Shown: piece by piece, positions 1 to 64,000 of the stretch
Layout: each line of letters starts with the position of its first letter
How positions within the stretch are numbered: position 1 is the stretch's first letter
From: Dehalococcoidia bacterium
Lineage (GTDB): Bacteria; Chloroflexota; Dehalococcoidia; UBA2979
Reading direction: 5' to 3'
Length of the DNA stretch: 64,000 nt
Assembly (NCBI GenBank): GCA_041690175.1
Contig: JAWLHV010000005.1
Location: 92,494 to 156,493, forward strand
Translations under genes and position numbers: made by a program
Notes under the pieces: generated by a model
Seen by the model: only the letters and a program-made list of their open reading frames with translations
What the model was told of the DNA's origin: nothing
The model's database searches: none

Positions 1-480
1 CTGGAGCGCGAGGATCCCGACCGCGACATCTCGCTCTACGTGAACTCGCCCGGCGGCGAGGTGTACGCCGGCCTCGCGATCATCGACACCATGGAGTTGA
101 TCCGGGCGGACGTCTCCACCATCGCGGTCGGCTTCAGCGCCAGCATGGGCACGGCGGTGCTGGCGGCGGGCGCCCCCGGCAAGCGCTTCGCGCTGCCCAG
201 CGCCACGATCCACATGCACCAGGCGCTCGGCGGCGCGCAGGGCCAGGCCCGGGACGTGGAGATCCACGCCGCGGAACTGCTGCGCCTCAACGAGCGCATG
301 CGGCGCCTGCTGGCCGATCGCACCGGCCGCCCCGTGGAGGAGATCGCCCGCGACTTCGACCGCGACCGCTACATGGACGCACAGGAGGCAAAGGACTACG
401 GCCTGGTGGACGAAGTCCTGGCCGGTGCCCCCACCGCCGAGCCCCGCCGCCGCGCCGGCTTCGCACCGGCCGCCCCCTGA
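1..480 (+). CDS. clpP: ATP-dependent Clp protease proteolytic subunit, 5'-truncated at window edge
   Basis: The frame is open from nt 1. Translation reads [31 protein letters not shown]...[34 protein letters not shown], the canonical ClpP serine-protease core. Stop at 478-480. Confidence 0.9.
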
Positions 481-514
481 ACCTCCGACCGAGGGCGTGC
501 CTCCACGCCTCTGA

Positions 515-545
515 CCCCCTCCCCCTTCACGGGGGAGGGCGGGGG
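515..545. terminator. GC-rich hairpin between convergent clpP and phosphotransferase genes (candidate bidirectional terminator)
   Basis: CCCTCCCCC (517-525) and GGGGGAGGG (531-539) form an inverted repeat around the loop TTCAC. It sits between two convergent stop codons. There is no clear U-tract, as is common in high-GC genomes. Confidence 0.35.
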
Positions 546-600
546 TGGGGGCCGCGCCCTCGGCGCGGTTCTCCCGACTCCCCCATCCGGCCGCCGCCGT

Positions 601-1479
601 TCACCTCACCTCGTACTCCAGCAGCGCCACCCGCAACTTCCGGAGCGAGTCCGCCATCTCCTCCGACTCCGACGTCGCGGCGGTGTGGAGCCCTCGCAAC
701 TCCCGATACACCAGGTAGTCCCGCGCCTGCTCCCGCCATCCATCGGGCAGCGAGCCGCCGGCCGCCCGGTACGCCTCCGCAACCTCGAGGGTGAACGCCG
801 GCCCGTAGTACGAGATCGCCGCGAACTCCGCCGCCGGCGGCGCCAGCACCGCGTCCCCCCAGTCGAGGACCCCGGCCAGCCGCCCGTCACGCAGCAGCAG
901 GTTCTCGCTCCACGCATCGAAGTGGCACAGCACCAGCGGCCCAGACGCGAACCGCACCCCGTCGCGCACTCCCACGAGCCACGCGCCGAGGGCGTCTCGC
1001 ACCTCGCCGTCCTCGACGGCCGGGGTCACGGCCTCCGCCCACGCCAGCGACTGCGCCGCCGCCTCCAGTGCCCGCACGCCGCCCGCACCCGCCCGCTCCA
1101 GCGGCACGTGGTGCAGCGCCGCGAAGAAACGCCCGAGGTCCCCCGCCACTGCCTCGGTCATGTCGCCCGGCCCGGCCGGGACGCCCTCGAGCATGCGGTG
1201 CACGGCGACGCCGAGTGGGGAGCGCTCGGAGGGCGGGGCCAGGTCGGTGATGCGGGCCACCTCCGCGGCCAGGTCGCCGGCGATCAGTGGCAGCAGCCGC
1301 TGCTCCTGCTGCAGGTGCTCCCACGCCAGCGCGTGCTTCGCCACCCGCATCACGAACCCGCCGTCGGTGCGGTAGACCTCGGACGCCCACCCCGACGCGA
1401 GCGGCCGCAGGCCGCGCAGGTCGAGGTGAGGGAAGGCGGCGGCGAGGTGCGGGAGGAGGTCGGCGTAGGTGCGGTCCAC
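601..1479 (-). CDS. aminoglycoside/choline-kinase-type phosphotransferase family protein (APH fold)
   Basis: 292-aa ORF. It has the Brenner motif region LCHFDAWSENLLL and DWGDAVLAPPAAEFA, typical of APH/kinase-like phosphotransferases. Confidence 0.75.
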   Translation of the reverse strand: MDRTYADLLPHLAAAFPHLDLRGLRPLASGWASEVYRTDGGFVMRVAKHALAWEHLQQEQRLLPLIAGDLAAEVARITDLAPPSERSPLGVAVHRMLEGVPAGPGDMTEAVAGDLGRFFAALHHVPLERAGAGGVRALEAAAQSLAWAEAVTPAVEDGEVRDALGAWLVGVRDGVRFASGPLVLCHFDAWSENLLLRDGRLAGVLDWGDAVLAPPAAEFAAISYYGPAFTLEVAEAYRAAGGSLPDGWREQARDYLVYRELRGLHTAATSESEEMADSLRKLRVALLEYEVR

Positions 1480-1488
1480 CTTGGCTGC

Positions 1489-2598
1489 CTAGTGTCGCGT
1501 TGTTACGGCGAAGTCGGAGTCCGGGTACTCAAATAACGCCAGGAGCTCGTGGCAGCGCTTGAGGATGTCATTGGCGCTGAGGTTCGTTTCAGCAAAGTAC
1601 CCAGATGCGCCAAGCGCGCACGGCTGGAACAGCGAGTCGCCGTCCCGCGAAAAGTACTGCCTCGTGCGACCTCTCAGGGAGAGAACCTTCTCGAAGTCAT
1701 CGGGGTGGCGCGAGTAGAGCTCCTCGGCGAGCCCGATGAGCACGTCCCTCCAAGTCCCCGCCGGCCGGGCCTTGCCGAGGAACTGGAAGGATGCGGGGCT
1801 GGTGCCTGTCACGGAGCCTGCGATGCTCGGTCCGACTGCCCTACTCGCCTGGCGCTGCGGGGTTCCGGAGACGACCTCTGTGGCGGTCTCCAACCGCCCG
1901 CTGCCCTCGACCGCAATCAAGCGGGTGAGGAACTCGGCGACCACCTCATCCTCCGGACGGTATCCACAAGAACTCTCGGTGGCCTCGGCGAGAAGCTCGA
2001 CGAGCTGCTCATCGGGTTCGGAGGCCATCCGCTTCCAGGCGATCGGCATGGCCTCGGCGATGCTGTGCTTGCGTTGCGTTGCGTCCAGCACGCGCCGGGC
2101 CGCTTCGAATGCCCTGCCGTCGGAGACAGCGTCACGGGACAGAAATGAGTTCAGGTGCTCTGCCGCGTCGCGCGGATCTTGGGCTTGGACATCGAGGACA
2201 AAGAACTTTCGCTGTTCCCAGCTGCCGACTCCGGTAGGCAAGTAGAAGGACCAGCGCAGACCGTTCGTGAGGATGGCCAGGTGGACTCCCTCCCGAAAGG
2301 CATAGTCCAGCAACTGCTCCTGATGGCTCTTCTGATCCAGGTCCTCGGAGGGACGCTTCACTTCCACAAACACGCGGGCTGTTCCCGCCTGCAGACAGAA
2401 GTCAACCTTTCGTCCGCCAAGGACGTACTCGGGGCGCACCTCGTGCGGGTTTGCCCAGTCCCACCCGAGTCGATCAAGGACGGGTAGTACCGCGCTGAAC
2501 TTGATGGCCTCCTCCACGGTTTCGCGTGGAACGTCGCGCGAACGGAGATCAGTCAGCAGGGTCACGAGTCGATCATCCATACAGCCACCTCGGTTCAA
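1489..2598 (-). CDS. hypothetical protein with N-terminal HsdR-N/Mrr-like PD-(D/E)xK nuclease fold
   Basis: N-terminal ~100 aa reads EEAIKFSAVLPVLDRLGWDW...RKVDFCLQAGTARVFVEVKRPSEDL...LLDYAFREGVHLAILTNGLRWSFY. It matches the type I restriction enzyme R N-terminal (PD-D/ExK) architecture, with D...E-V-K catalytic spacing. The C-terminal 250 aa has no recognisable family. Start may be Met1 or Met7. Confidence 0.6.
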   Translation of the reverse strand: MNRGGCMDDRLVTLLTDLRSRDVPRETVEEAIKFSAVLPVLDRLGWDWANPHEVRPEYVLGGRKVDFCLQAGTARVFVEVKRPSEDLDQKSHQEQLLDYAFREGVHLAILTNGLRWSFYLPTGVGSWEQRKFFVLDVQAQDPRDAAEHLNSFLSRDAVSDGRAFEAARRVLDATQRKHSIAEAMPIAWKRMASEPDEQLVELLAEATESSCGYRPEDEVVAEFLTRLIAVEGSGRLETATEVVSGTPQRQASRAVGPSIAGSVTGTSPASFQFLGKARPAGTWRDVLIGLAEELYSRHPDDFEKVLSLRGRTRQYFSRDGDSLFQPCALGASGYFAETNLSANDILKRCHELLALFEYPDSDFAVTTRH

Positions 2599-2729
2599 CT
2601 ATATCCGTCGATTAGCCCCTTCCCGCCGCCCCCCGTACACTGGGTACTCGCCGCCCGTGGGGCGGCATCACCATCTGGGGCGCACGCCGGCCTGCCCGAG
2701 GGCGTCCCGCATCATCGAGGAGACTCAGC

Positions 2730-3749
2730 GTGGAGCCGACCGTAGCCGTCATCGGGGCAACGGGCGCCGTGGGGGACGTGTTCCTCCGGGTGGCCGCCGA
2801 GCGAGGGCTGCCGATGAAGAAGCTGCGGCTCCTCGCGAGCGCCCGCTCCAAGGGCAAGGTCCTCCAGTACGCCGGCCAGGACATCGTCGTCGAAGAGACG
2901 ACGGAGGCCGCGCTGGAGGACGCCGACATCGTCTTCTGCTCCGCCTCGTCCGAGGTCTCCCAGCAGTGGGGCCCGTGGCTGCGCGAGCGCGGCAAGGTGA
3001 TGATCGACGACGGTTCCGCCTTCCGCATGGACCCCACCGTGCCGCTGGTCATCCCGGAGGTGAACGGCGACGACCTGGAGTGGCACCAGGGCATCATCTC
3101 CATCCCCAACTGCACCACCACGCCGCTCGCCATGGCCCTGAGCGCCATGCGCGAGGTGGCGCCGCTGAAGCGCGTGCTGGCCAGCACGTACCAGGCCGTG
3201 TCCGGTACCGGCGCGGCCGCGGTGCGTGAACTGGACGAGCAAATGGCGGCCATCGGCCGCGGCGAGGCCGTGCCCGCGCCCTCGGTGTACCCCGTGCAGA
3301 TCGCCGGGAACGTGCTGCCGCACGTGGACGACTTCGTCGCGGACGAGGACGACTACACCAAGGAAGAACTGAAGATGCGCAACGAGACGCGCAAGATCCT
3401 GCACGAGCCGGACCTGCCGTTCGCTGCCACCTGCGTGCGCGTACCCGTGGCCATTGGCCACGCGGAGGTCGTGCACCTGGAGTTCGAGCGCGAAGCGCCC
3501 ATCGCCATGCTGCACGAGGCGCTGCGCTCCGCCGCTGGCGTGGAGTTGATCCCAGACCCCACGAAGTACGTCACCCCGCTGGACATCGCCGGCGACGACC
3601 GCGCGTTCGTCTGCCGCCTGCGCCCGGACCGCACCGTTGAGCACGGCGTGACCTTCTGGTGCCTGACGGACAACCTCCGCAAGGGCGCCGCCACCAACGC
3701 GATCCAGATCGCGGAGGAACTCCTGAAGCGGGACCTGCTCAAGCGCTAG
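2730..3749 (+). CDS. asd: aspartate-semialdehyde dehydrogenase
   Basis: GTG start. VAVIGATGAVG Rossmann N-terminus, and the active-site region SIPNCTTTPLAMAL with the catalytic Cys context. Confidence 0.9.
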   Translation: MEPTVAVIGATGAVGDVFLRVAAERGLPMKKLRLLASARSKGKVLQYAGQDIVVEETTEAALEDADIVFCSASSEVSQQWGPWLRERGKVMIDDGSAFRMDPTVPLVIPEVNGDDLEWHQGIISIPNCTTTPLAMALSAMREVAPLKRVLASTYQAVSGTGAAAVRELDEQMAAIGRGEAVPAPSVYPVQIAGNVLPHVDDFVADEDDYTKEELKMRNETRKILHEPDLPFAATCVRVPVAIGHAEVVHLEFEREAPIAMLHEALRSAAGVELIPDPTKYVTPLDIAGDDRAFVCRLRPDRTVEHGVTFWCLTDNLRKGAATNAIQIAEELLKRDLLKR

Positions 3750-3908
3750 GGGACGTCCGCCTGCCGGGACGCCCCCGCCTCCCCCGTTCCCAACCCGAGC
3801 ACAGCACTTACACTGTTCGCCCGGCCTCGGGCGTCGCTCCCGCGACGTGATCGAGGCCACCACCGCGGCGGAGCCTCGTACGCCCTTGCCGCCAGCAGGA
3901 GTCCCATC

Positions 3909-4814
3909 ATGTCAGCCGAATTCGGCCGTCTCATCACCGCCATGGTCACGCCCATGACCGCGACCGGCGAGGTCGACCTGGAACAGACCGGCGCCCTCGC
4001 ACGCGCCCTGGTCGCCTCCGGCACGGAGTCCATCGTGGCCACCGGCTCCACCGGGGAGGGCTTCGCGCTCTCCGAGGAGGAGACCGTGGCCGTGTGGCGC
4101 GCCACCAAGGACGCGGTCGGCCCCGAGGTCGCCGTCATCGCCGGCGCGACCAACTCGGACACCCGCCGCTCCATCCGCCTCACCGAGGCCGCCGAGCGCG
4201 AGGGCCTGGACGGCGTGCTGCTGACCGTCCCGGCGTACAGCAAGCCGCCCCAGGAGGGCCTCTACCAGCACTTCCGCGCGATCGCGGAGCACACCTCCCT
4301 GCCGTGCATGCTCTACAACGTGCCGTCCCGCACGGTCCTGAACATGACGGTCTCCACCACGCTCCGCCTGGCGGAGGTGCCGAACATCGTCGGCATCAAG
4401 GAGGCCAGCGGGGAACTCAACCAGATCGGCGCGATCATCGACCTGGCTCCGGAGGACTTCCGCGTCTGGTCCGGGAACGACAGCGACACCCTGGCGGTCA
4501 TGGCCCTGGGTGGCTACGGCGTGGTCAGCGTGGCGGCGCACCTGGTGGGCGGCCAGATCCGCCGCATGATCGACTCGATCCTCGGCGGCCGGCTCCCGGA
4601 GGCGTCGAAGGCGCACCACCGCATGCAGACGCTGGTGGACGTGCTCTTCGTGGAGAGCAACCCGATCCCGGTGAAGTACGCGGTCAACCTCGTGGGCATC
4701 GAGGCCGGCCCCTGCCGCCTGCCGTTGGTCCCGCCCTCGGAGAGCACGCGCGCGCTCATCGAGGCGGAACTGGCCCGCCACGAGATCGACCTGCGGGCGG
4801 CCGTCCGGGGCTAG
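3909..4814 (+). CDS. dapA: 4-hydroxy-tetrahydrodipicolinate synthase
   Basis: TAMVTPMT...VATGSTGEG...CMLYNVPSRT...GIKEASG are DapA hallmarks, with the Schiff-base Lys in the GIKEA context. It lies immediately downstream of asd, a common lysine-pathway pairing. Confidence 0.9.
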   Translation: MSAEFGRLITAMVTPMTATGEVDLEQTGALARALVASGTESIVATGSTGEGFALSEEETVAVWRATKDAVGPEVAVIAGATNSDTRRSIRLTEAAEREGLDGVLLTVPAYSKPPQEGLYQHFRAIAEHTSLPCMLYNVPSRTVLNMTVSTTLRLAEVPNIVGIKEASGELNQIGAIIDLAPEDFRVWSGNDSDTLAVMALGGYGVVSVAAHLVGGQIRRMIDSILGGRLPEASKAHHRMQTLVDVLFVESNPIPVKYAVNLVGIEAGPCRLPLVPPSESTRALIEAELARHEIDLRAAVRG

Positions 4815-4834
4815 TGGCTCGCTCGCCCGCCGGC

Positions 4835-5212
4835 ATGCAGTCGATCAGCGCGAACGACGTCCTCCGGTTCGTCCTCGAACTCGCCGGGCTCGCCGCCCTC
4901 GCGTGGTGGGGGTTCCGGGCTGCCGATGGTGTACTCGGCGTCGCGCTGGGCCTCGGCGCCCCGCTGCTGGCGGCGGCGGCGTGGGGGACGTTCCGCGTCC
5001 CGAACGACCCGAAGCCGGACCCGCCGGTGACGGTGCCCGGCCAGGTGCGCCTGATGCTGGAGTTCGACTTCTTCGCCGCCGCCACGCTGGCACTCTGGTT
5101 CGGCGGTGCGCCGACCGTGGCGCTCGCGTTCGCGGCGGTCACCCTCGCGCACTACGCGATGGCGCACCAGCGCGTGGGACGCCTGGTTCGGAACCAGCCC
5201 ATCGAGGTGTGA
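4835..5212 (+). CDS. small hydrophobic membrane protein (YrdB/DUF2568-like)
   Basis: This is the 3' part of the long frame-2 ORF. It starts at ATG 4835 and encodes 125 aa with 3-4 predicted TM helices, resembling small DUF2568-type membrane proteins. Confidence 0.5.
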   Translation: MQSISANDVLRFVLELAGLAALAWWGFRAADGVLGVALGLGAPLLAAAAWGTFRVPNDPKPDPPVTVPGQVRLMLEFDFFAAATLALWFGGAPTVALAFAAVTLAHYAMAHQRVGRLVRNQPIEV

Positions 5213-5219
5213 CCGGCGG

Positions 5220-5642
5220 TCAGCCCTCGGGCGGTAGGGCCGCGACCTCGTCGCGGGGCTCCCACGCCTCGCCGTACTCGCGCATCGCGACCAGGACGGG
5301 GACGAAGGCGCGGCCCTTGGTGGTCAGGCGGTACTCCGCGCGCGGGGGATGCTCGCTGTAGAACACGCGCTCCACCATGCCGTTCGCCTCCAGGCGCTTC
5401 AGGCGCTCCGCCAGGCGGTTCGCGGAGATCCCCGTCAGCGAGTCCATGAGCCCCGAGAACTTGCGCCGGCCCCAGGAGAGGTCGCGCAGCACCAGCATGG
5501 TCCAGCGGTCGCCCACCACGTCCAGCGTCCGGGCGACCGGACAGTGCTGCTGCGTTTCGTAGGAGCGCGTTTCTGGCAATTCGGCCTCTCTCCCGCGGTC
5601 GCTTGCATGGGGCCTTGTGATTCTACCCGCACTCAGGTACAA
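5220..5642 (-). CDS. HxlR-family (MarR-like) transcriptional regulator
   Basis: CPVARTLDVVGDRWTMLVLRDL...FSGLMDSLTGISANRLAERLKRLEANGMVERV is the HxlR/DUF24 winged-helix signature. The true start is probably internal to the ORF. It is divergent from the crotonase gene. Confidence 0.75.
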   Translation of the reverse strand: MYLSAGRITRPHASDRGREAELPETRSYETQQHCPVARTLDVVGDRWTMLVLRDLSWGRRKFSGLMDSLTGISANRLAERLKRLEANGMVERVFYSEHPPRAEYRLTTKGRAFVPVLVAMREYGEAWEPRDEVAALPPEG

Positions 5643-5691
5643 GTTGGCTACTCACTATCTGTTACGTAACTCTCTCATGGAGGGAGCCCCC

Positions 5692-6486
5692 ATGTCGCAG
5701 GAAGCAGACGCCCCCGTCCTGTTCGAGGTGAGCGGTGGCGTGGCCACCATCACGCTCAACCGTCCGGACGCGATGAACTCGATCAACGCCGACCTCAGCG
5801 CGGGTTTGATGGATGCCCTGCACCAGGTGCGAGACCGCGAGGACGTGCGGGTGGCAATCCTCACGGGCAACGGACGCGCGTTCTGCGCCGGCGCTGACCT
5901 GCGCGGTCGGGCTGAGGGCCCGGCTGCCGCCACCGGCGTGGCGAGCCTCTTCCCCGCGGAGGACCGCCCGGGCTTCGCGCAGTTCGACGCGAAGAAGCCG
6001 CTCATCGCCGCGGTCAACGGCTACTGCCTGGGCGGCGGCTTCGAGATGGCGCTGTCCTGCGACATCATCATCGCCAGTGAGGCGGCGCAGTTCGGCCTGC
6101 CGGAGATCACGCTCGGCTTCTTCCCGCTGGCCGGTGCGCCCGTCACCCTGCCTCGCTCCATCCCTCGAGTGCTGGCCAACGACATGCTGTTCACGGGCGA
6201 GCGCATCGATGCGGCGACCGCCCGGGCGTTCGGCATCGTCAGCCGCGTGGTCCCCCCGGAGGAACTGATGCCGGCCGCACGCGCCATGGCGGAGAAGATC
6301 GCCGGATACGCGCCGCTGGCGGTGCGGGCGATGCACGAACTGGTGCGCCGCCAGGGCAACATGCCGCGCCCGGAGGCCGAGCGCCTGGCCGCCACCATGC
6401 GCTGGGCCATCGGCCAGACCGAGGACGCCCGCGAGGGCCCGCGTGCCTTCGCGGAGAAGCGGACACCCGTGTTCAAGGGGCAGTAG
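5692..6486 (+). CDS. enoyl-CoA hydratase/isomerase (crotonase) family protein
   Basis: ATG at 5692 is preceded by GGAGGGAG. Translation reads ATITLNRPDAMNSINADL...GNGRAFCAGADL...GYCLGGGFEMAL, the crotonase fold signature. Confidence 0.85.
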   Translation: MSQEADAPVLFEVSGGVATITLNRPDAMNSINADLSAGLMDALHQVRDREDVRVAILTGNGRAFCAGADLRGRAEGPAAATGVASLFPAEDRPGFAQFDAKKPLIAAVNGYCLGGGFEMALSCDIIIASEAAQFGLPEITLGFFPLAGAPVTLPRSIPRVLANDMLFTGERIDAATARAFGIVSRVVPPEELMPAARAMAEKIAGYAPLAVRAMHELVRRQGNMPRPEAERLAATMRWAIGQTEDAREGPRAFAEKRTPVFKGQ

Positions 6487-6521
6487 CGCGAGCACTGCAC
6501 CCGTATCGGAGGAGACGAGTC

Positions 6522-7061
6522 ATGGTCAGCCCGCAGCAACAGGCCGAGTACGACCGCATGCACGGCTACTACGTGTCACAGGGAGAGAAGTACACCTGCG
6601 CCGAACTCTGGCCGCGCGCCACGGCCGCTCGGCTGGACCTGCTCGCCGCGCTGGACGGCGTGACGGACAAGCAGGCGGAGTGGTCTCCCTCCGCGGAGGA
6701 CTGGAGCATCAAGGAGACCGCGCTCCACATCCTGAAGAACTCCCGCGCCGGCAGAGGGCTGGTACAGCGGCTTGCGACCGGCGAGCAGGGCGACTCCTCC
6801 GGCATCGAGCCGCCGCGCGAGGCGACCACCGCCAGCATCGAGCAGTTGCGGGCGGACCTGCGCGAGGACGGGATGCAGTGGGCGTCCCTGCTCCTCGGGC
6901 TCCCGCCGGCGCCGCCGCCGACCCCTACGGCGCCGCACTCGATGTTCGGCGAACTGCACGCCCGCGCCTGGTACCTCTTCCAGCGCACCCACGACCTGGA
7001 CCACCGCGGCCAGATCGAGCAGGTCAAGGCCGCGCCCGGCTACCCCGGGGCGCAGTCGTGA
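6522..7061 (+). CDS. DinB/YfiT-like family protein
   Basis: 179 aa. Has the helical-bundle DinB_2-type His motifs (HILKNSR..., HDLDHRGQI). The stop overlaps the next gene's start (GTGA). Confidence 0.55.
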   Translation: MVSPQQQAEYDRMHGYYVSQGEKYTCAELWPRATAARLDLLAALDGVTDKQAEWSPSAEDWSIKETALHILKNSRAGRGLVQRLATGEQGDSSGIEPPREATTASIEQLRADLREDGMQWASLLLGLPPAPPPTPTAPHSMFGELHARAWYLFQRTHDLDHRGQIEQVKAAPGYPGAQS

Positions 7062-8110
7062 AGATCGCGGTCGGCCTCGGGGTAGCGAGAGACGACTGGC
7101 AGGCGGCGGAGACGTGGGTGCAGGAGGTGGAGCGCCTGGGCGTGGACAGTGCATGGTGCAGCGAGACCTGGGGCTTCGACGCCTTCACGCCCATCGCCCG
7201 GCTCGCTGCGAAGACGGAGCGGATCACGCTCGGCACGGCGATCGCGCAGGTGGGCTCGCGGTCGCCCGCCGTCCTCGCCATGACCGCGCTGTCGCTGGCC
7301 TCGATGACCGGGGACCGCTTCGTGCTCGGCCTGGGCACCAGCGGCCCGCAGGTCATCGAGGGCTGGCACGGCGTCCCCTTCAACCCGCCGTACACGCGCC
7401 TCCGCGAGACCGTGGAGATCGTGCGACTGGCGATGTCCGGCGAGCGCGTGGCGTACGAGGGCAAGGTGCACCAGTTGCCGCTGCCGGGCGGCGAGGGCCG
7501 CGCGCTGCGCAGCAGCGCCACGGCTCGACGTGTGCCCGTGTATCTCGCCACGCTCGGGCCTCGCAGCCTGCGCATGACGGGCGAACTGGCGGACGGCTGG
7601 TTCGCCTCCTCCTTCATGGCGGAGCACGCCGCAGTGTTCCTGGACGAGATCCGTGTGGGGGCGGGGGCGGCCGGACGCGACTTCAACGAGATCGAGCGCC
7701 AGGCGGGAGGCGTGGTGCAGTTCGGCGATGACCTGGACGCCCTCATCCGGCCGCGCAAGCCGGGCTTCGCCTTCGAGATGGGGGCGATGGGGTCGCCGGA
7801 GCACAACTTCTACCGCGAGGCGTACACGCGACAGGGCTACGGCGAGGTGGCGCAGGAGGTCCTGCGGCTGTGGCTGGACCGTCGGCGCGACGAGGCGGCC
7901 GCACTGATCCCGGATGACCTGGTCACCAAGTCCAACCTGCTAGGGACGGACGAGATGGTGAAGGCCCGCATCCGCGCCTACCGGGACGCGGGCATCACGA
8001 CGCTACAGGTCTCGCCCGCCGGCGACACCATGGCGGAACGGCTGGAGACGCTGGGACGGCTCATGGACCTGGCGAGGGCCGTCGACCGGGAGGCGCCGAT
8101 CCCGGCCTGA
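7058..8110 (+). CDS. LLM-class (luciferase-like) F420-dependent oxidoreductase
   Basis: GTG start overlaps the DinB stop. Translation reads KIAVGLGVARDDW...LGLGTSGPQVIEGWHGVPF...TLQVSP, the luciferase-like monooxygenase TIM barrel typical of the F420-dependent subgroup. Confidence 0.75.
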   Translation: MKIAVGLGVARDDWQAAETWVQEVERLGVDSAWCSETWGFDAFTPIARLAAKTERITLGTAIAQVGSRSPAVLAMTALSLASMTGDRFVLGLGTSGPQVIEGWHGVPFNPPYTRLRETVEIVRLAMSGERVAYEGKVHQLPLPGGEGRALRSSATARRVPVYLATLGPRSLRMTGELADGWFASSFMAEHAAVFLDEIRVGAGAAGRDFNEIERQAGGVVQFGDDLDALIRPRKPGFAFEMGAMGSPEHNFYREAYTRQGYGEVAQEVLRLWLDRRRDEAAALIPDDLVTKSNLLGTDEMVKARIRAYRDAGITTLQVSPAGDTMAERLETLGRLMDLARAVDREAPIPA

Positions 8111-8114
8111 GCCA

Positions 8115-8657
8115 CTACCGACGCTGTGCGCGCTTCGCATCGCGCTCGGCGACGTGGCGCTCCCAGGTGGCGCGGGTCCTGGCGCGGGCCTTCTCGAAGC
8201 CCAGGCGGTCGCCGTAGTAGCCGCCGAGGATGCCGGCGAGCGCCCTGCCGCCGACCAGCAGGATCAGCGCGTAGACGATCGTGGCGTAGAGCAGCCGGTC
8301 CTTCAGGAACGGCACCGTGAGGACGAACGCCAGGCCGCCCACCACCGCGATCAGCAGGCCGATGTACGCCAGGCCGTTCACCCAGCGAGCCTCGACCTTT
8401 CGCTGCTCTCGCAGGGCGTCCATGATGTCGGCCGGGACCGCGTCCACGGGCTTGCGCCCTGCCGAGAAGTCTTCGTTGCAGTGCGGGCAGCGCGAGGTGT
8501 CCCGGCCTACCGGTGTGTAACAGTTGCCGCAGAAGCGGCCGCGGTTCGGGGCCTCTCCGCGCGACACGGCCACCAGGTGCTCCTCCAGCGCCGGGCTGAA
8601 GAGCGGGCAGCCGTCCTCGGGGCGGAATCGCTCCTCGCCCGGTTCGTCGAAGGTCAT
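8115..8657 (-). CDS. zinc-ribbon (CxxC...CxxC) protein with C-terminal TM helices
   Basis: Start at Met62 of the ORF (ATG 8657). GNCYTPV...CPHC forms a zinc ribbon, followed by two hydrophobic helices and a basic tail. Its start overlaps the mug stop. Confidence 0.5.
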   Translation of the reverse strand: MTFDEPGEERFRPEDGCPLFSPALEEHLVAVSRGEAPNRGRFCGNCYTPVGRDTSRCPHCNEDFSAGRKPVDAVPADIMDALREQRKVEARWVNGLAYIGLLIAVVGGLAFVLTVPFLKDRLLYATIVYALILLVGGRALAGILGGYYGDRLGFEKARARTRATWERHVAERDAKRAQRR

Positions 8658-9256
8658 GCCGCCCCCTGCCGCGCTTGCCCGCGTTGCCCCTGGCGCCCGA
8701 GCGCCTTCGCGAGATCCGCGAGCACCCCATCGATCTCCCGGTGGTAGCCGGCGGCGCGCCCGGACGGCGAGGGCATGACCCACACCTCCGCGCCGGCCAG
8801 GGGTGGCACATCCTGCCTGCCCCATCCGCGCGAGCGCCACTGGCCCGGGTAGACCGCCTCGAAGGGCCGGGTGGCCGTGAAGCAGACCGCCCGCGGCGCT
8901 GCTAGGGCGATGCGTTCCTGGAAGGCCGGGACGGCGTCCGCGAACTCCGCGCGGCTGATCTGGGCGCTGTCCGTGATCACCCGCTTCACCACGTCGGTGA
9001 AGCCGATGCCCTCCGCCAGCAGGCTCGCGTCGTCCTCGGCGGTGACTTCTCGGCTGACAAGGGGGGAGGCGGAGAGCCGGCGCCAGAAGGCGTTGCCGGG
9101 GTGGCCGTAGTAGTGGCCGCGCTCGGCGGACCGCTCCCCTGGGTTGATGCCGACGAACACCAGGTCGAGGCCGGGCCGCAGCAGGTCCGGGAGCGTCGGC
9201 AGGCCGGCGGCGTAGGCCGGGCGGTCCGCCTTCGACGCGCCGCTCGCGGTACTCAC
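8654..9256 (-). CDS. mug: G/U mismatch-specific DNA glycosylase (Mug/TDG family)
   Basis: The LVFVGINPGERS motif (GINPG) defines Mug/TDG uracil-DNA glycosylase family 2. Confidence 0.8.
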   Translation of the reverse strand: MSTASGASKADRPAYAAGLPTLPDLLRPGLDLVFVGINPGERSAERGHYYGHPGNAFWRRLSASPLVSREVTAEDDASLLAEGIGFTDVVKRVITDSAQISRAEFADAVPAFQERIALAAPRAVCFTATRPFEAVYPGQWRSRGWGRQDVPPLAGAEVWVMPSPSGRAAGYHREIDGVLADLAKALGRQGQRGQARQGAA

Positions 9257-9771
9257 GTGCGCGGCACGTAGGAGTAGGTGTGGTCGCCCAGCGTCACACC
9301 CAGCCAGAGGATGGCGACGGAGACGAGCAGCAGCAGCGCGGAGAAGCCGAAGGACTGGAGGCGGGCGTACTCCAGCGCCCCGGGATCCTCCTGCCCGGCG
9401 ATCACGGCGTCGGAAAGTCGAGTGATGCGACGGGAGAAGATCAGCGTGTGCGCCAGGATCAGCAGCAAGAGCACGGTGAACAGCGTCATCTTCACCACGA
9501 ACACGATGCCGAACCGGAAGTCCATCATGTTCTCCTGGATGGGCCCCGGCACGTACGTGTAGAACTGGTACAGCCCGGTCGCCAGCAGCACGAGCAGCGA
9601 CCCGCCGGCGAGCATGCCGAAGCGCCCGGCCACCACGCGCAGCACGTCCCGCTTCAGCCGCTCGTCGTCTATCAGCCAGGTGGCCGGCGTGACCGCCAGG
9701 AACATCACCACCTGCGGCCCCACCAGCACGGCAGCCGCCAGTACGTGCACCATGAGCGAGATGGTCTCCAC
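9253..9771 (-). CDS. integral membrane protein of unknown function (4-5 TM)
   Basis: 172 aa and strongly hydrophobic. The start overlaps the upstream purA stop region. Confidence 0.5.
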   Translation of the reverse strand: METISLMVHVLAAAVLVGPQVVMFLAVTPATWLIDDERLKRDVLRVVAGRFGMLAGGSLLVLLATGLYQFYTYVPGPIQENMMDFRFGIVFVVKMTLFTVLLLLILAHTLIFSRRITRLSDAVIAGQEDPGALEYARLQSFGFSALLLLVSVAILWLGVTLGDHTYSYVPRT

Positions 9772-9795
9772 GGACCTGCTCCTTCGGTTGCGCCG

Positions 9796-11163
<1,368 letters not shown>

Positions 11164-11207
11164 TCAGGTACGGTGGGAGGGCGGCCTCGCCGCGCGCTCC
11201 ACCTCTG

Positions 11208-11990
11208 GTGGGGCGCGAGGGCGCGGTGAAACATGCGCCGTCCCGACGGAGCATATCGAACCCCCACCCAACGAGGGAGTCCGGCTTGGTCCGATCCGTG
11301 GCAGTGCTCCTCGCGGCTGTGTTTGCCGGCGTGCTCGCGGTCGCCCTCGCCGGCTGTGCCTCCTCCGATCCGCCGCCGCGCAGCCCCTTCGGCGACGACG
11401 GCGCCACGCCGGCCGTCTCGCAGGGCACGCCGCGCCCCCTGCCCACGTTCCCCGCCCCCACCGTGGAGGTCACGCCCCCCGGCGGCGGGACGCCCTCGCT
11501 TGCCGACGAGGCCGAGCGCGAACGCGTGACCGCCGAGGCGATCAGCCGCCTGGCGGAGTGGACCGGTATCCCGGAGACAGAGATCCAGCCGGGCTCCGTG
11601 GAGGCGGTCGAGTGGCCCTCTGCCTGCCTGGGCGTTGATGCACCGGGCATCGCCTGCGCGGATGTGATCACGCCCGGCTACCGCATCACGCTGGGCATCC
11701 AGGGCGAGCCCCAGTACGTCCATGCCAGCCGCGAGGACCGCTACGCCTGGGCGCCCGCCTTCGACGCCGAGCGCGTCATCGAGTCCGTGGACCTCGCCGC
11801 GTCCACCGTCACCTTTGAGCCGCTGACCGGCTCGGATGAGATGGGCCGTGAGCACCGCGTGGCGCCGGGTTCCCAGTTGGACATTCCGCTCCGCGACCTC
11901 CAACCGGGCCAGTGGGTCCACGTCGCAACGACGTGCGAGGTCCCCAGCCTGGGGGCCACGTTCGTCGTCTGGCTCGTGCCGCTGGAGTAG
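11208..11990 (+). CDS. hypothetical lipoprotein
   Basis: Signal peptide with lipobox LAGC|ASS. The mature domain has no recognisable motif. The start is probably internal to the ORF. Confidence 0.5.
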   Translation: MGREGAVKHAPSRRSISNPHPTRESGLVRSVAVLLAAVFAGVLAVALAGCASSDPPPRSPFGDDGATPAVSQGTPRPLPTFPAPTVEVTPPGGGTPSLADEAERERVTAEAISRLAEWTGIPETEIQPGSVEAVEWPSACLGVDAPGIACADVITPGYRITLGIQGEPQYVHASREDRYAWAPAFDAERVIESVDLAASTVTFEPLTGSDEMGREHRVAPGSQLDIPLRDLQPGQWVHVATTCEVPSLGATFVVWLVPLE

Positions 11991-12151
11991 TCGCCTCGCT
12001 GCGCGCGTGTAGGGCGGGGCCGTCAGCGCCGAAAGTTCCCGCGTAGCACCGCGGAGAGGGCGCATGACAGGCGGATGCCTGTTTCGTCGCCCGCCGGTAG
12101 ACTCCGCAGTCGGAGCGCCCTCGCGTGAGGCGCGCACGTTCGGAGGTCACG

Positions 12152-12427
12152 ATGAAGCGACGGCTGAGCGCGATGGCGGCGGGCGTGACGGCGGCACTGG
12201 TGCCGGTGGTGACGTTCGCGCAGGAGCACGGCGGCGCGACCTTCGAGGCGCACAGTCGCGCCACGGATCCGGGCGCGGACTGGGGCGTGGTGATGTTCAT
12301 CACCGCAATCGCGACCGCCGGCCTGTTCCTCTTGGCGACCCTCGGCTACCTGTACCGCCGGGAGCGTGGCCTGGAGTGGCCCTTCCAGCGCCCGGACGCC
12401 CCGCACGGCGACCACGGAGCGCACTAG
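12152..12427 (+). CDS. small secreted/membrane-anchored His-rich protein
   Basis: The MKRRLSAMAAGVTAALVPVVTFA signal is followed by one TM helix and a C-terminal HGDHGAH tail. Confidence 0.4.
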   Translation: MKRRLSAMAAGVTAALVPVVTFAQEHGGATFEAHSRATDPGADWGVVMFITAIATAGLFLLATLGYLYRRERGLEWPFQRPDAPHGDHGAH

Positions 12428-12574
12428 CCCCCTCGAACGCTCGAGGCGCAGACACGATGACGGCGGCCGGAAGGCCGCCGTTCTCTATGTGGCTTGCTGG
12501 TGGTTCTCCTTCTCGTGGGGGCGCAGCGCCTCCGGTGCCACGTCTCGCCCCGGTGCCAGCGCATGCTTCCGGCG

Positions 12575-14800
12575 CTATCCCCCGTGCGGGAGCGAGGGCG
12601 CCTCGGCGCCGGCGTATAGGTAGCGGTACATCGCGTAGTTCGCCGTGACGTGCTCCAGGTAGGCGCGCGTCTCCGTGAAGTCCACCGCGTACACGTAGCC
12701 GTCCGGCCCGCCGAAGGGCTGCGCGTTGAGCCAGCGCGAGGCGTTCCCGGGGCCGCCGTTGTAGGCGGACAGGGCGGCCAGGTAGTGGCCTTCGAACTGC
12801 GAGAGTTGGACCGCCAGGTAGTACGCGCCGAAGCGCATGGAGACGGACGGACGCGCCAGGTCCGCGAACGTCCAGGAGGACATGCTCAGGTCGCGCGCGA
12901 TCGCCTCGCCCGTGGGGTAGATCACCTGGGTCAGGCCGAAGGCACCGGCGCTCGATCCCGCATCCGGGTTGAACGCGGACTCCTGCCGCACCAGCGCCAT
13001 CAGCAGCAGCACCGGCACGCCGAACTCCTCGGACGCCTCGGTAGCCTCGCGCAGGTAGGCCACCGGGTATGCCAGGCCCAGCAGCGATCGAGGCGCGAGC
13101 AGGTACTCCTGCGGGCCAAGGCCGCGGAGGACGGAGGTGGCGGCCGAGAGTGCGACGTCGTGGAGCCCTCGGCGCTGCGCCGCGACGGCCAGGTCCACCA
13201 GGTCGTAGGGCTGCTCGCGGCGCGTGACGATCACGTCCACCAGCAGGCCGCGCGCCACCGCCCCCTCCCCCGCGGAGGCCAGGCGCCAGGCCAGCCGCAC
13301 GTCCGGCGCTTCCAGCACGGAGGCGGCGACTGGCCGCGGGCCCACGCGGGCGGCCAGCCACCCGTCGATCGCCTCGCGGTCTACCTCGATGGGGACGGGC
13401 CGCTCCGCCAGCGAGGCCAGCGGCAGTGCCCCGATGGCGGCGTCGCCGGCCCGCTCGAAGGCGGAGACGTAGGACGTGGGATCCAGGGCGTGCGCGGAGA
13501 GGTCGCCGGCGGACGGCGCGCCGAATCGCGAGACCAGCACGTGGTGCCACCGCGCGGCCTCCGCCGCCGTCTCCGGGCTGCTGCTGGTGGCGATGGACGC
13601 GAGCCGGCTCGTGGCGCCCGCGCCGTCCCCACCCAGGCCGAGCGCTATCGCTGCGCGGAGGCGGGATTCCTCCGCGAAGCCGCTGCCGGGGTACACCTCC
13701 GCCAGCAGGTCGTATTCGCGCGCCGCGTCATGCGTGCGGCCCATCTCCTCCATCACACGGCCGCGCCAGTAGCGCGAGTCATCCGCCAGCGGGCCGTCCG
13801 GGGCGACCAGCAGGGAACGCGCGTAGGCGTCCAGCGCACCCTCGCGGTAGTAGAAGCGTTCCTGGAGGGCGCCCAGGTAGAACCACGCCTGTCCGGCCTC
13901 CACGGCGTCCAGCGAGCCGCCGTCCAGGAGCGCCCGGTAGCGGGCGTCGGCCGCGTCGTTCCGGCGCGCGCGGTACTCCACGTAGGCCGCGACCAGTTGC
14001 GGGTAGCCCTCCCCGGCGGCCTCCAGGCGGTCCAGCGCTTCCGCCGCGGCCGATGCCCCCGGCTGTGTCTCCATCGTCCGGACGGCCAGGCCCACCCAGG
14101 AGGGTTCGCCGAGGTCCTGGAGGATGCGTGCGCGCTCGGCATAGGACTGCGCCAGTTGGAAGGTGTTGCCGGTCACGGAGGGGACGCGCTCCAGCGCCGC
14201 CAGTGCCTCCCAGGGCTGGTCCGCCTCCTCCAGGGCGTCGGCGGCCTCGAAGAGCGCGACCAGGTGGGCGGAGGTGGGGAGCCGCTCGGCCGCGCCGCCG
14301 GGGGCCACGAGGTCCGCGAACGCGCCGGCAGCGGAGGCGGCGCCGTGTTCCCGGGCGGCCATCTGGGCGGCGCGCAGTCGAGCGAACGGCTCCAGTTCAT
14401 CCCCCGCGCTGGCGGCGGTCTCGAACAGCACGGCCGCGAGGCCGTACTGGCCGGCGTCCCGCGCCTGTACAGCGGCGCGGTAGGCGAAGGTCACGTCGCC
14501 GCCCTCCACCTGTGCGAGGGTCGCCGTGAACGCGAGCAGCACGTCAGGGAGGTGGATGCCGCGGGCTACCGCGACGGGTGTCTGGCTGGGCGTGACCGTG
14601 GGCGCCTCTGCATCACCGTTCCCGGGCCCGGGGCCGCCGGCGCCCGTGGAGCCCGGTGTGGCGACGCTGACCTGGATGCCCTCGATATCACCGGTGACCG
14701 CGTCTCCTGCGGTGCGACGGTCCAGCAGGACGACCGCCAGTACGACCGCCACCGCGACCGCAAGCCCCACTCCCACGCGCGCGATGAGGGTCTTCCGCAT
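12575..14800 (-). CDS. soluble lytic murein transglycosylase (SLT domain) with large N-terminal helical/TPR-like superhelix
   Basis: The C-terminus carries ES-GLTQ-AYNGG SLT catalytic motifs (ALVRQESAFNPDAGSSAGAFGLTQV...AYNGGPGNASRW). The N-terminus has a signal/TM. Confidence 0.8.
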   Translation of the reverse strand: MRKTLIARVGVGLAVAVAVVLAVVLLDRRTAGDAVTGDIEGIQVSVATPGSTGAGGPGPGNGDAEAPTVTPSQTPVAVARGIHLPDVLLAFTATLAQVEGGDVTFAYRAAVQARDAGQYGLAAVLFETAASAGDELEPFARLRAAQMAAREHGAASAAGAFADLVAPGGAAERLPTSAHLVALFEAADALEEADQPWEALAALERVPSVTGNTFQLAQSYAERARILQDLGEPSWVGLAVRTMETQPGASAAAEALDRLEAAGEGYPQLVAAYVEYRARRNDAADARYRALLDGGSLDAVEAGQAWFYLGALQERFYYREGALDAYARSLLVAPDGPLADDSRYWRGRVMEEMGRTHDAAREYDLLAEVYPGSGFAEESRLRAAIALGLGGDGAGATSRLASIATSSSPETAAEAARWHHVLVSRFGAPSAGDLSAHALDPTSYVSAFERAGDAAIGALPLASLAERPVPIEVDREAIDGWLAARVGPRPVAASVLEAPDVRLAWRLASAGEGAVARGLLVDVIVTRREQPYDLVDLAVAAQRRGLHDVALSAATSVLRGLGPQEYLLAPRSLLGLAYPVAYLREATEASEEFGVPVLLLMALVRQESAFNPDAGSSAGAFGLTQVIYPTGEAIARDLSMSSWTFADLARPSVSMRFGAYYLAVQLSQFEGHYLAALSAYNGGPGNASRWLNAQPFGGPDGYVYAVDFTETRAYLEHVTANYAMYRYLYAGAEAPSLPHGG

Positions 14801-14958
14801 GCGATCCCATCGTATCCGTCGTGGATGTCATAACGAGGGCATCGCCCTGCTCGTGCGGTGCGAGTGACGAACGCGACCGTGGGAGTTGTCCCCAGAGTCG
14901 CGCGAATCTGGCATCGTGGCAGGGCCGCGCGTCACCGTGGCATGCAGGAAGGACAGCG

Positions 14959-15954
14959 ATGGGCGGCCTGGATACCCTCCCTGACGCCCCCGAGGTGGCG
15001 CGCATCGTCATCGCCGCCACGGGCGAGTCGCCCGGCGACCTGCGCATCGTGGGCCAGGGCGTGACGGCCGTCGGGTGGCGCGCCGACACGGACGCCGGGC
15101 CGTACTGCGTGCTCGTCGCCGTCCCGCCGGAGACCTACCAGGACGAGTACGCCGGCGCGGACGCCCAGTTCGAGGCGCGCTCCGCCGTCCTCGCCGCCCT
15201 GCGCGAGCGCGACACGCGCTGCCCCGAGCCCATCGCCACCAACCGCTCGCCCGGCATTCCAGAGTCCCTCCGGCAGCGGCGCTGGATGGTCACCTCGTGG
15301 GTATCGGGGGAGCCGGCACAGACGCCCGTTGGCCCGGAGGTGGCCCACGACCTCGGTGAAGTGGTGGCGGCGCTGCACGCGCTGCCCGCCGAGGGCTACG
15401 GGATGCTGGAGGACACCGCGGAGGCGATCCGGGGACGGGAGTCCACGCCGGGCGCGGACTTCACCTCGCGCTGGGGGGTGGAACTCTGGCCGTACGACGG
15501 GCGCCCGCTGATGTCGCATCCGCTGGTGCAGGCCGCTCCGCACCTGGTGCCCGCCGTGGGCGGACTCCGCGAGCAACTCCTGTGGTACGCAGACGTCCCC
15601 GCGCGCGCCGTCTGCCACACGGACCTCAACGCCTCGCACATCATGGTGGAGGACGGACGCCTCTCCGGCCTGCTGGACTTCGGCGACTGCGCGATCGTCC
15701 CGCCCGCCTTCGACATCGCCTCGTTCGCGTTCTACGAGGGCTGGGCCACCACGGAGCACCTGCTCCAGGGCTACGCGAGCAACAGCGTGCTCCGCGACCT
15801 CCGTCGCGCGGAGGCGTACCACCTGGGGGTGGTGCTGGCGCTGCAGAAGGTCCACAAGCACACGAAGCGCCGCCCGGACGAGCAGCGCCTGCGGCACGCC
15901 GTGGCGTTCCTGGAGGCCACGCTGCCCCTCGCTTCGCGGCGGACGGACGCGTGA
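14959..15954 (+). CDS. aminoglycoside phosphotransferase (APH) family protein
   Basis: Has the HTDLNASHIMV catalytic loop and the LLDFGDCAI Mg-binding DFG motif. The start is chosen at the ATG after AGGAAGGA. Confidence 0.75.
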   Translation: MGGLDTLPDAPEVARIVIAATGESPGDLRIVGQGVTAVGWRADTDAGPYCVLVAVPPETYQDEYAGADAQFEARSAVLAALRERDTRCPEPIATNRSPGIPESLRQRRWMVTSWVSGEPAQTPVGPEVAHDLGEVVAALHALPAEGYGMLEDTAEAIRGRESTPGADFTSRWGVELWPYDGRPLMSHPLVQAAPHLVPAVGGLREQLLWYADVPARAVCHTDLNASHIMVEDGRLSGLLDFGDCAIVPPAFDIASFAFYEGWATTEHLLQGYASNSVLRDLRRAEAYHLGVVLALQKVHKHTKRRPDEQRLRHAVAFLEATLPLASRRTDA

Positions 15955-15988
15955 GCCGCCAGCGGGCCATGCGCCTACACTCCGCGCC

Positions 15989-16708
15989 ATGCCACACGTA
16001 GACCTGCCATCCGGCATCCGCATCCGCTACGACGAGCGCGGCCCCGCCGGCGCGCGCCCGCTGGTGCTGGCGCATGGCTTCACCGTGAGCCTGGAGATGT
16101 GGTTCCCGCAGATGCACGTCCTATCCCAGGACTGTCGCCTGATCACCTGGGACGCCCGCGGCCACGGCGGCTCCTCCGCCCCCTACGAGGTGCAGACCTA
16201 CACCATGCCCGCACTGGCGGAGGACCTCCGCGGCCTGCTCCGGGCGCTGGACGCCGTGGACGGCGCGGTCATCGGCGGGATGTCCTTCGGCGGGATGATC
16301 GCCACGCAGTACGCCGTGGACTACCCGGACGGCATCCACGCGCTGATCCTGAGCGACACCACCACGCGAGGCTCAGCCATCCCGCCGCAGTCCACGGAGA
16401 TGCCGGAGTGGGCCGGCGACCCCGGCATGGAGGGCTGCCGCTTCGCGATGCAGACGCGGCCGGACCTGACTGACGCGCTGAAGGACGTGGACATCCCGGC
16501 GCTGGTGATCGTCGGCACGCATGACGGCATGATCCTTCCGGGCCTGCAGCGCCTGGAGGCGAGCCTGCCCCGGCGGCGCGTGGTGCGGCTGGACGGGTGC
16601 GGACACGGCACCAGCAGCCAGCGGCCCCGCGACTGGGGCGAGGAGGTGCTGCGCTTCCTTCGGGACGTGGACGCCGGCTCGCCGCTGGGCGAGGACGAGA
16701 TTCGGTAG
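15989..16708 (+). CDS. alpha/beta-fold hydrolase
   Basis: HGF oxyanion region (LVLAHGF) and GxSxG nucleophile elbow (IGGMSFGGM). A C-terminal His is present. Confidence 0.8.
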   Translation: MPHVDLPSGIRIRYDERGPAGARPLVLAHGFTVSLEMWFPQMHVLSQDCRLITWDARGHGGSSAPYEVQTYTMPALAEDLRGLLRALDAVDGAVIGGMSFGGMIATQYAVDYPDGIHALILSDTTTRGSAIPPQSTEMPEWAGDPGMEGCRFAMQTRPDLTDALKDVDIPALVIVGTHDGMILPGLQRLEASLPRRRVVRLDGCGHGTSSQRPRDWGEEVLRFLRDVDAGSPLGEDEIR

Positions 16709-16747
16709 CAGGGTTCGACAGCAGGAGACAGCCAGGGGGAGGCGAGC

Positions 16748-17647
16748 ATGCTCGCACTGCGCAGCACGCTGGTGATCGACGCACTGGACCAGGCGGCGCT
16801 GAAGCGCGCCGCCAGCAGCGCTGCGGACGCGGTGCTGATCGACCTCGCGCACCCCTCGCTGCACGGGCAGCGCGAGGAGGCGCGGGCGCTGGCCGCGCGC
16901 CACGCGCGCGCGATCGCGAAGGCCGGCCGGCCGGTGCTGGTCCGCGTGTCCGACATGCTCTCCGGCGAGATGGAGGCCGACATCGCCGCCGTGGTCTCGC
17001 CCGCCCTCGCGGGTGTCGTGCTCTCCGGCGTGGAGGAGCCGCAGGACGCCCGGGACGGTGACGTGCTGGTCCGGAAGTACGAGATGCGCGGCAAGTTGGT
17101 GCCGGGTGAGATCGACCTCGTCCCGGAGATCGATTCCGCGGAGGGGCTGGTCGCCCTCTACAAGATCCTGGTCTCGGTGGACCGGCTGCGGGCGATCTCC
17201 CTCAGCATCGACGGCCTGCGGAACGACCTGCGGTTGGGCGGTGGCGCCACGGCGCTGTACGAGCATGCGATGGCGGAGGTGGCGATTGCCGCGGACGCCG
17301 CGCGCATGCCCTGGATCGTCCACGTCACGCACCACCGTCCCGGCGTGGAGCGCATCCCCACCCGCGCCCAGGAGTTCGGTGCCGCCGGCGTGACCGTGCA
17401 CAACGAGGGCGAAGCGCGCGGGATGAACTCGCTCTTCACGCCGGACCCCTCGGAAGTCGCCATTGCCCGCGCGATGGTGGCGGAGTGGGAGCGCGTGCGG
17501 AAGCGCGGCGGCCGCGTGGGCGTGGTGGCCGGCGAGGTCACCGAGGCCCCCGGCTACGACCGCCTGGTGGACCGCCGCACCGTCCGTCGCGCCCGTGCCC
17601 TGCTGGACCTAGCCGAGGCGATCGCCCGGCGCGAAGCAGCGGAGTAG
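16748..17647 (+). CDS. HpcH/HpaI aldolase-citrate lyase beta (CitE)-like protein
   Basis: TIM-barrel CitE-like architecture (VIDALDQAALKRAASSAADAVLIDLAHP...RVSD...). The fold assignment is moderate. Confidence 0.55.
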   Translation: MLALRSTLVIDALDQAALKRAASSAADAVLIDLAHPSLHGQREEARALAARHARAIAKAGRPVLVRVSDMLSGEMEADIAAVVSPALAGVVLSGVEEPQDARDGDVLVRKYEMRGKLVPGEIDLVPEIDSAEGLVALYKILVSVDRLRAISLSIDGLRNDLRLGGGATALYEHAMAEVAIAADAARMPWIVHVTHHRPGVERIPTRAQEFGAAGVTVHNEGEARGMNSLFTPDPSEVAIARAMVAEWERVRKRGGRVGVVAGEVTEAPGYDRLVDRRTVRRARALLDLAEAIARREAAE

Positions 17648-17655
17648 GCCTCGCT

Positions 17656-18513
17656 GTGCCCTCCGCCAACGAGTTCGTGAACCTCACCGAATTGCACGCG
17701 CTGGCGATGGACATCGCGCGGGAGGCGGGGGTGATCCAGGTCTCCCGGCTGCACCTGGAGCAGGTGGTGGACTCCAAGAGCACGCCCACGGACGCCGTGA
17801 CGGAGGTGGACCGCGCCTGCGAGGAACTGATCGTGCGCCGCATCCTGGCGGTGCGACCGGACGACTCGATCCTGGGCGAGGAGGGCGCCAGCCGGCAGGG
17901 CACGTCCGCCGTGCGCTGGGTGATCGATCCACTGGACGGCACCGTGAACTACGTCTACCGACGCGGCGCCTTCGCGGTCTCGATCGGCATCGAGGTCGCG
18001 GGCGTGCCATCGGTGGGCGTGGTGCACGACCCGTCCCTCGACGAGACGTTCTCCGCGATCCGCAGCGCTCGGGCCGGCGCTGACCTGCCGGAGGAAGTGC
18101 GGGAGCAGGCGCGCGAGGCCTCCGGCGCCTGGCTGAACGGCCAGCGCATCCGAGTGAACGAGGTCACGGACCTGGGGCGCTCGCTGGTAGGGACGGGCTT
18201 CGGCTACGACCCGGAGGTGCGCCGCCTGCAGGGGGCGATGCTGGCGCAGATCATCCCGGAGGTCCGGGACATCCGGCGCGCCGGCTCGGCCGCGCTCGAC
18301 CTTTGCGCCGTCGCCTGCGGGCGGCTGGATGCCTACTTCGAGCGCGGCCTGCAGGCATGGGACTCCGCCGCCGCTGCGCTGATCGTGGAGGAGGCGGGCG
18401 GCATCGCGGAGCGGCTGGACGTCCCGGAAGTGCCGAAGGGCACCTGGGTGGCCGCCGGGCCGGGGGTCTTCTCGGCGCTCCGCGCGCTGGTGGTGCGCGC
18501 CTCGAACCCGTAG
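17656..18513 (+). CDS. inositol monophosphatase family protein (SuhB/ImpA-like)
   Basis: WVIDPLDGTVNYV metal-binding motif and the downstream WDSAAAALIVEEAGG motif. Confidence 0.85.
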   Translation: MPSANEFVNLTELHALAMDIAREAGVIQVSRLHLEQVVDSKSTPTDAVTEVDRACEELIVRRILAVRPDDSILGEEGASRQGTSAVRWVIDPLDGTVNYVYRRGAFAVSIGIEVAGVPSVGVVHDPSLDETFSAIRSARAGADLPEEVREQAREASGAWLNGQRIRVNEVTDLGRSLVGTGFGYDPEVRRLQGAMLAQIIPEVRDIRRAGSAALDLCAVACGRLDAYFERGLQAWDSAAAALIVEEAGGIAERLDVPEVPKGTWVAAGPGVFSALRALVVRASNP

Positions 18514-18528
18514 GCAACCCCGGCTGGA

Positions 18529-19695
18529 CTAGTAGCGCGTCCAGGACAGCGCCTCCAGGCGGTCGTAGGCCAGGTTCCAGGGCGGGCGCAGGAAGCCCAG
18601 GGCACGCACGTCCTCTGCCCAGAAGCCAAACGGCAGCCCTCGCGAGAACGAACTGCCGCCCACCACGCGGCTGAGCCGGCGGCAGATGCTCTCCGCCAGG
18701 TCACAGCCCAGTTGCTTGCCGGCCAGCATGCTGAAGGCGCGGTCCTGGCCGGACTCCACCGCGCGCAGTGCGCCCTCGTACGCCTGGTGCAGCAGCCAGA
18801 CATCCGCGTTGACCTGCGTCCACTCCGCGCGGGCGTAGGCGTTCATCGAGTCCTTGCGTGGCGCCAGCCGCTCGTGCGCCGTCTCCATGGCGATATCCAC
18901 GATGCCCACGATCACGGCAATCCAGAGCACCGCCGCGATGCTCTGCGCCTCCGCCACCACGTCCCCGGGCAGGGCCTGGCGGATCGCCGGGAAGTCCTCG
19001 AACTCCAACGCGTGGCTCTGCGTGGCGGTCATGCCGTGGCCGTCCCATGGCGCGGTGATGCGGACGCCGTCGCTGCCGTCCCACGCGACACCTCGCAGGT
19101 CCACCTCGAAGGCGGAGTGCGTGTCGTCGCCCTCCACGCGGCCGGTGGTGGACATGAAGGAACAGATGCCGGTGCCGCTGGCGAAGTGCTTGCGCCCGCT
19201 GATGCGGTACTCGCCCTCCGGCGTCACGCGCACCTCCGCCTTCGTCAGCCGCGTGTCTCCGCCGGAGCCCGGCTCGGAGGTGCAGGTTCCCCAGAAATGC
19301 CCCTCGATGGAGTGCTGGAAGCGCCAGTCCCGCTGGGCGGTCCAGGCCTCCGTGTACGGGGGTGGCGCCTCCTGCACCGGCAGCCAGCGTCCCGAGACGG
19401 CGGTCGCCGGGTGCATGGAGGCGACGAGCGCGACGGAGGAGTCAGCGCGCGCCAGCGTGCGGAGCATCTCGCAGACGGCGCGGGTGGAGCGCTCGGCATC
19501 CTGCCAGAGGCCGCCGTGACTCACGGGCACGCCGGTCAGGAGGAAGCCCGCCTGGTGCAGTTCGTCGAAGTCGGCGCGCACCAGTTCCCGGCGCCGCTGG
19601 CGCTCTGCGCGCTCGCCGGACCAACTGTCGGCCAGCGCCCTGAGCCGACCGTGAACCTCGTCTACCGTGAGGTCGCGCACCTGGGTGGTGGTCAT
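18529..19695 (-). CDS. acyl-CoA dehydrogenase family protein
   Basis: ACAD-like three-domain layout. The start is taken at MTTTQVRDL (ATG 19695). Confidence 0.6.
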   Translation of the reverse strand: MTTTQVRDLTVDEVHGRLRALADSWSGERAERQRRRELVRADFDELHQAGFLLTGVPVSHGGLWQDAERSTRAVCEMLRTLARADSSVALVASMHPATAVSGRWLPVQEAPPPYTEAWTAQRDWRFQHSIEGHFWGTCTSEPGSGGDTRLTKAEVRVTPEGEYRISGRKHFASGTGICSFMSTTGRVEGDDTHSAFEVDLRGVAWDGSDGVRITAPWDGHGMTATQSHALEFEDFPAIRQALPGDVVAEAQSIAAVLWIAVIVGIVDIAMETAHERLAPRKDSMNAYARAEWTQVNADVWLLHQAYEGALRAVESGQDRAFSMLAGKQLGCDLAESICRRLSRVVGGSSFSRGLPFGFWAEDVRALGFLRPPWNLAYDRLEALSWTRY

Positions 19696-19839
19696 GGCGG
19701 ATCCCCGTCCTAGCCGGCCGCAGCCGTGCGCGCGCCATAGTACGGCGCGGGACGTGGGACCGGAGCGGGATCCGCCCCGGCACAATGTGGACAGAGAAGA
19801 CCTCCGCGTACTTGTCGAAGTGGCGAAGATTCGACTAGC

Positions 19840-21381
19840 ATGGAGTCAGCCCACGGTCGGTGGGCACCCCCAATGGTTCCAGTGCACCCTCTCAGTCGCA
19901 CGGGATCCCCGTATTCAGATCAGGCCTTGCCCATGACTACATCGTCGCGCGGACGCGATCTCGCGTCTTCGGATGTCCCCCGGACTCGCCGCCGTTCGCG
20001 GCGCGGTGGTGGCGGGACAGGAGGAGGGACTGGCGGCGGTGGAGGTGGCGGCCGCGGGCGCGCGCCCCAGGCAGACCCTTCGCTGGAGCCGATGCCCGAG
20101 ATCGATCCCGATGTCCCTGTACTGGACATTGCGGAACTCGAGACACGGTCCCGAGACGACCTGATCACCCTGGCGGAAGGCGAGTTCAACCTCGAAGCCG
20201 TCGCCGGGATGCCCAAGCCGGAACTGATCTTCCGCATCCTGGAGGCCCAGGCGGAGCGCCGGGGCACCATCTTCTCCGGCGGCGTGCTCACGATCGTGGA
20301 CGACGGCTTCGGTTTCCTCCGCGGCGAGCGTCTACTCCCCGGCCCCAATGACGTCTACGTCTCCCAGTCCCAGATCCGCCGCTTCGGCCTGCGCTCCGGC
20401 GACTACGTCACCGGCCAGGTCCGCCAGCCCAAGTCCTCGGAGAAGTACTACGGCCTGCTGCGCGTGGACGCGATCAACGGGATGGACCCGGAGGACGCCA
20501 AGCGCCGGCCGGACTTCGACGCGCTGACCCCGATCTTCCCGAACAAGATGCTGCGCCTGGAGACGGGCCAGCACGAACTCTCCCAGCGCGTGGTGGACCT
20601 CTTTGCTCCCATTGGCCGCGGCCAGCGCGGCCTGATCGTCTCGCCGCCCAAGGCCGGCAAGACCATGCTGCTGAAGTCCATCGCCCACGGCATCACCGGC
20701 AACTGGCCGGACTGTCACCTGATGGTGCTGCTCATCGGCGAGCGCCCGGAGGAAGTGACGGACATGCGTCGCTCCGTGCGGGGTGAGGTCATCGCCTCCA
20801 CGTTTGACGAGCCGGTGGAGGACCACACCCGCGTCACCGAAGTCGCCATCGAGCGCGCCAAGCGCCTGGTGGAGGGCGGCGTGGACGTGGTGATCCTGAT
20901 GGACTCCATCACCCGCCTGGCCCGCGCCTACAACACCGCCATGCCCACTTCCGGACGCACGCTGTCCGGCGGTATGGACCCCATTGCCCTCTACCCGCCC
21001 AAGCGCTTCTTCGGCGCCGCCCGCAACACTGAAGAGGGCGGCAGCCTCACCATCATCGCGACCTGTCTCGTGGAGACGGGCTCGCGGATGGACGAGGTGA
21101 TCTTCGAGGAGTTCAAGGGCACCGGGAACATGGAACTGCGCCTCTCCCGCCGCCTGGCGGAAAAGCGCGTCTACCCGGCCATCGATGTCCTGGGCTCTTC
21201 CACCCGCCGCGAGGACCTGCTCTTCGGCGAGGATGAGTTGCGCCAGATCTGGCTGCTCCGCCGCATGGCTTCCATGCTGGAAGAGGACAGCGGCGACGCG
21301 ACGGACCGTATCCTGGAGCGGATGACCAAGACCAAGAGCAACCAGGAGTTCCTGGCCACGCTCAAGACGGACGTCATCTAG
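19840..21381 (+). CDS. rho: transcription termination factor Rho with Arg/Gly-rich N-terminal extension
   Basis: Walker [16 protein letters not shown] plus the RNA-binding OB and Q/R loops. An N-terminal [25 protein letters not shown] insertion is present. The start could alternatively be Met at 19933. Confidence 0.9.
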
Positions 21382-21422
21382 GCCGAAGATCCCCATGGAA
21401 CGGCCACCCCTGGGACGGGGTT

Positions 21423-21446
21423 GAAGGCGCCTTCCGGGGCGCCTTC
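21423..21446 (+). terminator. hairpin downstream of rho
   Basis: GAAGGCGCC-ttccgg-GGCGCCTTC forms a perfect 9-bp stem followed by TTGTC. Confidence 0.5.
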
Positions 21447-21739
21447 TTGTCGCACAGACGTGCGAAAAAACCTTGTCTCGGGATTGTTTGTGCGGGTGCG
21501 CACAAGATAGCCTTTCTCCTGGTAGCCGACGCGCCGGGCGGGTGCGTAACACAGGCATGCGGCTGCCACATGACTCCCTAGCGAATCCGTAAGGATGCGG
21601 GCTCGCCGGGAGACTTGCGTGCGACGGGCGACTGCCGGGCCAGTGAGCCGGGCGGTGGTCCGGAGGGGAGCGCACCATCCACGGCACCCTGACGCCTCAA
21701 CGGCCTCCCCGTCGCAGTCGCCGGCTGCTGCGGGCCCGC

Positions 21740-22855
21740 GTGCATGACACGCCCCGGCCGCGGCGCATCCCACAGGCCCTGCGGCCTTCCTTGCACTTCT
21801 CGATCGTGGCATCCCTGCTGGGGCTGATCCTGCTCGTGGGCGCGTTTCCGGTGCAGGTGTCGGACACGCCGTCCAGCCCGGTGCTGAACGTTAGCCGCTT
21901 CACCCTCCCCAGCCTCGCCGCCGCCGTTCCCACCGCTGGCACGCAGTCGCTCACCGTGAACCCGGTCCCGCTCACGGTCTACGGCGTCCGCAGTTCCCTG
22001 GACGACAACCCGACCGTGACGGACAACACCGAGGAAGTGGTGGAGGGCATCCAGCGCGAGCAGGAGGCCTCCTTTGCCCCGGCCAGCACGGACGGCAATG
22101 AGGCCAGCGAGCGCATTCCGATTTTCTTCGAGTACGAGGTGAAGCCCGGCGACACGCTGAGCGACATCGCAGCCCGCTTCGGCATCGGCATCAACCACAT
22201 TGCGTGGAACAACGTGGACGTCCAGGACGCGAACGACATCGATCCCGGCATGCTCCTCCAGATCCCGAGCCTGGAAGGCATCATCCACTCCGTGCGCGTC
22301 ACCGAGACGGTCACGGAGATCGCGGACAAGTACGACGCCGACTGGCGCGACATCGTGAACTTCCGGGCCAACGGCCTGGACAACGACCCAAACAACATTC
22401 AACCCGGCACGCTGATCCTGGTGCCTGGTGGCCGCAAGGTCCCGCTGCAGCAGGCTCCGGCCGCCCGCCCTGGTTCCGGCCAGACCTCGCCCTCGGGCTG
22501 GGTGTGGCCCGCGGCGGGTGCGCTCACCTCGCCGTACGGCCCCGCGCACCCGCTCGGCATCGACGTGGCCGCCGCCTGGGGCTCGCCCATCTACGCCTCG
22601 GGCACGGGGACCGTGGCCTTCACGGGTGGCAACCCGTGCTGTTCGTACGGCTACCACGTCATCATTGACCACGGAGACGGCTACGAGACGCTCTACGCCC
22701 ACCTGAACGACTTCGCGGTCAGCCCGGGTGCGGTGGTCAACGCCGGCGACGTCATCGGCTGGATCGGCATGACCGGCCGTACCACCGGCCCGCACGTCCA
22801 CTTCGAGATCCGCCGTAACGGTGACTACCAGGATCCCATGCAGTATCTGCCGTAA
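21740..22855 (+). CDS. LysM-domain M23 family metallopeptidase (peptidoglycan hydrolase)
   Basis: Two LysM repeats (YEVKPGDTLSDIAARFG; VRVTETVTEIADKYD). The C-terminal M23 domain carries HxxxD (YHVIIDHGDGY) and HxH (GPHVHFE) motifs. Confidence 0.85.
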   Translation: MHDTPRPRRIPQALRPSLHFSIVASLLGLILLVGAFPVQVSDTPSSPVLNVSRFTLPSLAAAVPTAGTQSLTVNPVPLTVYGVRSSLDDNPTVTDNTEEVVEGIQREQEASFAPASTDGNEASERIPIFFEYEVKPGDTLSDIAARFGIGINHIAWNNVDVQDANDIDPGMLLQIPSLEGIIHSVRVTETVTEIADKYDADWRDIVNFRANGLDNDPNNIQPGTLILVPGGRKVPLQQAPAARPGSGQTSPSGWVWPAAGALTSPYGPAHPLGIDVAAAWGSPIYASGTGTVAFTGGNPCCSYGYHVIIDHGDGYETLYAHLNDFAVSPGAVVNAGDVIGWIGMTGRTTGPHVHFEIRRNGDYQDPMQYLP

Positions 22856-22953
22856 GGCCGCGAACTCACGCACGACACAGAGCAGGCGCCCCGTGGGGCG
22901 CCTGCTCTGTCTTCAGTCCGGGAATGGGAGACCGCTGGGGGACCGGAAAGGCG

Positions 22954-23592
22954 CTACGCGCGCGCCTCCAACAGGACCAGGCGCTTCACCTCGTCGCCCA
23001 GGTCCCGCCTGGTGACGGTGAAGCGGGAGACCGGTTCTTCTGGCGTGGCGGCCATGGCCGAGACAAACGTCTTCAGGGCCGCCTGGTCCGCGGGGTCATA
23101 GCCCACCGGGATCACGATCGCCGGCTCCAGCGCGCGGACGACCTTGGCGGCGTCTGCTCCCTGCAACGTGTCCGGCATGCCGATGGGCACGATGACAATG
23201 TCCGCCACGGAGAGCACGTCCATCTGAGCGGCGCCGGGAGCCGCCCCCATCCCGCCCAGGTGGGCGACGCGGATGTCCTCCGCCTCGTACAGCCAGAGGG
23301 TGCTGCGCAGCGCCTTCGGCTCGCCGCTGCCCTGTAGGGAGCAGCGCACGCCCTCGATGATGACGCCGCGGATCTCGTACTCGCCGGGGCCGTCCAGCAC
23401 CATCGGGTCACCCTCGGCGGGAGCCACCTGGGCCACGCCGTTGCGGTGCGGGTCGTCATGGCTGACGGTGATGACGTGCGCATCCGGCCGGCCCATGGTG
23501 CCGGCGACCGACTTGTCGTAGGGGTCCATCACCACGGCCGCATTGCGGGTGCGCATGCGGGTCGCGGCGAAGCCAAGCCACGTCAGGTCCAT
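22954..23592 (-). CDS. MBL-fold metal-dependent hydrolase
   Basis: HxHxDH-type motif (ITVSHDDPHRNG) characteristic of UlaG/MBL hydrolases. Confidence 0.65.
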   Translation of the reverse strand: MDLTWLGFAATRMRTRNAAVVMDPYDKSVAGTMGRPDAHVITVSHDDPHRNGVAQVAPAEGDPMVLDGPGEYEIRGVIIEGVRCSLQGSGEPKALRSTLWLYEAEDIRVAHLGGMGAAPGAAQMDVLSVADIVIVPIGMPDTLQGADAAKVVRALEPAIVIPVGYDPADQAALKTFVSAMAATPEEPVSRFTVTRRDLGDEVKRLVLLEARA

Positions 23593-23751
23593 CAGTCCTC
23601 CAGGCCGCAGGGAGACCCCGATCCTATCGAGGGCGCCCCTCAGCGGCTATGGCAGATGCGGCCACCCTGCGCGCGCTTCTGCTGGAACCAGACATTAGTC
23701 GGGCGGGCGCAGTGCGCTGCGCCCCTACGAGATGGGGACGCGGGGCCTGTC

Positions 23752-25146
23752 CTACGGCAGGTCGCCCTCGCGGCCGGGGATGGGGAGGACGGGCGCGGCA
23801 GTGCTCTCCGCGACGGGCCGCATCGCCTCCGGGTGACAGATGGCGATGGCGGCGTTGTGCGCCCAGCCCGTGGCGTTCACCATCGCGACGCGCAGCGTGT
23901 CCGCGCGCACGCCCTTGAAGTTCCCGTCCAGGTCGATCTCCGCGTCTTCCTGCTCCACGTTCCGGGTCCACGGAATCTCCTGGCGATGCATCGCCTCCAG
24001 CAGGATCGCCAGGGACAGCGGGCCGGAGGCGCCCAGCATGTGACCGGTGTGGGACTTCAGCGCAGGCGTGTACATGTGGTGCCGGGTGGCGGCGCCAAAG
24101 ATGCGCCTCACGCCCACCGCCTCCTGGCGGTCGCCCTCCAGCGTGCCGGCGGCGTGCAGCGCCACCAGGTCCACCTCCGCCTGAATGCGGCCGCTGAGCA
24201 GCAGAGCCCGCTGCAGGGCAGCGCCGATCTGCACCGCGTCGAAGCCGGGCGTGCCGTCCGCCCCGGCGGAGAAGGTCATCGCCTCGCCCTCGAGTTCCGC
24301 CAGGATGCGGGCGCCCCGGGCCGTCGCCACCTCCAGCGCCTCCAGCGTCACCATCGCCGCGCCCTCCGCCAGCACGAAGCCATCGCGGCCGGCGTCCAGC
24401 GGGCGGGACGCCCCGGCGGGGTCGTCGTTACGCGCGGAGAGCGCGCCGGTGCCCTCGAAGGCCGCCAGGCCCAGGGGATTGATGGGGGCCTCAGCGCCCC
24501 CGGCGATCGCCACCAGTGCGTCGCCGCGGCGGATCATGTCGGCGGCCTCGATGATCGCCGCCAGGCCGCCCGCGGAGCGGTTCTCCACCTGCAGGGTCGG
24601 TCCGGTCACTCCGAGCAGCGCCGCCACGCGGTCCGCGGGGGCGTGCGGGCGGGCGTGCTGCGCCAGCACGCGCTTGGCCGCCTCCGGGTCGCGCTCCAGC
24701 AGGCGCGCGCCCTCCAGCAGCCAGTCCTCCTCCGGCCGCTCGGAGGCCATCACCGTGGCGACCCACGCGCGGTTCTGCTGGTTGAACGCCAGGCCCGCGC
24801 CCTGCACGGCGCTGAGCGCCGCGCTCACGGCAAAGCGCGAACGGCGATCGAGTGCGTCCCAGTAGGGCTGCTTGAAGCGTGGATCCAGCGTGTCCGCGTC
24901 CGGGACCTCGGCGGCGATCTTCGTGCGGTAGTCCGCGGTGTCGAAGCGGGTGATGGGGCCCACCGCGGAACGCTCGGCCGCCATCGCCTCCCACACCTCG
25001 CCCGTGGTGCGGCCGAGGGCGGAGACCACGCCCACGCCCGTGATCACCACGCGCCGGCGGGGCGCGTCCTCGCCGGGCGTCGGCGCGGCTGTGGGCTGTC
25101 CGGCCGGCCCGGGCTGCGGGTCTTGCGAGGTCATGCGGTCGGCCAT
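23752..25146 (-). CDS. fabF: 3-oxoacyl-ACP synthase II
   Basis: KAS-II fold: RRVVITGVGVVSALG...; catalytic Cys region MLGASGPLSLAILLEAMH-like; C-terminal His motifs. It has a ~30-aa N-terminal Pro-rich extension, so the start is uncertain. Confidence 0.85.
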   Translation of the reverse strand: MADRMTSQDPQPGPAGQPTAAPTPGEDAPRRRVVITGVGVVSALGRTTGEVWEAMAAERSAVGPITRFDTADYRTKIAAEVPDADTLDPRFKQPYWDALDRRSRFAVSAALSAVQGAGLAFNQQNRAWVATVMASERPEEDWLLEGARLLERDPEAAKRVLAQHARPHAPADRVAALLGVTGPTLQVENRSAGGLAAIIEAADMIRRGDALVAIAGGAEAPINPLGLAAFEGTGALSARNDDPAGASRPLDAGRDGFVLAEGAAMVTLEALEVATARGARILAELEGEAMTFSAGADGTPGFDAVQIGAALQRALLLSGRIQAEVDLVALHAAGTLEGDRQEAVGVRRIFGAATRHHMYTPALKSHTGHMLGASGPLSLAILLEAMHRQEIPWTRNVEQEDAEIDLDGNFKGVRADTLRVAMVNATGWAHNAAIAICHPEAMRPVAESTAAPVLPIPGREGDLP

Positions 25147-25159
25147 GGGCTCGCGGGCT

Positions 25160-26200
25160 TCAGGCGCGCGCGGCGTTCGCGACGGCCACGGACTCCGCGA
25201 CGGCGGCGGCGGGGTTCTTCACGGGCGCCCACTCGAGCGTCACCGCGCCCCAGGACAGGCCGCCGCCAAAGGCGGCCAGCAGCACGCGGTCGCCCGCCTT
25301 GAGCCGCCCCTCCGCCAGCGCCTCCGCGAGCGCGATCGGGATCGAGGCGCTGGAGGTGTTGCCGTACTTCTCCAGGTTCAGGAAGACCTTCTCCATGGGG
25401 ACGCCCAGGCGGTCCGTCAGGGCGGTGATGATGCGTCGGTTCGCCTGGTGCGGGACCACTAGGTCCACCTCCGCCGCCGTCAGGCCCGCCTGCGCCAGTA
25501 CGTCCGCCGCCGCGATCGCCATGTCCGTCACGGCGTGCTTGAACACGGCGGAGCCGTTCATGACCACGTGCGCCTCGCGCGCTAGTGCGTCGCCGGGGGT
25601 GCAGGGTCCGTTGGCGTACAGGAGCGCGGCCTGGCTGCCGTCCGAGCGGAGCAGGAGACCATCGATGCCTCCCGGCTCGCCCTCCACGGCCGCCTGCAGG
25701 ACCACGGCGCCGGCGCCGTCTCCGAAGAGCACGCAGGTGCCCCGGTCCGTCCAGTCGATGATGCGCGAGAAGACCTCCGAGCCCACGACCACGGCCGTCC
25801 TGGACTGGCCGCTGGCGACGAACTGGGCGGCCACGCTGAGGGCGGAGATGAAGCCGTTGCAGGCGGCGTTGACATCGAACGCCGCCGCGGCCGGCGCGCC
25901 GATGGCCTCCTGGATGAGCGTGGCGGACGCCGGGAACATGCCGTCCGGCGTGGCGGTGCCGCAGACCACCAGGTCCACGTCCGCGGGCGCCAGGCCGGCG
26001 GACTCCAGCGCACGAAGGGCGGCCTGGGCGCCCATGGTGCTGGTGCTCTCGGTCTCGGCGGCGATGCGGCGCTCGCGGATGCCGGTGCGCTCCACGACCC
26101 ACTCGTCAGAGGTGTCTACCAGTTCGGCCAGGTCGCCGTTGGTCATCACGCGTGCCGGCACGTAGCGGCCGGCGCCGATGATCCGCGCTCGCTGGGTCAT
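25160..26200 (-). CDS. fabH: 3-oxoacyl-ACP synthase III
   Basis: ARIIGAGRYVPARVMTNGDL; active-site Cys in AFDVNAACNGF; C-terminal GFGGGLSWGA. Confidence 0.9.
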   Translation of the reverse strand: MTQRARIIGAGRYVPARVMTNGDLAELVDTSDEWVVERTGIRERRIAAETESTSTMGAQAALRALESAGLAPADVDLVVCGTATPDGMFPASATLIQEAIGAPAAAAFDVNAACNGFISALSVAAQFVASGQSRTAVVVGSEVFSRIIDWTDRGTCVLFGDGAGAVVLQAAVEGEPGGIDGLLLRSDGSQAALLYANGPCTPGDALAREAHVVMNGSAVFKHAVTDMAIAAADVLAQAGLTAAEVDLVVPHQANRRIITALTDRLGVPMEKVFLNLEKYGNTSSASIPIALAEALAEGRLKAGDRVLLAAFGGGLSWGAVTLEWAPVKNPAAAVAESVAVANAARA

Positions 26201-26957
26201 GGCCGGCCCCTTCCGCCCCGTCGGCGCTTCGCGGGTGGCGTCTCCGCCTCCACCTCCGCGAGCCGCTCCTGCAGGTCCCGCAACGTGCGGTGGTGGAGCG
26301 CCTTCACCGCGCCCTCCGTGCGGCCCATCATACGTCCGATCTCCGCGTTGGTTCTGCCGTCCACGTACTTCAGCGCGATCACCTGCTGGCGGTCCACCGG
26401 CAGCGAGGAGATGGCCGCGCGCACCCGGCCGATGCGCTCGTTCTCCTCCAGGCTCGCCTCCGGTCCGGGGATGTCCGCGGGCACGGCCACCGCGGCGTCC
26501 AGCGCCTCGATGGGCGGGCGCCGGCCGCGGTCTCGGTACCAGTTGACCAGCAGGTTGTGGGCGATGCTCATCAGCCAGGACTGGAACTTCGCGCCGCCGC
26601 CCCGGAACTGGTGCAGGCGGGTGAGGGCGTTCAGGAAGGTGCGGGACGTCAGTTCTTCCGCCTCCGCCGGATCCGAGGTGCGCGAGAGCAGGTAACGGTA
26701 GACCCGACCCACGTACGCCTCGTACAGGTCGGAGAAGGCCTCGCGGTCCGTCAGGGCGGCCTGGGCGATGCGGGCGTCCTGCTCGTGCCGCGCCTGTTCC
26801 TCCGCGGATGGGGACGCGGAACCGCCGCGCCGGTCCCGGCTGCGGCGCTGCGGTGGGGGCCGGTGCGGATCCGTGGCACGGGCGATGGGAAGCCTCCGGG
26901 TGGCGTCGAGTATAGGTGGGCCGGTCGTTCCGTCGCCGTCAGGGTTCCGGGCGGCCA
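26197..26957 (-). CDS. ECF-type RNA polymerase sigma-70 factor
   Basis: Region 2 reads FSDLYEAYVGRVYRYLLSRT. Region 4 reads VIALKYVDGRTNAEIGRMMGRTEGAVKALHHRTL. The start is uncertain: GTG 26957 is the first in-frame start upstream of region 1.x. The stop overlaps the fabH start. Confidence 0.7.
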
Positions 26958-26972
26958 CTGCGCCCAACGCGC

Positions 26973-27809
26973 CTAGGCGTCGTCGTCGGGCGGGCGGAGG
27001 AGGGCGCCACGGGAGAGGTCCAGCGTGTCGCCCTCGTCCAGGTTGATCGGCAGGTCGATCTCCAGGTCGTCCACGTCCACCACGTTGCCCTCGCGCACCT
27101 CGTCGCGGAGTGCTTCCAGGCGCTCCTCGCGGCGTTCGCGGGCCTCGCGGGTGAGTTCCAGTTCCTCCTGGATGCGCTCGCGCAGGATGCGCTCGGGCGC
27201 CTCGAAGTCCCGGGGGAGGCGGGCCTCCATCACGCGGGAGAGCGAGGAGTAGTGGTTGCCGCCCAGGAAGTGCAGGACGCGGTCGTCCTGGTCGCCCAGG
27301 CGCCACTGGCGGTCGTCCTCGTCGTACGAGTCCGGATCCACGCGCACGGCCACCACCTCGCCCACGAAGAGGATGTGGTCGCCCAGCGGCGTGACCTCCA
27401 CCACCTGGCACTCCACCCAGCCGGCGCAGCCCGTGAGCAGCGGCGAAGTGATGCGCGTGGGCAGGAACGTCTCCCACTGTGTCGCCTCGAACTTGTCGAT
27501 CGACTCGCCCCCCAGCGCGCCCACGTACTGCACGTGGTGCAGGTAGGGACGCTTGGGGAAGTTGAGGGCAAACTCCTGCGAGTGGCTGATCATCTCCGCC
27601 GTGTGGCGGGACTGCTCCACGGCGATCCCCACCAGCGGCGGGTCAGAGGACAGCGGCATGTGCCACGAGAGTGGCATCACGTTGGGCCGCCCCCGCCAGG
27701 TAGTGGTGACCAGCACCACGGGCCCGCCCATCAGGAGGCGGGACGCCTCGGCGATGGGACGGACGCGGGTGTGTTCTGGGGGGAGACGGAGGAACGGGTC
27801 TTCTGCCAC
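26973..27809 (-). CDS. flavin reductase-like (FMN-binding split-barrel) protein with acidic C-terminal extension
   Basis: VVLVTTTWRGRPNVMPLSWHMPLS is the flavin reductase domain signature. The C-terminal ~90 aa is a Glu/Arg/Asp-rich helical tail. Confidence 0.7.
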   Translation of the reverse strand: MAEDPFLRLPPEHTRVRPIAEASRLLMGGPVVLVTTTWRGRPNVMPLSWHMPLSSDPPLVGIAVEQSRHTAEMISHSQEFALNFPKRPYLHHVQYVGALGGESIDKFEATQWETFLPTRITSPLLTGCAGWVECQVVEVTPLGDHILFVGEVVAVRVDPDSYDEDDRQWRLGDQDDRVLHFLGGNHYSSLSRVMEARLPRDFEAPERILRERIQEELELTREARERREERLEALRDEVREGNVVDVDDLEIDLPINLDEGDTLDLSRGALLRPPDDDA

Positions 27810-27859
27810 GACGGCAGTATAGGCCGCGAGGCGCTCGGGCCCCGTTCCCTGGGCTGGCG

Positions 27860-28078
27860 CTAGACGCCCGAGCCCGCGCGGATGCCCTGGGCTTCATCCG
27901 GCGTGAAGTCCTGGCGGCAGGACTCGCAGCGGTAGACGCTGACCTTGTCGCCCTTGCCCATGTCCTCGGCGTTGTCCCAGCGGGGGACCAGGGTGGTGTG
28001 TCCGCACACGGGGGGTGGGCCCGTGGATTCGGCCTCGGCGGCCTTGCCGCCGCCAAAGAGCCGGCTCAGAAATCCCAT
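27860..28078 (-). CDS. small Cys-rich protein (putative zinc ribbon)
   Basis: 72 aa containing CGH...CESC. Confidence 0.35.
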   Translation of the reverse strand: MGFLSRLFGGGKAAEAESTGPPPVCGHTTLVPRWDNAEDMGKGDKVSVYRCESCRQDFTPDEAQGIRAGSGV

Positions 28079-28153
28079 GACGTGTACCTCCAGGCCCTGA
28101 CCGTAACAGCCACGGTCAAACTGACACGTCCGCCGGCCCGTAAGGTCGAGGCG

Positions 28154-29803
28154 TCAGAGGGGCGTGTTCCCGGTGGCCCGGCGATGATCCGCGAGCGTGG
28201 CCCGCAGCGCCTGCTCGGCCGTCATGCCCTGCTCGCCGGTGTCCATCGTGCGGTCCAGGCCGAACCGCCGGAGCGATGTGGCCACCTCAGGCTGCACGTC
28301 CGTGAGGATCGTGCGCCCGCCGGCGCGTTCGCGATGCTCCACGATCGCCGCCAGGGTGATGAGCCCGGACGAGTCGACGTGGTGGATGTCCCGCATGCGG
28401 ATCACCAGCGGGCGCGGATCGTGGCGCGGCAGCGTGGACTCGAATGCGGCGGCGGAGTGGAAGGAGATCACGCCCTGTGCGTTGAAGAAGAGGACGTCCG
28501 GGTGATCATGCACCAGCGACTTCAGTTCCGGCGAGTACGGGCTCTCCTCCGGCGCCGACTCCAGTTCGTCCAGCACGGACGCCACCACGGGCACGCGGTT
28601 GAGGCGTCGCAGTAGGAGGACCGTCGAGGTCACCACGCCCAGCGCGATGGCGAACGTCAGGTCCAGGAACACCGTCACCACGATCGTCCCCACCAGCGCG
28701 ATGAGGTCCTCGCGAGGGGCGGTGCGGAGCAGGCGGACCAGTTCCGGCAGGTCGGCGATGCCGTACGCCACCACCACCAGCACTGCCGCCAGCGCGGCCA
28801 GCGGGATGTCGCCCGCGACCTTGGCGAGCGCCACCGTCAGCGCCAGCACCGTGACGGCGTGCACCACGCCCGACAGCCGCGAGGTGGCCCCGTTGCGGAT
28901 ACCGGCCGCGGTGCGGGCGATAGCCGCCGTGGCGGGGATGCCGCCGAAGATCGGCGCCACCAGGTTCGCGATGCCCTGGCCCACCAGTTCGCGGTCGGCG
29001 TCGTGGCGCACGCCGTCCGCGGCCATGCCGTCCGCCACCACTGCGGACAGCAGCGATTCCACCGCCGCCAGCACGGCGATGGCCGCGGCCGAGGGGATCA
29101 GGTCCACCGCGAGGCCCAGGTCCAGGAAGTCCAGCGACGGCATGGGGAAGGAGGTGGGCAGTGCGCCATAGCGATTGGAGACCGTGGCCACGTCCAGGTC
29201 CAGCACCTTCGCCGCCAACGTGGCGCCCACCACCACCAGCAGCGCTCCCGGTACCTTGCGAGGCCGCGCCTGGTACAGGAGCAGGAACGCCACGCTGGCC
29301 AGGCCGATGGCCGCGGATGCCGGCTCCATCGTGCCCAGGTGGCGCACCGTGTCCGCCACGCGCTCGTGGAAGTGCTCCAGGCGGGCGTCCGTGTCGCTCA
29401 GGCCCAGCAGGTTGTTCACCTGGCTCACCGCGATCGAGACCGCGATGCCAGCCGTGAAGCCCACGATCACCAGTTGCGGCATGAAGTGGATCAGGCGGCC
29501 GAAGCGGAACAGGCCCATCAGCACCAGGAAGATGCCGGCCAGGACGGCCGCCACCGGCAGCGCCTCCGGGCCGTGCACCACCACCATGTGCAGCAGCAGC
29601 GGCACCAGCGCGGCGGTGGGGCCGGTGATGTTGAAGCGGGAGCCGCCGAACGCCGCGGCCAGGCCGCCCGCGAACACCGCCGTGTACAGGCCGGCCACCG
29701 GGGACACACCCACGGCCACCGCCAGCGCGATGGACAGCGGGAAGGCGATGACCCCCACGATCACCCCGGACACCACGTTGCGAAGCACCTCGTCGCGCGG
29801 CAT
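28154..29803 (-). CDS. SulP-family anion transporter with C-terminal STAS domain
   Basis: Start at Met43 of the ORF (MPRDEVLRN). Has the SulP TM core (FGGSRFNITGPTAALVPL...) and a C-terminal STAS domain (HVDSSGLITLAAIVE). Confidence 0.85.
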   Translation of the reverse strand: MPRDEVLRNVVSGVIVGVIAFPLSIALAVAVGVSPVAGLYTAVFAGGLAAAFGGSRFNITGPTAALVPLLLHMVVVHGPEALPVAAVLAGIFLVLMGLFRFGRLIHFMPQLVIVGFTAGIAVSIAVSQVNNLLGLSDTDARLEHFHERVADTVRHLGTMEPASAAIGLASVAFLLLYQARPRKVPGALLVVVGATLAAKVLDLDVATVSNRYGALPTSFPMPSLDFLDLGLAVDLIPSAAAIAVLAAVESLLSAVVADGMAADGVRHDADRELVGQGIANLVAPIFGGIPATAAIARTAAGIRNGATSRLSGVVHAVTVLALTVALAKVAGDIPLAALAAVLVVVAYGIADLPELVRLLRTAPREDLIALVGTIVVTVFLDLTFAIALGVVTSTVLLLRRLNRVPVVASVLDELESAPEESPYSPELKSLVHDHPDVLFFNAQGVISFHSAAAFESTLPRHDPRPLVIRMRDIHHVDSSGLITLAAIVEHRERAGGRTILTDVQPEVATSLRRFGLDRTMDTGEQGMTAEQALRATLADHRRATGNTPL

Positions 29804-30068
29804 CGAGAACCTCGACGGCGCGGGAGGGCGCATCAGGCCCAGGGGGGACGGGACGGACAAGCGGGTCCTGCGATTCCGGTATGGGGCCCCTCGCGCCCAG
29901 CCGGGCGCACGCCAATGGAGGGCCACCAATACCTCCCGATGGTGACAGGTTCTCGCCTACACGCCAGTGGCCCTTCCCAGGAAGGACCACCTTCCTGGGA
30001 AGGGCTACTGCAACGTCGAGGCGGCTCGCGTCGAAGTGCTGGGGCGGAGTCCCGCCCCGGGTGGGCTG

Positions 30069-30653
30069 CTACGGCACCAGCACCACGGGGATGCGGTTGG
30101 TCACGGGCGGGAAGCCCTCGCCGCCGGACGGGTCCGGGGCCTCCACCACCAGGTGGCCGATCTGCGCCTCGTCCACCTCGTACTCCACGTCGAATTCGTA
30201 GGTGGCGTGGCCGTCCACGCCGCCGCCCATCGTGAAGCCCTCGGCGAGCGTGTTGCCGTCGCGATCGACGAGGCTCCACGTCACGTTCGACTCGAACGTG
30301 CGCGAGCAGCCCTCGACCGTGGCGCCCGAGGGCAACTCGTCGCCGGAGGCCACGCTCGCGACGAACACGAACGACGCCTCCACCGCGTCCGGGTGCAGGT
30401 CCGCGCAGGCGTCCGCGGGCGCAGGCGTCTCCGTCACCACCGGCGTGGGCGTGGGAGTCGAGGTGGCCGTGCCCTCGGTGGGCGGCGGGGTCTGCGTGAC
30501 GATGGGGGTGGGCGTCGGCGTCTGGGTGCCAGCCGGCGTCGGCGTCGCGTCGTCGCCGTTACAGGCCGCGCCCACGAGGGCTACCGCCGCCACGACGCCC
30601 AGCAGCGCGGCCCGACCGCGCCAACCGTGCCGGGAGGTCTGCTGATGGGTCAT
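30069..30653 (-). CDS. lipoprotein with Thr/Pro-rich linker and Ig-like (Gmad2-type) domain
   Basis: VGAC lipobox, then a TPTPAGTQTPTPTPIVTQTPPPTEGTATSTPTPTP linker, then a C-terminal beta-rich domain. Confidence 0.5.
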   Translation of the reverse strand: MTHQQTSRHGWRGRAALLGVVAAVALVGAACNGDDATPTPAGTQTPTPTPIVTQTPPPTEGTATSTPTPTPVVTETPAPADACADLHPDAVEASFVFVASVASGDELPSGATVEGCSRTFESNVTWSLVDRDGNTLAEGFTMGGGVDGHATYEFDVEYEVDEAQIGHLVVEAPDPSGGEGFPPVTNRIPVVLVP

Positions 30654-30793
30654 GTCTAGCCTCAATCAAGCGCGCGCACTCTTCGGTTCTTACTGTCGGT
30701 AGGGGGCGCGCGGATACAGTTCGCTCAAGGGAGCGTGCTTTCCTCGATCTAACGTTCCAGGTGCCGGTTGTGTTCCCGAGCCGCACCCGCCCC

Positions 30794-31324
30794 CTAGTGC
30801 GCGCTGCCGCCCTGCACCCCGTTGTCGGCGATCGCCTCCAGCCGCGCGAGGTACGTCGAGGGCAGTCCCAGTTCGAGGGCGCCCGAGAGCATCGTCTGCT
30901 TGTAGGCCGGCGACGGGGCGAAGCCGGCGGGGTCCGGGTTCGCCACCTGGTACGTCCGGCAGTGGACGCGGTCGCCGGTGGGCGTCTCCACCTCGACCTG
31001 CAGGCGGCGGTAGGCGGGCGGGTCGCGGAAGATGCCCTCCTGCTCGTCCAGCCCCCGGGACTCCCCGGGCGCGATCACCCAGAGGGCGCCCCACACCTCG
31101 TCCCCCGGCGCGGCGACGATGTCGCCCACGCCGCCCAGCCACGAGCGCTTCGACTCGATGCTGAACGCCAGCCGGAAGTCCGCCAGCCGCGCGATGCTCA
31201 CGAGGTGCGCGCTGGGCGCGTGCATCCGCAGCCGCGCCGCGTTCAGGTTGCTCCCGTAGGCGAAGTAGAGGAACGGGCCGGCCGGCATCTCGGTGGACGC
31301 GGACGTCGAGGGCTGTCCGGTCAT
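30794..31324 (-). CDS. gamma-glutamylcyclotransferase (GGCT/AIG2-like)
   Basis: LYFAYGSNLN is the YGSNL cyclotransferase signature. A downstream catalytic Glu is present. The start is taken at an internal Met. Confidence 0.65.
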   Translation of the reverse strand: MTGQPSTSASTEMPAGPFLYFAYGSNLNAARLRMHAPSAHLVSIARLADFRLAFSIESKRSWLGGVGDIVAAPGDEVWGALWVIAPGESRGLDEQEGIFRDPPAYRRLQVEVETPTGDRVHCRTYQVANPDPAGFAPSPAYKQTMLSGALELGLPSTYLARLEAIADNGVQGGSAH

Positions 31325-31356
31325 CGAGGACTGGCCCGCCGTCGAGGCCGTCTCGC

Positions 31357-32115
31357 TCACTCTGCCGCCTCCGCCGCTCGCCCTGGGATGGCAGGCGCCT
31401 CGCGGCAGGCCGCGACGAACGCCTCGAAGAGCGCCACCGAGCCCGGGCGCAGCGCCGTGTCCTCCGTCATTTCGGGGCGCTCCGGGTGCCACTGCACCCC
31501 CAGCGCCCAGCGGTGCCCCGGCACCTCGATGGCCTCCACCACGCCGTCCGGCGCCATGCCCGTGGCCAGCACGTCCGACCCCAGCCCGCCCGGCACCACC
31601 GCCTGGTGGTGTCGCGAGTTCACCTGCAGGTACTCCGCCCCCGTGGCCGCGGCCAGCAGCGACCGAGGTCGCACCGCCACCTCGTGCCAGCCGGAGGCGA
31701 TGCTCACCCCGTCCTCGCCGCGACGCGCGCGATGCGGCTCGCGCTGCTCCAGGTGCTGCACCAGGTCGCCGCCCAGCACCACGTTGAGCAACTGGAACCC
31801 GCGACAGATGGCGAACAGCGGCAGGTTGGCGTCCAGCGCATGGCGGGTCAGCGCGCCCTCCACGCGGTCGCGCTCCGGGTCCACCTCGGCCACGCGCTCG
31901 CTGCGCGCCTGCCCGTAGAGCGCCGGGTCGATGTCCACGCCGGCGGTCACCACCAGCCCCTGCGCCGGCGGCAACGCCTCGATGGAGCGGAACGACGAGC
32001 AGTCGAACGCCACCGCCTCCGCGCCGGCCGCCTCCACGCAGCGGGCGTAGTCGTCCCAGTCCTCGCCCAGCACGACCTCGTGTCGGGTTATCAATACTCG
32101 TGGTCGGTCCGTCAT
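31357..32115 (-). CDS. class-I glutamine amidotransferase-like gamma-glutamyl hydrolase (peptidase C26/PuuD-like)
   Basis: Catalytic Cys in AICRGFQLLNV, plus a His in QWHPE. Confidence 0.75.
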   Translation of the reverse strand: MTDRPRVLITRHEVVLGEDWDDYARCVEAAGAEAVAFDCSSFRSIEALPPAQGLVVTAGVDIDPALYGQARSERVAEVDPERDRVEGALTRHALDANLPLFAICRGFQLLNVVLGGDLVQHLEQREPHRARRGEDGVSIASGWHEVAVRPRSLLAAATGAEYLQVNSRHHQAVVPGGLGSDVLATGMAPDGVVEAIEVPGHRWALGVQWHPERPEMTEDTALRPGSVALFEAFVAACREAPAIPGRAAEAAE

Positions 32116-32249
32116 GAGGACGCGATGGTACCGCGAGCGCGGGACTCTACAGTGGCGACGGACCCGCCCGGCCGCCGCCCCTCGATGGCGCGGAGGGCGC
32201 AGCGGGCCGTGCCGAGGAGAAGGCGGAGCAGCAGGCGGAGGAGGCGGAC

Positions 32250-32495
32250 ATGTTCGGACGCAAGCGCAAGAAGATGGGCTGGCAGGACCTGGACGAGCGC
32301 CAGAAGCGCGGCCTGGGCCTGGCGGCGATGGTGCAGGTGGCGCTGCTCCTCTTCGCCCTCTACGACTGGTTCCGCCGCCCCGGCTCCGAGATGCGCGGCC
32401 CGAAGTTCGTGTGGCTGCCGCTGCTCTTCGTGAACTTCATCGGCCCGCTGGGCTACCTGAAGTTTGGGCGCCTCCGCGAGGCTCGGGTCGGGTAG
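32250..32495 (+). CDS. small membrane protein with PLDc_N (cardiolipin-synthase N-terminal-like) domain
   Basis: 81 aa with two TM helices. The motif reads KFVWLPLLFVNFIGPLGYLKFG. Confidence 0.55.
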   Translation: MFGRKRKKMGWQDLDERQKRGLGLAAMVQVALLLFALYDWFRRPGSEMRGPKFVWLPLLFVNFIGPLGYLKFGRLREARVG

Positions 32496-32548
32496 GGGCG
32501 GAAGACCCCCGAGCACGCGCGGCACAAGGCCCTGGCTGACGAAGAGTC

Positions 32549-32572
32549 GCCCTGCATCCTTCGGGGCAGGGC
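32549..32572 (+). terminator. candidate hairpin downstream of PLDc_N gene
   Basis: GCCCTGC...GCAGGGC inverted repeat. There is no U-tract. Confidence 0.25.
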
Positions 32573-32787
32573 GGTGGCCGCGCGCCTGTATGATGCCACT
32601 CTGACCCACCGTACTAATCTGCGTGCCCTGTACCGGTGAGGCGAGAGGTTTTCGATGGCCACGGAGCAGCGCGGGCATGAGCTCTTTATCGTCGACAACA
32701 GCGTGTCAGGCTGGAGCGGACTCCGGTATCTTCAAGAGTGGACGGCTATCGCGCGGTCATTCGACATCGCTGCTATCCTTCGCGGCC

Positions 32788-33375
32788 ATGTGGAGGCGAG
32801 TCTTCCTCGTTGGCGGCATTCTCTTCGTCGCGTTCATCCTCGGAATCGCTGGGGAGATGCAGCCGAACGAGGCTGCGTTCCGTGTGGCCGCGCTGGGCAA
32901 TGCCGTTCCGTTCACGGTGGGGATCGCCGTGGCCATCCTCCTTTATTGGGAGGAGCGGAGGCACGAGCATCGCACCGCGAACCGCGAGCGGCGCGAGGAG
33001 ATCCAGCGCATCGCCCGGGCGGGGATCGCGGAGGTCCACCGAATCCTAGACATGGCCGCCAAGATCGAGGATGCGCTAGACGGCAACCCTCCCATTGGGC
33101 CTATCGCAGGACTGGTCGGATTTTGGGCATCGGCGCTCGGGCCGCGGCTGTACGCGCTAACGGCAGACGACGACTGCCTGCATGAGGTGCGCCAAGCACA
33201 CAGCGCTCTGGCTGAGGCCGTAGACGCGTACCAACAGTGGAAGGACCTCACCGCCGCTCAGGACGACAGCCTCGCCCACCGCGCTCGGACTGCTGCAAGG
33301 AGCGCGAAGATCTGGGGAGCGCGCGCGGAAGAGAGCCTCAAGGCTCTCGGGCGCGAGACAGTAAGTACCCGGTAA
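32788..33375 (+). CDS. hypothetical two-TM membrane protein with helical cytoplasmic domain (locally lower GC)
   Basis: ATG at 32788. TM helices VFLVGGILFVAFILGIAG and AVPFTVGIAVAILLYW. Third-position GC and overall GC are clearly lower than in neighbouring genes (TTA/TAT/ATT/CTA codons are used). The ORF ends ~55 nt from the tRNA-Pro 3' end. Confidence 0.5.
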   Translation: MWRRVFLVGGILFVAFILGIAGEMQPNEAAFRVAALGNAVPFTVGIAVAILLYWEERRHEHRTANRERREEIQRIARAGIAEVHRILDMAAKIEDALDGNPPIGPIAGLVGFWASALGPRLYALTADDDCLHEVRQAHSALAEAVDAYQQWKDLTAAQDDSLAHRARTAARSAKIWGARAEESLKALGRETVSTR

Positions 33376-33429
33376 GTACCCGAGTCCCGGGCCGGACGAC
33401 ACGAAATCCTGCAACGGCGCGGGAAAGAG

Positions 33430-33506
33430 TGGTCGGGGTGCCCAGATTTGAACTGGGGACCTCTTCGTCCCGAACGAAGCGCTCTGCCAAGCTGAGCTAC
33501 ACCCCG
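33430..33506 (-). tRNA. tRNA-Pro (anticodon CGG)
   Basis: Reverse complement reads CGGGGTGTAGCTCAGCTTGGCAGAGCGCTTCGTTCGGGACGAAGAGGTCCCCAGTTCAAATCTGGGCACCCCGACCA. It folds as a cloverleaf with acceptor CGGGGTG/CACCCCG, anticodon loop UUCGGGA, T-arm GGTCC..GTTCAAATC, and an encoded CCA. Confidence 0.9.
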
Positions 33507-33756
33507 AGGCGCCGGCGCGGGCCCGCTCGCATCGAGCGGGGGCCGGGCCACGAATCGTAGCACCGGCCCCTCGGAGGATCGAGGGCGCTCGATGCGTCGA
33601 GGGGCCTCGGACTCGCGGCATCGCAGAATCGCGGCAGATTGGCCGGGGGGCGTGTCCTTCGCCTACCATCGCTCGTGGCGGGCGGGGAGAGAGTTCACGA
33701 GCATCGTGCCCGGACCACGCTGGCCCGCATCCACTCGGCGCGTCCTCCATTGGCCC

Positions 33757-35286
33757 GTGCCCGTCCGGCTGGACTGGCGCGCGCGTCGCCCTCGCCTGGC
33801 CGCCGTGGCGCTGCTGGCGCTGGCGCTGTCCGCCTTCGCCTACGGCGGGCCTGCCTCCTCGCAGGGCGTGGACCTGGGAGACGAGAACTCCTGGATCCGC
33901 ATCCAGAACGTCGGCAACGAGCCCGCCGCCGTGGAGATCGACTTCTTCGACAACACCGGCGCGCTGGTCGCCCGTGACTCCTGCCCTCGCGCCCTGGTCT
34001 GCGACGCCCTACCCGCCGGCTTCGGCCGCTCCTTCTTCCAGCAGACGCTCACCGAACTCGGCACCACCTATCGAGGGTCGGCGTACATCACCTCGGACCA
34101 GCCGTTCACGGCGCTGCTGGCGCGCGACGTGCTGCGCACGGACGGAACGTTCCAGATCGCCGGCGACGCGCTGCGCCTGGGGTCGGGCGCCTCGCGGTTC
34201 GTGCTGCCGTGGGTGACGAACGGCGTGGGGTACACCTCGCGGATCGTGGTGCAGAACACCAGCGAGGATCGCGCGACGTGCGTGCAGGTGGTCTACCACG
34301 CGCAGGGGAGCGCCTCGCCCTCGATGGTGGACCCGCTGGCGCCGTCCGCGCTCTGCCCCAGCGGCGGGTACTACCTGGGGCCGCGCGCGTCCTGGGTGCG
34401 GGACGAGCACTCGCTGCCGGTCCCCTTCGGCTTCGAGGGCGGCGCGATCGTGCTGGCCCAGCGCACCGCCAGCGGCTTCTCCGCGGAGTCCGCGCAACTG
34501 CAGGTCACCGTGGACACGCGCGACCGCCAGGACGCGGGCCTGGCCTCCTATCGCGCGATCGCTGAGACGGAGGCCAGCCGCGTGGTGCTGCTGCCGCTGG
34601 TGGACCGCAATTCCAGCGAGGGCCAGAGCACGTTCTCCACGCGCTTCCGCATCATGAACGCCCAGCCCGGCGTCCCCAACGAGGTGACGCTGCTCTTCCG
34701 CGGCACCACCCCGGAGGGCGAGGAGTTCGAGGCGGAGCACACGCTGACGGTCTTCGGCGCGCGCACCTGCGACCAGCAGTCGGGCGGCCTCGCGGGGTGT
34801 CTGCCGGACGGCGTGAGCCTGCCGGACCGCTTCTCCGGGACGGTGCGGATGCAGTCCGTGGACCCGGTGGCGGTGGTGGCGCAGCGGGTGTCGTCGGATG
34901 GTTCGCTGGCGGACTACCGTGGCTTCACGGCAGAGGAGGCTTCCACGCAGGTGGTGCTCCCCGTCCTGAACAAGAACTACGGCCCCTTCGGCGGCGCGAG
35001 CGGCTGGAACTCCTGGTTCCGCGTGCTGACCTTCGATGGCTCCGTGGCCAACGTGTACGTCGTCTACTACTCAAAGGCGTTCCCCAACGGGCTGTTCCCG
35101 CCTTCGCCTACCTCGGTGGACGGGCAGCAGACCTTCCGGCAGTGGCAGAACCGGCAGTTGCCGGACGGCTGGGTGGGGAGCGGCGTGATCGTGGCGGACC
35201 GCCCCGTGGTGGTAGTGGCGAACCTGGAGAGCGATGTCTTCGAGGGTGATCCCGTGATGCTCTACAACGGTGTCTCGCTGGAATAG
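33757..35286 (+). CDS. secreted protein with 3-4 internally repeated beta-sandwich-like modules
   Basis: GTG start gives the signal peptide RLAAVALLALALSAFAYG. Recurring blocks IQNVGNEPAAVEIDFFDNTG, VVQNTSEDRATCVQVVYHAQG, FRIMNAQPGVPNEVTLLFRGTT and FRVLTFDGSVANVYVVYYSKA recur at ~120-aa spacing. Confidence 0.55.
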   Translation: MPVRLDWRARRPRLAAVALLALALSAFAYGGPASSQGVDLGDENSWIRIQNVGNEPAAVEIDFFDNTGALVARDSCPRALVCDALPAGFGRSFFQQTLTELGTTYRGSAYITSDQPFTALLARDVLRTDGTFQIAGDALRLGSGASRFVLPWVTNGVGYTSRIVVQNTSEDRATCVQVVYHAQGSASPSMVDPLAPSALCPSGGYYLGPRASWVRDEHSLPVPFGFEGGAIVLAQRTASGFSAESAQLQVTVDTRDRQDAGLASYRAIAETEASRVVLLPLVDRNSSEGQSTFSTRFRIMNAQPGVPNEVTLLFRGTTPEGEEFEAEHTLTVFGARTCDQQSGGLAGCLPDGVSLPDRFSGTVRMQSVDPVAVVAQRVSSDGSLADYRGFTAEEASTQVVLPVLNKNYGPFGGASGWNSWFRVLTFDGSVANVYVVYYSKAFPNGLFPPSPTSVDGQQTFRQWQNRQLPDGWVGSGVIVADRPVVVVANLESDVFEGDPVMLYNGVSLE

Positions 35287-35869
35287 CGGCGGGCGCCGCC
35301 CGTCGCGATCTGCCTCGCGTGCCGCGGACGCGCAGGACCATACCCGGCCCGGGCCGGTGCGGTCGTCCTTCCGCTCGTCTGGCTCCATCGCACCGCTGAC
35401 GCTGGAGCAGGTGCTGCAGCGCTACACCGGCGGCCCGCAGACGGGCGTGTTCACGGACGGCTCGTGCTCCGGCAACCCCGGGCCCGGTGGCTGGGGCGTG
35501 GTGTACGTCATGGAGGGCCGCATCCTGGCGCAGGAGTACGGCAGCGATCCCGCCACCACCAACAACCGCATGGAGTTCACGGCGATGATCCACGGCCTGC
35601 AGATGCTGGGCCCGGACGAGCCGATGGACATCTACACGGACTCGCAGTTGGTGGTGAACACCATCACCCAGTGGGCCGCCGGCTGGGAGCGCAATGGCTG
35701 GCGTCGACGCGACGGCGAGGTCAAGAACCTCGACCTCGTGCAGGAGGCGTACCAGTTGGCGAAGGAACGCCCGCGCGCCCGCATCCGCTGGATCAAGGCC
35801 CACGACGGCTCCCTCTGGAACGAGTACGCGGACGCCCTGAGCACCGCCTACGCCCGCGCGGAGTTGTAG
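35270..35869 (+). CDS. rnhA: ribonuclease HI
   Basis: Has the RNase H fold signatures FTDGSCSGNPGPGGWG, TNNRMEF and YTDSQ. It carries an N-terminal ~45-aa extension, or the start is later. Confidence 0.8.
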   Translation: MSRWNSGGRRPSRSASRAADAQDHTRPGPVRSSFRSSGSIAPLTLEQVLQRYTGGPQTGVFTDGSCSGNPGPGGWGVVYVMEGRILAQEYGSDPATTNNRMEFTAMIHGLQMLGPDEPMDIYTDSQLVVNTITQWAAGWERNGWRRRDGEVKNLDLVQEAYQLAKERPRARIRWIKAHDGSLWNEYADALSTAYARAEL

Positions 35870-36027
35870 GGTTGTAGGGTTGTAGCGAGTCGTAGCGCCG
35901 CTCCAGGCCCGCCCTCGTAGTCCCGAGTCGCAGTCCCCGCCCTCCGCGGGCACGCGTGTCCGCTTCTGTCCGAGTCGGCGCCCGCCCCTGCTGGCGAACA
36001 CGCCTCGCCCGCGTATACTTCCGCGTC

Positions 36028-36387
36028 ATGGGCACACCGTTGTATGCGATGCAGGTGATGTGGAACCTGGGGACGAACGGGCGCGACTCGAAGACCACCT
36101 TCGAGGAACTGCGCGAGTACCTCCACGACCGCTCGATCCCGAAGTTCGAGGGCATGGCCGGCATGCGTCAGAAGGCGTGGATCTCCAACCCGGAGACGGG
36201 CCGCTGGGGCGCCCTCTACCTGTTCGATTCGCCGGAGGCCCGGCAGGCTGCCCGTGACGGCATCCGTCAGAGCCCCGTGGTGCAGTTGTCCGGCATGCTC
36301 CCCGCCGTCGAGGAGTTCGACGTGGAGGCCGTCGCCGAGGGCGTGCATGCCGGCACCGACCTGAACGCGGCCGGGCTGGCTCGCTAG
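36028..36387 (+). CDS. YdhR-like putative monooxygenase (dimeric alpha+beta barrel)
   Basis: WISNPETGRWGALYLFDSPEARQA resembles the YdhR family motif. ~119 aa from ATG 36028. Confidence 0.5.
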   Translation: MGTPLYAMQVMWNLGTNGRDSKTTFEELREYLHDRSIPKFEGMAGMRQKAWISNPETGRWGALYLFDSPEARQAARDGIRQSPVVQLSGMLPAVEEFDVEAVAEGVHAGTDLNAAGLAR

Positions 36388-36463
36388 CCGGCTCTGCCCG
36401 GCGTCCCTCCCACCAGTCCGCTCCCCGCTTCGCCCACGTCCTGCCTACGCCTCAAGGCCCCTC

Positions 36464-37378
36464 ATGCGTCCGATCCACCTCCTGGTCCTGGCCGCGCTGT
36501 CCGTGATCTGGGGCGCGTCCTTCATGCTCATCAAGGTGATGTTGGAGGAGATGTCTCCGCTCGCCATCGTCTGGGTGCGGCTCGCCGGCGGCGGCATCCT
36601 CATAGCCGGGGTGCTGGCCGTGTTGCGTCGAGGCATCCCCCGCTCGCGCGTCTACTGGCGTGATGTGGCGGTGGTCGCGGTGGTCGCCACCGCCCTGCCG
36701 ATGCTCCTGATCCCCTGGGGGCAGCGCGAGATCCCCTCGAACCTGGGGGCGGTGCTGAACGGCGCCACCCCGTTCTGGGCCGCGATCCTGTCCACGATGT
36801 TCCTGCCCGCGGAGCGGCTCACGCGCAACAAGGCGATAGGCGTAACGCTGGGCTTCGCGGGGCTGGCGATCATCATCGGCCCGGACGCGCTGGACCTGCG
36901 CTCGGGGAGCACCCAGGGCCAACTCGCGATCGTGCTGGCGGCGCTGTGCTACGGCGGGGGCGCGGTGTTCACTCGCAGGCGACTGCTGGGCGTGGACCCC
37001 TCGATGCTGGCGGGCGCGCAGAACATGCTCGCGCTGGCCATGCTCACGCCGCTGGTCCTCGCTACCGGGAGCCTGCCGGACCCCGGCGCGCTCGAAGGCC
37101 GCACGATCGCCGCCGCGCTGGCGCTGGCGCTGCTCGCGCAGGGCGTGGGCATCCTGATGTACTTCTGGCTGCTGTCCAAGGTAGAGGCCACCCAGGCCGC
37201 CTTCGTGACCTACCTGGCGCCCATCGCCGCGCAGTTCTGGGGCTGGCTCGTGCTGGGCGAGGTCCCGGCCATGGCGCTGGTGCCGGGCCTGGCGCTGATC
37301 ATCACCGGCATCGTGATCGTGAACCGGCGCCCTCGGACGGCCGTGCAGGTGATGGAGCCCGCGGAAGCGGCCTCTTAA
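36464..37378 (+). CDS. EamA/DMT-superfamily transporter
   Basis: 10-TM duplicated EamA architecture. The N-terminus reads LVLAALSVIWGASFMLIK. Confidence 0.8.
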   Translation: MRPIHLLVLAALSVIWGASFMLIKVMLEEMSPLAIVWVRLAGGGILIAGVLAVLRRGIPRSRVYWRDVAVVAVVATALPMLLIPWGQREIPSNLGAVLNGATPFWAAILSTMFLPAERLTRNKAIGVTLGFAGLAIIIGPDALDLRSGSTQGQLAIVLAALCYGGGAVFTRRRLLGVDPSMLAGAQNMLALAMLTPLVLATGSLPDPGALEGRTIAAALALALLAQGVGILMYFWLLSKVEATQAAFVTYLAPIAAQFWGWLVLGEVPAMALVPGLALIITGIVIVNRRPRTAVQVMEPAEAAS

Positions 37379-37484
37379 CGCGCTCATCACGTTTGCACGC
37401 TTGCCGCCTCGCCGGGCGGCGGTGATCCTGTAGGTACCGCCGATCACCCATCCCACTCCACCCCACGAACCCACGGAGGCGCCT

Positions 37485-38591
37485 GTGGCCATCCACGGCA
37501 TGCACATCACGCGGCGGCTGGCCGCCATCGTCCTGGTCGGCGGCGCGGCGCTGGTGCTTGCCGCGTGCGGCGGCGGCGACGACTCCGGCAACGAGGGCGC
37601 TCCCGAGTCCAGCTGGGACGCCGCAGCCGTCCAGCAGTCCATCTCCGGTACGCCCTTTCAGCCGGTGATCACCAACTCCCCCAACGGCGTGGGCGTCGGC
37701 ACCTCCCGCATCTCCGTGGCCCTCTTCGCGGAGGACGGCACGCTGGTCTCCAACGCGAACATCACCGCGCGGTTCTACAGGCTGGCCCCCGTGCCGGACG
37801 ACGAGCCCGAGGTGGCTGAACTCGTCACGGAGGTGGGGCTTACCTCGCGCACGCTGGACATCGACGCGGAGCACCAGCACGCCGCCCCGCAGGGCGCGCG
37901 CATGACGCCCAATGGCGTCCCCGACGGCACCTCCACGCGCCCGGTGGCGAACACCGCCCCCCGCGACGATGAGGTGCGAGCGCCCGCGCACGAAGATGCC
38001 CTGACCACCGTCTACACCGCGAACGTGGAGTTCGACCGCGCCGGATGGTGGGGCGTGGCGCTGGACGTGATGGTCGATGGCGAGCCCTACCGCGGGCTGC
38101 AGATGCGCCGCTACGTCCTGGAGGACACGCCCATGCCCGGCGTGGGCGACCCGGCCATCCCCACGGAGCACCGCACCCTCTCCGAGGCCGGCGGCGATGT
38201 CTCGCTCGTCAGCACTGCCGCCCAGCCCATCGAGGAGATGCTGGACCTCACGGTCGCGGAGGCGCTGGAGAACGGCCGGCCCTCGGTGATCGCCTTCGTG
38301 ACGCCGGCCTTCTGCCAGACGCGCTTCTGCGGCCCCGTGTTGGAGGCCGTGGTGGCCCCCGTCTGGCACGACTTCGGCGACCGCGTGAACTTCGTCCACG
38401 TCGAGCCGTACGAGATCGAGACCGCCCGCTCGCAGGGCGTCCTGCAGCCCGTCCCCGCCGTCCTGGAGTGGAAGTTGGAGACGGAGCCCTTCATCTACGT
38501 GGTGGACGCGGACGGCATCGTCACCGCAGCCATCGAGGGCATCACGGACGAGGCCGAACTGCGCGCCGCCGTGGAGGCCGTGGCCGGCTAG
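37485..38591 (+). CDS. lipoprotein with C-terminal thioredoxin-like (CxxxC) domain
   Basis: LAAC lipobox. The C-terminus reads PSVIAFVTPAFCQTRFCGPV. Confidence 0.45.
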   Translation: MAIHGMHITRRLAAIVLVGGAALVLAACGGGDDSGNEGAPESSWDAAAVQQSISGTPFQPVITNSPNGVGVGTSRISVALFAEDGTLVSNANITARFYRLAPVPDDEPEVAELVTEVGLTSRTLDIDAEHQHAAPQGARMTPNGVPDGTSTRPVANTAPRDDEVRAPAHEDALTTVYTANVEFDRAGWWGVALDVMVDGEPYRGLQMRRYVLEDTPMPGVGDPAIPTEHRTLSEAGGDVSLVSTAAQPIEEMLDLTVAEALENGRPSVIAFVTPAFCQTRFCGPVLEAVVAPVWHDFGDRVNFVHVEPYEIETARSQGVLQPVPAVLEWKLETEPFIYVVDADGIVTAAIEGITDEAELRAAVEAVAG

Positions 38592-38640
38592 CGTCGCCGG
38601 CCCGCCTCCACGGCTGGCGTCCCTGCGTCGAGGAGGGCGA

Positions 38641-38955
38641 TCAGGAGATCGCCGCGGGGATGAACGTCGAGACCGGCACCTCGAAGCGCCGCACGTCCAC
38701 GATCTGCTCCTCGTGCCGTTCGGCTGCGCTGCTGCGGATCTCGTCGGCGGCCTGCTCGCTCGCCCGCAAGGCGCCCTCGCTCTCCCAGAAGGTGATGCTC
38801 ATCGCTTCGCCGGTGGCGTTGTCGGCGAACGTGATGAGGCCGGCGAAGCCCTCGATCTCCCGGCAGGCAGGCAGCACTACGTTGCGGACGTCCTTCGTCG
38901 TGGCCTCCATCCGCTCCGGTGACACTCCCTGGTACCGACTCACTCGTGCCCACAT
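38641..38955 (-). CDS. ABM/Dabb-like small alpha+beta barrel protein
   Basis: Start at internal ATG 38955 (MWARVSRYQG). 104 aa. Confidence 0.45.
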   Translation of the reverse strand: MWARVSRYQGVSPERMEATTKDVRNVVLPACREIEGFAGLITFADNATGEAMSITFWESEGALRASEQAADEIRSSAAERHEEQIVDVRRFEVPVSTFIPAAIS

Positions 38956-39041
38956 GGCTCGTTCCTCCAATCGTCGCTCTTGGACAGTAGTGTCCGAGGG
39001 CGGTACGCGGGCCACATGGGCAGAGTTGCCCATTCCGCCGG

Positions 39042-40640
39042 CTAGCCGGGAGGCGGGGCGATGAGGTCGTGCTGGAGTGCGAACATCACCGCACCAGCGC
39101 GAGTGGAGAGTCCGATCTTCTCGTAGATGTGCTGCACGTGATGCTCCGCCGTTCGAGTCGAGATCACGAGACGCTCCGCGATGTCGCGGTTGGAGCATCC
39201 CTCCCCCATCAGCCGGAGCACCTCGATCTCGCGGTCCGTCAGGCCCGCCGGCCGCTCGCGTGGCGGCGCGCGCCGAGGTAGTCCCGCGGCGTCGAGGATG
39301 GCAGCCACGGCATCCGGGTCCAGCGCGCCACGCTTCGCTTCCTCCGTGATGAAGGCAGCCGCCTGCTCGGCGGTGAGGGCGGGCCGGTGTGGCCGGCGCT
39401 GGGTCTTCGCCTGGTACGCGTCGGCAGCGGCCAGCAGGCGGGCGGCGGCCGGGATCTCTCGCGCCCGCGTACCGCGGTGGTAGCCCGATCCGTCCAGCCG
39501 CTCATGGTGCAGGCCGGCGATCGCGGCAGCCTCCGCCAACACGGGGCTGCGGGCCAGCGCTCGCTCGGTGTAGTACGGGTGCAGCCGCATCCGCTCCCAG
39601 TCCCCCGCGCGCAGGGGGCCGGTCCGCTCCCACGCCCCGGAGGGCACGCCCACCCGCCCGACGTCGTGCAGGAGCGCCGCGAGGCGCGCGGTCCGGCTCA
39701 CATCCTCGGGCAGCCCGAAGGGCCCCGCGGCGCCGGCGACCAGGCGCTCCACCCCCGGGGAGTGGCCCAGCGTGTACGCCGACTTCAGGTCCGCCATGTC
39801 GGCGAAGGCGCGGGCCAGGTCCTCCAGCCCCGCCGGGCTAATCCAGCGCCACGGTCGCGCCTCCGTCACGAGCGCCGCATCGATGACGCTGGCTGCATCC
39901 ACTTCGCCCAGGATGTCGGCGCCGCATTCCACGAAGGTCGCCGCCACCCCCGGATCCAGCCAGCCGCCGGCGCTGTGGCGGACGCTCTGGACCGCCGCGT
40001 CCGCGCCACCCTCCGCGTTGAAGGCGACCGCCCGCGTAGCCACGTGGGTGATCCGGGCGGCGAGCGGGATCTCCTCGCCGGACACCCCGCCCGGCCCCTT
40101 GCCGTCCCAGCGCTCGAACGCGTGGGAGAGCGCCCGTGTGACCCCTTCGGTCATGCCGAGACGGGTGGCGATGAGCGCCGCCACCTCGCAGACGGCGCGC
40201 TGCACGTCCGGGCCCCAGCGGAAACCGGAGACGGCGCCCAGTACCGCGCGCCCTCGTTGGAGGAGGCCGTGCCCCGATCCCAGCGTGCGAAGGGTGGTGA
40301 TCATCTCGGCCGGGCGGCCAAAGTCGGTGCGGCTGATCAGCGGCCGTGCCAGCAACTCGTCGCCCCCCATGTGGGAGGCCTCCTCGTGGGCAGTGGCGGT
40401 ACACCCCACATGCTGGAGCAGCGCGGCGTAGTACGTGTCCGCGACCAGGTCTTCCGCCATGCCCATGTGCCGCGCCAGGGCGGTAGCCACCAGGCATGAG
40501 CGGGCGCCGTGCTCGTCCGGCTGTCCCATGCCGAGGTCGGTCACGAGGGACAGTGGGACAAGGACCTCGGCGAGGCGCACGCGGTCAGCAGGCGCCGCCT
40601 CAGCGGGTGGGCGAGACATCGCTGCCACCTCCGTCAGCAT
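39042..40640 (-). CDS. LuxR-family transcriptional regulator with tandem HD/HD-GYP-like domains
   Basis: C-terminal LuxR HTH (LTDREIEVLRLMGEGCSNRDIAERLVISTRTAEHHVQHIYEKIG). The middle domain reads LLHDVG...HHERLDGSGYHRG, an HD-GYP-like signature with GYP replaced by GYH. The N-terminal domain looks like a degenerate HD (LLQHVG). Confidence 0.7.
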   Translation of the reverse strand: MLTEVAAMSRPPAEAAPADRVRLAEVLVPLSLVTDLGMGQPDEHGARSCLVATALARHMGMAEDLVADTYYAALLQHVGCTATAHEEASHMGGDELLARPLISRTDFGRPAEMITTLRTLGSGHGLLQRGRAVLGAVSGFRWGPDVQRAVCEVAALIATRLGMTEGVTRALSHAFERWDGKGPGGVSGEEIPLAARITHVATRAVAFNAEGGADAAVQSVRHSAGGWLDPGVAATFVECGADILGEVDAASVIDAALVTEARPWRWISPAGLEDLARAFADMADLKSAYTLGHSPGVERLVAGAAGPFGLPEDVSRTARLAALLHDVGRVGVPSGAWERTGPLRAGDWERMRLHPYYTERALARSPVLAEAAAIAGLHHERLDGSGYHRGTRAREIPAAARLLAAADAYQAKTQRRPHRPALTAEQAAAFITEEAKRGALDPDAVAAILDAAGLPRRAPPRERPAGLTDREIEVLRLMGEGCSNRDIAERLVISTRTAEHHVQHIYEKIGLSTRAGAVMFALQHDLIAPPPG

Positions 40641-40757
40641 CGTCTGCGGGCATCGTACGCAGGAGGTGAAGCGAGATGGGCAGTCCTGCCCATGCCGCGG
40701 CGCTCGGCGCGCCTCAGTCTCCCCATCAGAACCCTCGTGATGGATTGGAGGACGAAG

Positions 40758-41216
40758 ATGATCAACGCCACATCAGACACTCTTCCCCGGGAGCAGGGCC
40801 GAGTCGCCCAGCGACTCCTGCTGATCCCCCGGGTCATTGCGGGGCTGCCGCTCCTGGCCATCGGGCTCATGCACGTGATCGCAGACGGCTACGGCATGCG
40901 CCCACTTGTGGAGGCGGCCGGACTTCCTGCGGCGGCGCTGCTCTCGCCGGTGGCCGTCGCGGTCGAGGTCGTCGCCGGTGCGCTGCTGTTGCTCGGGGCA
41001 TTCGCCCGCGTGGGTGCCGCCCTGGCCCTGCCCGCGATGGCGGTCGCCGCCTACGCGCACGTCGCCATCGAGGAATGGCCGAACGCCGGCGGGGAGCCGC
41101 CGCTCGCGCTTCCGGTCATCGTCGCCCTCGCGGCAGCGGTGATCCTCGCGCGCGGCGCAGGGGCGTGGAGTGTGGACGCGCGACGAGGTCCGGCCGAGGA
41201 CGGCGAGACCGCCTGA
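40758..41216 (+). CDS. DoxX-family membrane protein
   Basis: ATG at 40758 preceded by GGAGGA. 4 TM helices with the DoxX pattern. Confidence 0.65.
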   Translation: MINATSDTLPREQGRVAQRLLLIPRVIAGLPLLAIGLMHVIADGYGMRPLVEAAGLPAAALLSPVAVAVEVVAGALLLLGAFARVGAALALPAMAVAAYAHVAIEEWPNAGGEPPLALPVIVALAAAVILARGAGAWSVDARRGPAEDGETA

Positions 41217-41248
41217 GTCGCTGGCGACCGCCGCAAGTCGGCCCAGGG

Positions 41249-42394
41249 TCAGTCCAGGGCGGGCGAATCGACCGGTAGCCGTACGGTCATGGTTGTGCCA
41301 CGGCCCGGTGCGCTCTCCGCGGTGAGCGCACCGCCGTGCGCTTCCACCAGTCCTCGAGCAATCGCCAGGCCGAGCCCGAAGCCGGACGAGCGCTGGTCCT
41401 TCGCGAAGCGCTCGAACACCCGGGGCAGTACGTCCGGATCGATGCCGGCGCCGGAGTCGGACACACGGATCTCGATCCACCCGTCGACCGCTTCCGCGGC
41501 GACCACGACGTCCCCCGGCCGGCTCGCGTGGCGGACGGCGTTCGAGAGCAGGTTCGCAAGCACCTCGCGCAGGCGCAGCGGATCGGCCTCCATGAGCGGG
41601 AGGTCCCCGCGGACCTCCGTCGCGAGGCGGACGCCCTCGCGGGTCGCGAGGTGGAGGTGGCTGGCGACCGCGTCCTCGATCAGTACCTCGAGGTCGACCG
41701 TCTCCGGGTGCAGCGCGAGCGTCCCCGCCTCGGCGAGGGTGACCGTCCAGAGGTCGTCCACCAGCCGGGAGAGGACGGCTACCTCGCCCAGCAGCATGGC
41801 GATGCGGGCCTCGTCCGCCGTGTGGATGCCGTCCTGGATCGCCTCCAACTCGCCCCGGATTACCGTGAGCGGCGTGCGGAGTTCGTGGCTGACGTCCGCC
41901 AGCAGGGTCTGCCGTGTCACCTCGTCCTGCTGGAGGCGGGCGGCCATGGTGTTGATCGCGTGCGCCAGCGCGCGGGTGGGCCCGAGCGACCAGCGCGGCT
42001 CCGGTACGCGCGCCTCGAAGTCGCCGTCCTCCAGGCGCGAGACCGCGCTGCCCAAGCCATCCAGCGCCCGGCCAACGCGGACAAGCAAGACCATGCTGGA
42101 GGTGAGGACGGTCACCACGAGGCCGAGCATCAGCAGCCACACACCGAGGGTGGCGCCCACCTCCAGCCCCGCGTCCACGGACGCCAGCGTGGCGGCCGCC
42201 AGTGTGAGCATGGCCACCAGACCGACGACCGCCAGCGCGACCACGAGGAAACAGCCGCACCCATAGGCGGGGCGCGCGCCACGCCTGCCACGTCGCCCAC
42301 GCCGGCCCTGGCTGCCTCGGCCCCCGGGCGGCCACGTTTCGCCCTCCGGCCACCATTCGGGCCGCTCGTCGGGCGGAGTCGGTCGGCTTGTCAC
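41249..42394 (-). CDS. sensor histidine kinase (HAMP-HisKA-HATPase_c)
   Basis: H-box VSHELRTPLTVIRGELE, N-box LANLLSNAVRH, and G-boxes DSGAGI...GFGLGLAI. The stop overlaps the response regulator start. Confidence 0.9.
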   Translation of the reverse strand: MTSRPTPPDERPEWWPEGETWPPGGRGSQGRRGRRGRRGARPAYGCGCFLVVALAVVGLVAMLTLAAATLASVDAGLEVGATLGVWLLMLGLVVTVLTSSMVLLVRVGRALDGLGSAVSRLEDGDFEARVPEPRWSLGPTRALAHAINTMAARLQQDEVTRQTLLADVSHELRTPLTVIRGELEAIQDGIHTADEARIAMLLGEVAVLSRLVDDLWTVTLAEAGTLALHPETVDLEVLIEDAVASHLHLATREGVRLATEVRGDLPLMEADPLRLREVLANLLSNAVRHASRPGDVVVAAEAVDGWIEIRVSDSGAGIDPDVLPRVFERFAKDQRSSGFGLGLAIARGLVEAHGGALTAESAPGRGTTMTVRLPVDSPALD

Positions 42395-43113
42395 GGGCGG
42401 CCGTCGGACGCGTGGTCGTCCGGCAGGTCGCGGTCATCCGCGAAGCGGTAGCCGATGCCGTAGACGCTGATGATGTAGCGGGGCCGCCCCTGTGCCGGTT
42501 CGAGTTTGCGCCGCAGGTTCTTGATGTGCGCATCAATGGCCCGCTCGTAGGACTCGAAAGCAACGCCGTGGATGGCATCCAGTAGTTGGCTCCGGGAAAA
42601 GATCCGGCCCGGTTGCCGGGCAAGGAGTTCCAGCAGGCGGAACTCCGTGGGTGTCAGGTCCACTTCTCGCCCCGCCACGTCCACGCGCATGGTCGCCACC
42701 TGCAGTCGGACGTCCCCCGCGCGCACCTCGTCACTGTCGGGCGCCGCCGGTCGCTCGGCGCGGCGAAGCACGGCACGGACCCGCGCCACCAGTTCGCGCG
42801 GGCTGAAGGGCTTGGTGATGTAGTCGTCCGCGCCGAGTTCGAGCCCCAGCACGCGGTCCAGTTCGCGGTCCCGGGCCGTGAGCATCACGATCGGGACCGC
42901 GGAGGTCTGGCGGAGCCGTCGCGTCACGTCCAGGCCGTCTGCGCCGGGCAGGCCCAGGTCCAGGATCACCAGGTTCGGTTGCCTGGCCTGGGCCATCGCC
43001 AGGGCGTCCTCACCGTCGCCGGAGGTGAGCACCTGGAACCCCGCGTGTTCCAGGTAGTCCCGCGCCAGTTCCACGATGCGCGGCTCGTCGTCCACGATGA
43101 GGATTGTGGTCAT
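42391..43113 (-). CDS. OmpR-family response regulator
   Basis: Receiver domain (ILIVDDEP...LVILDLGLPGADG) and winged-helix output domain (YIISVYGIGYRF). Confidence 0.9.
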   Translation of the reverse strand: MTTILIVDDEPRIVELARDYLEHAGFQVLTSGDGEDALAMAQARQPNLVILDLGLPGADGLDVTRRLRQTSAVPIVMLTARDRELDRVLGLELGADDYITKPFSPRELVARVRAVLRRAERPAAPDSDEVRAGDVRLQVATMRVDVAGREVDLTPTEFRLLELLARQPGRIFSRSQLLDAIHGVAFESYERAIDAHIKNLRRKLEPAQGRPRYIISVYGIGYRFADDRDLPDDHASDGRP

Positions 43114-43146
43114 TTCTGAATCGTAGTCGCGCCCAAACCTGCGCGA

Positions 43147-44091
43147 TCAGACGGCGATGATGACCTTCCCCCGTGCCCGGCCGGTCTCCAGGTAGCGGAT
43201 GGCTTCCGGGACGCCCTCCAGCGGGTAGCGTCGGTCGATCACCGGCACCATCTGGCCCGCTGCCACCAGCCCCGCCAGGTGCTCCAGGTCATCCGCGTTC
43301 GGCCTGCCCACCATGGAGGTCACCCGCCCCGGGGCGTCCGCGTCGTCGAGTGCCGGCTCGGCACCGCCCGCGTTGGCGACCGTGACGAGCACGCCATTCG
43401 CCGCGAGCGCCCGTCGGTACTCGGACAGCGGGCGATCTCCCACGGCATCCAGGACCAGGTCATACCGCTGCTCCGAGGTGGTGAAGTCTCCCTGCGTGTA
43501 GTCCACCGCGGCGTCCGCGCCAATCGAGCGCACCAGTTCGAGGTTCGGGGTGCTGCTCACGCCGGTCACGTGTGCGCCGCGTGACTTCGCGATCTGCACC
43601 GCGAAGGTGCCGACCCCCCCGGAGGCGCCGATGACGAGCACGCGCTGTCCTGCCTCGATCCGTCCGTGGTCGCGGAGGGCCTGGAGCGCAGTGATGCCCG
43701 CGATGGGGAGCGCCGCCGCTGACTCGTGCGACACGCCTGCCGGCATCTTCGCAACCCGACCCTCCGCCACTACGAGGTACTCCGCGAAGGCGCCGAGGCC
43801 CATCCCGAACACCTCGTCACCAGGCTGGACACGAGTCACCCCCGAGCCCACGGCCTCAACGGTGCCCGCGAAGTCCGCGCCCAGCGTCTGGCGTTCCGGG
43901 TTGGGGCGCTCCGTGCCGGACAGCATCCGCACCTGCGCCGGCTCGCCGCGCATCATGTGCCAGTCGTACGGGTTGGCGGACGCGGCGCGCACGCGCACCA
44001 GCACTTCGCCATCGCCGGCTTCCGGGCGGTCGATCTCCTCGGCCCGCAGGACCTCCGGCGGGCCGTACTCGTAATAGCGGACCGCCCTCAT
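43147..44091 (-). CDS. zinc-type alcohol dehydrogenase/NADPH:quinone oxidoreductase family protein
   Basis: Start at MRAVRYYEYGPPEVL (ATG 44091; alternative ATG 44121). Rossmann motif LVIGASGGVGTFAVQIA. Confidence 0.8.
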   Translation of the reverse strand: MRAVRYYEYGPPEVLRAEEIDRPEAGDGEVLVRVRAASANPYDWHMMRGEPAQVRMLSGTERPNPERQTLGADFAGTVEAVGSGVTRVQPGDEVFGMGLGAFAEYLVVAEGRVAKMPAGVSHESAAALPIAGITALQALRDHGRIEAGQRVLVIGASGGVGTFAVQIAKSRGAHVTGVSSTPNLELVRSIGADAAVDYTQGDFTTSEQRYDLVLDAVGDRPLSEYRRALAANGVLVTVANAGGAEPALDDADAPGRVTSMVGRPNADDLEHLAGLVAAGQMVPVIDRRYPLEGVPEAIRYLETGRARGKVIIAV

Positions 44092-44347
44092 GGTGCCGCT
44101 CGCCGAAACGCCGTTCGCCATCTCGAGCGCCGTCACGCCCGCCCGCCCATTCGGTAGCGGCGGTACCGGCGCGCGTGCCGCCGCCGCGCCGTGATCGCCA
44201 TGAGCACGAAGCCCAGGATGAGCCACTTCATCTACATGCCTCCCGTCGAGTCCCGTTGAGGGGCCATCGTCGCGGGAGAATGTGAACTCACTGCGGAGAC
44301 GCCACGGAGGGCTGTGGCATAGCGCGCAGCGGCGCGTGCCGCCTCGA

Positions 44348-45214
44348 TCAGTCGAGCCGGATGGTGCCGTCCAGCACGGTGACGGACGGGCCGCCGATCT
44401 CCACGTGGTCCGGCCCGTGCACGGACACCGCCACCCGGCCGTCGCGCTGCATCTGCATCCCCTGCGCCGCCAGGTAGGAGCGCCCCGTCTGCGACAGCAG
44501 CCCGGTGGCTCCGAGGTAGGCGCCCACCGAGGCGTTCCCGGAACCGCAGACCGGATCCTCCGGTACGCCGTCCCCGGGCGCGAACGAGCGGACGTGCACC
44601 CTAGCATCCCCCGAGCCCGGCGGGACGAGCGCGAACGCCGTGAGGCCCGTCAGTCCCGCGTCCGCCGAGAGCGCGGCGACGCCGGCCAGGTCCGGAACAG
44701 CCGCGGCCAGCGCTTCCGGGGAGGCGACCAGCGCGACCAGCCAGACCGGGCCCACGTCCACCGCGAGCGGTGCCGGTTCCGGGACGACCGGCACGCCGAG
44801 GAGCGCGGACAGCCGCTCGGCGGGCACGACCGTCTCCCGCAGCAGGGGCGGTGCGGGCACGCGCGCGGTGATGCGCCCCTCCTCCGCCCGCAGGGCGATT
44901 ACCCCCGCCAGGCACTCTTGCGTCAGCGTCCCGCCCTGGGCTGAGGCGAGCCCTGCCTCCAGCACCGCATGCGCGGAACCGACGGTGGGGTGTCCGGCGA
45001 ACGAGAGTTCGCGCGCGGGCGTGAAGATGCGCAGGCGGTAGGACGCAACTGCGGAGGGCAGCACGAAGGTGGTCTCGGAGAGGTTCGTCCAGCGGGCGAT
45101 GCGCTGCATCTCCTCGTCGGAGAGTCCGTCCGCGTCCAGCACCACGGCCACCGGGTTGCCCATGAATGGGCGGGTGGTGAAGACGTCCACCTGCTTGTAC
45201 GCGACCGTTCGCAT
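44348..45214 (-). CDS. PhzF-family isomerase
   Basis: Start at MRTVAYKQVDVFT (ATG 45214). PhzF signatures NPVAVV and FTPARELSFAGHPTVG. Confidence 0.8.
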   Translation of the reverse strand: MRTVAYKQVDVFTTRPFMGNPVAVVLDADGLSDEEMQRIARWTNLSETTFVLPSAVASYRLRIFTPARELSFAGHPTVGSAHAVLEAGLASAQGGTLTQECLAGVIALRAEEGRITARVPAPPLLRETVVPAERLSALLGVPVVPEPAPLAVDVGPVWLVALVASPEALAAAVPDLAGVAALSADAGLTGLTAFALVPPGSGDARVHVRSFAPGDGVPEDPVCGSGNASVGAYLGATGLLSQTGRSYLAAQGMQMQRDGRVAVSVHGPDHVEIGGPSVTVLDGTIRLD

Positions 45215-45403
45215 CTGGGCCTCCCTGGATTCGCGCTGATCGTAGAGGCGAGCGCGGGCGGATGACTCCTCTCGCGCCGCTCCAGACTGGCAAGGGATAC
45301 TGCCGAAGTGGTAGGTTGGCCCTCTCGGGCCCTCCGAACGCCCGTTCGCGCATTTGTATGCGCGTCTGAACAGTTCTCGCGGCAGCCTGGCGGTCACTCT
45401 CCC

Positions 45404-48400
45404 GTGTTCACCCACCTCCACACGCACACCGAGTACTCCCTCCTGGACGGCATGTCCAAGATCGAGCCGCTGGTGAAGCGGGCGAAGGAACTTGGCCAGG
45501 AAGCGCTGGCGATCACGGACCACGGCGCCCTGTACGGCGCCATCGAGTTCTACTCCACCGCGAAGAAGTACGGCGTGAAGCCGATCATCGGCATCGAGGC
45601 GTACGTCGCCCCGGGCTCGCGCTTCGACAAGGACGCCAAGAACCGCTGGCCGCACCACCTCACCCTGCTGGCGGAGAACGAGACCGGCTACCGCAACCTG
45701 CTGAAGTTGTCCTCCGCCGCCCACCTCGAGGGCTTCTACTACCGCCCGCGCATGGACAAGGAACTGCTGGCCGCGCACAGCGAGGGCCTGATCGCCCTCT
45801 CAGGCTGCCCGTCCGGCGAGTTCATGTCCGCCCTGCGCGAGGACGACGAGCACAAGGCCATGGAGGTCGCCGGCTGGTTCAGCGACGTCTTCAAGGACCG
45901 CTACTACCTGGAGACCATGGAGCACGGCATCGCGGAGTTCACGCCGCTGATGCCGCGGGTGTTCGACCTGGCCAAGCGGCTGAACCTCCCCACCGTGGTC
46001 ACCAACGACTCCCACTACACGAACCCGGACGACCACAAGGCGCACGAGGTCCTGTTGTGCATCGGCTCCAACAGCACGATCCACGACGAGGGGCGCTTCA
46101 AACTCGACGGGCACACCTTCTACCTCCGCAGCGAGGAGGAGATGCGCTCGCTCTTCCCGGATCACCCGGAGGCGGCGGACAACACCTGGGAGATCGCGGA
46201 GCGGGTAGACATTGACCTGCAGTTCGGCCGCACCCAGTTGCCGAACCCGGGCATCCCGGACGGCAAGACCGCGCGCGACTACCTCCGTGAACTCTGCGAG
46301 GAGGGCCTCTACCGCCGCTACTCAGACGTCACGGACGCGCACCGCGAGCGGCTACGCTTCGAACTGGACGTGGTGGCCCAGACGGGCTTCGACGAATACA
46401 TGCTCATCGTGCGGGACATCGCCCAGTACGCGAAGTCCAACGGCATCCGTATGGGCGTGCGTGGCTCGGCGGCCGCCTCGATCATCCTCTACACGCTGGA
46501 CGTCACGGACATTGATCCGCTGGCGTGGGGGCTGGTCTTCGAGCGGTTCCTGAACCCCGAGCGCCTGAGCATGCCGGACGTGGACTTCGACTTCGCGGAC
46601 GATCGGCGCGAGCAAATCATCCGCTACACCGTGGAGAAGTACGGCCGCGATCGCGTGGCGCAGATCTGCACCTTCGGCACGCTGGGCGCGAAGGCAGCGA
46701 TTCGAGACACCGGCCGCGCGCTGGGCATGGACTTCGGCGCCGCGGACCGCATCGCGCGGATGGTGCCGGACGCGCTGCACATCTCGCTGGCGGACGCACT
46801 GAAGCAGTCGCAGGACCTGCAACAGGCGTACGAGGCCGAGGCGCAGGTTCGCGAGCTGGTGGACACCGCCCAGGCACTGGAGGGCGTAGCGCGCCACTCC
46901 TCCACGCACGCCGCCGGCGTGGTCATCTCCAGTGAGCCGCTGACCAACGTGGTCCCGCTGCAGCGCGCCACCAGCAAGGACGCGGACTCCGAGGCCTCCG
47001 TCCCCACCACGCAGTACCCCATGGCCGACATCGACAAGATCGGCCTGCTGAAGATCGACTACCTGGGGCTCACCAACCTCAGCATCCTGGAGAAGGCGCT
47101 GAACCTCATCGAGGCGCGGCGCGGGGAGCGGGTGGACCTGCTCACCCTTCCGGACGGGGATCCCGCCACTGCGGAGGTGCTGAGCAACGGCGACACCTTC
47201 GGCGTGTTCCAGATGGAGTCGGCGGGCATGCGCCGCTACGTCATGGAACTGAAGCCCCAGAACGTCGCGGAACTCTCTGCCATGGTCGCCCTCTACCGCC
47301 CCGGGCCCATGGAGCAGCTCCCCACCTATATCGACGTGAAGCACGGCCGCGCCCAGCCGTACTACGCGCACCCGGACCTGAAGGAGATCCTGGAGGAGAC
47401 GTACGGCGTCATCACCTACCAGGAGCAGGTGCTGCACATCGCGCGGACGTTCGCCGGCTACTCCCTGGGCCAGGCGGACGTCATGCGCAAGGCCATGGGC
47501 AAGAAGATCGCTTCCGTCATGGTGGAGGAGCGCGAGCGCTTCCTCGCCGGCCTGCGCGAGCAGGGCTACGAGGAGAAACTCGGCAACGACCTCTTCGACC
47601 TGATCGAGCCGTTCGCCGGGTACGCCTTCAACAAGGCGCACGCCGTCTGCTACGGCGCCATCGCCTACCAGACCGCCTACCTGAAGGCGCACTACCCGGC
47701 CGAGTACATGACTGCCGTGCTGCAGGCCGCCAACGGCAACTCTGACCGCATCGCCGCCGCCATCGCGGAGTGCAACCGCCTCGGGATCCCCGTGCTGCAG
47801 CCGGACGTGAACCGCAGCGACGTCAACTTCGCCATCGAGGTGCTGGACGACGGCGCCGAGGCGATCCGCTTCGGCCTCGCGCAGATCAAGAACGTGGGCA
47901 TGGGCGGCGTGGAGGGCTTGATCGCGGAGCGCGAGGCCAAGGGCGAGTTCGAGTCCGTGGAGGACTTCGCGCGCCGCATCAACCCCCGCGACGTGAACAA
48001 GCGTGTCCTGGAGGCGCTGGCCAAGGCCGGCGCCATGGACAGCATGGCGGACCGCGGCGCCGTCATCACCGGCGTGGACCGCCTGCTCTCGCTCGCCCAG
48101 CAGGAGGCGCGCCTGCGCGACACCGGCCAGACGAGCATGTTCGATATGTTCGGCGACGAGGTGAACACGCCCCTGCCGGCGCTGGAACTGGAGTCCGTGC
48201 GGATCCCGCAGCCGCAGTTGCTGGCCTGGGAGAAGGAACTGCTGGGGACGTACATCTCGGAGCACCCCTTCGCCGCCGCGGCCCGGACGCTATCTCGCTA
48301 CACCACCCACCAGGCCGGTGAGATTGGCCCGGACGTTGCGGGCCAGGACGCCATCGTGGCGGGGCTCATCACCGGCATCCGCGCGCTGTCCACCAAGCAG

Positions 48401-49162
48401 GGCAAGCCCTTCGCCGCCGTCACCATCGAGGACCTGAGCGGCCAGGCGGAGGTCACGGTCTGGTCGGAGGCGTACGAGCGCTTCAAGCAGGCCGGCCTGC
48501 TCTTCGAGGGCAACATCCTGCTGCTGAAGGTCAACGTCCGCGCCCGGGGCGACCGCGTCTCCGCTGGCGTCTTCGAGGCGTGCGCGTACGACCAGGACGC
48601 CGGGCGCCTGGCGGCGGACTTCCAGCCGGGCAAGTTCCAGGTGCGGCCCTCCGGCGGCGGCTACGGCGGCGGGTTCACCCCGCGTCCGGCCGCGGTCCGC
48701 GAGCCACAGCCACCGCCCTACAACCCCGGCCCTCCGCCTGGCCCAGGAGGCCCCAACGGCACCGCCCGTACCCAGGCGGAGGGCACCTCAGACGCCCCTG
48801 CGCGCCGCCACCTGAAGGTGGTTGAGCCCGCCGGTGACGACGCCGCGCCGAGCGACCGCACGGTGGAGGCGGACACCGGCCCGCGCCGCCTGGTGGTGCG
48901 CATGGAGGAGACCACGGACGAGGCTGCGGACCGCCGCCGTATCCGTCGCATCTTCGAGACGCTGGACGAGGTCCCCGGTGACCTGTCGGTCGAGGTAATC
49001 ATCGAGCAGCGCGGCGGCGCCGTTGCGCGCCTGCAGCGGGGCGGCGTGGACGCGGCGGCCCTCGAGCGCCTCATCCCGCGCCTCAAGGCGCTGCTCGGCG
49101 TGCTCGGCGAGGCGCGCGAGGTGGGCGCGGCGGTCGCTGACCTCGCGGCCGTAGGCGGCTGA
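45404..49162 (+). CDS. dnaE: DNA polymerase III alpha subunit with C-terminal extension
   Basis: GTG start at 45404 gives VFTHLHTHTEYSLLDG (PHP domain). Polymerase core motifs are present throughout. A ~150-aa Pro/Gly-rich then acidic/helical C-terminal tail extends beyond the usual OB/tau-binding end. Confidence 0.9.
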   Translation: MFTHLHTHTEYSLLDGMSKIEPLVKRAKELGQEALAITDHGALYGAIEFYSTAKKYGVKPIIGIEAYVAPGSRFDKDAKNRWPHHLTLLAENETGYRNLLKLSSAAHLEGFYYRPRMDKELLAAHSEGLIALSGCPSGEFMSALREDDEHKAMEVAGWFSDVFKDRYYLETMEHGIAEFTPLMPRVFDLAKRLNLPTVVTNDSHYTNPDDHKAHEVLLCIGSNSTIHDEGRFKLDGHTFYLRSEEEMRSLFPDHPEAADNTWEIAERVDIDLQFGRTQLPNPGIPDGKTARDYLRELCEEGLYRRYSDVTDAHRERLRFELDVVAQTGFDEYMLIVRDIAQYAKSNGIRMGVRGSAAASIILYTLDVTDIDPLAWGLVFERFLNPERLSMPDVDFDFADDRREQIIRYTVEKYGRDRVAQICTFGTLGAKAAIRDTGRALGMDFGAADRIARMVPDALHISLADALKQSQDLQQAYEAEAQVRELVDTAQALEGVARHSSTHAAGVVISSEPLTNVVPLQRATSKDADSEASVPTTQYPMADIDKIGLLKIDYLGLTNLSILEKALNLIEARRGERVDLLTLPDGDPATAEVLSNGDTFGVFQMESAGMRRYVMELKPQNVAELSAMVALYRPGPMEQLPTYIDVKHGRAQPYYAHPDLKEILEETYGVITYQEQVLHIARTFAGYSLGQADVMRKAMGKKIASVMVEERERFLAGLREQGYEEKLGNDLFDLIEPFAGYAFNKAHAVCYGAIAYQTAYLKAHYPAEYMTAVLQAANGNSDRIAAAIAECNRLGIPVLQPDVNRSDVNFAIEVLDDGAEAIRFGLAQIKNVGMGGVEGLIAEREAKGEFESVEDFARRINPRDVNKRVLEALAKAGAMDSMADRGAVITGVDRLLSLAQQEARLRDTGQTSMFDMFGDEVNTPLPALELESVRIPQPQLLAWEKELLGTYISEHPFAAAARTLSRYTTHQAGEIGPDVAGQDAIVAGLITGIRALSTKQGKPFAAVTIEDLSGQAEVTVWSEAYERFKQAGLLFEGNILLLKVNVRARGDRVSAGVFEACAYDQDAGRLAADFQPGKFQVRPSGGGYGGGFTPRPAAVREPQPPPYNPGPPPGPGGPNGTARTQAEGTSDAPARRHLKVVEPAGDDAAPSDRTVEADTGPRRLVVRMEETTDEAADRRRIRRIFETLDEVPGDLSVEVIIEQRGGAVARLQRGGVDAAALERLIPRLKALLGVLGEAREVGAAVADLAAVGG

Positions 49163-49469
49163 GCGGCGCGACTAGACTCCGCGGATGCGGGTCCTGCATC
49201 CTGCGCGAACTCGGCTGTCAGCCACCCGTGGAACCCCGACATAGGCTTTCGCCGTACCGCCGGGCGGAGCGCATCGTCAGCCTCTCGTGAGCGCGCACTC
49301 GACCGGGTGAGACCGACGGCCAGAATTCAACAACTTCTGGCAGCAATTAGAGGCGAACGTATGACGTACGTCCTAAGCAAACAGTGACTTCACACCCCGA
49401 ACGCCCCACCGGATCCCTCGTAGCCTCTAAGTGTCGCCTCCTACCTGGCGACCAAGTCAGGGGATCAAG

Positions 49470-49877
49470 ATGGGTTTCCAATCGGTTGGATATCGCACAA
49501 GCCGTGGCCGTATGTGGGCCGTCGCGCTTGGGGTCGGCCTCGTGGGTGCGCTGGTGATCGGTGTGATCGCCGCGTCTACTGCCGGGAATACGGTGGAGGA
49601 GACGCGCGCCGGGGTCGGGCAGGGTTCCGTTACCGGCTACGACATCACCAGCGTCCACTACTCGCTGAACAGCCTGGACGCGACCAAGGTGGACGCCGTC
49701 TCCTTCGTCCTGGATGCAGGGCCACCGGCCGGGACCACCGTCCGCATCAAGCTCTTTGAGGCGTCGCCCAACTGGTACGACTGCACGATTTCCGGCGTCT
49801 CCGCCCTGTGCACCACTACATCGCCGCAGGCGACCGTAGTGGAGATCACCGAACTGGTCGTGGTCGCCGCGCAGTAG
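49470..49877 (+). CDS. small exported protein with SipW-cognate-like N-terminal signal region
   Basis: ATG at 49470 is preceded by AGGGGAT. A basic N-region and hydrophobic helix (WAVALGVGLVGALVIGVIAA) are followed by STAGNTVEETRAGV, a motif shared with the protein at 51565. The ~100-aa mature domain has two Cys. Confidence 0.6.
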   Translation: MGFQSVGYRTSRGRMWAVALGVGLVGALVIGVIAASTAGNTVEETRAGVGQGSVTGYDITSVHYSLNSLDATKVDAVSFVLDAGPPAGTTVRIKLFEASPNWYDCTISGVSALCTTTSPQATVVEITELVVVAAQ

Positions 49878-49910
49878 CGACTGCGAGAGCGACCGTCTCG
49901 AGGCACCGTC

Positions 49911-51587
49911 ATGGCATCCGCCATACGCCTGGGCATCGTCGGCCTGGTGCTGGTTGCGCTGTGGTCGTGGGTGGGGCCGTCCCAGTTGGGCGGTCCGCTC
50001 ACCTTCGCGGTGACGTCCGGCATCAGCATGGAACCGGACCTGAGCGCCGGTGACCTTGTCCTCGTGCGGCGCACCGCGAACATCGAGCGCGGCCAGGTGA
50101 TCCTCTACCGCGGCGACCACGCCGGGCACGACGTACTGCACCGCGTCATTGCCATCACGGACGGTGCGTACACCACCAAGGGCGACAACAACGCCTGGGT
50201 AGATCAGGACCGCCCCACTGCCGCCCAGGTCCGGGGCGTCTACTGGGGCCACATACCGGGCGCGGGCAAATGGCTCAGCGTCCTTCAGTCGCCGGTCGGC
50301 GGAGCCGCCATCGGTGGACTGCTACTGGGAGTCCTCGCCATGTCCATGACCCCATCCGCCTCCACACCCGCAGCGGCGCCGTCGTCCGGGCCGCGAGCCC
50401 GCTACCGGGGGCCCCAAGGCCGGACCCCCAGCCTCCGCACCCGCGCCGCGGCCTTCGCTGAGTCGGCGATGGCAGACGCGGCGATGGGCACGGCCCTGGC
50501 GCTCATCGCAGTGGGCGTGCTGCTGGCCGCCTGGATGCTGATGCAGCCAGCCCGGACGACCATCACCGTGGCCACCTCGTACGCGCACTCCGCCGACTGG
50601 GAGTACCAGGGGCGCACCGGGTGGGAGGGCGTCCTTCCGGACTACGGCTCCGCGCCGAATCCGCTGACGCAACAGCCCACCACCGGTCAGCCGATCTTTC
50701 CGAGCGTCACACCGCTCCTTGATGCCACGATGAACTATCGGATGACTGGAGCGCTGCAGGACGTCTCCGGCCAGGCCCGCCTCTTCGTGATCCTCCGGGA
50801 GGACGTGACCGGCTGGTCGCAGGAGTTCGAACTGGAACCCTGGACGTCTTTCACGGGGAACACGGTCAGCCTGACTTCAGAGGTGGACCTGCGCGAGGCG
50901 ATCCAGGCGCTCTCCCAGTTCGAACAGTCCGCCCAGATCAATGGTGCCCTCTACCGCGCGGTCCTCGCCGCGGAGGTGCGGGTGGCCGGGACTGACGACC
51001 GAGGCGCGCAGGTGACGGACGAGTACCGACCGTTCCTGGTCTTTCGCACCGAACTTCCTCGGCTGGTGCGCGTGGACCATGGTGGCACCGTCTCCCCGGA
51101 GGCCATGGCCGCGGGCATCGACCCGCTGGGGGACCTGGTCCGTGACGTGACCCCTCGTGAACTCGTGAGCCACGCGGAGGTCGACCGGAAGGTCTCCGTG
51201 CTGGCCTGGGATGTGCCGGTGTGGGGGCTCCGCGTGGTTGCCGTAGCGCTGGCCGTGGTCGGGCTCGCCGGGGCGTTCACGCTCCACCGCCTGCGGCGCT
51301 GGGCGGACGAGCGCGGCGAGTGGTTCCGCATCCGCGCGCGGTTTGGCAGCCACCTGGCCTTCAGCCCGCAGCCCCCACGCGACCCGGCGGGGCGGGAGTA
51401 CCTGGACCTCCGCTCGTTCGAGGACATCCTGGCGATGGCGGCGACGCATATGCAGCCGATCCTGTGCGTGGAAGAGTCGCAGCGCGTGACCTTCTTCGTA
51501 CTGGACCTGCCGAACGCCATCTATCGCTTCCAACTGCCCATCCCCGCACACGGACCGGGACACCATGTTGCGACTCAGACGGCCTAA
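49911..51587 (+). CDS. SipW/ER-type (S26B) signal peptidase I fused to ~400-aa multi-TM C-terminal extension
   Basis: The N-terminal TM is followed by VTSGISMEPDL (Ser box), DVLHRVIAI (His box) and TKGDNNAWVD (box E). Further hydrophobic helices follow (AIGGLLLGVLAMSM, GTALALIAVGVLLAAWMLM, VWGLRVVAVALAVVGLAGAF) with a large extracytoplasmic region between them. Confidence 0.75.
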   Translation: MASAIRLGIVGLVLVALWSWVGPSQLGGPLTFAVTSGISMEPDLSAGDLVLVRRTANIERGQVILYRGDHAGHDVLHRVIAITDGAYTTKGDNNAWVDQDRPTAAQVRGVYWGHIPGAGKWLSVLQSPVGGAAIGGLLLGVLAMSMTPSASTPAAAPSSGPRARYRGPQGRTPSLRTRAAAFAESAMADAAMGTALALIAVGVLLAAWMLMQPARTTITVATSYAHSADWEYQGRTGWEGVLPDYGSAPNPLTQQPTTGQPIFPSVTPLLDATMNYRMTGALQDVSGQARLFVILREDVTGWSQEFELEPWTSFTGNTVSLTSEVDLREAIQALSQFEQSAQINGALYRAVLAAEVRVAGTDDRGAQVTDEYRPFLVFRTELPRLVRVDHGGTVSPEAMAAGIDPLGDLVRDVTPRELVSHAEVDRKVSVLAWDVPVWGLRVVAVALAVVGLAGAFTLHRLRRWADERGEWFRIRARFGSHLAFSPQPPRDPAGREYLDLRSFEDILAMAATHMQPILCVEESQRVTFFVLDLPNAIYRFQLPIPAHGPGHHVATQTA

Positions 51588-51972
51588 CCCCTGGGTGTTG
51601 GCGGTTGCCGTGGTGCTGGCCGCGCTGGCCATGGGGCTGATCCATGGCTCCACGGCGGCCAACTCTGTCCCGCCGTCGCGGGCGGGGATCTCGGTCGTGC
51701 AGACGGCGCCGTACCAGTTTGCGCCCCACGCCTGCGGCGGGCTCAACCTGTCGGGCATCATCTACGCGACGGGCGGCCGTACCCGGGGCACCGCCCAGAA
51801 TGACCTCATCATCGGCACCAGCGGCAACGACCGTCTCGATGGAGAGGAAGGCGACGACTGCCTGGTGGCCGGCGGCGGGAAGAACGACCGGCTGGACGGC
51901 GGGCCCGGCTACGACGTGTGCGTGGGGAACGCCGACACGCAGTTCACCAACTGCGAGGTCGAAGTGCGCTAG
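51565..51972 (+). CDS. small exported protein with SipW-cognate-like signal and RTX-like Ca-binding repeats
   Basis: Overlaps the peptidase gene by 23 nt. The helix WVLAVAVVLAALAMGLIHG is followed by STAANSVPPSRAGI. Tandem nonapeptide-like repeats follow (GTSGNDRLD, GGGKNDRLD, GGPGYDVCV). Confidence 0.6.
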   Translation: MLRLRRPNPWVLAVAVVLAALAMGLIHGSTAANSVPPSRAGISVVQTAPYQFAPHACGGLNLSGIIYATGGRTRGTAQNDLIIGTSGNDRLDGEEGDDCLVAGGGKNDRLDGGPGYDVCVGNADTQFTNCEVEVR

Positions 51973-52093
51973 TGCCGGGGAGGGGCGCACTCCGCCCGTG
52001 GGGACGGGGCGCAGCGTCAGCCTCCCTTGACCTCTGGCACACACGGCGGCCTCGCCGTTTCGGTACACTCGACCGACCCCACCTACCGCGAGG

Positions 52094-53098
52094 ATGCCCA
52101 TGGCCCAGCCTGCGGACTTCGGCACGGACGTTCCCTCCGCCGTCCAGCGTCAGCATGCGGAGGTAGATGCGATCCGCCGCGAGGTGGGGCGCGTCATCGT
52201 GGGACAGCAGGCCCTGGTGGACCGGCTGCTGGTGGCGCTGCTGACCAACAACCACGCGCTGGTGGAAGGCGTCCCTGGCCTGGCCAAGACGCTCACCGTG
52301 TCCACGCTCGCCGCGGCGCTGGAATGCACGTTCGCGCGCATCCAGTTCACGCCGGACCTGCTGCCGGCGGACGTGACGGGCACGCTGATCTTCAACCCCC
52401 AGGAGAGTGACTTCCGCGTCCGCCGCGGGCCGATCTTCGCCAACATCGTGCTGGCGGATGAGATCAACCGTGCGCCTGCGAAGGTGCAGTCCGCGCTGCT
52501 GGAGGCCATGCAGGAGCGCCAGGTGTCCATCGGCGGGCAGTCGTTGCCGCTGCCGGATCCGTTCCTGGTGCTGGCCACGCAGAACCCCATTGAGCAGGAG
52601 GGCACCTACCCCCTGCCCGAGGCCCAACTCGACCGCTTCATGATGAAGATCGTGGTGGACTACCCGGAGCGGGACGAGGAGCGTGAGATCCTGGCGCGCG
52701 CCCTGGCCGATGAGACGGACGGCGCCCGCCCCGCGGTCTCCATCATGGAGGTGGCCAACCTCCGCGCGGCGGTCCGCCAGGTGGACGTGAACGACCGCCT
52801 GCGCGAGTACGTGGTGCGCCTGGTGGAGGCGAGCCGCAATCCCGAGCGCTATCGCATGGGGGACCTGGCTCCGCTGATCGAGTACGGCGCGTCACCTCGT
52901 GCGGGCGTCTTCCTCGCCCGCGGCGCGCAGGCATACGCCTTCATCAACGGCCGCGACTACGTGACGCCGGAGGACATCAAGGCCATTGCCCCGGACGTGC
53001 TCCGCCATCGCCTGGTCCTGACCTACGAGGCGGAAGCGCGCGGCGTCTCCGCGGACCAGGTGGTCACGACGCTCCTCGAGGGCGTCGGGATTCCCTAG
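52094..53098 (+). CDS. MoxR-family AAA+ ATPase
   Basis: Walker A EGVPGLAKT, Walker B IVLADEINRA, and the MoxR sensor region [23 protein letters not shown]. Confidence 0.9.
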   Translation: MPMAQPADFGTDVPSAVQRQHAEVDAIRREVGRVIVGQQALVDRLLVALLTNNHALVEGVPGLAKTLTVSTLAAALECTFARIQFTPDLLPADVTGTLIFNPQESDFRVRRGPIFANIVLADEINRAPAKVQSALLEAMQERQVSIGGQSLPLPDPFLVLATQNPIEQEGTYPLPEAQLDRFMMKIVVDYPERDEEREILARALADETDGARPAVSIMEVANLRAAVRQVDVNDRLREYVVRLVEASRNPERYRMGDLAPLIEYGASPRAGVFLARGAQAYAFINGRDYVTPEDIKAIAPDVLRHRLVLTYEAEARGVSADQVVTTLLEGVGIP

Positions 53099-53108
53099 GG
53101 CCACCGCC

Positions 53109-54029
53109 GTGCCCTCCCGTCCCACCAGCGCCCCGCACGAGCCGCTTGCCCTGTCCGCGGGCCTCCTCGGCCGGGTGCGTGGCATCGAGATCCGCACGCG
53201 GCGGTTCGTCTCCTCGCAGGTGTCCGGCAACTACCGCTCGGTCTTCCGCGGTGCCGGGATCGAGTTCGCGGAAGCGCGCGAGTACGTCCCGGGCGACGAC
53301 GTGCGCCGCATCGACTGGAACGTCACCGCGCGCACCGGCACGCCCTGGGTGAAGGAGTACGTGGAGGAGCGCGACCTGACCGTGGTCTGCGCCGTGGACC
53401 GTTCGCCCTCCATGCTCGCAGCGAGGCCGGACGCGGGCCGCCTGCGGGCGTCGGCGGAACTGGTGGCGCTGCTGGGCTTCGCCGCCTCCTACAACAACGA
53501 CCGCACGGGGCTGCTGACGTTCAGCGACGGCGTGGACGCGTTCGTGGAGCCACGTCGAGGTACGCGCCACGTCCTGCGCCAGGTGCGTGACGTGCTGCAT
53601 GCAGACCTCGCACCGCGCCGCAGCACGGCGATGGCCCCGGCGCTGGAGCACCTGGCGCGCATGCTGCGGAAGCGGTCGCTGGTCTTCGTGGTCTCGGACT
53701 TCTTCACCAGCGGCTACGCCCAGGCGCTGCAGACGCTGGCGCGCCGGCATGACGTGGTGGCGCTGGTGCTGGTGGATCCCCTGGACCTGGAACTGCCGGA
53801 CGTGGGCCTGCTGGACGTGGTGGACGCGGAGACCGGCCGCCGCCTGCTGGTGGACACATCGGACGCCGGAGTGCGTCGTCGCTACGCCGAGGCCGCCGCC
53901 GCCCGCGCCACCGCACGGGACGCGCGCATCACCGGCGCGGGCGCGGACCAGGTGGAGATCCGCGTGGACCAGGACGTGGCGGAGCCCATGGCCGCCTTCT
54001 TCCGGCGTCGCGCGCTGGTCGCCCGATGA
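53109..54029 (+). CDS. DUF58 (vWA-like) protein partner of MoxR
   Basis: RRIDWNVTARTGTPWVKEY...VVCAVDRSPSM is the DUF58 signature. Confidence 0.85.
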   Translation: MPSRPTSAPHEPLALSAGLLGRVRGIEIRTRRFVSSQVSGNYRSVFRGAGIEFAEAREYVPGDDVRRIDWNVTARTGTPWVKEYVEERDLTVVCAVDRSPSMLAARPDAGRLRASAELVALLGFAASYNNDRTGLLTFSDGVDAFVEPRRGTRHVLRQVRDVLHADLAPRRSTAMAPALEHLARMLRKRSLVFVVSDFFTSGYAQALQTLARRHDVVALVLVDPLDLELPDVGLLDVVDAETGRRLLVDTSDAGVRRRYAEAAAARATARDARITGAGADQVEIRVDQDVAEPMAAFFRRRALVAR

Positions 54030-55021
54030 TCGCGGACCGGCGGATCGCCAGGGCTCTCAGGCTCGCTTGCGTGCCGATGCTCCTCGCGGTCGCGTTCACC
54101 CTCCCCGTGCCCGCCGGAGCGCAGGAGGCCGACCCCGCGCTGGAGGTCACGGCCTCGTTCTCGCCGCCAGCGGCCACGCTGGGCGACCGGGTCACGCTGG
54201 ACGTGCGCGTGCGGCACACCTCGGAGGTGGTGGTCACGGTCGAGCGCCCCGCCATCGAGGGCGCGGAGGTGCTGGGCGATGCGCAGCCCGTGACGGTGGT
54301 GCAGCCGGACGGCGCGGTGGTGACGTCCTACTCGTTCCGGTACCAGTTGTTCGTGCTCGGCGAGGTGGACGCGGGCCAACTGCGGGTGCGCTGGCTGCGC
54401 GAGGACGGCAGCACCGGCGGCTACGTCACGGCGGGGCCCATCCTGACGGTCGTCTCCGTGCGCGCTCCCGGAGACGTGGAACTGCGGCCATTGAAGCCCC
54501 CGCTCGCGGTGGCCGGCGCGCCTCCCGCGTGGGTGCGTCCCGCCGCCATCGCAGGGGCTGTGGCGCCGGTCGCGGTGGCGCTCGTGGCCGCGGTGGTGCT
54601 GTGGCGGCGGCGTCGGCGGCAACCGGAGGTGGAGGCGGAGCCGCACACGGCGGAGGAGCGCGCGCGAGAGCGGTTGGACGCTCTGCGCCGCCGACGGCTG
54701 GAGGACGACGAGGCGTTCCAGGCGTACTACGGGGCGATCGCGGTGTCCGTGCGGGACTACCTGGGCGACCGCTTCCACTTCAACGCGGCCGCGCTCACCA
54801 CGTCAGAACTCGAGCGGCGGATGACGGCTCACGGTGTGGACCGCTGGCAGGCGCGCCTGGTCGGGGGGCTGCTGGACCGCTGTGACCGCGCCGTCTACGC
54901 GCGCGACTACCCGGACCCCGCGTCCGCAGACCATGACCTGACCGTCGCCTACGAGATCGTGGAGCTGTCGCGACCGCGACAGCCCGAGCGCGCGGAGGCA
55001 GAAGCGGTGGCGGCGCCGTGA
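54026..55021 (+). CDS. signal-anchored membrane protein of Bat-like operon (BatD/DUF4381-like position)
   Basis: Signal peptide, a ~150-aa extracytoplasmic beta-rich domain, one TM (AIAGAVAPVAVALVAAVVLW), and a basic cytoplasmic helical domain. It is translationally coupled on both sides. Confidence 0.5.
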   Translation: MIADRRIARALRLACVPMLLAVAFTLPVPAGAQEADPALEVTASFSPPAATLGDRVTLDVRVRHTSEVVVTVERPAIEGAEVLGDAQPVTVVQPDGAVVTSYSFRYQLFVLGEVDAGQLRVRWLREDGSTGGYVTAGPILTVVSVRAPGDVELRPLKPPLAVAGAPPAWVRPAAIAGAVAPVAVALVAAVVLWRRRRRQPEVEAEPHTAEERARERLDALRRRRLEDDEAFQAYYGAIAVSVRDYLGDRFHFNAAALTTSELERRMTAHGVDRWQARLVGGLLDRCDRAVYARDYPDPASADHDLTVAYEIVELSRPRQPERAEAEAVAAP

Positions 55022-55974
55022 TCCTGGGGGAGGGCGTGACGCTGGCCGCGCCAGCGGCGCTGCTCCTGCTGGTGCCCCTGGCGCTGCTGTTCCTGGTGCG
55101 CGTCCGCTCACCTCGGCCCGCCGCGGCCGTCGCGGACATGGGGCCGCTTGCTGCGGCTGCGCGCACCACGTTGCGGATGCGGCTGCGCCGGCTCCCGGAC
55201 GTGCTGCGTGCGCTGGCCATCGTGGCGCTGGTGGTGTCCCTCGCCCGCCCGCGCGAGGGGCTGGCCGTGACCTCGCTCCCGGAGGAGGGCATCGACATCG
55301 TCGCTGCGGTGGACGTCTCGTCCTCCATGCGCAGCGGCTTTGACGGCCGCGAGTCGCGGCTGGAGGCGGCGCGTCGGGTGCTGGAGGAATTCGCCGGGAC
55401 GCTGGAGGGCGACCGCCTGGGCCTGGTGGCCTTCCAGTCGCGTGCGCTGACGCTCTCCCCGCTCACCAACGACATCCCGGCGATCCAGGCGCGCATCGAC
55501 CAGTTGGCGCCGGGGTTGGTGATGGACGGCACCGCCATTGGCCTCGGCATGGTGGAGGCGCTCACGCTGCTGGAGGACTCGCCCGCGCGCAGCCGCGTGG
55601 TGGTGCTGCTGACGGACGGCGCGAACAACGCCGGGGACGTCACGCCCGCGGACGCCTCGCGCATTGCGCAGGCGCTGGGCGTGCGCGTCTACACCATCGG
55701 CATCGTGCCACGGGTGGGGTTCGCCCTGGACCCCATCGACCGGCGGGCAATGGCGGAACTGGCGGAAGTCACCGGCGGGTCATTCTTCGACGCCGGAACG
55801 CCCGAGGAACTGAGCGCCGCCTACGAGGAGATCGGGACGCTGGAGCGCTCCCGGATCGGCGAGCGCGAGTTCGTCGCCTTCCGGGAGTTCGGCCCGTTGT
55901 TCGCACTGGGGGCGGCAACGCTCTTGCTGCTGGACCTCTCGCTCAGGGCGACGTGGCTGCGGAGGCAGCCGTGA
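55018..55974 (+). CDS. vWA-domain membrane protein (BatA-like)
   Basis: Two N-terminal TMs and a MIDAS motif DVSSSM...LTDGANN. Confidence 0.8.
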   Translation: MILGEGVTLAAPAALLLLVPLALLFLVRVRSPRPAAAVADMGPLAAAARTTLRMRLRRLPDVLRALAIVALVVSLARPREGLAVTSLPEEGIDIVAAVDVSSSMRSGFDGRESRLEAARRVLEEFAGTLEGDRLGLVAFQSRALTLSPLTNDIPAIQARIDQLAPGLVMDGTAIGLGMVEALTLLEDSPARSRVVVLLTDGANNAGDVTPADASRIAQALGVRVYTIGIVPRVGFALDPIDRRAMAELAEVTGGSFFDAGTPEELSAAYEEIGTLERSRIGEREFVAFREFGPLFALGAATLLLLDLSLRATWLRRQP

Positions 55975-57797
55975 TCCCCGGCGTGAGCGGGACGGGAGCG
56001 TGGGGAGAACCGCTGGCGCTGTCAGCGCTGGTGTTGCCGCTGCTGGCGCTGCTCGCGCTCCGCTATGCGCTGGCGCGTCGTCGCCACGTGGCTGCGGCCC
56101 TCGGTGGACCGCCCGGCCTGCGGGGTGGCCGCGAGGGGCGGCGCGTGGTGACGGGCGCGCTGCTGGTGGCGGCGCTGGCGCTGGCGGTGCTCGCGGCCGC
56201 GCGGCCGCAGTGGGGCGCCGGCGACCAGGCCCTGGAGCAGCGCGGCATCGACCTCGTGATCGCCCTCGACGTCTCGCGCTCGATGGAGGCCCAGGACGTG
56301 GCGCCCAGCCGCGCGGAAGCGTCGGCGGCGGGCCTCGCGGAGATGCTCACGCACCTCACCGGCAACCGGGTGGGCCTGGTGGTCTTCGCGGGCTCCGCCT
56401 TCGAACGCGCGCCGCTCACGGTGGACCTGCCGGTGCTGTCCTCCATGGTGGCTCGCGCCCAGGGGGAGGCGCCCCTCGTGCAGCCCGGCACGGACCTGGC
56501 CGCGGCAATCCAGGCGGCGCTCCGCGTGCTGGACGTGGACGAACCGGCGCGCACACAGGCCATCCTGCTGGTCTCGGATGGGGAGGATCTGCGGCCGTCG
56601 CTGGCGGAGGCGCTGGCCGCCGCGGACGAGCGCGGCGTGCGCGTCTACACCGTGTTCGCGGGCACCACCTCGCCCGCGCCGCTGCCCGCCCCGGGAGGCG
56701 GCACCCGCCCGGACGACCTCAGCACCGCTCGCCCGGAGGTGCTGCAGGAGGTCGCCAGCGCCACCGGTGGCGCCTTCCGCAGCGTGGAGCAGGTGGCGGG
56801 CCTGGCGGTGGAGTTCCGCCGGCTCCAGCAGACGCAGTTCGCCTCTGACGTGCGGCCCGCCCTGGTGGATCGCTTCCCGTGGTTCGCCGGCGGCGCGCTC
56901 GCCCTCCTGGCGCTGGCCATGCTGGTGGGCGAGGGCGGTCGGCCGCCTCGTCCGAGGCTGCGGGGCGGCGTCATCACGGCGTCGCTGGTGGCGGTGGTCC
57001 TCGCGGGCTGTGGGACGGCGGCGTGGCGACACGTGGAGGACGGTAACCGCGCCTACGAGGAGCAGCGTTACGAGGACGCGCTGACGTCCTACCGCCAGGC
57101 GGCCGAGGCGGACGCGGACGACCCGGCGGTGGACTTCAACATCGCGAACGCCCTTCACCGGTTGCGCCGGCTGGAGGAGGCGGCCGTGTCCGCGCAAGCC
57201 GCCGTGCAGGGCGCGCTGGACCGCGAGGATCTCCCGCTGGCCGCGCTGGCGCACTACACCAGCGGCAACACCGCGTTCCAGCGGGAAGAGTGGGAGGGCG
57301 CCCGCGACGCCTACATCGCCGCGCTGCGCCTGGACCCCGAGGACCGGGACGCCAAGGCCAACCTGGAACTCGTGCTCGCCATCCTCGCTCCACCGCCGGA
57401 CGAACCCCCGGCAGGCGGCGAGCAGGAGGGCGAGGACGGCGACCCCGCCGATCCGGGCGACCAGGAAGGCGCCGAGGGCGGCGAGGGTGAAGGCGAAGGC
57501 GACGGCCAGCAGGGTCAGCCCGGACAGCAGCCCGGCGAACCGGGCCAGGGCGAGGGCTCCCCGGATGGGACGCCCGGCGATCCACAGCAGGGGCCGGCCC
57601 AGCCGGGCCAGGGACAGGACGGTGAACCGCTCCCCTCCAGCCTCCCGGAGGCGCGCCAGGCGCTGGCCGAGGCACTGGGAGCGCTGGGCCCGGAGGTCAC
57701 GGAGGCGGAGGCGCTGCGGATCCTGGAACTCGCCCGCCGCGCGAACGAACTGGAGCCGCTACCGGACGATCGCGGAGGTGGGCCCACGGCGCGCTAG
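55953..57797 (+). CDS. vWA-TPR fusion protein (BatB/BatC-like) with acidic Gly/Glu/Pro-rich tail
   Basis: MIDAS motif DVSRSM...VSDGED. TPR repeats (YEEQRYEDALTSYRQAAE...; GNTAFQREEWEGARDAYIAAL). The C-terminus is a low-complexity GEGEGDGQQGQPGQQPGEPGQGEG stretch. Confidence 0.8.
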   Translation: MAAEAAVIPGVSGTGAWGEPLALSALVLPLLALLALRYALARRRHVAAALGGPPGLRGGREGRRVVTGALLVAALALAVLAAARPQWGAGDQALEQRGIDLVIALDVSRSMEAQDVAPSRAEASAAGLAEMLTHLTGNRVGLVVFAGSAFERAPLTVDLPVLSSMVARAQGEAPLVQPGTDLAAAIQAALRVLDVDEPARTQAILLVSDGEDLRPSLAEALAAADERGVRVYTVFAGTTSPAPLPAPGGGTRPDDLSTARPEVLQEVASATGGAFRSVEQVAGLAVEFRRLQQTQFASDVRPALVDRFPWFAGGALALLALAMLVGEGGRPPRPRLRGGVITASLVAVVLAGCGTAAWRHVEDGNRAYEEQRYEDALTSYRQAAEADADDPAVDFNIANALHRLRRLEEAAVSAQAAVQGALDREDLPLAALAHYTSGNTAFQREEWEGARDAYIAALRLDPEDRDAKANLELVLAILAPPPDEPPAGGEQEGEDGDPADPGDQEGAEGGEGEGEGDGQQGQPGQQPGEPGQGEGSPDGTPGDPQQGPAQPGQGQDGEPLPSSLPEARQALAEALGALGPEVTEAEALRILELARRANELEPLPDDRGGGPTAR

Positions 57798-60170
57798 CGG
57801 CCCGCCCTGGACGCGGCCGAGCCGGAACACGCGACGCACCACCAGGCGGCGCAGCACGTTGCGGACCGTGCGGTACTGCTCGTCCGCCTGCTCCCGCTGG
57901 TCCTCGGTCTCCTCTGCGGCCTCGGGCCCGCCATAGCGCACGCCCGTGTACGAGCGCGCCAGCCCTCGCAGCGCCGCAGGCTCGCCGATGCGTGGGGCCA
58001 GGTCCTCCGCCGACTCAGCCGGCGTGCGGTCGTCCAGCACGCCGAAGCCGGCCCATGACGCCAGCCGTTGCACCTTTGCCCAGCGCCGCTCCGCCGGTGC
58101 GAGGCCCGCGTAGGCGCGCTCCCACCAGAACCGCGCGATCACGATGAGCACGATCGCCAGCGTGGAGGCGATGAGCGTCCACGCGATGATCCGCCCCACC
58201 GTCTCCCGCAGCGCGCTGTCCTCCGTGGTGATCGCCTCGCCACCCGCGGCGCTGTCCCGGAACTCCTCGTCCAGCAGGTCCAGCAGCAAGTCGTCCAGCA
58301 GGGCATTGAAGTCGTCGTCCACCGCCGGATCCACGGCGTCGCGCGCGTCGCGAGCGGCATCATCACTTTCAGGACGGCCCACTACACCCCGGCTGGGGGT
58401 TGGGTTGAACTCCACCCAGCCCAGGCCCGGGAAGAACACCTCCGGCCATGCCCACGCGCGTTCCTCGGTCACGCGGTATGCCTTGGTCTCCGCGTCCAGG
58501 TCGGCATCGTCCAGCGCAAACCCCACAGCCACACGGGTGGGGATGCCCAGGGAGCGCAGCATCACGGCCATGGAGGAGGAGAACTGGTCGAAGTAGCCCT
58601 GCTGAGACTCCAGCAGGAAGTGGGCGACCGCGTCTGAACCGGGCGGAGCCGCCTCGATGGCGAGCGAGAACTGGTAGTTCTGCCGCAGGTACGTCTCCAC
58701 GAGGCGGGCGGCCTCGTACGGCGTCTGCGCGCCGCTGGTCACGGTGCTGGCCAGGTCCGCCACCTCCGGCGGCAGGTCCGGCGGGAGGGCCGTGTAACGG
58801 TCGCGGATGGACTGTGGGTAGTCCGTGCCGGCCTCCAGGAGCGTGGGGATCGCGGCCACGGAGACGGTGCCCACCGTGCTGTACGACGTGCCGGGCCGTA
58901 CGGCGCCGGCGCTGGGCACCAGTGCCAGCGCCCGTCCGGAGGAGTCCAGCAGCAGCCGCGCATCCGCGTCCGTGGTCACGGGATCGCCCGCCGAGAGCAG
59001 CGCGGCGCCGGGCGCGTGCTCGCTGACCACCGTCACTTCCACGCGCAGGGGTTCGCGGATCTCCGCGCGGCTCGCGGGCGTGCCGAGTTCCGCCGCCTCC
59101 ACGGTGGTGCCCAGCAGGTCCACCGGTGCTGCGGAGGACACCCGCCACCCGCGGCCGGTGTACTCGTCGTACACGGCGCCGCGGACGTTCATCTCGTCCT
59201 CCGCCACCACCTCGAAGAGCACCTCGGTGTTGAGGAAGATCTCGCCTTGCAGCGGCAGGGAGGCGCCCAGGGCGTGCACGGGGATCGGCTTCTTGGAGCC
59301 CACGCCCACGAACAACTGGCCCAGCCGGTCCACTCGCTCGTTCACGGGAGCCAGGACGCGTCCCCAGGTGTCCGCAACCGGGCCCCAGTTGTTCGCCGTG
59401 GGGATCACCCACGCGGCGGCTACTAGCACCAGCGCGACCACGCCGCCGGCAAAGACCACCTCCACGGACATGCCATCGCTGGGCTTGACGCCCTCGCTGG
59501 ACCACCGGTCCACCGCGCGCAGGTAAGTCAGGCGCGCCACCAGCAGTACCGCCGCCAGGATGAAGACCACGAAGGAGAAGGCCGGCTGCCCCGGCAGATA
59601 GGAGATGTTGGTGAGCAGGACGAAGCCGCCGGGCACCAGCGCCACCCACGGGTTCCGCCAGCGCACCACGGCCCAGGTGGACACGAACGCCACCAAGAAC
59701 ACGCTGCTGACCAGCAGCACCACGAACGGCAGAGGGTCCGTGGAAATGCCGGAGTCCACCAGCGCGCGGCCCCACTCCAGCAGGCGCAGCCGGAACTCCG
59801 ACCAGCGCGCCCCCAGGCCGGTGGCCTCCGGGTCTGCCAGCACCATGGTCTGCAGCACCAGGGCCACGGTGGTGACCGCGCCCACGCCCAGGCCCGCCAG
59901 CGCCGCCATGCCGCCGTTCAGGCGCATGTGGCCCAGCACCCACGCGGCCGTCAGGCCGGCAGCCGCCGGCGCGAGCAGCGAGGGCATCTCCGACACCCAG
60001 TCGGACGTCTGCAGCGACCCCACCACGGGCAACTGCACCAGGATCACCAGCGACAGCGTCAGCCAGGACTCCCACGACCGCCAGGTGCGCTCGCGCACCG
60101 GCGTCCCGGTCGGCCTTGACGGCTGGTGGGGCCGCTCGAAGTAGCGTTCGAAGGAGACGGCCTGCGCCAC
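57759..60170 (-). CDS. polytopic transglutaminase-like (DUF3488/TgpA-type) protein, apparently lacking catalytic triad
   Basis: N-terminal 6-7 TMs. The TGc core region reads QQGYFDQFSSSMAVMLRSLGIPTRVAVGF ... RAWAWPEVFFPGLGWVEFNPT. The Cys-, His- and Asp-equivalent positions read F, R and N. There is a C-terminal TM and an acidic tail. Confidence 0.75.
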   Translation of the reverse strand: MAQAVSFERYFERPHQPSRPTGTPVRERTWRSWESWLTLSLVILVQLPVVGSLQTSDWVSEMPSLLAPAAAGLTAAWVLGHMRLNGGMAALAGLGVGAVTTVALVLQTMVLADPEATGLGARWSEFRLRLLEWGRALVDSGISTDPLPFVVLLVSSVFLVAFVSTWAVVRWRNPWVALVPGGFVLLTNISYLPGQPAFSFVVFILAAVLLVARLTYLRAVDRWSSEGVKPSDGMSVEVVFAGGVVALVLVAAAWVIPTANNWGPVADTWGRVLAPVNERVDRLGQLFVGVGSKKPIPVHALGASLPLQGEIFLNTEVLFEVVAEDEMNVRGAVYDEYTGRGWRVSSAAPVDLLGTTVEAAELGTPASRAEIREPLRVEVTVVSEHAPGAALLSAGDPVTTDADARLLLDSSGRALALVPSAGAVRPGTSYSTVGTVSVAAIPTLLEAGTDYPQSIRDRYTALPPDLPPEVADLASTVTSGAQTPYEAARLVETYLRQNYQFSLAIEAAPPGSDAVAHFLLESQQGYFDQFSSSMAVMLRSLGIPTRVAVGFALDDADLDAETKAYRVTEERAWAWPEVFFPGLGWVEFNPTPSRGVVGRPESDDAARDARDAVDPAVDDDFNALLDDLLLDLLDEEFRDSAAGGEAITTEDSALRETVGRIIAWTLIASTLAIVLIVIARFWWERAYAGLAPAERRWAKVQRLASWAGFGVLDDRTPAESAEDLAPRIGEPAALRGLARSYTGVRYGGPEAAEETEDQREQADEQYRTVRNVLRRLVVRRVFRLGRVQGGPLARRGPTSAIVR

Positions 60171-60173
60171 GGG

Positions 60174-61457
60174 CTACACCTTCCCGCTACCCGGCTCGGC
60201 AGCCATGCGCGCGGACTCGCGTTCGGTATCGATGCCGGCGGAGAGCACGCGACCAATGTCGTCCGTCTGCTTCACGGTGAACGTGTAAACGCCGCCCGAA
60301 GCCAGCGTGCTGTAGGCGTCCAGCGGGCTGGGCGCGTCCGCGAAGGTGTTGGCCTCCAGCAGCACCGCCGCCACCTTCACGCCACGCGTGGAGAGCGAGA
60401 TCAGCGTCAGTGGCCAGTCGGGGTCGGTTGAGGGCGTGACCACCACCACCGTCGTGTGCCGGCCGAAGCGGCGGGACTCCTCCAGGAGCAGGTTGGAGAG
60501 CGGTGCGTCGCCCACCGCGCGCGCCATGGCCAGCGTCTCCAGCATGCGCGTGTAGTGGTTCTGGCCGCGGTCCGGCTCATCGATCCGCAGGTCCTGCCCG
60601 AACGTCATCAGGCCCACCGTGCGGTTCTGCTGGATGAAGTACCGGCAGATCGAGGCGGCGACGGACACGGCCGTCTCCTCCGTGGAGTCCTCGCCCACGC
60701 CCACGTGGTGGCGGGCCTCCAGGTCCAGCACTACCCAGATGTCAGAGGCCGGGTCTAGTTCGAACAACTTGACCATCGGGTCGCCCATGCGGGCGGTGGC
60801 CGGCCAGTGGATGCGGTTGTAGGAGTCTCCCGGCTGGTAGGGGCGCAGGCCCGACACGTTGGGCGTGACGTTGTGCGTGCGGCGCCGGATGCGGCCCTCG
60901 CCCGGCAGGTTCGCCGGTGGCACGTAAAAATTGGCCAGGTCCGGGGCGTTCGGGTACACGAGGATCGAGGTGGGTTCGCCAAACGTGCGCGTGACGCGGA
61001 AGAAGCCGAACGGATCGGACGCCGTGACGCGCACCGGCCCCAGCGTGTAGACGCCGCGCAGCCGCGTGCGCGTCCGGTAACTCCAGGAGGTCACGCCGCG
61101 CACGCCCAGCGTGAGCACGCGATGCGCGGAGTGGCCGGGCACCGAGGACGGATCCTCCACCTCCAGCCACACCTTGGGCAGCAGGGAGCGGGAGCGCACC
61201 CAGATCTGACCCTCGAGGGGCTGGCCCTGGGTGACGCGCTGATCCGTGCGGCGGACCTCCACCTCCAGGCCGCGCGCCATCTCGCGTGTCCAGAAGTACG
61301 CGAGCGGGATGGCAATGACGATGACGTAGGCCAGCCGGAATAGCAGCCAGAAGCCGGTGGCGAACCCCACCACCACGCAGATCGCCGCGACGAACGCGGT
61401 CACGGAGACATTGGGATGGCCCCGGACCCAGGCGACGGCGCCGGCCACGGTCTCCAT
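60174..61457 (-). CDS. DUF58 protein with N-terminal TM helices
   Basis: YNRIHWPATARMGDPMVKLFE...IWVVLDL matches the DUF58 core. It is tightly packed between the MoxR gene (6-nt gap upstream) and the transglutaminase-like gene (3-nt gap downstream). Confidence 0.85.
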   Translation of the reverse strand: METVAGAVAWVRGHPNVSVTAFVAAICVVVGFATGFWLLFRLAYVIVIAIPLAYFWTREMARGLEVEVRRTDQRVTQGQPLEGQIWVRSRSLLPKVWLEVEDPSSVPGHSAHRVLTLGVRGVTSWSYRTRTRLRGVYTLGPVRVTASDPFGFFRVTRTFGEPTSILVYPNAPDLANFYVPPANLPGEGRIRRRTHNVTPNVSGLRPYQPGDSYNRIHWPATARMGDPMVKLFELDPASDIWVVLDLEARHHVGVGEDSTEETAVSVAASICRYFIQQNRTVGLMTFGQDLRIDEPDRGQNHYTRMLETLAMARAVGDAPLSNLLLEESRRFGRHTTVVVVTPSTDPDWPLTLISLSTRGVKVAAVLLEANTFADAPSPLDAYSTLASGGVYTFTVKQTDDIGRVLSAGIDTERESARMAAEPGSGKV

Positions 61458-61462
61458 GGTGG

Positions 61463-62419
61463 CTACGCGCCGCCGCGCGCGCGCACGCCGGGGACGGCTA
61501 CGCGGTGGATGACCTCGTCAATGACCTGCGCGGGATCGATGTCGCGGACGCGGGCGCTGGGGCTGACGATCACCCGGTGGCCCAGCACGGAGTACGCCAG
61601 CGCCTTCACGTCGTCCGGCTGTACGAAGTCGCGCCCGTCCAGCATGGCGTACGCCTGCGTGGCCCGCATGAGGCCCAGTGAGCCTCGAGGTGACGCGCCC
61701 AGGTAGACGGACTCGTGCTCACGCGTGGCCGTGACCAGGTTCACGATGTACTGCTTGATCAGGGGGTCCACGTAGATCTTGCCCACCGCGTCCTGCAGTT
61801 CCAGCAGTTCCGCCGGGCTGACCACCTGCTGCAGTGCCTCAATGGGGTGGCGCTCCTGCTGCGCGTCCATGATCAGCACCTCGTCCGTGGCGGACGGGTA
61901 GCCCAGGTGGATGCGCATCAGGAAGCGGTCCAACTGCGCCTCCGGCAGCGGGAAGGTGCCCTCGTACTCAATGGGGTTCTGGGTGGCCATCACCATGTGC
62001 GGCGAGGGCAGGCGGTGGGTGATGCCGTCCACCGTGACCTGGTGTTCCTCCATGGCCTCCAGGAGCGCGGACTGCGTCTTGGGGGTGGCGCGGTTCACCT
62101 CGTCCGCCAGGACGATCTCGGACATGATCGGCCCGGCCCGGAAGGTGAACTCGCCCGTGCCCTGCTGGTAGATCGAGACGCCGGTCACGTCCGTGGGGAG
62201 CAGGTCCGGCGTGAACTGGATCCGAGAGAAACGACACCCCGTGGACTTCGCCAGGGCCCTCGCCAGCATGGTCTTGCCCACGCCGGGGACGTCCTCGATG
62301 AGCAAGTGCCCGCGACAGAGGAGCGTGACCAGCGCCAAGCGCGCCTCCTCCGTCTTGCCGATGATCACGTGCTCCACGTTGGAGAGCACGCGCTCCGCAA
62401 CAATCCTGGGATCCTCCAT
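61463..62419 (-). CDS. MoxR-family AAA+ ATPase
   Basis: Start at [11 protein letters not shown] (ATG 62419, with GGAGG 7 nt upstream). Walker A DVPGVGKT, Walker [11 protein letters not shown], and [23 protein letters not shown]. Confidence 0.9.
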
Positions 62420-62636
62420 GACGCCTCCGATCAAGGCTGACCTTGGACGGTCAGGCTGGGACAGTCAGGCTGGGACGTCCCTGTGAAGGACACCCGCGAG
62501 CGCGTTGCCGGGTCAAGAGGGTGGGAGTGTACCGGGCTCTGCCACACCCGATGTGGGCGGAGTATAGCAATGACGCAAGTCATCTCCCCTGTCCCGGGCG
62601 TTACGATCGAAACCACGGTGCAACCTTCTCGGATCT

Positions 62637-63641
62637 ATGCCTGACCGGCCGCGAGGGCGGCGCTTCACTCGTCGAGCGGTGCTCGCGGGGGCCCTCGGCG
62701 TGCCGCTGGCCGCCCTGCTGGGCGCCTGTGGGGAAGAGGCGGAGCCGCCGGCAGCCGTGATCACCGGCACTCCCTTCGACCCCCCGACCGCAACCCCCAG
62801 TCCCACCACCACCGCGGAGGCGCCTCCCGGCACCCTGGAGGCGGCATTGGACCCGGCCGAGGTGGGCCAGGGCGAGAGCACCGTGCTGCTGGCCCGCCAG
62901 CCCGGCGCCGCCTCCGGGAGCGTGCGGTTCGTGGGGAAGCGCTATCCCCTGCTCGGCGAGGGCGACCAGGGGCACCTCTGGGCGGTACTAGGCGTGGGCC
63001 TGGGCGTGCCGCTGGGTGAAGACGTGGCTACGGTCACCACGCGCGACCGCGCCGGCGGCCCGCTGACCACGCTGGAGGTGCCGTTCACCGTGGTCAGCGT
63101 CCCGCGTCCGGTGGACTACCTGACGGCGAGCGCGGAGGTCACGGCCGTCCTGACGCCGGAGGCTGCGGAGATCGAGGCCGCCCTCCGCACCTTCGCGCAG
63201 TTCAACCGCTTCGAGGCGCGTCCCCGCTGGAACGGCCGGCTGGCGATGCCGGCCGAGGGCTTCATCACCACGGAGTTCGGCCAGGGCCGCTCGATCAACG
63301 GAGGCCCCGTGGGCGGCTTCCACAGCGGCGTGGATATCGCGAACGCAGCAGGAACCTCGATCCTGGCTCCCGCAGCGGGCCGCGTGGCATGGGTGGACGC
63401 GATGCCCATCCGCGGCAACAGCGTCCTGCTGGACCACGGCGCAGGCGTGGTCACCGGCTACCACCACCTGCTGGAGGCCACCCGCGAGGTTGGCGACTTC
63501 GTCGAAGAGGGTGATGAGATCGCGAAGATGGGTTCAACAGGGTTCTCTACCGGTCCCCACCTCCACTGGGAGATGACGATCTACGGCGTCAACGTGGACC
63601 CGCTGACGTGGACGCGGGAGATCTTCCTGCCGCGGGCGTAG
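62637..63641 (+). CDS. Tat-secreted lipoprotein-type M23 family metallopeptidase
   Basis: RRFTRRAVLAGALG twin-arginine signal with LGAC lipobox. M23 motifs HSGVDI, NSVLLDHGAG and GPHLHWE. Confidence 0.85.
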   Translation: MPDRPRGRRFTRRAVLAGALGVPLAALLGACGEEAEPPAAVITGTPFDPPTATPSPTTTAEAPPGTLEAALDPAEVGQGESTVLLARQPGAASGSVRFVGKRYPLLGEGDQGHLWAVLGVGLGVPLGEDVATVTTRDRAGGPLTTLEVPFTVVSVPRPVDYLTASAEVTAVLTPEAAEIEAALRTFAQFNRFEARPRWNGRLAMPAEGFITTEFGQGRSINGGPVGGFHSGVDIANAAGTSILAPAAGRVAWVDAMPIRGNSVLLDHGAGVVTGYHHLLEATREVGDFVEEGDEIAKMGSTGFSTGPHLHWEMTIYGVNVDPLTWTREIFLPRA

Positions 63642-63664
63642 TGCTGCAGTTCGGTCAGCGGTGG

Positions 63665-64000
63665 CTAGGACGCGCGCCGCGCCACGAGGCAGCCCCAGTT
63701 CCCCTCTGTCTCGTACGCGACTTCCTCGAGGCCAACCGCGGACAGGTGGCCCCGCACCTCCTCCACATCGCGCAGGATGAAGCCGCTGGCCACCACGAGC
63801 CCGCCCTCTCGGGCAGCCGCCGCGAGGGCCGGCGCGAGGCGCTCGATGACCAGGGATGAGATGTTCGCCAGCACCAGGTCATAGCCTCCCGCGGCACGGT
63901 CGGGCCACGGCCAGTCCGGGCCGAGCGAGCCGGCGGCGAACTCGATCTCCTGCTCGATGCCGTTGCGACTGGCGTTCTCCCGCGCCACCTCGATGGTCGC
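63665..64000 (-). CDS. prmA: ribosomal protein L11 methyltransferase, 3' part (gene continues beyond window)
   Basis: The C-terminal SAM-MTase segment YDLVLANISSLVIERLAPALAAA...GGLVVASGF matches the PrmA C-terminus. The frame is open to the window end. Confidence 0.65.
   Translation of the reverse strand, partial: ATIEVARENASRNGIEQEIEFAAGSLGPDWPWPDRAAGGYDLVLANISSLVIERLAPALAAAAREGGLVVASGFILRDVEEVRGHLSAVGLEEVAYETEGNWGCLVARRAS

Follow-up and report, generated by a model that had tools for sequence, protein, structure and literature searches.

Gene organization of the locus and domains of the TgpA-like protein

The window, i.e., the whole 64,000-nucleotide stretch of DNA analyzed here, carries on its reverse strand a three-gene operon with gene spacings of 3 to 5 bp, in which genes for a MoxR-type ATPase and a DUF58 protein precede that of a TgpA-like protein with a transglutaminase-like (TG) core. 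This operon lies tail-to-tail with a Bat-like operon and is flanked on its other side by a divergent forward-strand peptidase gene, as listed below.

52094..57797, (+) strand: convergent Bat-like operon, its 3' end overlapping the TG gene by 39 bp (Pfam)
52094-53098, (+) strand: Bat-like MoxR (Pfam)
53109-54029, (+) strand: Bat-like DUF58/vWA (Pfam)
54026-55021, (+) strand: Bat-like DUF4381 (Pfam)
55018-55974, (+) strand: BatA-vWA (Pfam)
55953-57797, (+) strand: vWA-TPR (Pfam)
57759..60170, (-) strand: TG gene, running from a GTG start at 60170 to a stop at 57759-57761; its product is a TgpA-like protein of 803 aa whose transglutaminase core is dead (ORF list, translation, Pfam, 120 full-length homologs)
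60174..61457, (-) strand: DUF58 protein (427 aa), separated by 3 bp from the TG gene downstream (Pfam PF01882, E 5.8e-22)
61463..62434, (-) strand: MoxR-type AAA+ ATPase (323 aa), first gene of the operon (Pfam AAA_3, E 5.2e-64; AAA_lid_2)
62637..63641, (+) strand: divergent M23 peptidase gene (Pfam PF01551, E 2.6e-27)

Both Walker motifs of the ATPase, A (PGVGKT) and B (LADEVN), are intact. The DUF58 protein is membrane-anchored through its N terminus (a single hydropathy segment at aa 22-40, two helices by eye) and lacks a MIDAS motif, LDLEARHH aligning with VDVSAS of the Bat DUF58. Pfam assignments and related loci bear out the initial annotation, which had placed the TG gene inside a MoxR-DUF58 operon. 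This operon is kept in 79 of 80 related loci, with DUF58 adjacent to the TG gene in all 80 and MoxR directly upstream in 77; at loci L001 and L015 the match is the Bat MoxR and at L026 there is none, all three lying at contig ends.

The TG protein is built from six segments, all encoded on the reverse strand.

59403..60074, (-) strand: N-terminal polytopic membrane domain, TgpA_N/DUF3488-like, aa 33-256 (hydropathy; AF2 helices with pLDDT 83-97)
58851..59270, (-) strand: extracytoplasmic beta-rich domain preceding the core, aa 301-440 (AF2 secondary structure, pLDDT mostly 86-97; Foldseek against 6G49)
58401..58757, (-) strand: transglutaminase-like core, catalytically dead, aa 472-590 (full-length PF01841 match; conservation; dN/dS)
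58206..58385, (-) strand: acidic linker, poorly conserved and of low confidence, aa 596-655 (sequence; pLDDT 34-69)
58113..58205, (-) strand: last transmembrane helix, aa 656-686 (hydropathy 661-679; model helix 654-686)
57879..58082, (-) strand: C-terminal helical DUF4129-like domain, predicted to be cytoplasmic, aa 697-764 (PF13559 at 23.9 bits, under the 24.8 cutoff; K/R-rich tail)

The core matches nearly the complete Transglut_core profile (PF01841, positions 2-108 of 108 over aa 472-590), scoring 77.9 bits where the cutoff is 23 (E 8.7e-22). TgpA_N (PF11992) matches weakly (23 bits, under the cutoff of 30), and is precomputed for many close homologs, as is PF13559 (DUF4129) for many homologs. 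Hydropathy places five membrane segments in the N-terminal domain, to which the AF2 model adds further helices. The predicted topology comprises a 404-aa acidic loop between predicted transmembrane segments, followed by the last helix, which is predicted to bring the chain back to the cytoplasm, and by the K/R-rich DUF4129 tail. The linker is the least conserved region except for the extreme N-terminal tail. The AlphaFold model has a mean pLDDT of 84, exceeding 93 in the core, and its best Foldseek matches are the TgpA structures 6G49 and 6G4H (E 6e-13, TM 0.69-0.70), with 3ISR, 3KD4, and 9CRN also found; the alignment to the TgpA periplasmic domain in 6G49 spans 296 columns at TM 0.69. The protein belongs to the TgpA family by descent, and to the transglutaminase-like superfamily by descent and by its papain-like/transglutaminase core fold, although not as an enzyme.

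Residues at the catalytic positions

The ORF at 57759-60170 and the two motif strings reported in the initial annotation, GYFDQFSS (aa 525-532) and RAWAWPEV...WVEFNPT (aa 571-591), proved exact. Its proposal that all three catalytic residues are substituted also stands, including the Cys-to-Phe and Asp-to-Asn changes, but the His-to-Arg change must be corrected to His-to-Trp, the aligned residue being W573. Three alignments (phmmer, a 61-sequence profile, and a family HMM including the TgpA fragment) agree in mapping the catalytic residues of P. aeruginosa TgpA (6G49) to the following codons.

58590-58592, (-) strand: TTC, F527, at the catalytic Cys position (alignments; F in 120/120 homologs)
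58452-58454, (-) strand: TGG, W573, at the catalytic His position (alignments; W in 116/120 and F in 4/120 homologs)
58404-58406, (-) strand: AAC, N589, at the catalytic Asp/Glu position (alignments; N in 120/120 homologs)

These counts come from homologs down to 45% identity. R571 is ruled out as the His replacement; it lies two residues out of register, pairs with an Asp of TgpA, and falls in a column that varies widely (R 64, D 20, N 12, Q 8, E 8, S 6, G 1, and L 1 among the 120 homologs). In the AF2 model, the three residues take the positions canonical for the fold: F527 begins helix 527-540, W573 belongs to strand 572-580, and N589 comes after strand 584-587. Cysteine is wholly absent from the protein, no Cys column exceeds 10% in the 120 homologs, and 89 of these have no Cys either; a Cys/His/Asp triad placed elsewhere in the protein is therefore not an option. 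The absence of cysteine makes thiol-based transamidation, deamidation, or proteolysis impossible. Because a nucleophile is missing, the extracytoplasmic domain is predicted from its sequence to have no transglutaminase activity.

Among solved structures, sequence searches found only TgpA (PA2873; PDB 6G49/6G4H; E 2.4e-9 with the single sequence, 4.4e-21 with the profile), a protein that is essential in P. aeruginosa. Its periplasmic domain has transglutaminase activity in vitro, and its gene is the third of a unit, cotranscribed with the two upstream genes PA2875 and PA2874 (PMC3507681); the window gene likewise follows two upstream genes. Both proteins join a polytopic N-terminal membrane domain to an extracytoplasmic TG domain. 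However, identity over the periplasmic domain is only about 21%, and TgpA keeps Cys-His-Asp where the cysteine-free window protein has Phe-Trp-Asn.

The nearest active-type relatives are TgpA-like proteins with Cys-His-Glu or Ser-His-Glu, the single named example of which is from Chloroflexota. They share the domain order and about 29-36% full-length identity with the window protein, and their core framework is nearly identical (GY-x-DY..AS.M...R..G.P.R...G; A-x-W-PEV-F; GW-EF-PTP), but in them C (or S) and H are invariant and the third position is E. Many are encoded after MoxR-DUF58, as in the window; the two genes lie upstream at 11 of 35 Cys-His loci, 12 of 12 Ser-His loci, and 79 of 80 loci of the triad-less type.

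Phylogeny, constraint, and neighborhood of the triad-less clade

Loss of the triad extends well beyond the window. At the 80 genome loci assigned to Chloroflexota/Dehalococcoidia by their record titles, the residues at the triad positions are FWN (71), FFN (6), or SWN (3), and across wider relatives the triad-less types follow F/Y – W/Y/F – N/S/D. Distance-based (NJ), midpoint-rooted trees of 50%-identity representatives, with the triad columns removed, group the triad-less proteins in a single clade (50 representatives, 198 of 200 bootstraps), which accounts for roughly one in three of the 150 nearest family representatives and has intact ORFs in at least 148 species-level genomes. In its sister groups, C (or S) and H are invariant and the third residue is E. 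This distribution supports an ancient triad loss of single origin, common to the whole Chloroflexota lineage as sampled by these sequences.

The dead core is nonetheless the most conserved region of the protein, with 43% of its columns at least 90% conserved versus 6-32% in other regions, and four comparisons gave dN/dS values of 0.14-0.15 for the core versus 0.23-0.38 for the full gene. Almost all core residues other than the catalytic ones are retained, as is the fold. Framework residues are the same in the triad-less and Cys-His clades, namely G525, Y526, D528, A531-M534, R539, P544, R546, and G550, as well as W575, E577, F580, G584, W585, F588, and P590. The triad is lost while sister clades keep C/H, and purifying selection acts most strongly on the dead core; by these features the protein qualifies as a retained pseudo-enzyme, as the initial annotation had conditionally read it. 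The data thus support a non-enzymatic rather than a cross-linking protein, as far as sequence can tell.

Gene content of the convergent operon at 52094-57797 resembles that of Bat (Bacteroides aerotolerance) operons, which comprise MoxR, DUF58, BatA/BatB vWA, and TPR proteins. All five Bat-like genes occur at 57 of the 80 related loci, the sampled loci without them ending at contig ends, and the operon also adjoins the F-Y-N, F-Y-D, and Y-F-D representatives of the triad-less clade. Beside active-type loci, a convergent Bat-like operon was found in 0 of 36 cases. A literature search returned no description of Bat and MoxR-DUF58-TG operons being regularly paired.

Functional interpretation

We consider it highly probable that the window protein represents an old, monophyletic Chloroflexota clade of TgpA-like proteins that lost the triad and kept the dead domain as a non-covalent, MoxR/DUF58-linked module. 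On the outer side of the membrane, the domain would persist in a binding or structural capacity, holding, without modifying it, an envelope component on which the active relatives act. The aromatic pair F527/W573 would replace the thiolate-imidazolium-carboxylate network, with N589 possibly hydrogen bonded to the indole NH. Through the membrane domain and the DUF4129 tail, the TG domain would be coupled to DUF58, an adaptor anchored in the membrane, and to the MoxR ATPase on the cytoplasmic side; the ATPase would remodel or assemble the complex. Of the scaffolding and substrate-mimic roles suggested initially, the evidence fits a retained binding/structural module better than a mimic; from gene order and domain topology we infer such a role, as well as a connection with MoxR, DUF58, and Bat.

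The substitutions would be an artifact if sequencing or assembly had gone wrong in the Cys codon, if the gene were a pseudogene in decay, or if alignment by eye had hidden a real triad; TTC (Phe) is one base away from TGC (Cys) and AAC (Asn) one base away from GAC (Asp). Nevertheless, TGG (Trp) and CAY (His) differ at all three positions, the 803-codon ORF is intact with a dN/dS well below 1, and the agreement of three independent alignments on a protein with zero Cys speaks against a hidden triad. Close relatives do not keep the canonical residues, and the recurrence of the same substitutions throughout them, with F and N in every homolog and FWN at most genome loci, excludes a sequencing error, so that an artifact is scarcely credible. 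The strong constraint on the core, together with high conservation of D528, E577, and E587, might instead mean that the domain is still an enzyme performing a different chemistry on these or on the clade-specific residues H299 (88% conserved in the triad-less clade versus 9% in the Cys-His clade) and D554 (a Gly otherwise). We find this unlikely. D528, E577, and E587 are equally conserved in active clades, which identifies them as framework rather than gains, H299 lies outside the core in a low-confidence juxtamembrane segment (pLDDT 58-69), and no Cys, Ser, or Thr nucleophile was gained in the core. Moreover, the auxiliary tyrosines Y328, Y501, and Y551, whose conservation in the active clade is 85-100%, have become relaxed in the triad-less one, and the variation at the triad positions among inert aromatics (F/Y at 527, W/Y/F at 573) and N/S/D fits packing or binding, not catalysis.

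With two bulky aromatics in place of Cys and His, the cleft could also be filled, leaving a structural spacer that binds nothing, with all function residing in the membrane domain, itself rich in invariant residues, and in the DUF4129 tail. Yet the greatest conservation and selective constraint of the protein fall in the core, which is unexpected for a spacer, and the surface framework of the active enzymes is kept almost unchanged; a mere spacer is thus quite improbable.

A retained non-covalent module has parallels among transglutaminase folds that lack catalytic residues and serve in binding or scaffolding, i.e., erythrocyte protein 4.2 (EPB42), Rad4/XPC, and FBXO21 (PMC10318531). The likeness to the window protein is an inactive transglutaminase fold and an analogy of principle only, as these proteins are eukaryotic and soluble, of unrelated architecture and context, and lost activity independently; protein 4.2 is among the Foldseek matches of the window protein, weakly (E 0.26-0.63). 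Regarding gene order, the MRP-MoxR/DUF58/transglutaminase arrangement has already been described (PMC6803598, citing Wong & Houry 2012). By gene order and content, the window operon differs from such MRP-type operons in standing tail-to-tail with a Bat-like operon and in its dead TG protein. The Bifidobacterium PFNA cluster, as outlined in PMC6803598 and PMC12067865, shares the three-gene order of its aaa-atp/duf58/tgm core, with a polytopic membrane "transglutaminase" last, but the window operon has no Ser/Thr kinase or FN3 gene.

The triad-less clade offers a natural experiment on the TgpA/MoxR/DUF58 module. Long retention of module and fold without the chemistry implies that at least part of the module's function is independent of catalysis, and database labels such as "transglutaminase" or "transglutaminase-like putative cysteine protease" would be wrong on activity for the whole clade. 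Bat proteins are believed to assemble into a complex at the membrane (PMC3557215). From the tail-to-tail position of the Bat-like MoxR/vWA/TPR operon across the clade, it is probable that both MoxR systems serve a common assembly associated with the envelope, although the pairing could instead reflect inherited synteny within one phylum. So strict a pairing hints at a connection, open to testing, between two MoxR systems that are each widespread. More speculatively, and with considerable doubt on our part, the conserved job of the TgpA family might be a non-catalytic, MoxR/DUF58-driven role in envelope structure or assembly, with catalysis an accessory that this large Chloroflexota lineage dropped completely once its operon was fixed beside the Bat-like one. 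If so, both systems would work as one envelope machine of a type not yet described, in which the dead transglutaminase is the binding subunit that faces outward. The M23 peptidase gene is syntenic with the cluster as well, lying upstream in most related loci and also at locus L166.

Catalytic positions of the TG protein

The ORF list and the translation bear out a minus-strand reading frame at 57759-60170, which opens with a GTG start and specifies a TgpA-like membrane protein of 803 aa (the TG protein). In Pfam, the entire Transglut_core profile aligned to aa 472-590 (score, 77.9 bits; cutoff, 23; E = 8.7e-22), with sub-threshold matches to TgpA_N (aa 60-431) and DUF4129 (aa 697-764); an NCBIfam search assigned no family either to this protein or to its DUF58 neighbor. 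The AlphaFold model, built on the family alignment, was confident (mean pLDDT, 84.4; core, >93), and its top Foldseek matches were 6G49/6G4H (E = 6e-13; TM, 0.69-0.70). Sequence searches, run with the protein alone (E = 2.4e-9) and with a 61-sequence profile (E = 4.4e-21), reached only one solved relative, the TgpA periplasmic domain from P. aeruginosa (6G49). The TG protein belongs to the TgpA family in descent, fold, architecture, and operon, and because it carries no triad, it lacks what defines the enzyme.

The initial annotation had read three substitutions from the segments GYFDQFSS (aa 525-532) and RAWAWPEV…WVEFNPT (aa 571-591), both of which are present in the translation: C to F, H to R, and D to N. 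The first and the last hold, and all three catalytic residues are indeed replaced, but the His replacement had been misplaced. Single-sequence, 61-sequence profile, and family HMM alignments with the TgpA fragment gave an identical mapping, in which G-F-C-A-H-Y of TgpA lies opposite G-Y-F-D-Q-F, D-A-H-A-W opposite R-A-W-A-W, and V-D-P-T opposite F-N-P-T. F527, W573, and N589 thus stand at the Cys, His, and Asp positions, respectively; R571 is two residues off: it faces an Asp of TgpA, and its column is variable. F527 starts a helix in the AlphaFold model, W573 lies on the next strand, and N589 is found just past the following strand, so that, according to the model, these residues occupy the canonical slots of the transglutaminase fold. 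The whole sequence contains zero cysteines, and thiol chemistry is impossible for this protein. A triad elsewhere in it is ruled out by this lack of Cys and by the placement outside the core of the lone invariant extracytoplasmic His, H299 (codon 59274-59276, minus strand), in a low-confidence juxtamembrane segment of the model.

Conservation and history of the triad loss

That an artefact explains the missing triad is effectively refuted, since the substitutions are conserved across the lineage. In 120 homologs with 45-100% identity, those with a named source being Chloroflexota/Dehalococcoidia MAGs, the catalytic columns read F in 120/120, W in 116/120 (F in the other 4), and N in 120/120; 89 of these sequences have no Cys at all, and Cys accounts for 10% or less of every alignment column. 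A one-genome-per-species scan, biased to the FWN-type variant because its patterns included GWVEFNPT, found a relative in 148 genomes and retained 80 loci, all titled Chloroflexota/Dehalococcoidia, with 71 FWN, 6 FFN, and 3 SWN proteins (letters denote the residues at the Cys, His, and Asp/Glu positions). Together with dN/dS values from four relatives, which are lower in the core (0.14-0.15) than over the full gene (0.23-0.38), these two collections rule out sequencing error or a pseudogene. Some of the MAG titles, D. mccartyi and Thermoflexus hugenholtzii JAD2 (L037/L045) among them, look generic or doubtful. One MAG labelled Dehalococcoides mccartyi (CAMDAY01) holds two different triad-less TG genes on separate contigs (L017 and L026), which means that the gene was duplicated or that the bin is mixed.

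When 1.84 billion representatives were searched exhaustively with HMMER, 1,613 matched at E ≤ 1e-30. Among the best 150 of these, FWN proteins are the nearest, followed by FYN, FFN, FFS, and similar variants; C-H-E (59 domains), S-H-E (27 domains), and a few C-H-D proteins appear from ~34% identity down. Across 40 aligned C-H-E sequences, Cys and His never vary and Glu hardly does. In neighbor-joining analysis of 138 full-length representatives, 50 triad-less proteins group together as one clade (the dead clade), whose bipartition was recovered in 198/200 bootstrap replicates with the three triad columns removed. FWN is nested inside F-[Y/F]-N, and basal members retain the Asp (FYD, YFD, YYD) or, in one case, both His and Asp (FHD). 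This branching order suggests that the nucleophile was lost once, in an ancestor, and that the other two residues were replaced step by step afterwards. A separate, additional loss (A-L-N) occurred among the active-type sequences. The triad loss is thus ancient and clade-wide, and the tree supports extending the pseudo-enzyme reading beyond one gene to a monophyletic Chloroflexota clade.

Operon context and the convergent Bat-like genes

The genes surrounding the TG gene are as follows.

52094-57797, plus strand: complete Bat-like operon (MoxR, DUF58/vWA with a MIDAS motif, DUF4381, BatA-vWA, and vWA-TPR), convergent with the TG gene
60174-61457, minus strand: DUF58 gene, directly upstream of the TG gene with a 3-bp gap
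61463-62434, minus strand: MoxR AAA_3 ATPase gene, upstream of DUF58 with a 5-bp gap, Walker motifs intact
62637-63641, plus strand: M23 (LytM-type) peptidase gene, divergent from moxR

With DUF58 and MoxR genes directly upstream on the same strand, the TG gene lies inside a MoxR-DUF58 operon, as initially annotated. This arrangement recurs at 79/80 genome loci; at three of them the contig ends before the adjacent moxR, L026 showing no MoxR and the MoxR matches of L001 and L015 being those of the Bat operon. Among the 85 active-type loci surveyed for context, MoxR and DUF58 accompany each of the 12 Ser-His loci whose upstream sequence is long enough. Of the 35 Cys-His loci, 11 have both genes, 5 have DUF58 alone, and 19 have neither gene. 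The 427-aa TG-associated DUF58 protein is anchored in the membrane at its N-terminus, by what looks to the eye like a hairpin of two helices. Its MIDAS DxSxS motif is missing, the corresponding segment reading LDLEARHH in the window and LDLDRRVQ, LDAQRCVQ, or MDGQATAQ in the three loci compared with it (L083, F-Y-N; L084, C-H-E; L085, S-H-E); the Bat-operon DUF58 reads VDVSAS. Co-loss of MIDAS as a correlate of triad loss was rejected because the motif is lacking in dead, Cys-His-Glu, and Ser-His-Glu contexts alike; its absence is a property of the TG-associated DUF58 subtype. A nearby active paralog regulated by the dead copy is likewise discarded, as neither the 64-kb window nor the 80 loci contain a second TG-domain gene.

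The last Bat-like gene overlaps the 3' end of the TG gene by 39 bp (57759-57797). All five Bat-like genes are present in 57 of the 80 loci, and the seven loci devoid of any of them among the 40 inspected row by row are all cut at a contig end. MoxR-DUF58-TG with a convergent Bat operon also occurs around the distant dead-clade F-Y-N (L083), F-Y-D (L166), and Y-F-D (L168) genes, so that the pairing spans FWN, FFN, FYN, FYD, and YFD proteins; the single F-H-D representative has DUF58-TG only. No convergent Bat operon was found at the 36 active-type loci with at least 5 kb of downstream sequence. This clade-wide pairing suggests, but does not prove, that both MoxR systems serve one envelope assembly.

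Most related loci, and the distant F-Y-D locus L166 as well, keep the M23 peptidase gene in synteny with the cluster. This is a hint of a cell-wall connection and an argument for peptidoglycan in the host organisms. Dehalococcoides is not known to have any. A link of catalysis loss to peptidoglycan loss, as in that genus, is not supported because this conserved gene lies directly upstream. A PF01035 (methylated-DNA-protein-cysteine methyltransferase-like) gene directly follows the TG gene in L083 (4604-5116) and L084 (8436-8939), and a DUF2007 gene comes next in the C-H-E and S-H-E loci L084 and L085; this neighborhood is probably lineage synteny.

Constraint on the dead core and its possible role

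Constraint in the TG protein is highest in the dead core. Within the FWN group, 43% of its columns are ≥90% conserved, against 32% in the juxtamembrane helices, 21-24% in the beta, pre-core, and membrane domains, 15% in the DUF4129 tail, and 6% in the last TM helix. Nearly the whole core framework is common to the dead and Cys-His clades (G525, Y526, D528, A-S-A-M, R539, P544, R546, G550, W575, E577, F580, G584, W585, F588, and P590), with few consistent differences other than the triad. The dead clade shows G554->D, S434->G, and Y697->W changes, and Tyr 328, 501, and 551, 85-100% conserved in the active clade, are relaxed. H299 is present in 88% of the dead clade, is invariant in FWN proteins, and occurs in 9% of Cys-His relatives. 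Catalysis of a new chemistry through other residues is unlikely: comparison with the Cys-His clade revealed no new nucleophile gained in the dead clade, and H299 lies away from the core. A plugged core serving as an inert spacer, a reading that the bulky aromatics at the Cys and His positions might invite, appears slightly less probable still given where constraint is strongest.

The proposal of a pseudo-enzyme is supported by the absence of a triad, its ancient, clade-wide loss, and the constraint on the core. The dead domain may persist at the outer side of the membrane as a non-covalent module, for binding or as a structural part, with the aromatic F/W pair and the Asn standing in for the catalytic network. 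Its coupling to the MoxR ATPase and to DUF58, itself anchored in the membrane, would run through the membrane domain and the DUF4129 tail on the cytoplasmic side.

We take PA2875 and PA2874, encoded ahead of tgpA in P. aeruginosa, to be MoxR and DUF58 proteins. Unlike the TG protein, P. aeruginosa TgpA has the triad, displays transglutaminase activity in vitro, and is essential, and tgpA shares a transcript with the two genes that precede it (PMC3507681). The MoxR(MRP)-DUF58-transglutaminase arrangement has been described (Wong & Houry 2012, as cited in PMC6803598), the Bifidobacterium PFNA cluster being another such case; Bat operons are widespread (PMC3557215), and inactive transglutaminase folds act as scaffolds in eukaryotes (EPB42, Rad4/XPC, and FBXO21; PMC10318531). 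Our searches of the open-access literature brought up neither a catalytically dead TgpA clade nor its Bat-like pairing. The dead clade extends two known themes, the TgpA/MoxR/DUF58 module and transglutaminase-fold pseudo-enzymes, and offers a natural separation of module function from catalysis, while the Bat pairing provides a lead connecting two MoxR systems.

Other relatives depart from the canonical triad in different ways. The S-H-E proteins (P0168, P0172, P0176, and others; loci L085-L088, L092-L096, L100, L103, L108, L109, and L151) have Ser at the catalytic Cys position with His and Glu intact, form several groups intermixed with C-H-E in the neighbor-joining tree, and may be enzymes that use a Ser nucleophile on a transglutaminase fold. 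The representative library also holds giant proteins (P0194, P0198, P0229, and P0264; 1,845-3,142 aa) in which three or four TgpA-type transglutaminase cores stand in tandem, mixing intact (C-H-E/C-H-D) and altered (S-H-D, S-S-D, G-H-D, and A-H-E) triads in one polypeptide.
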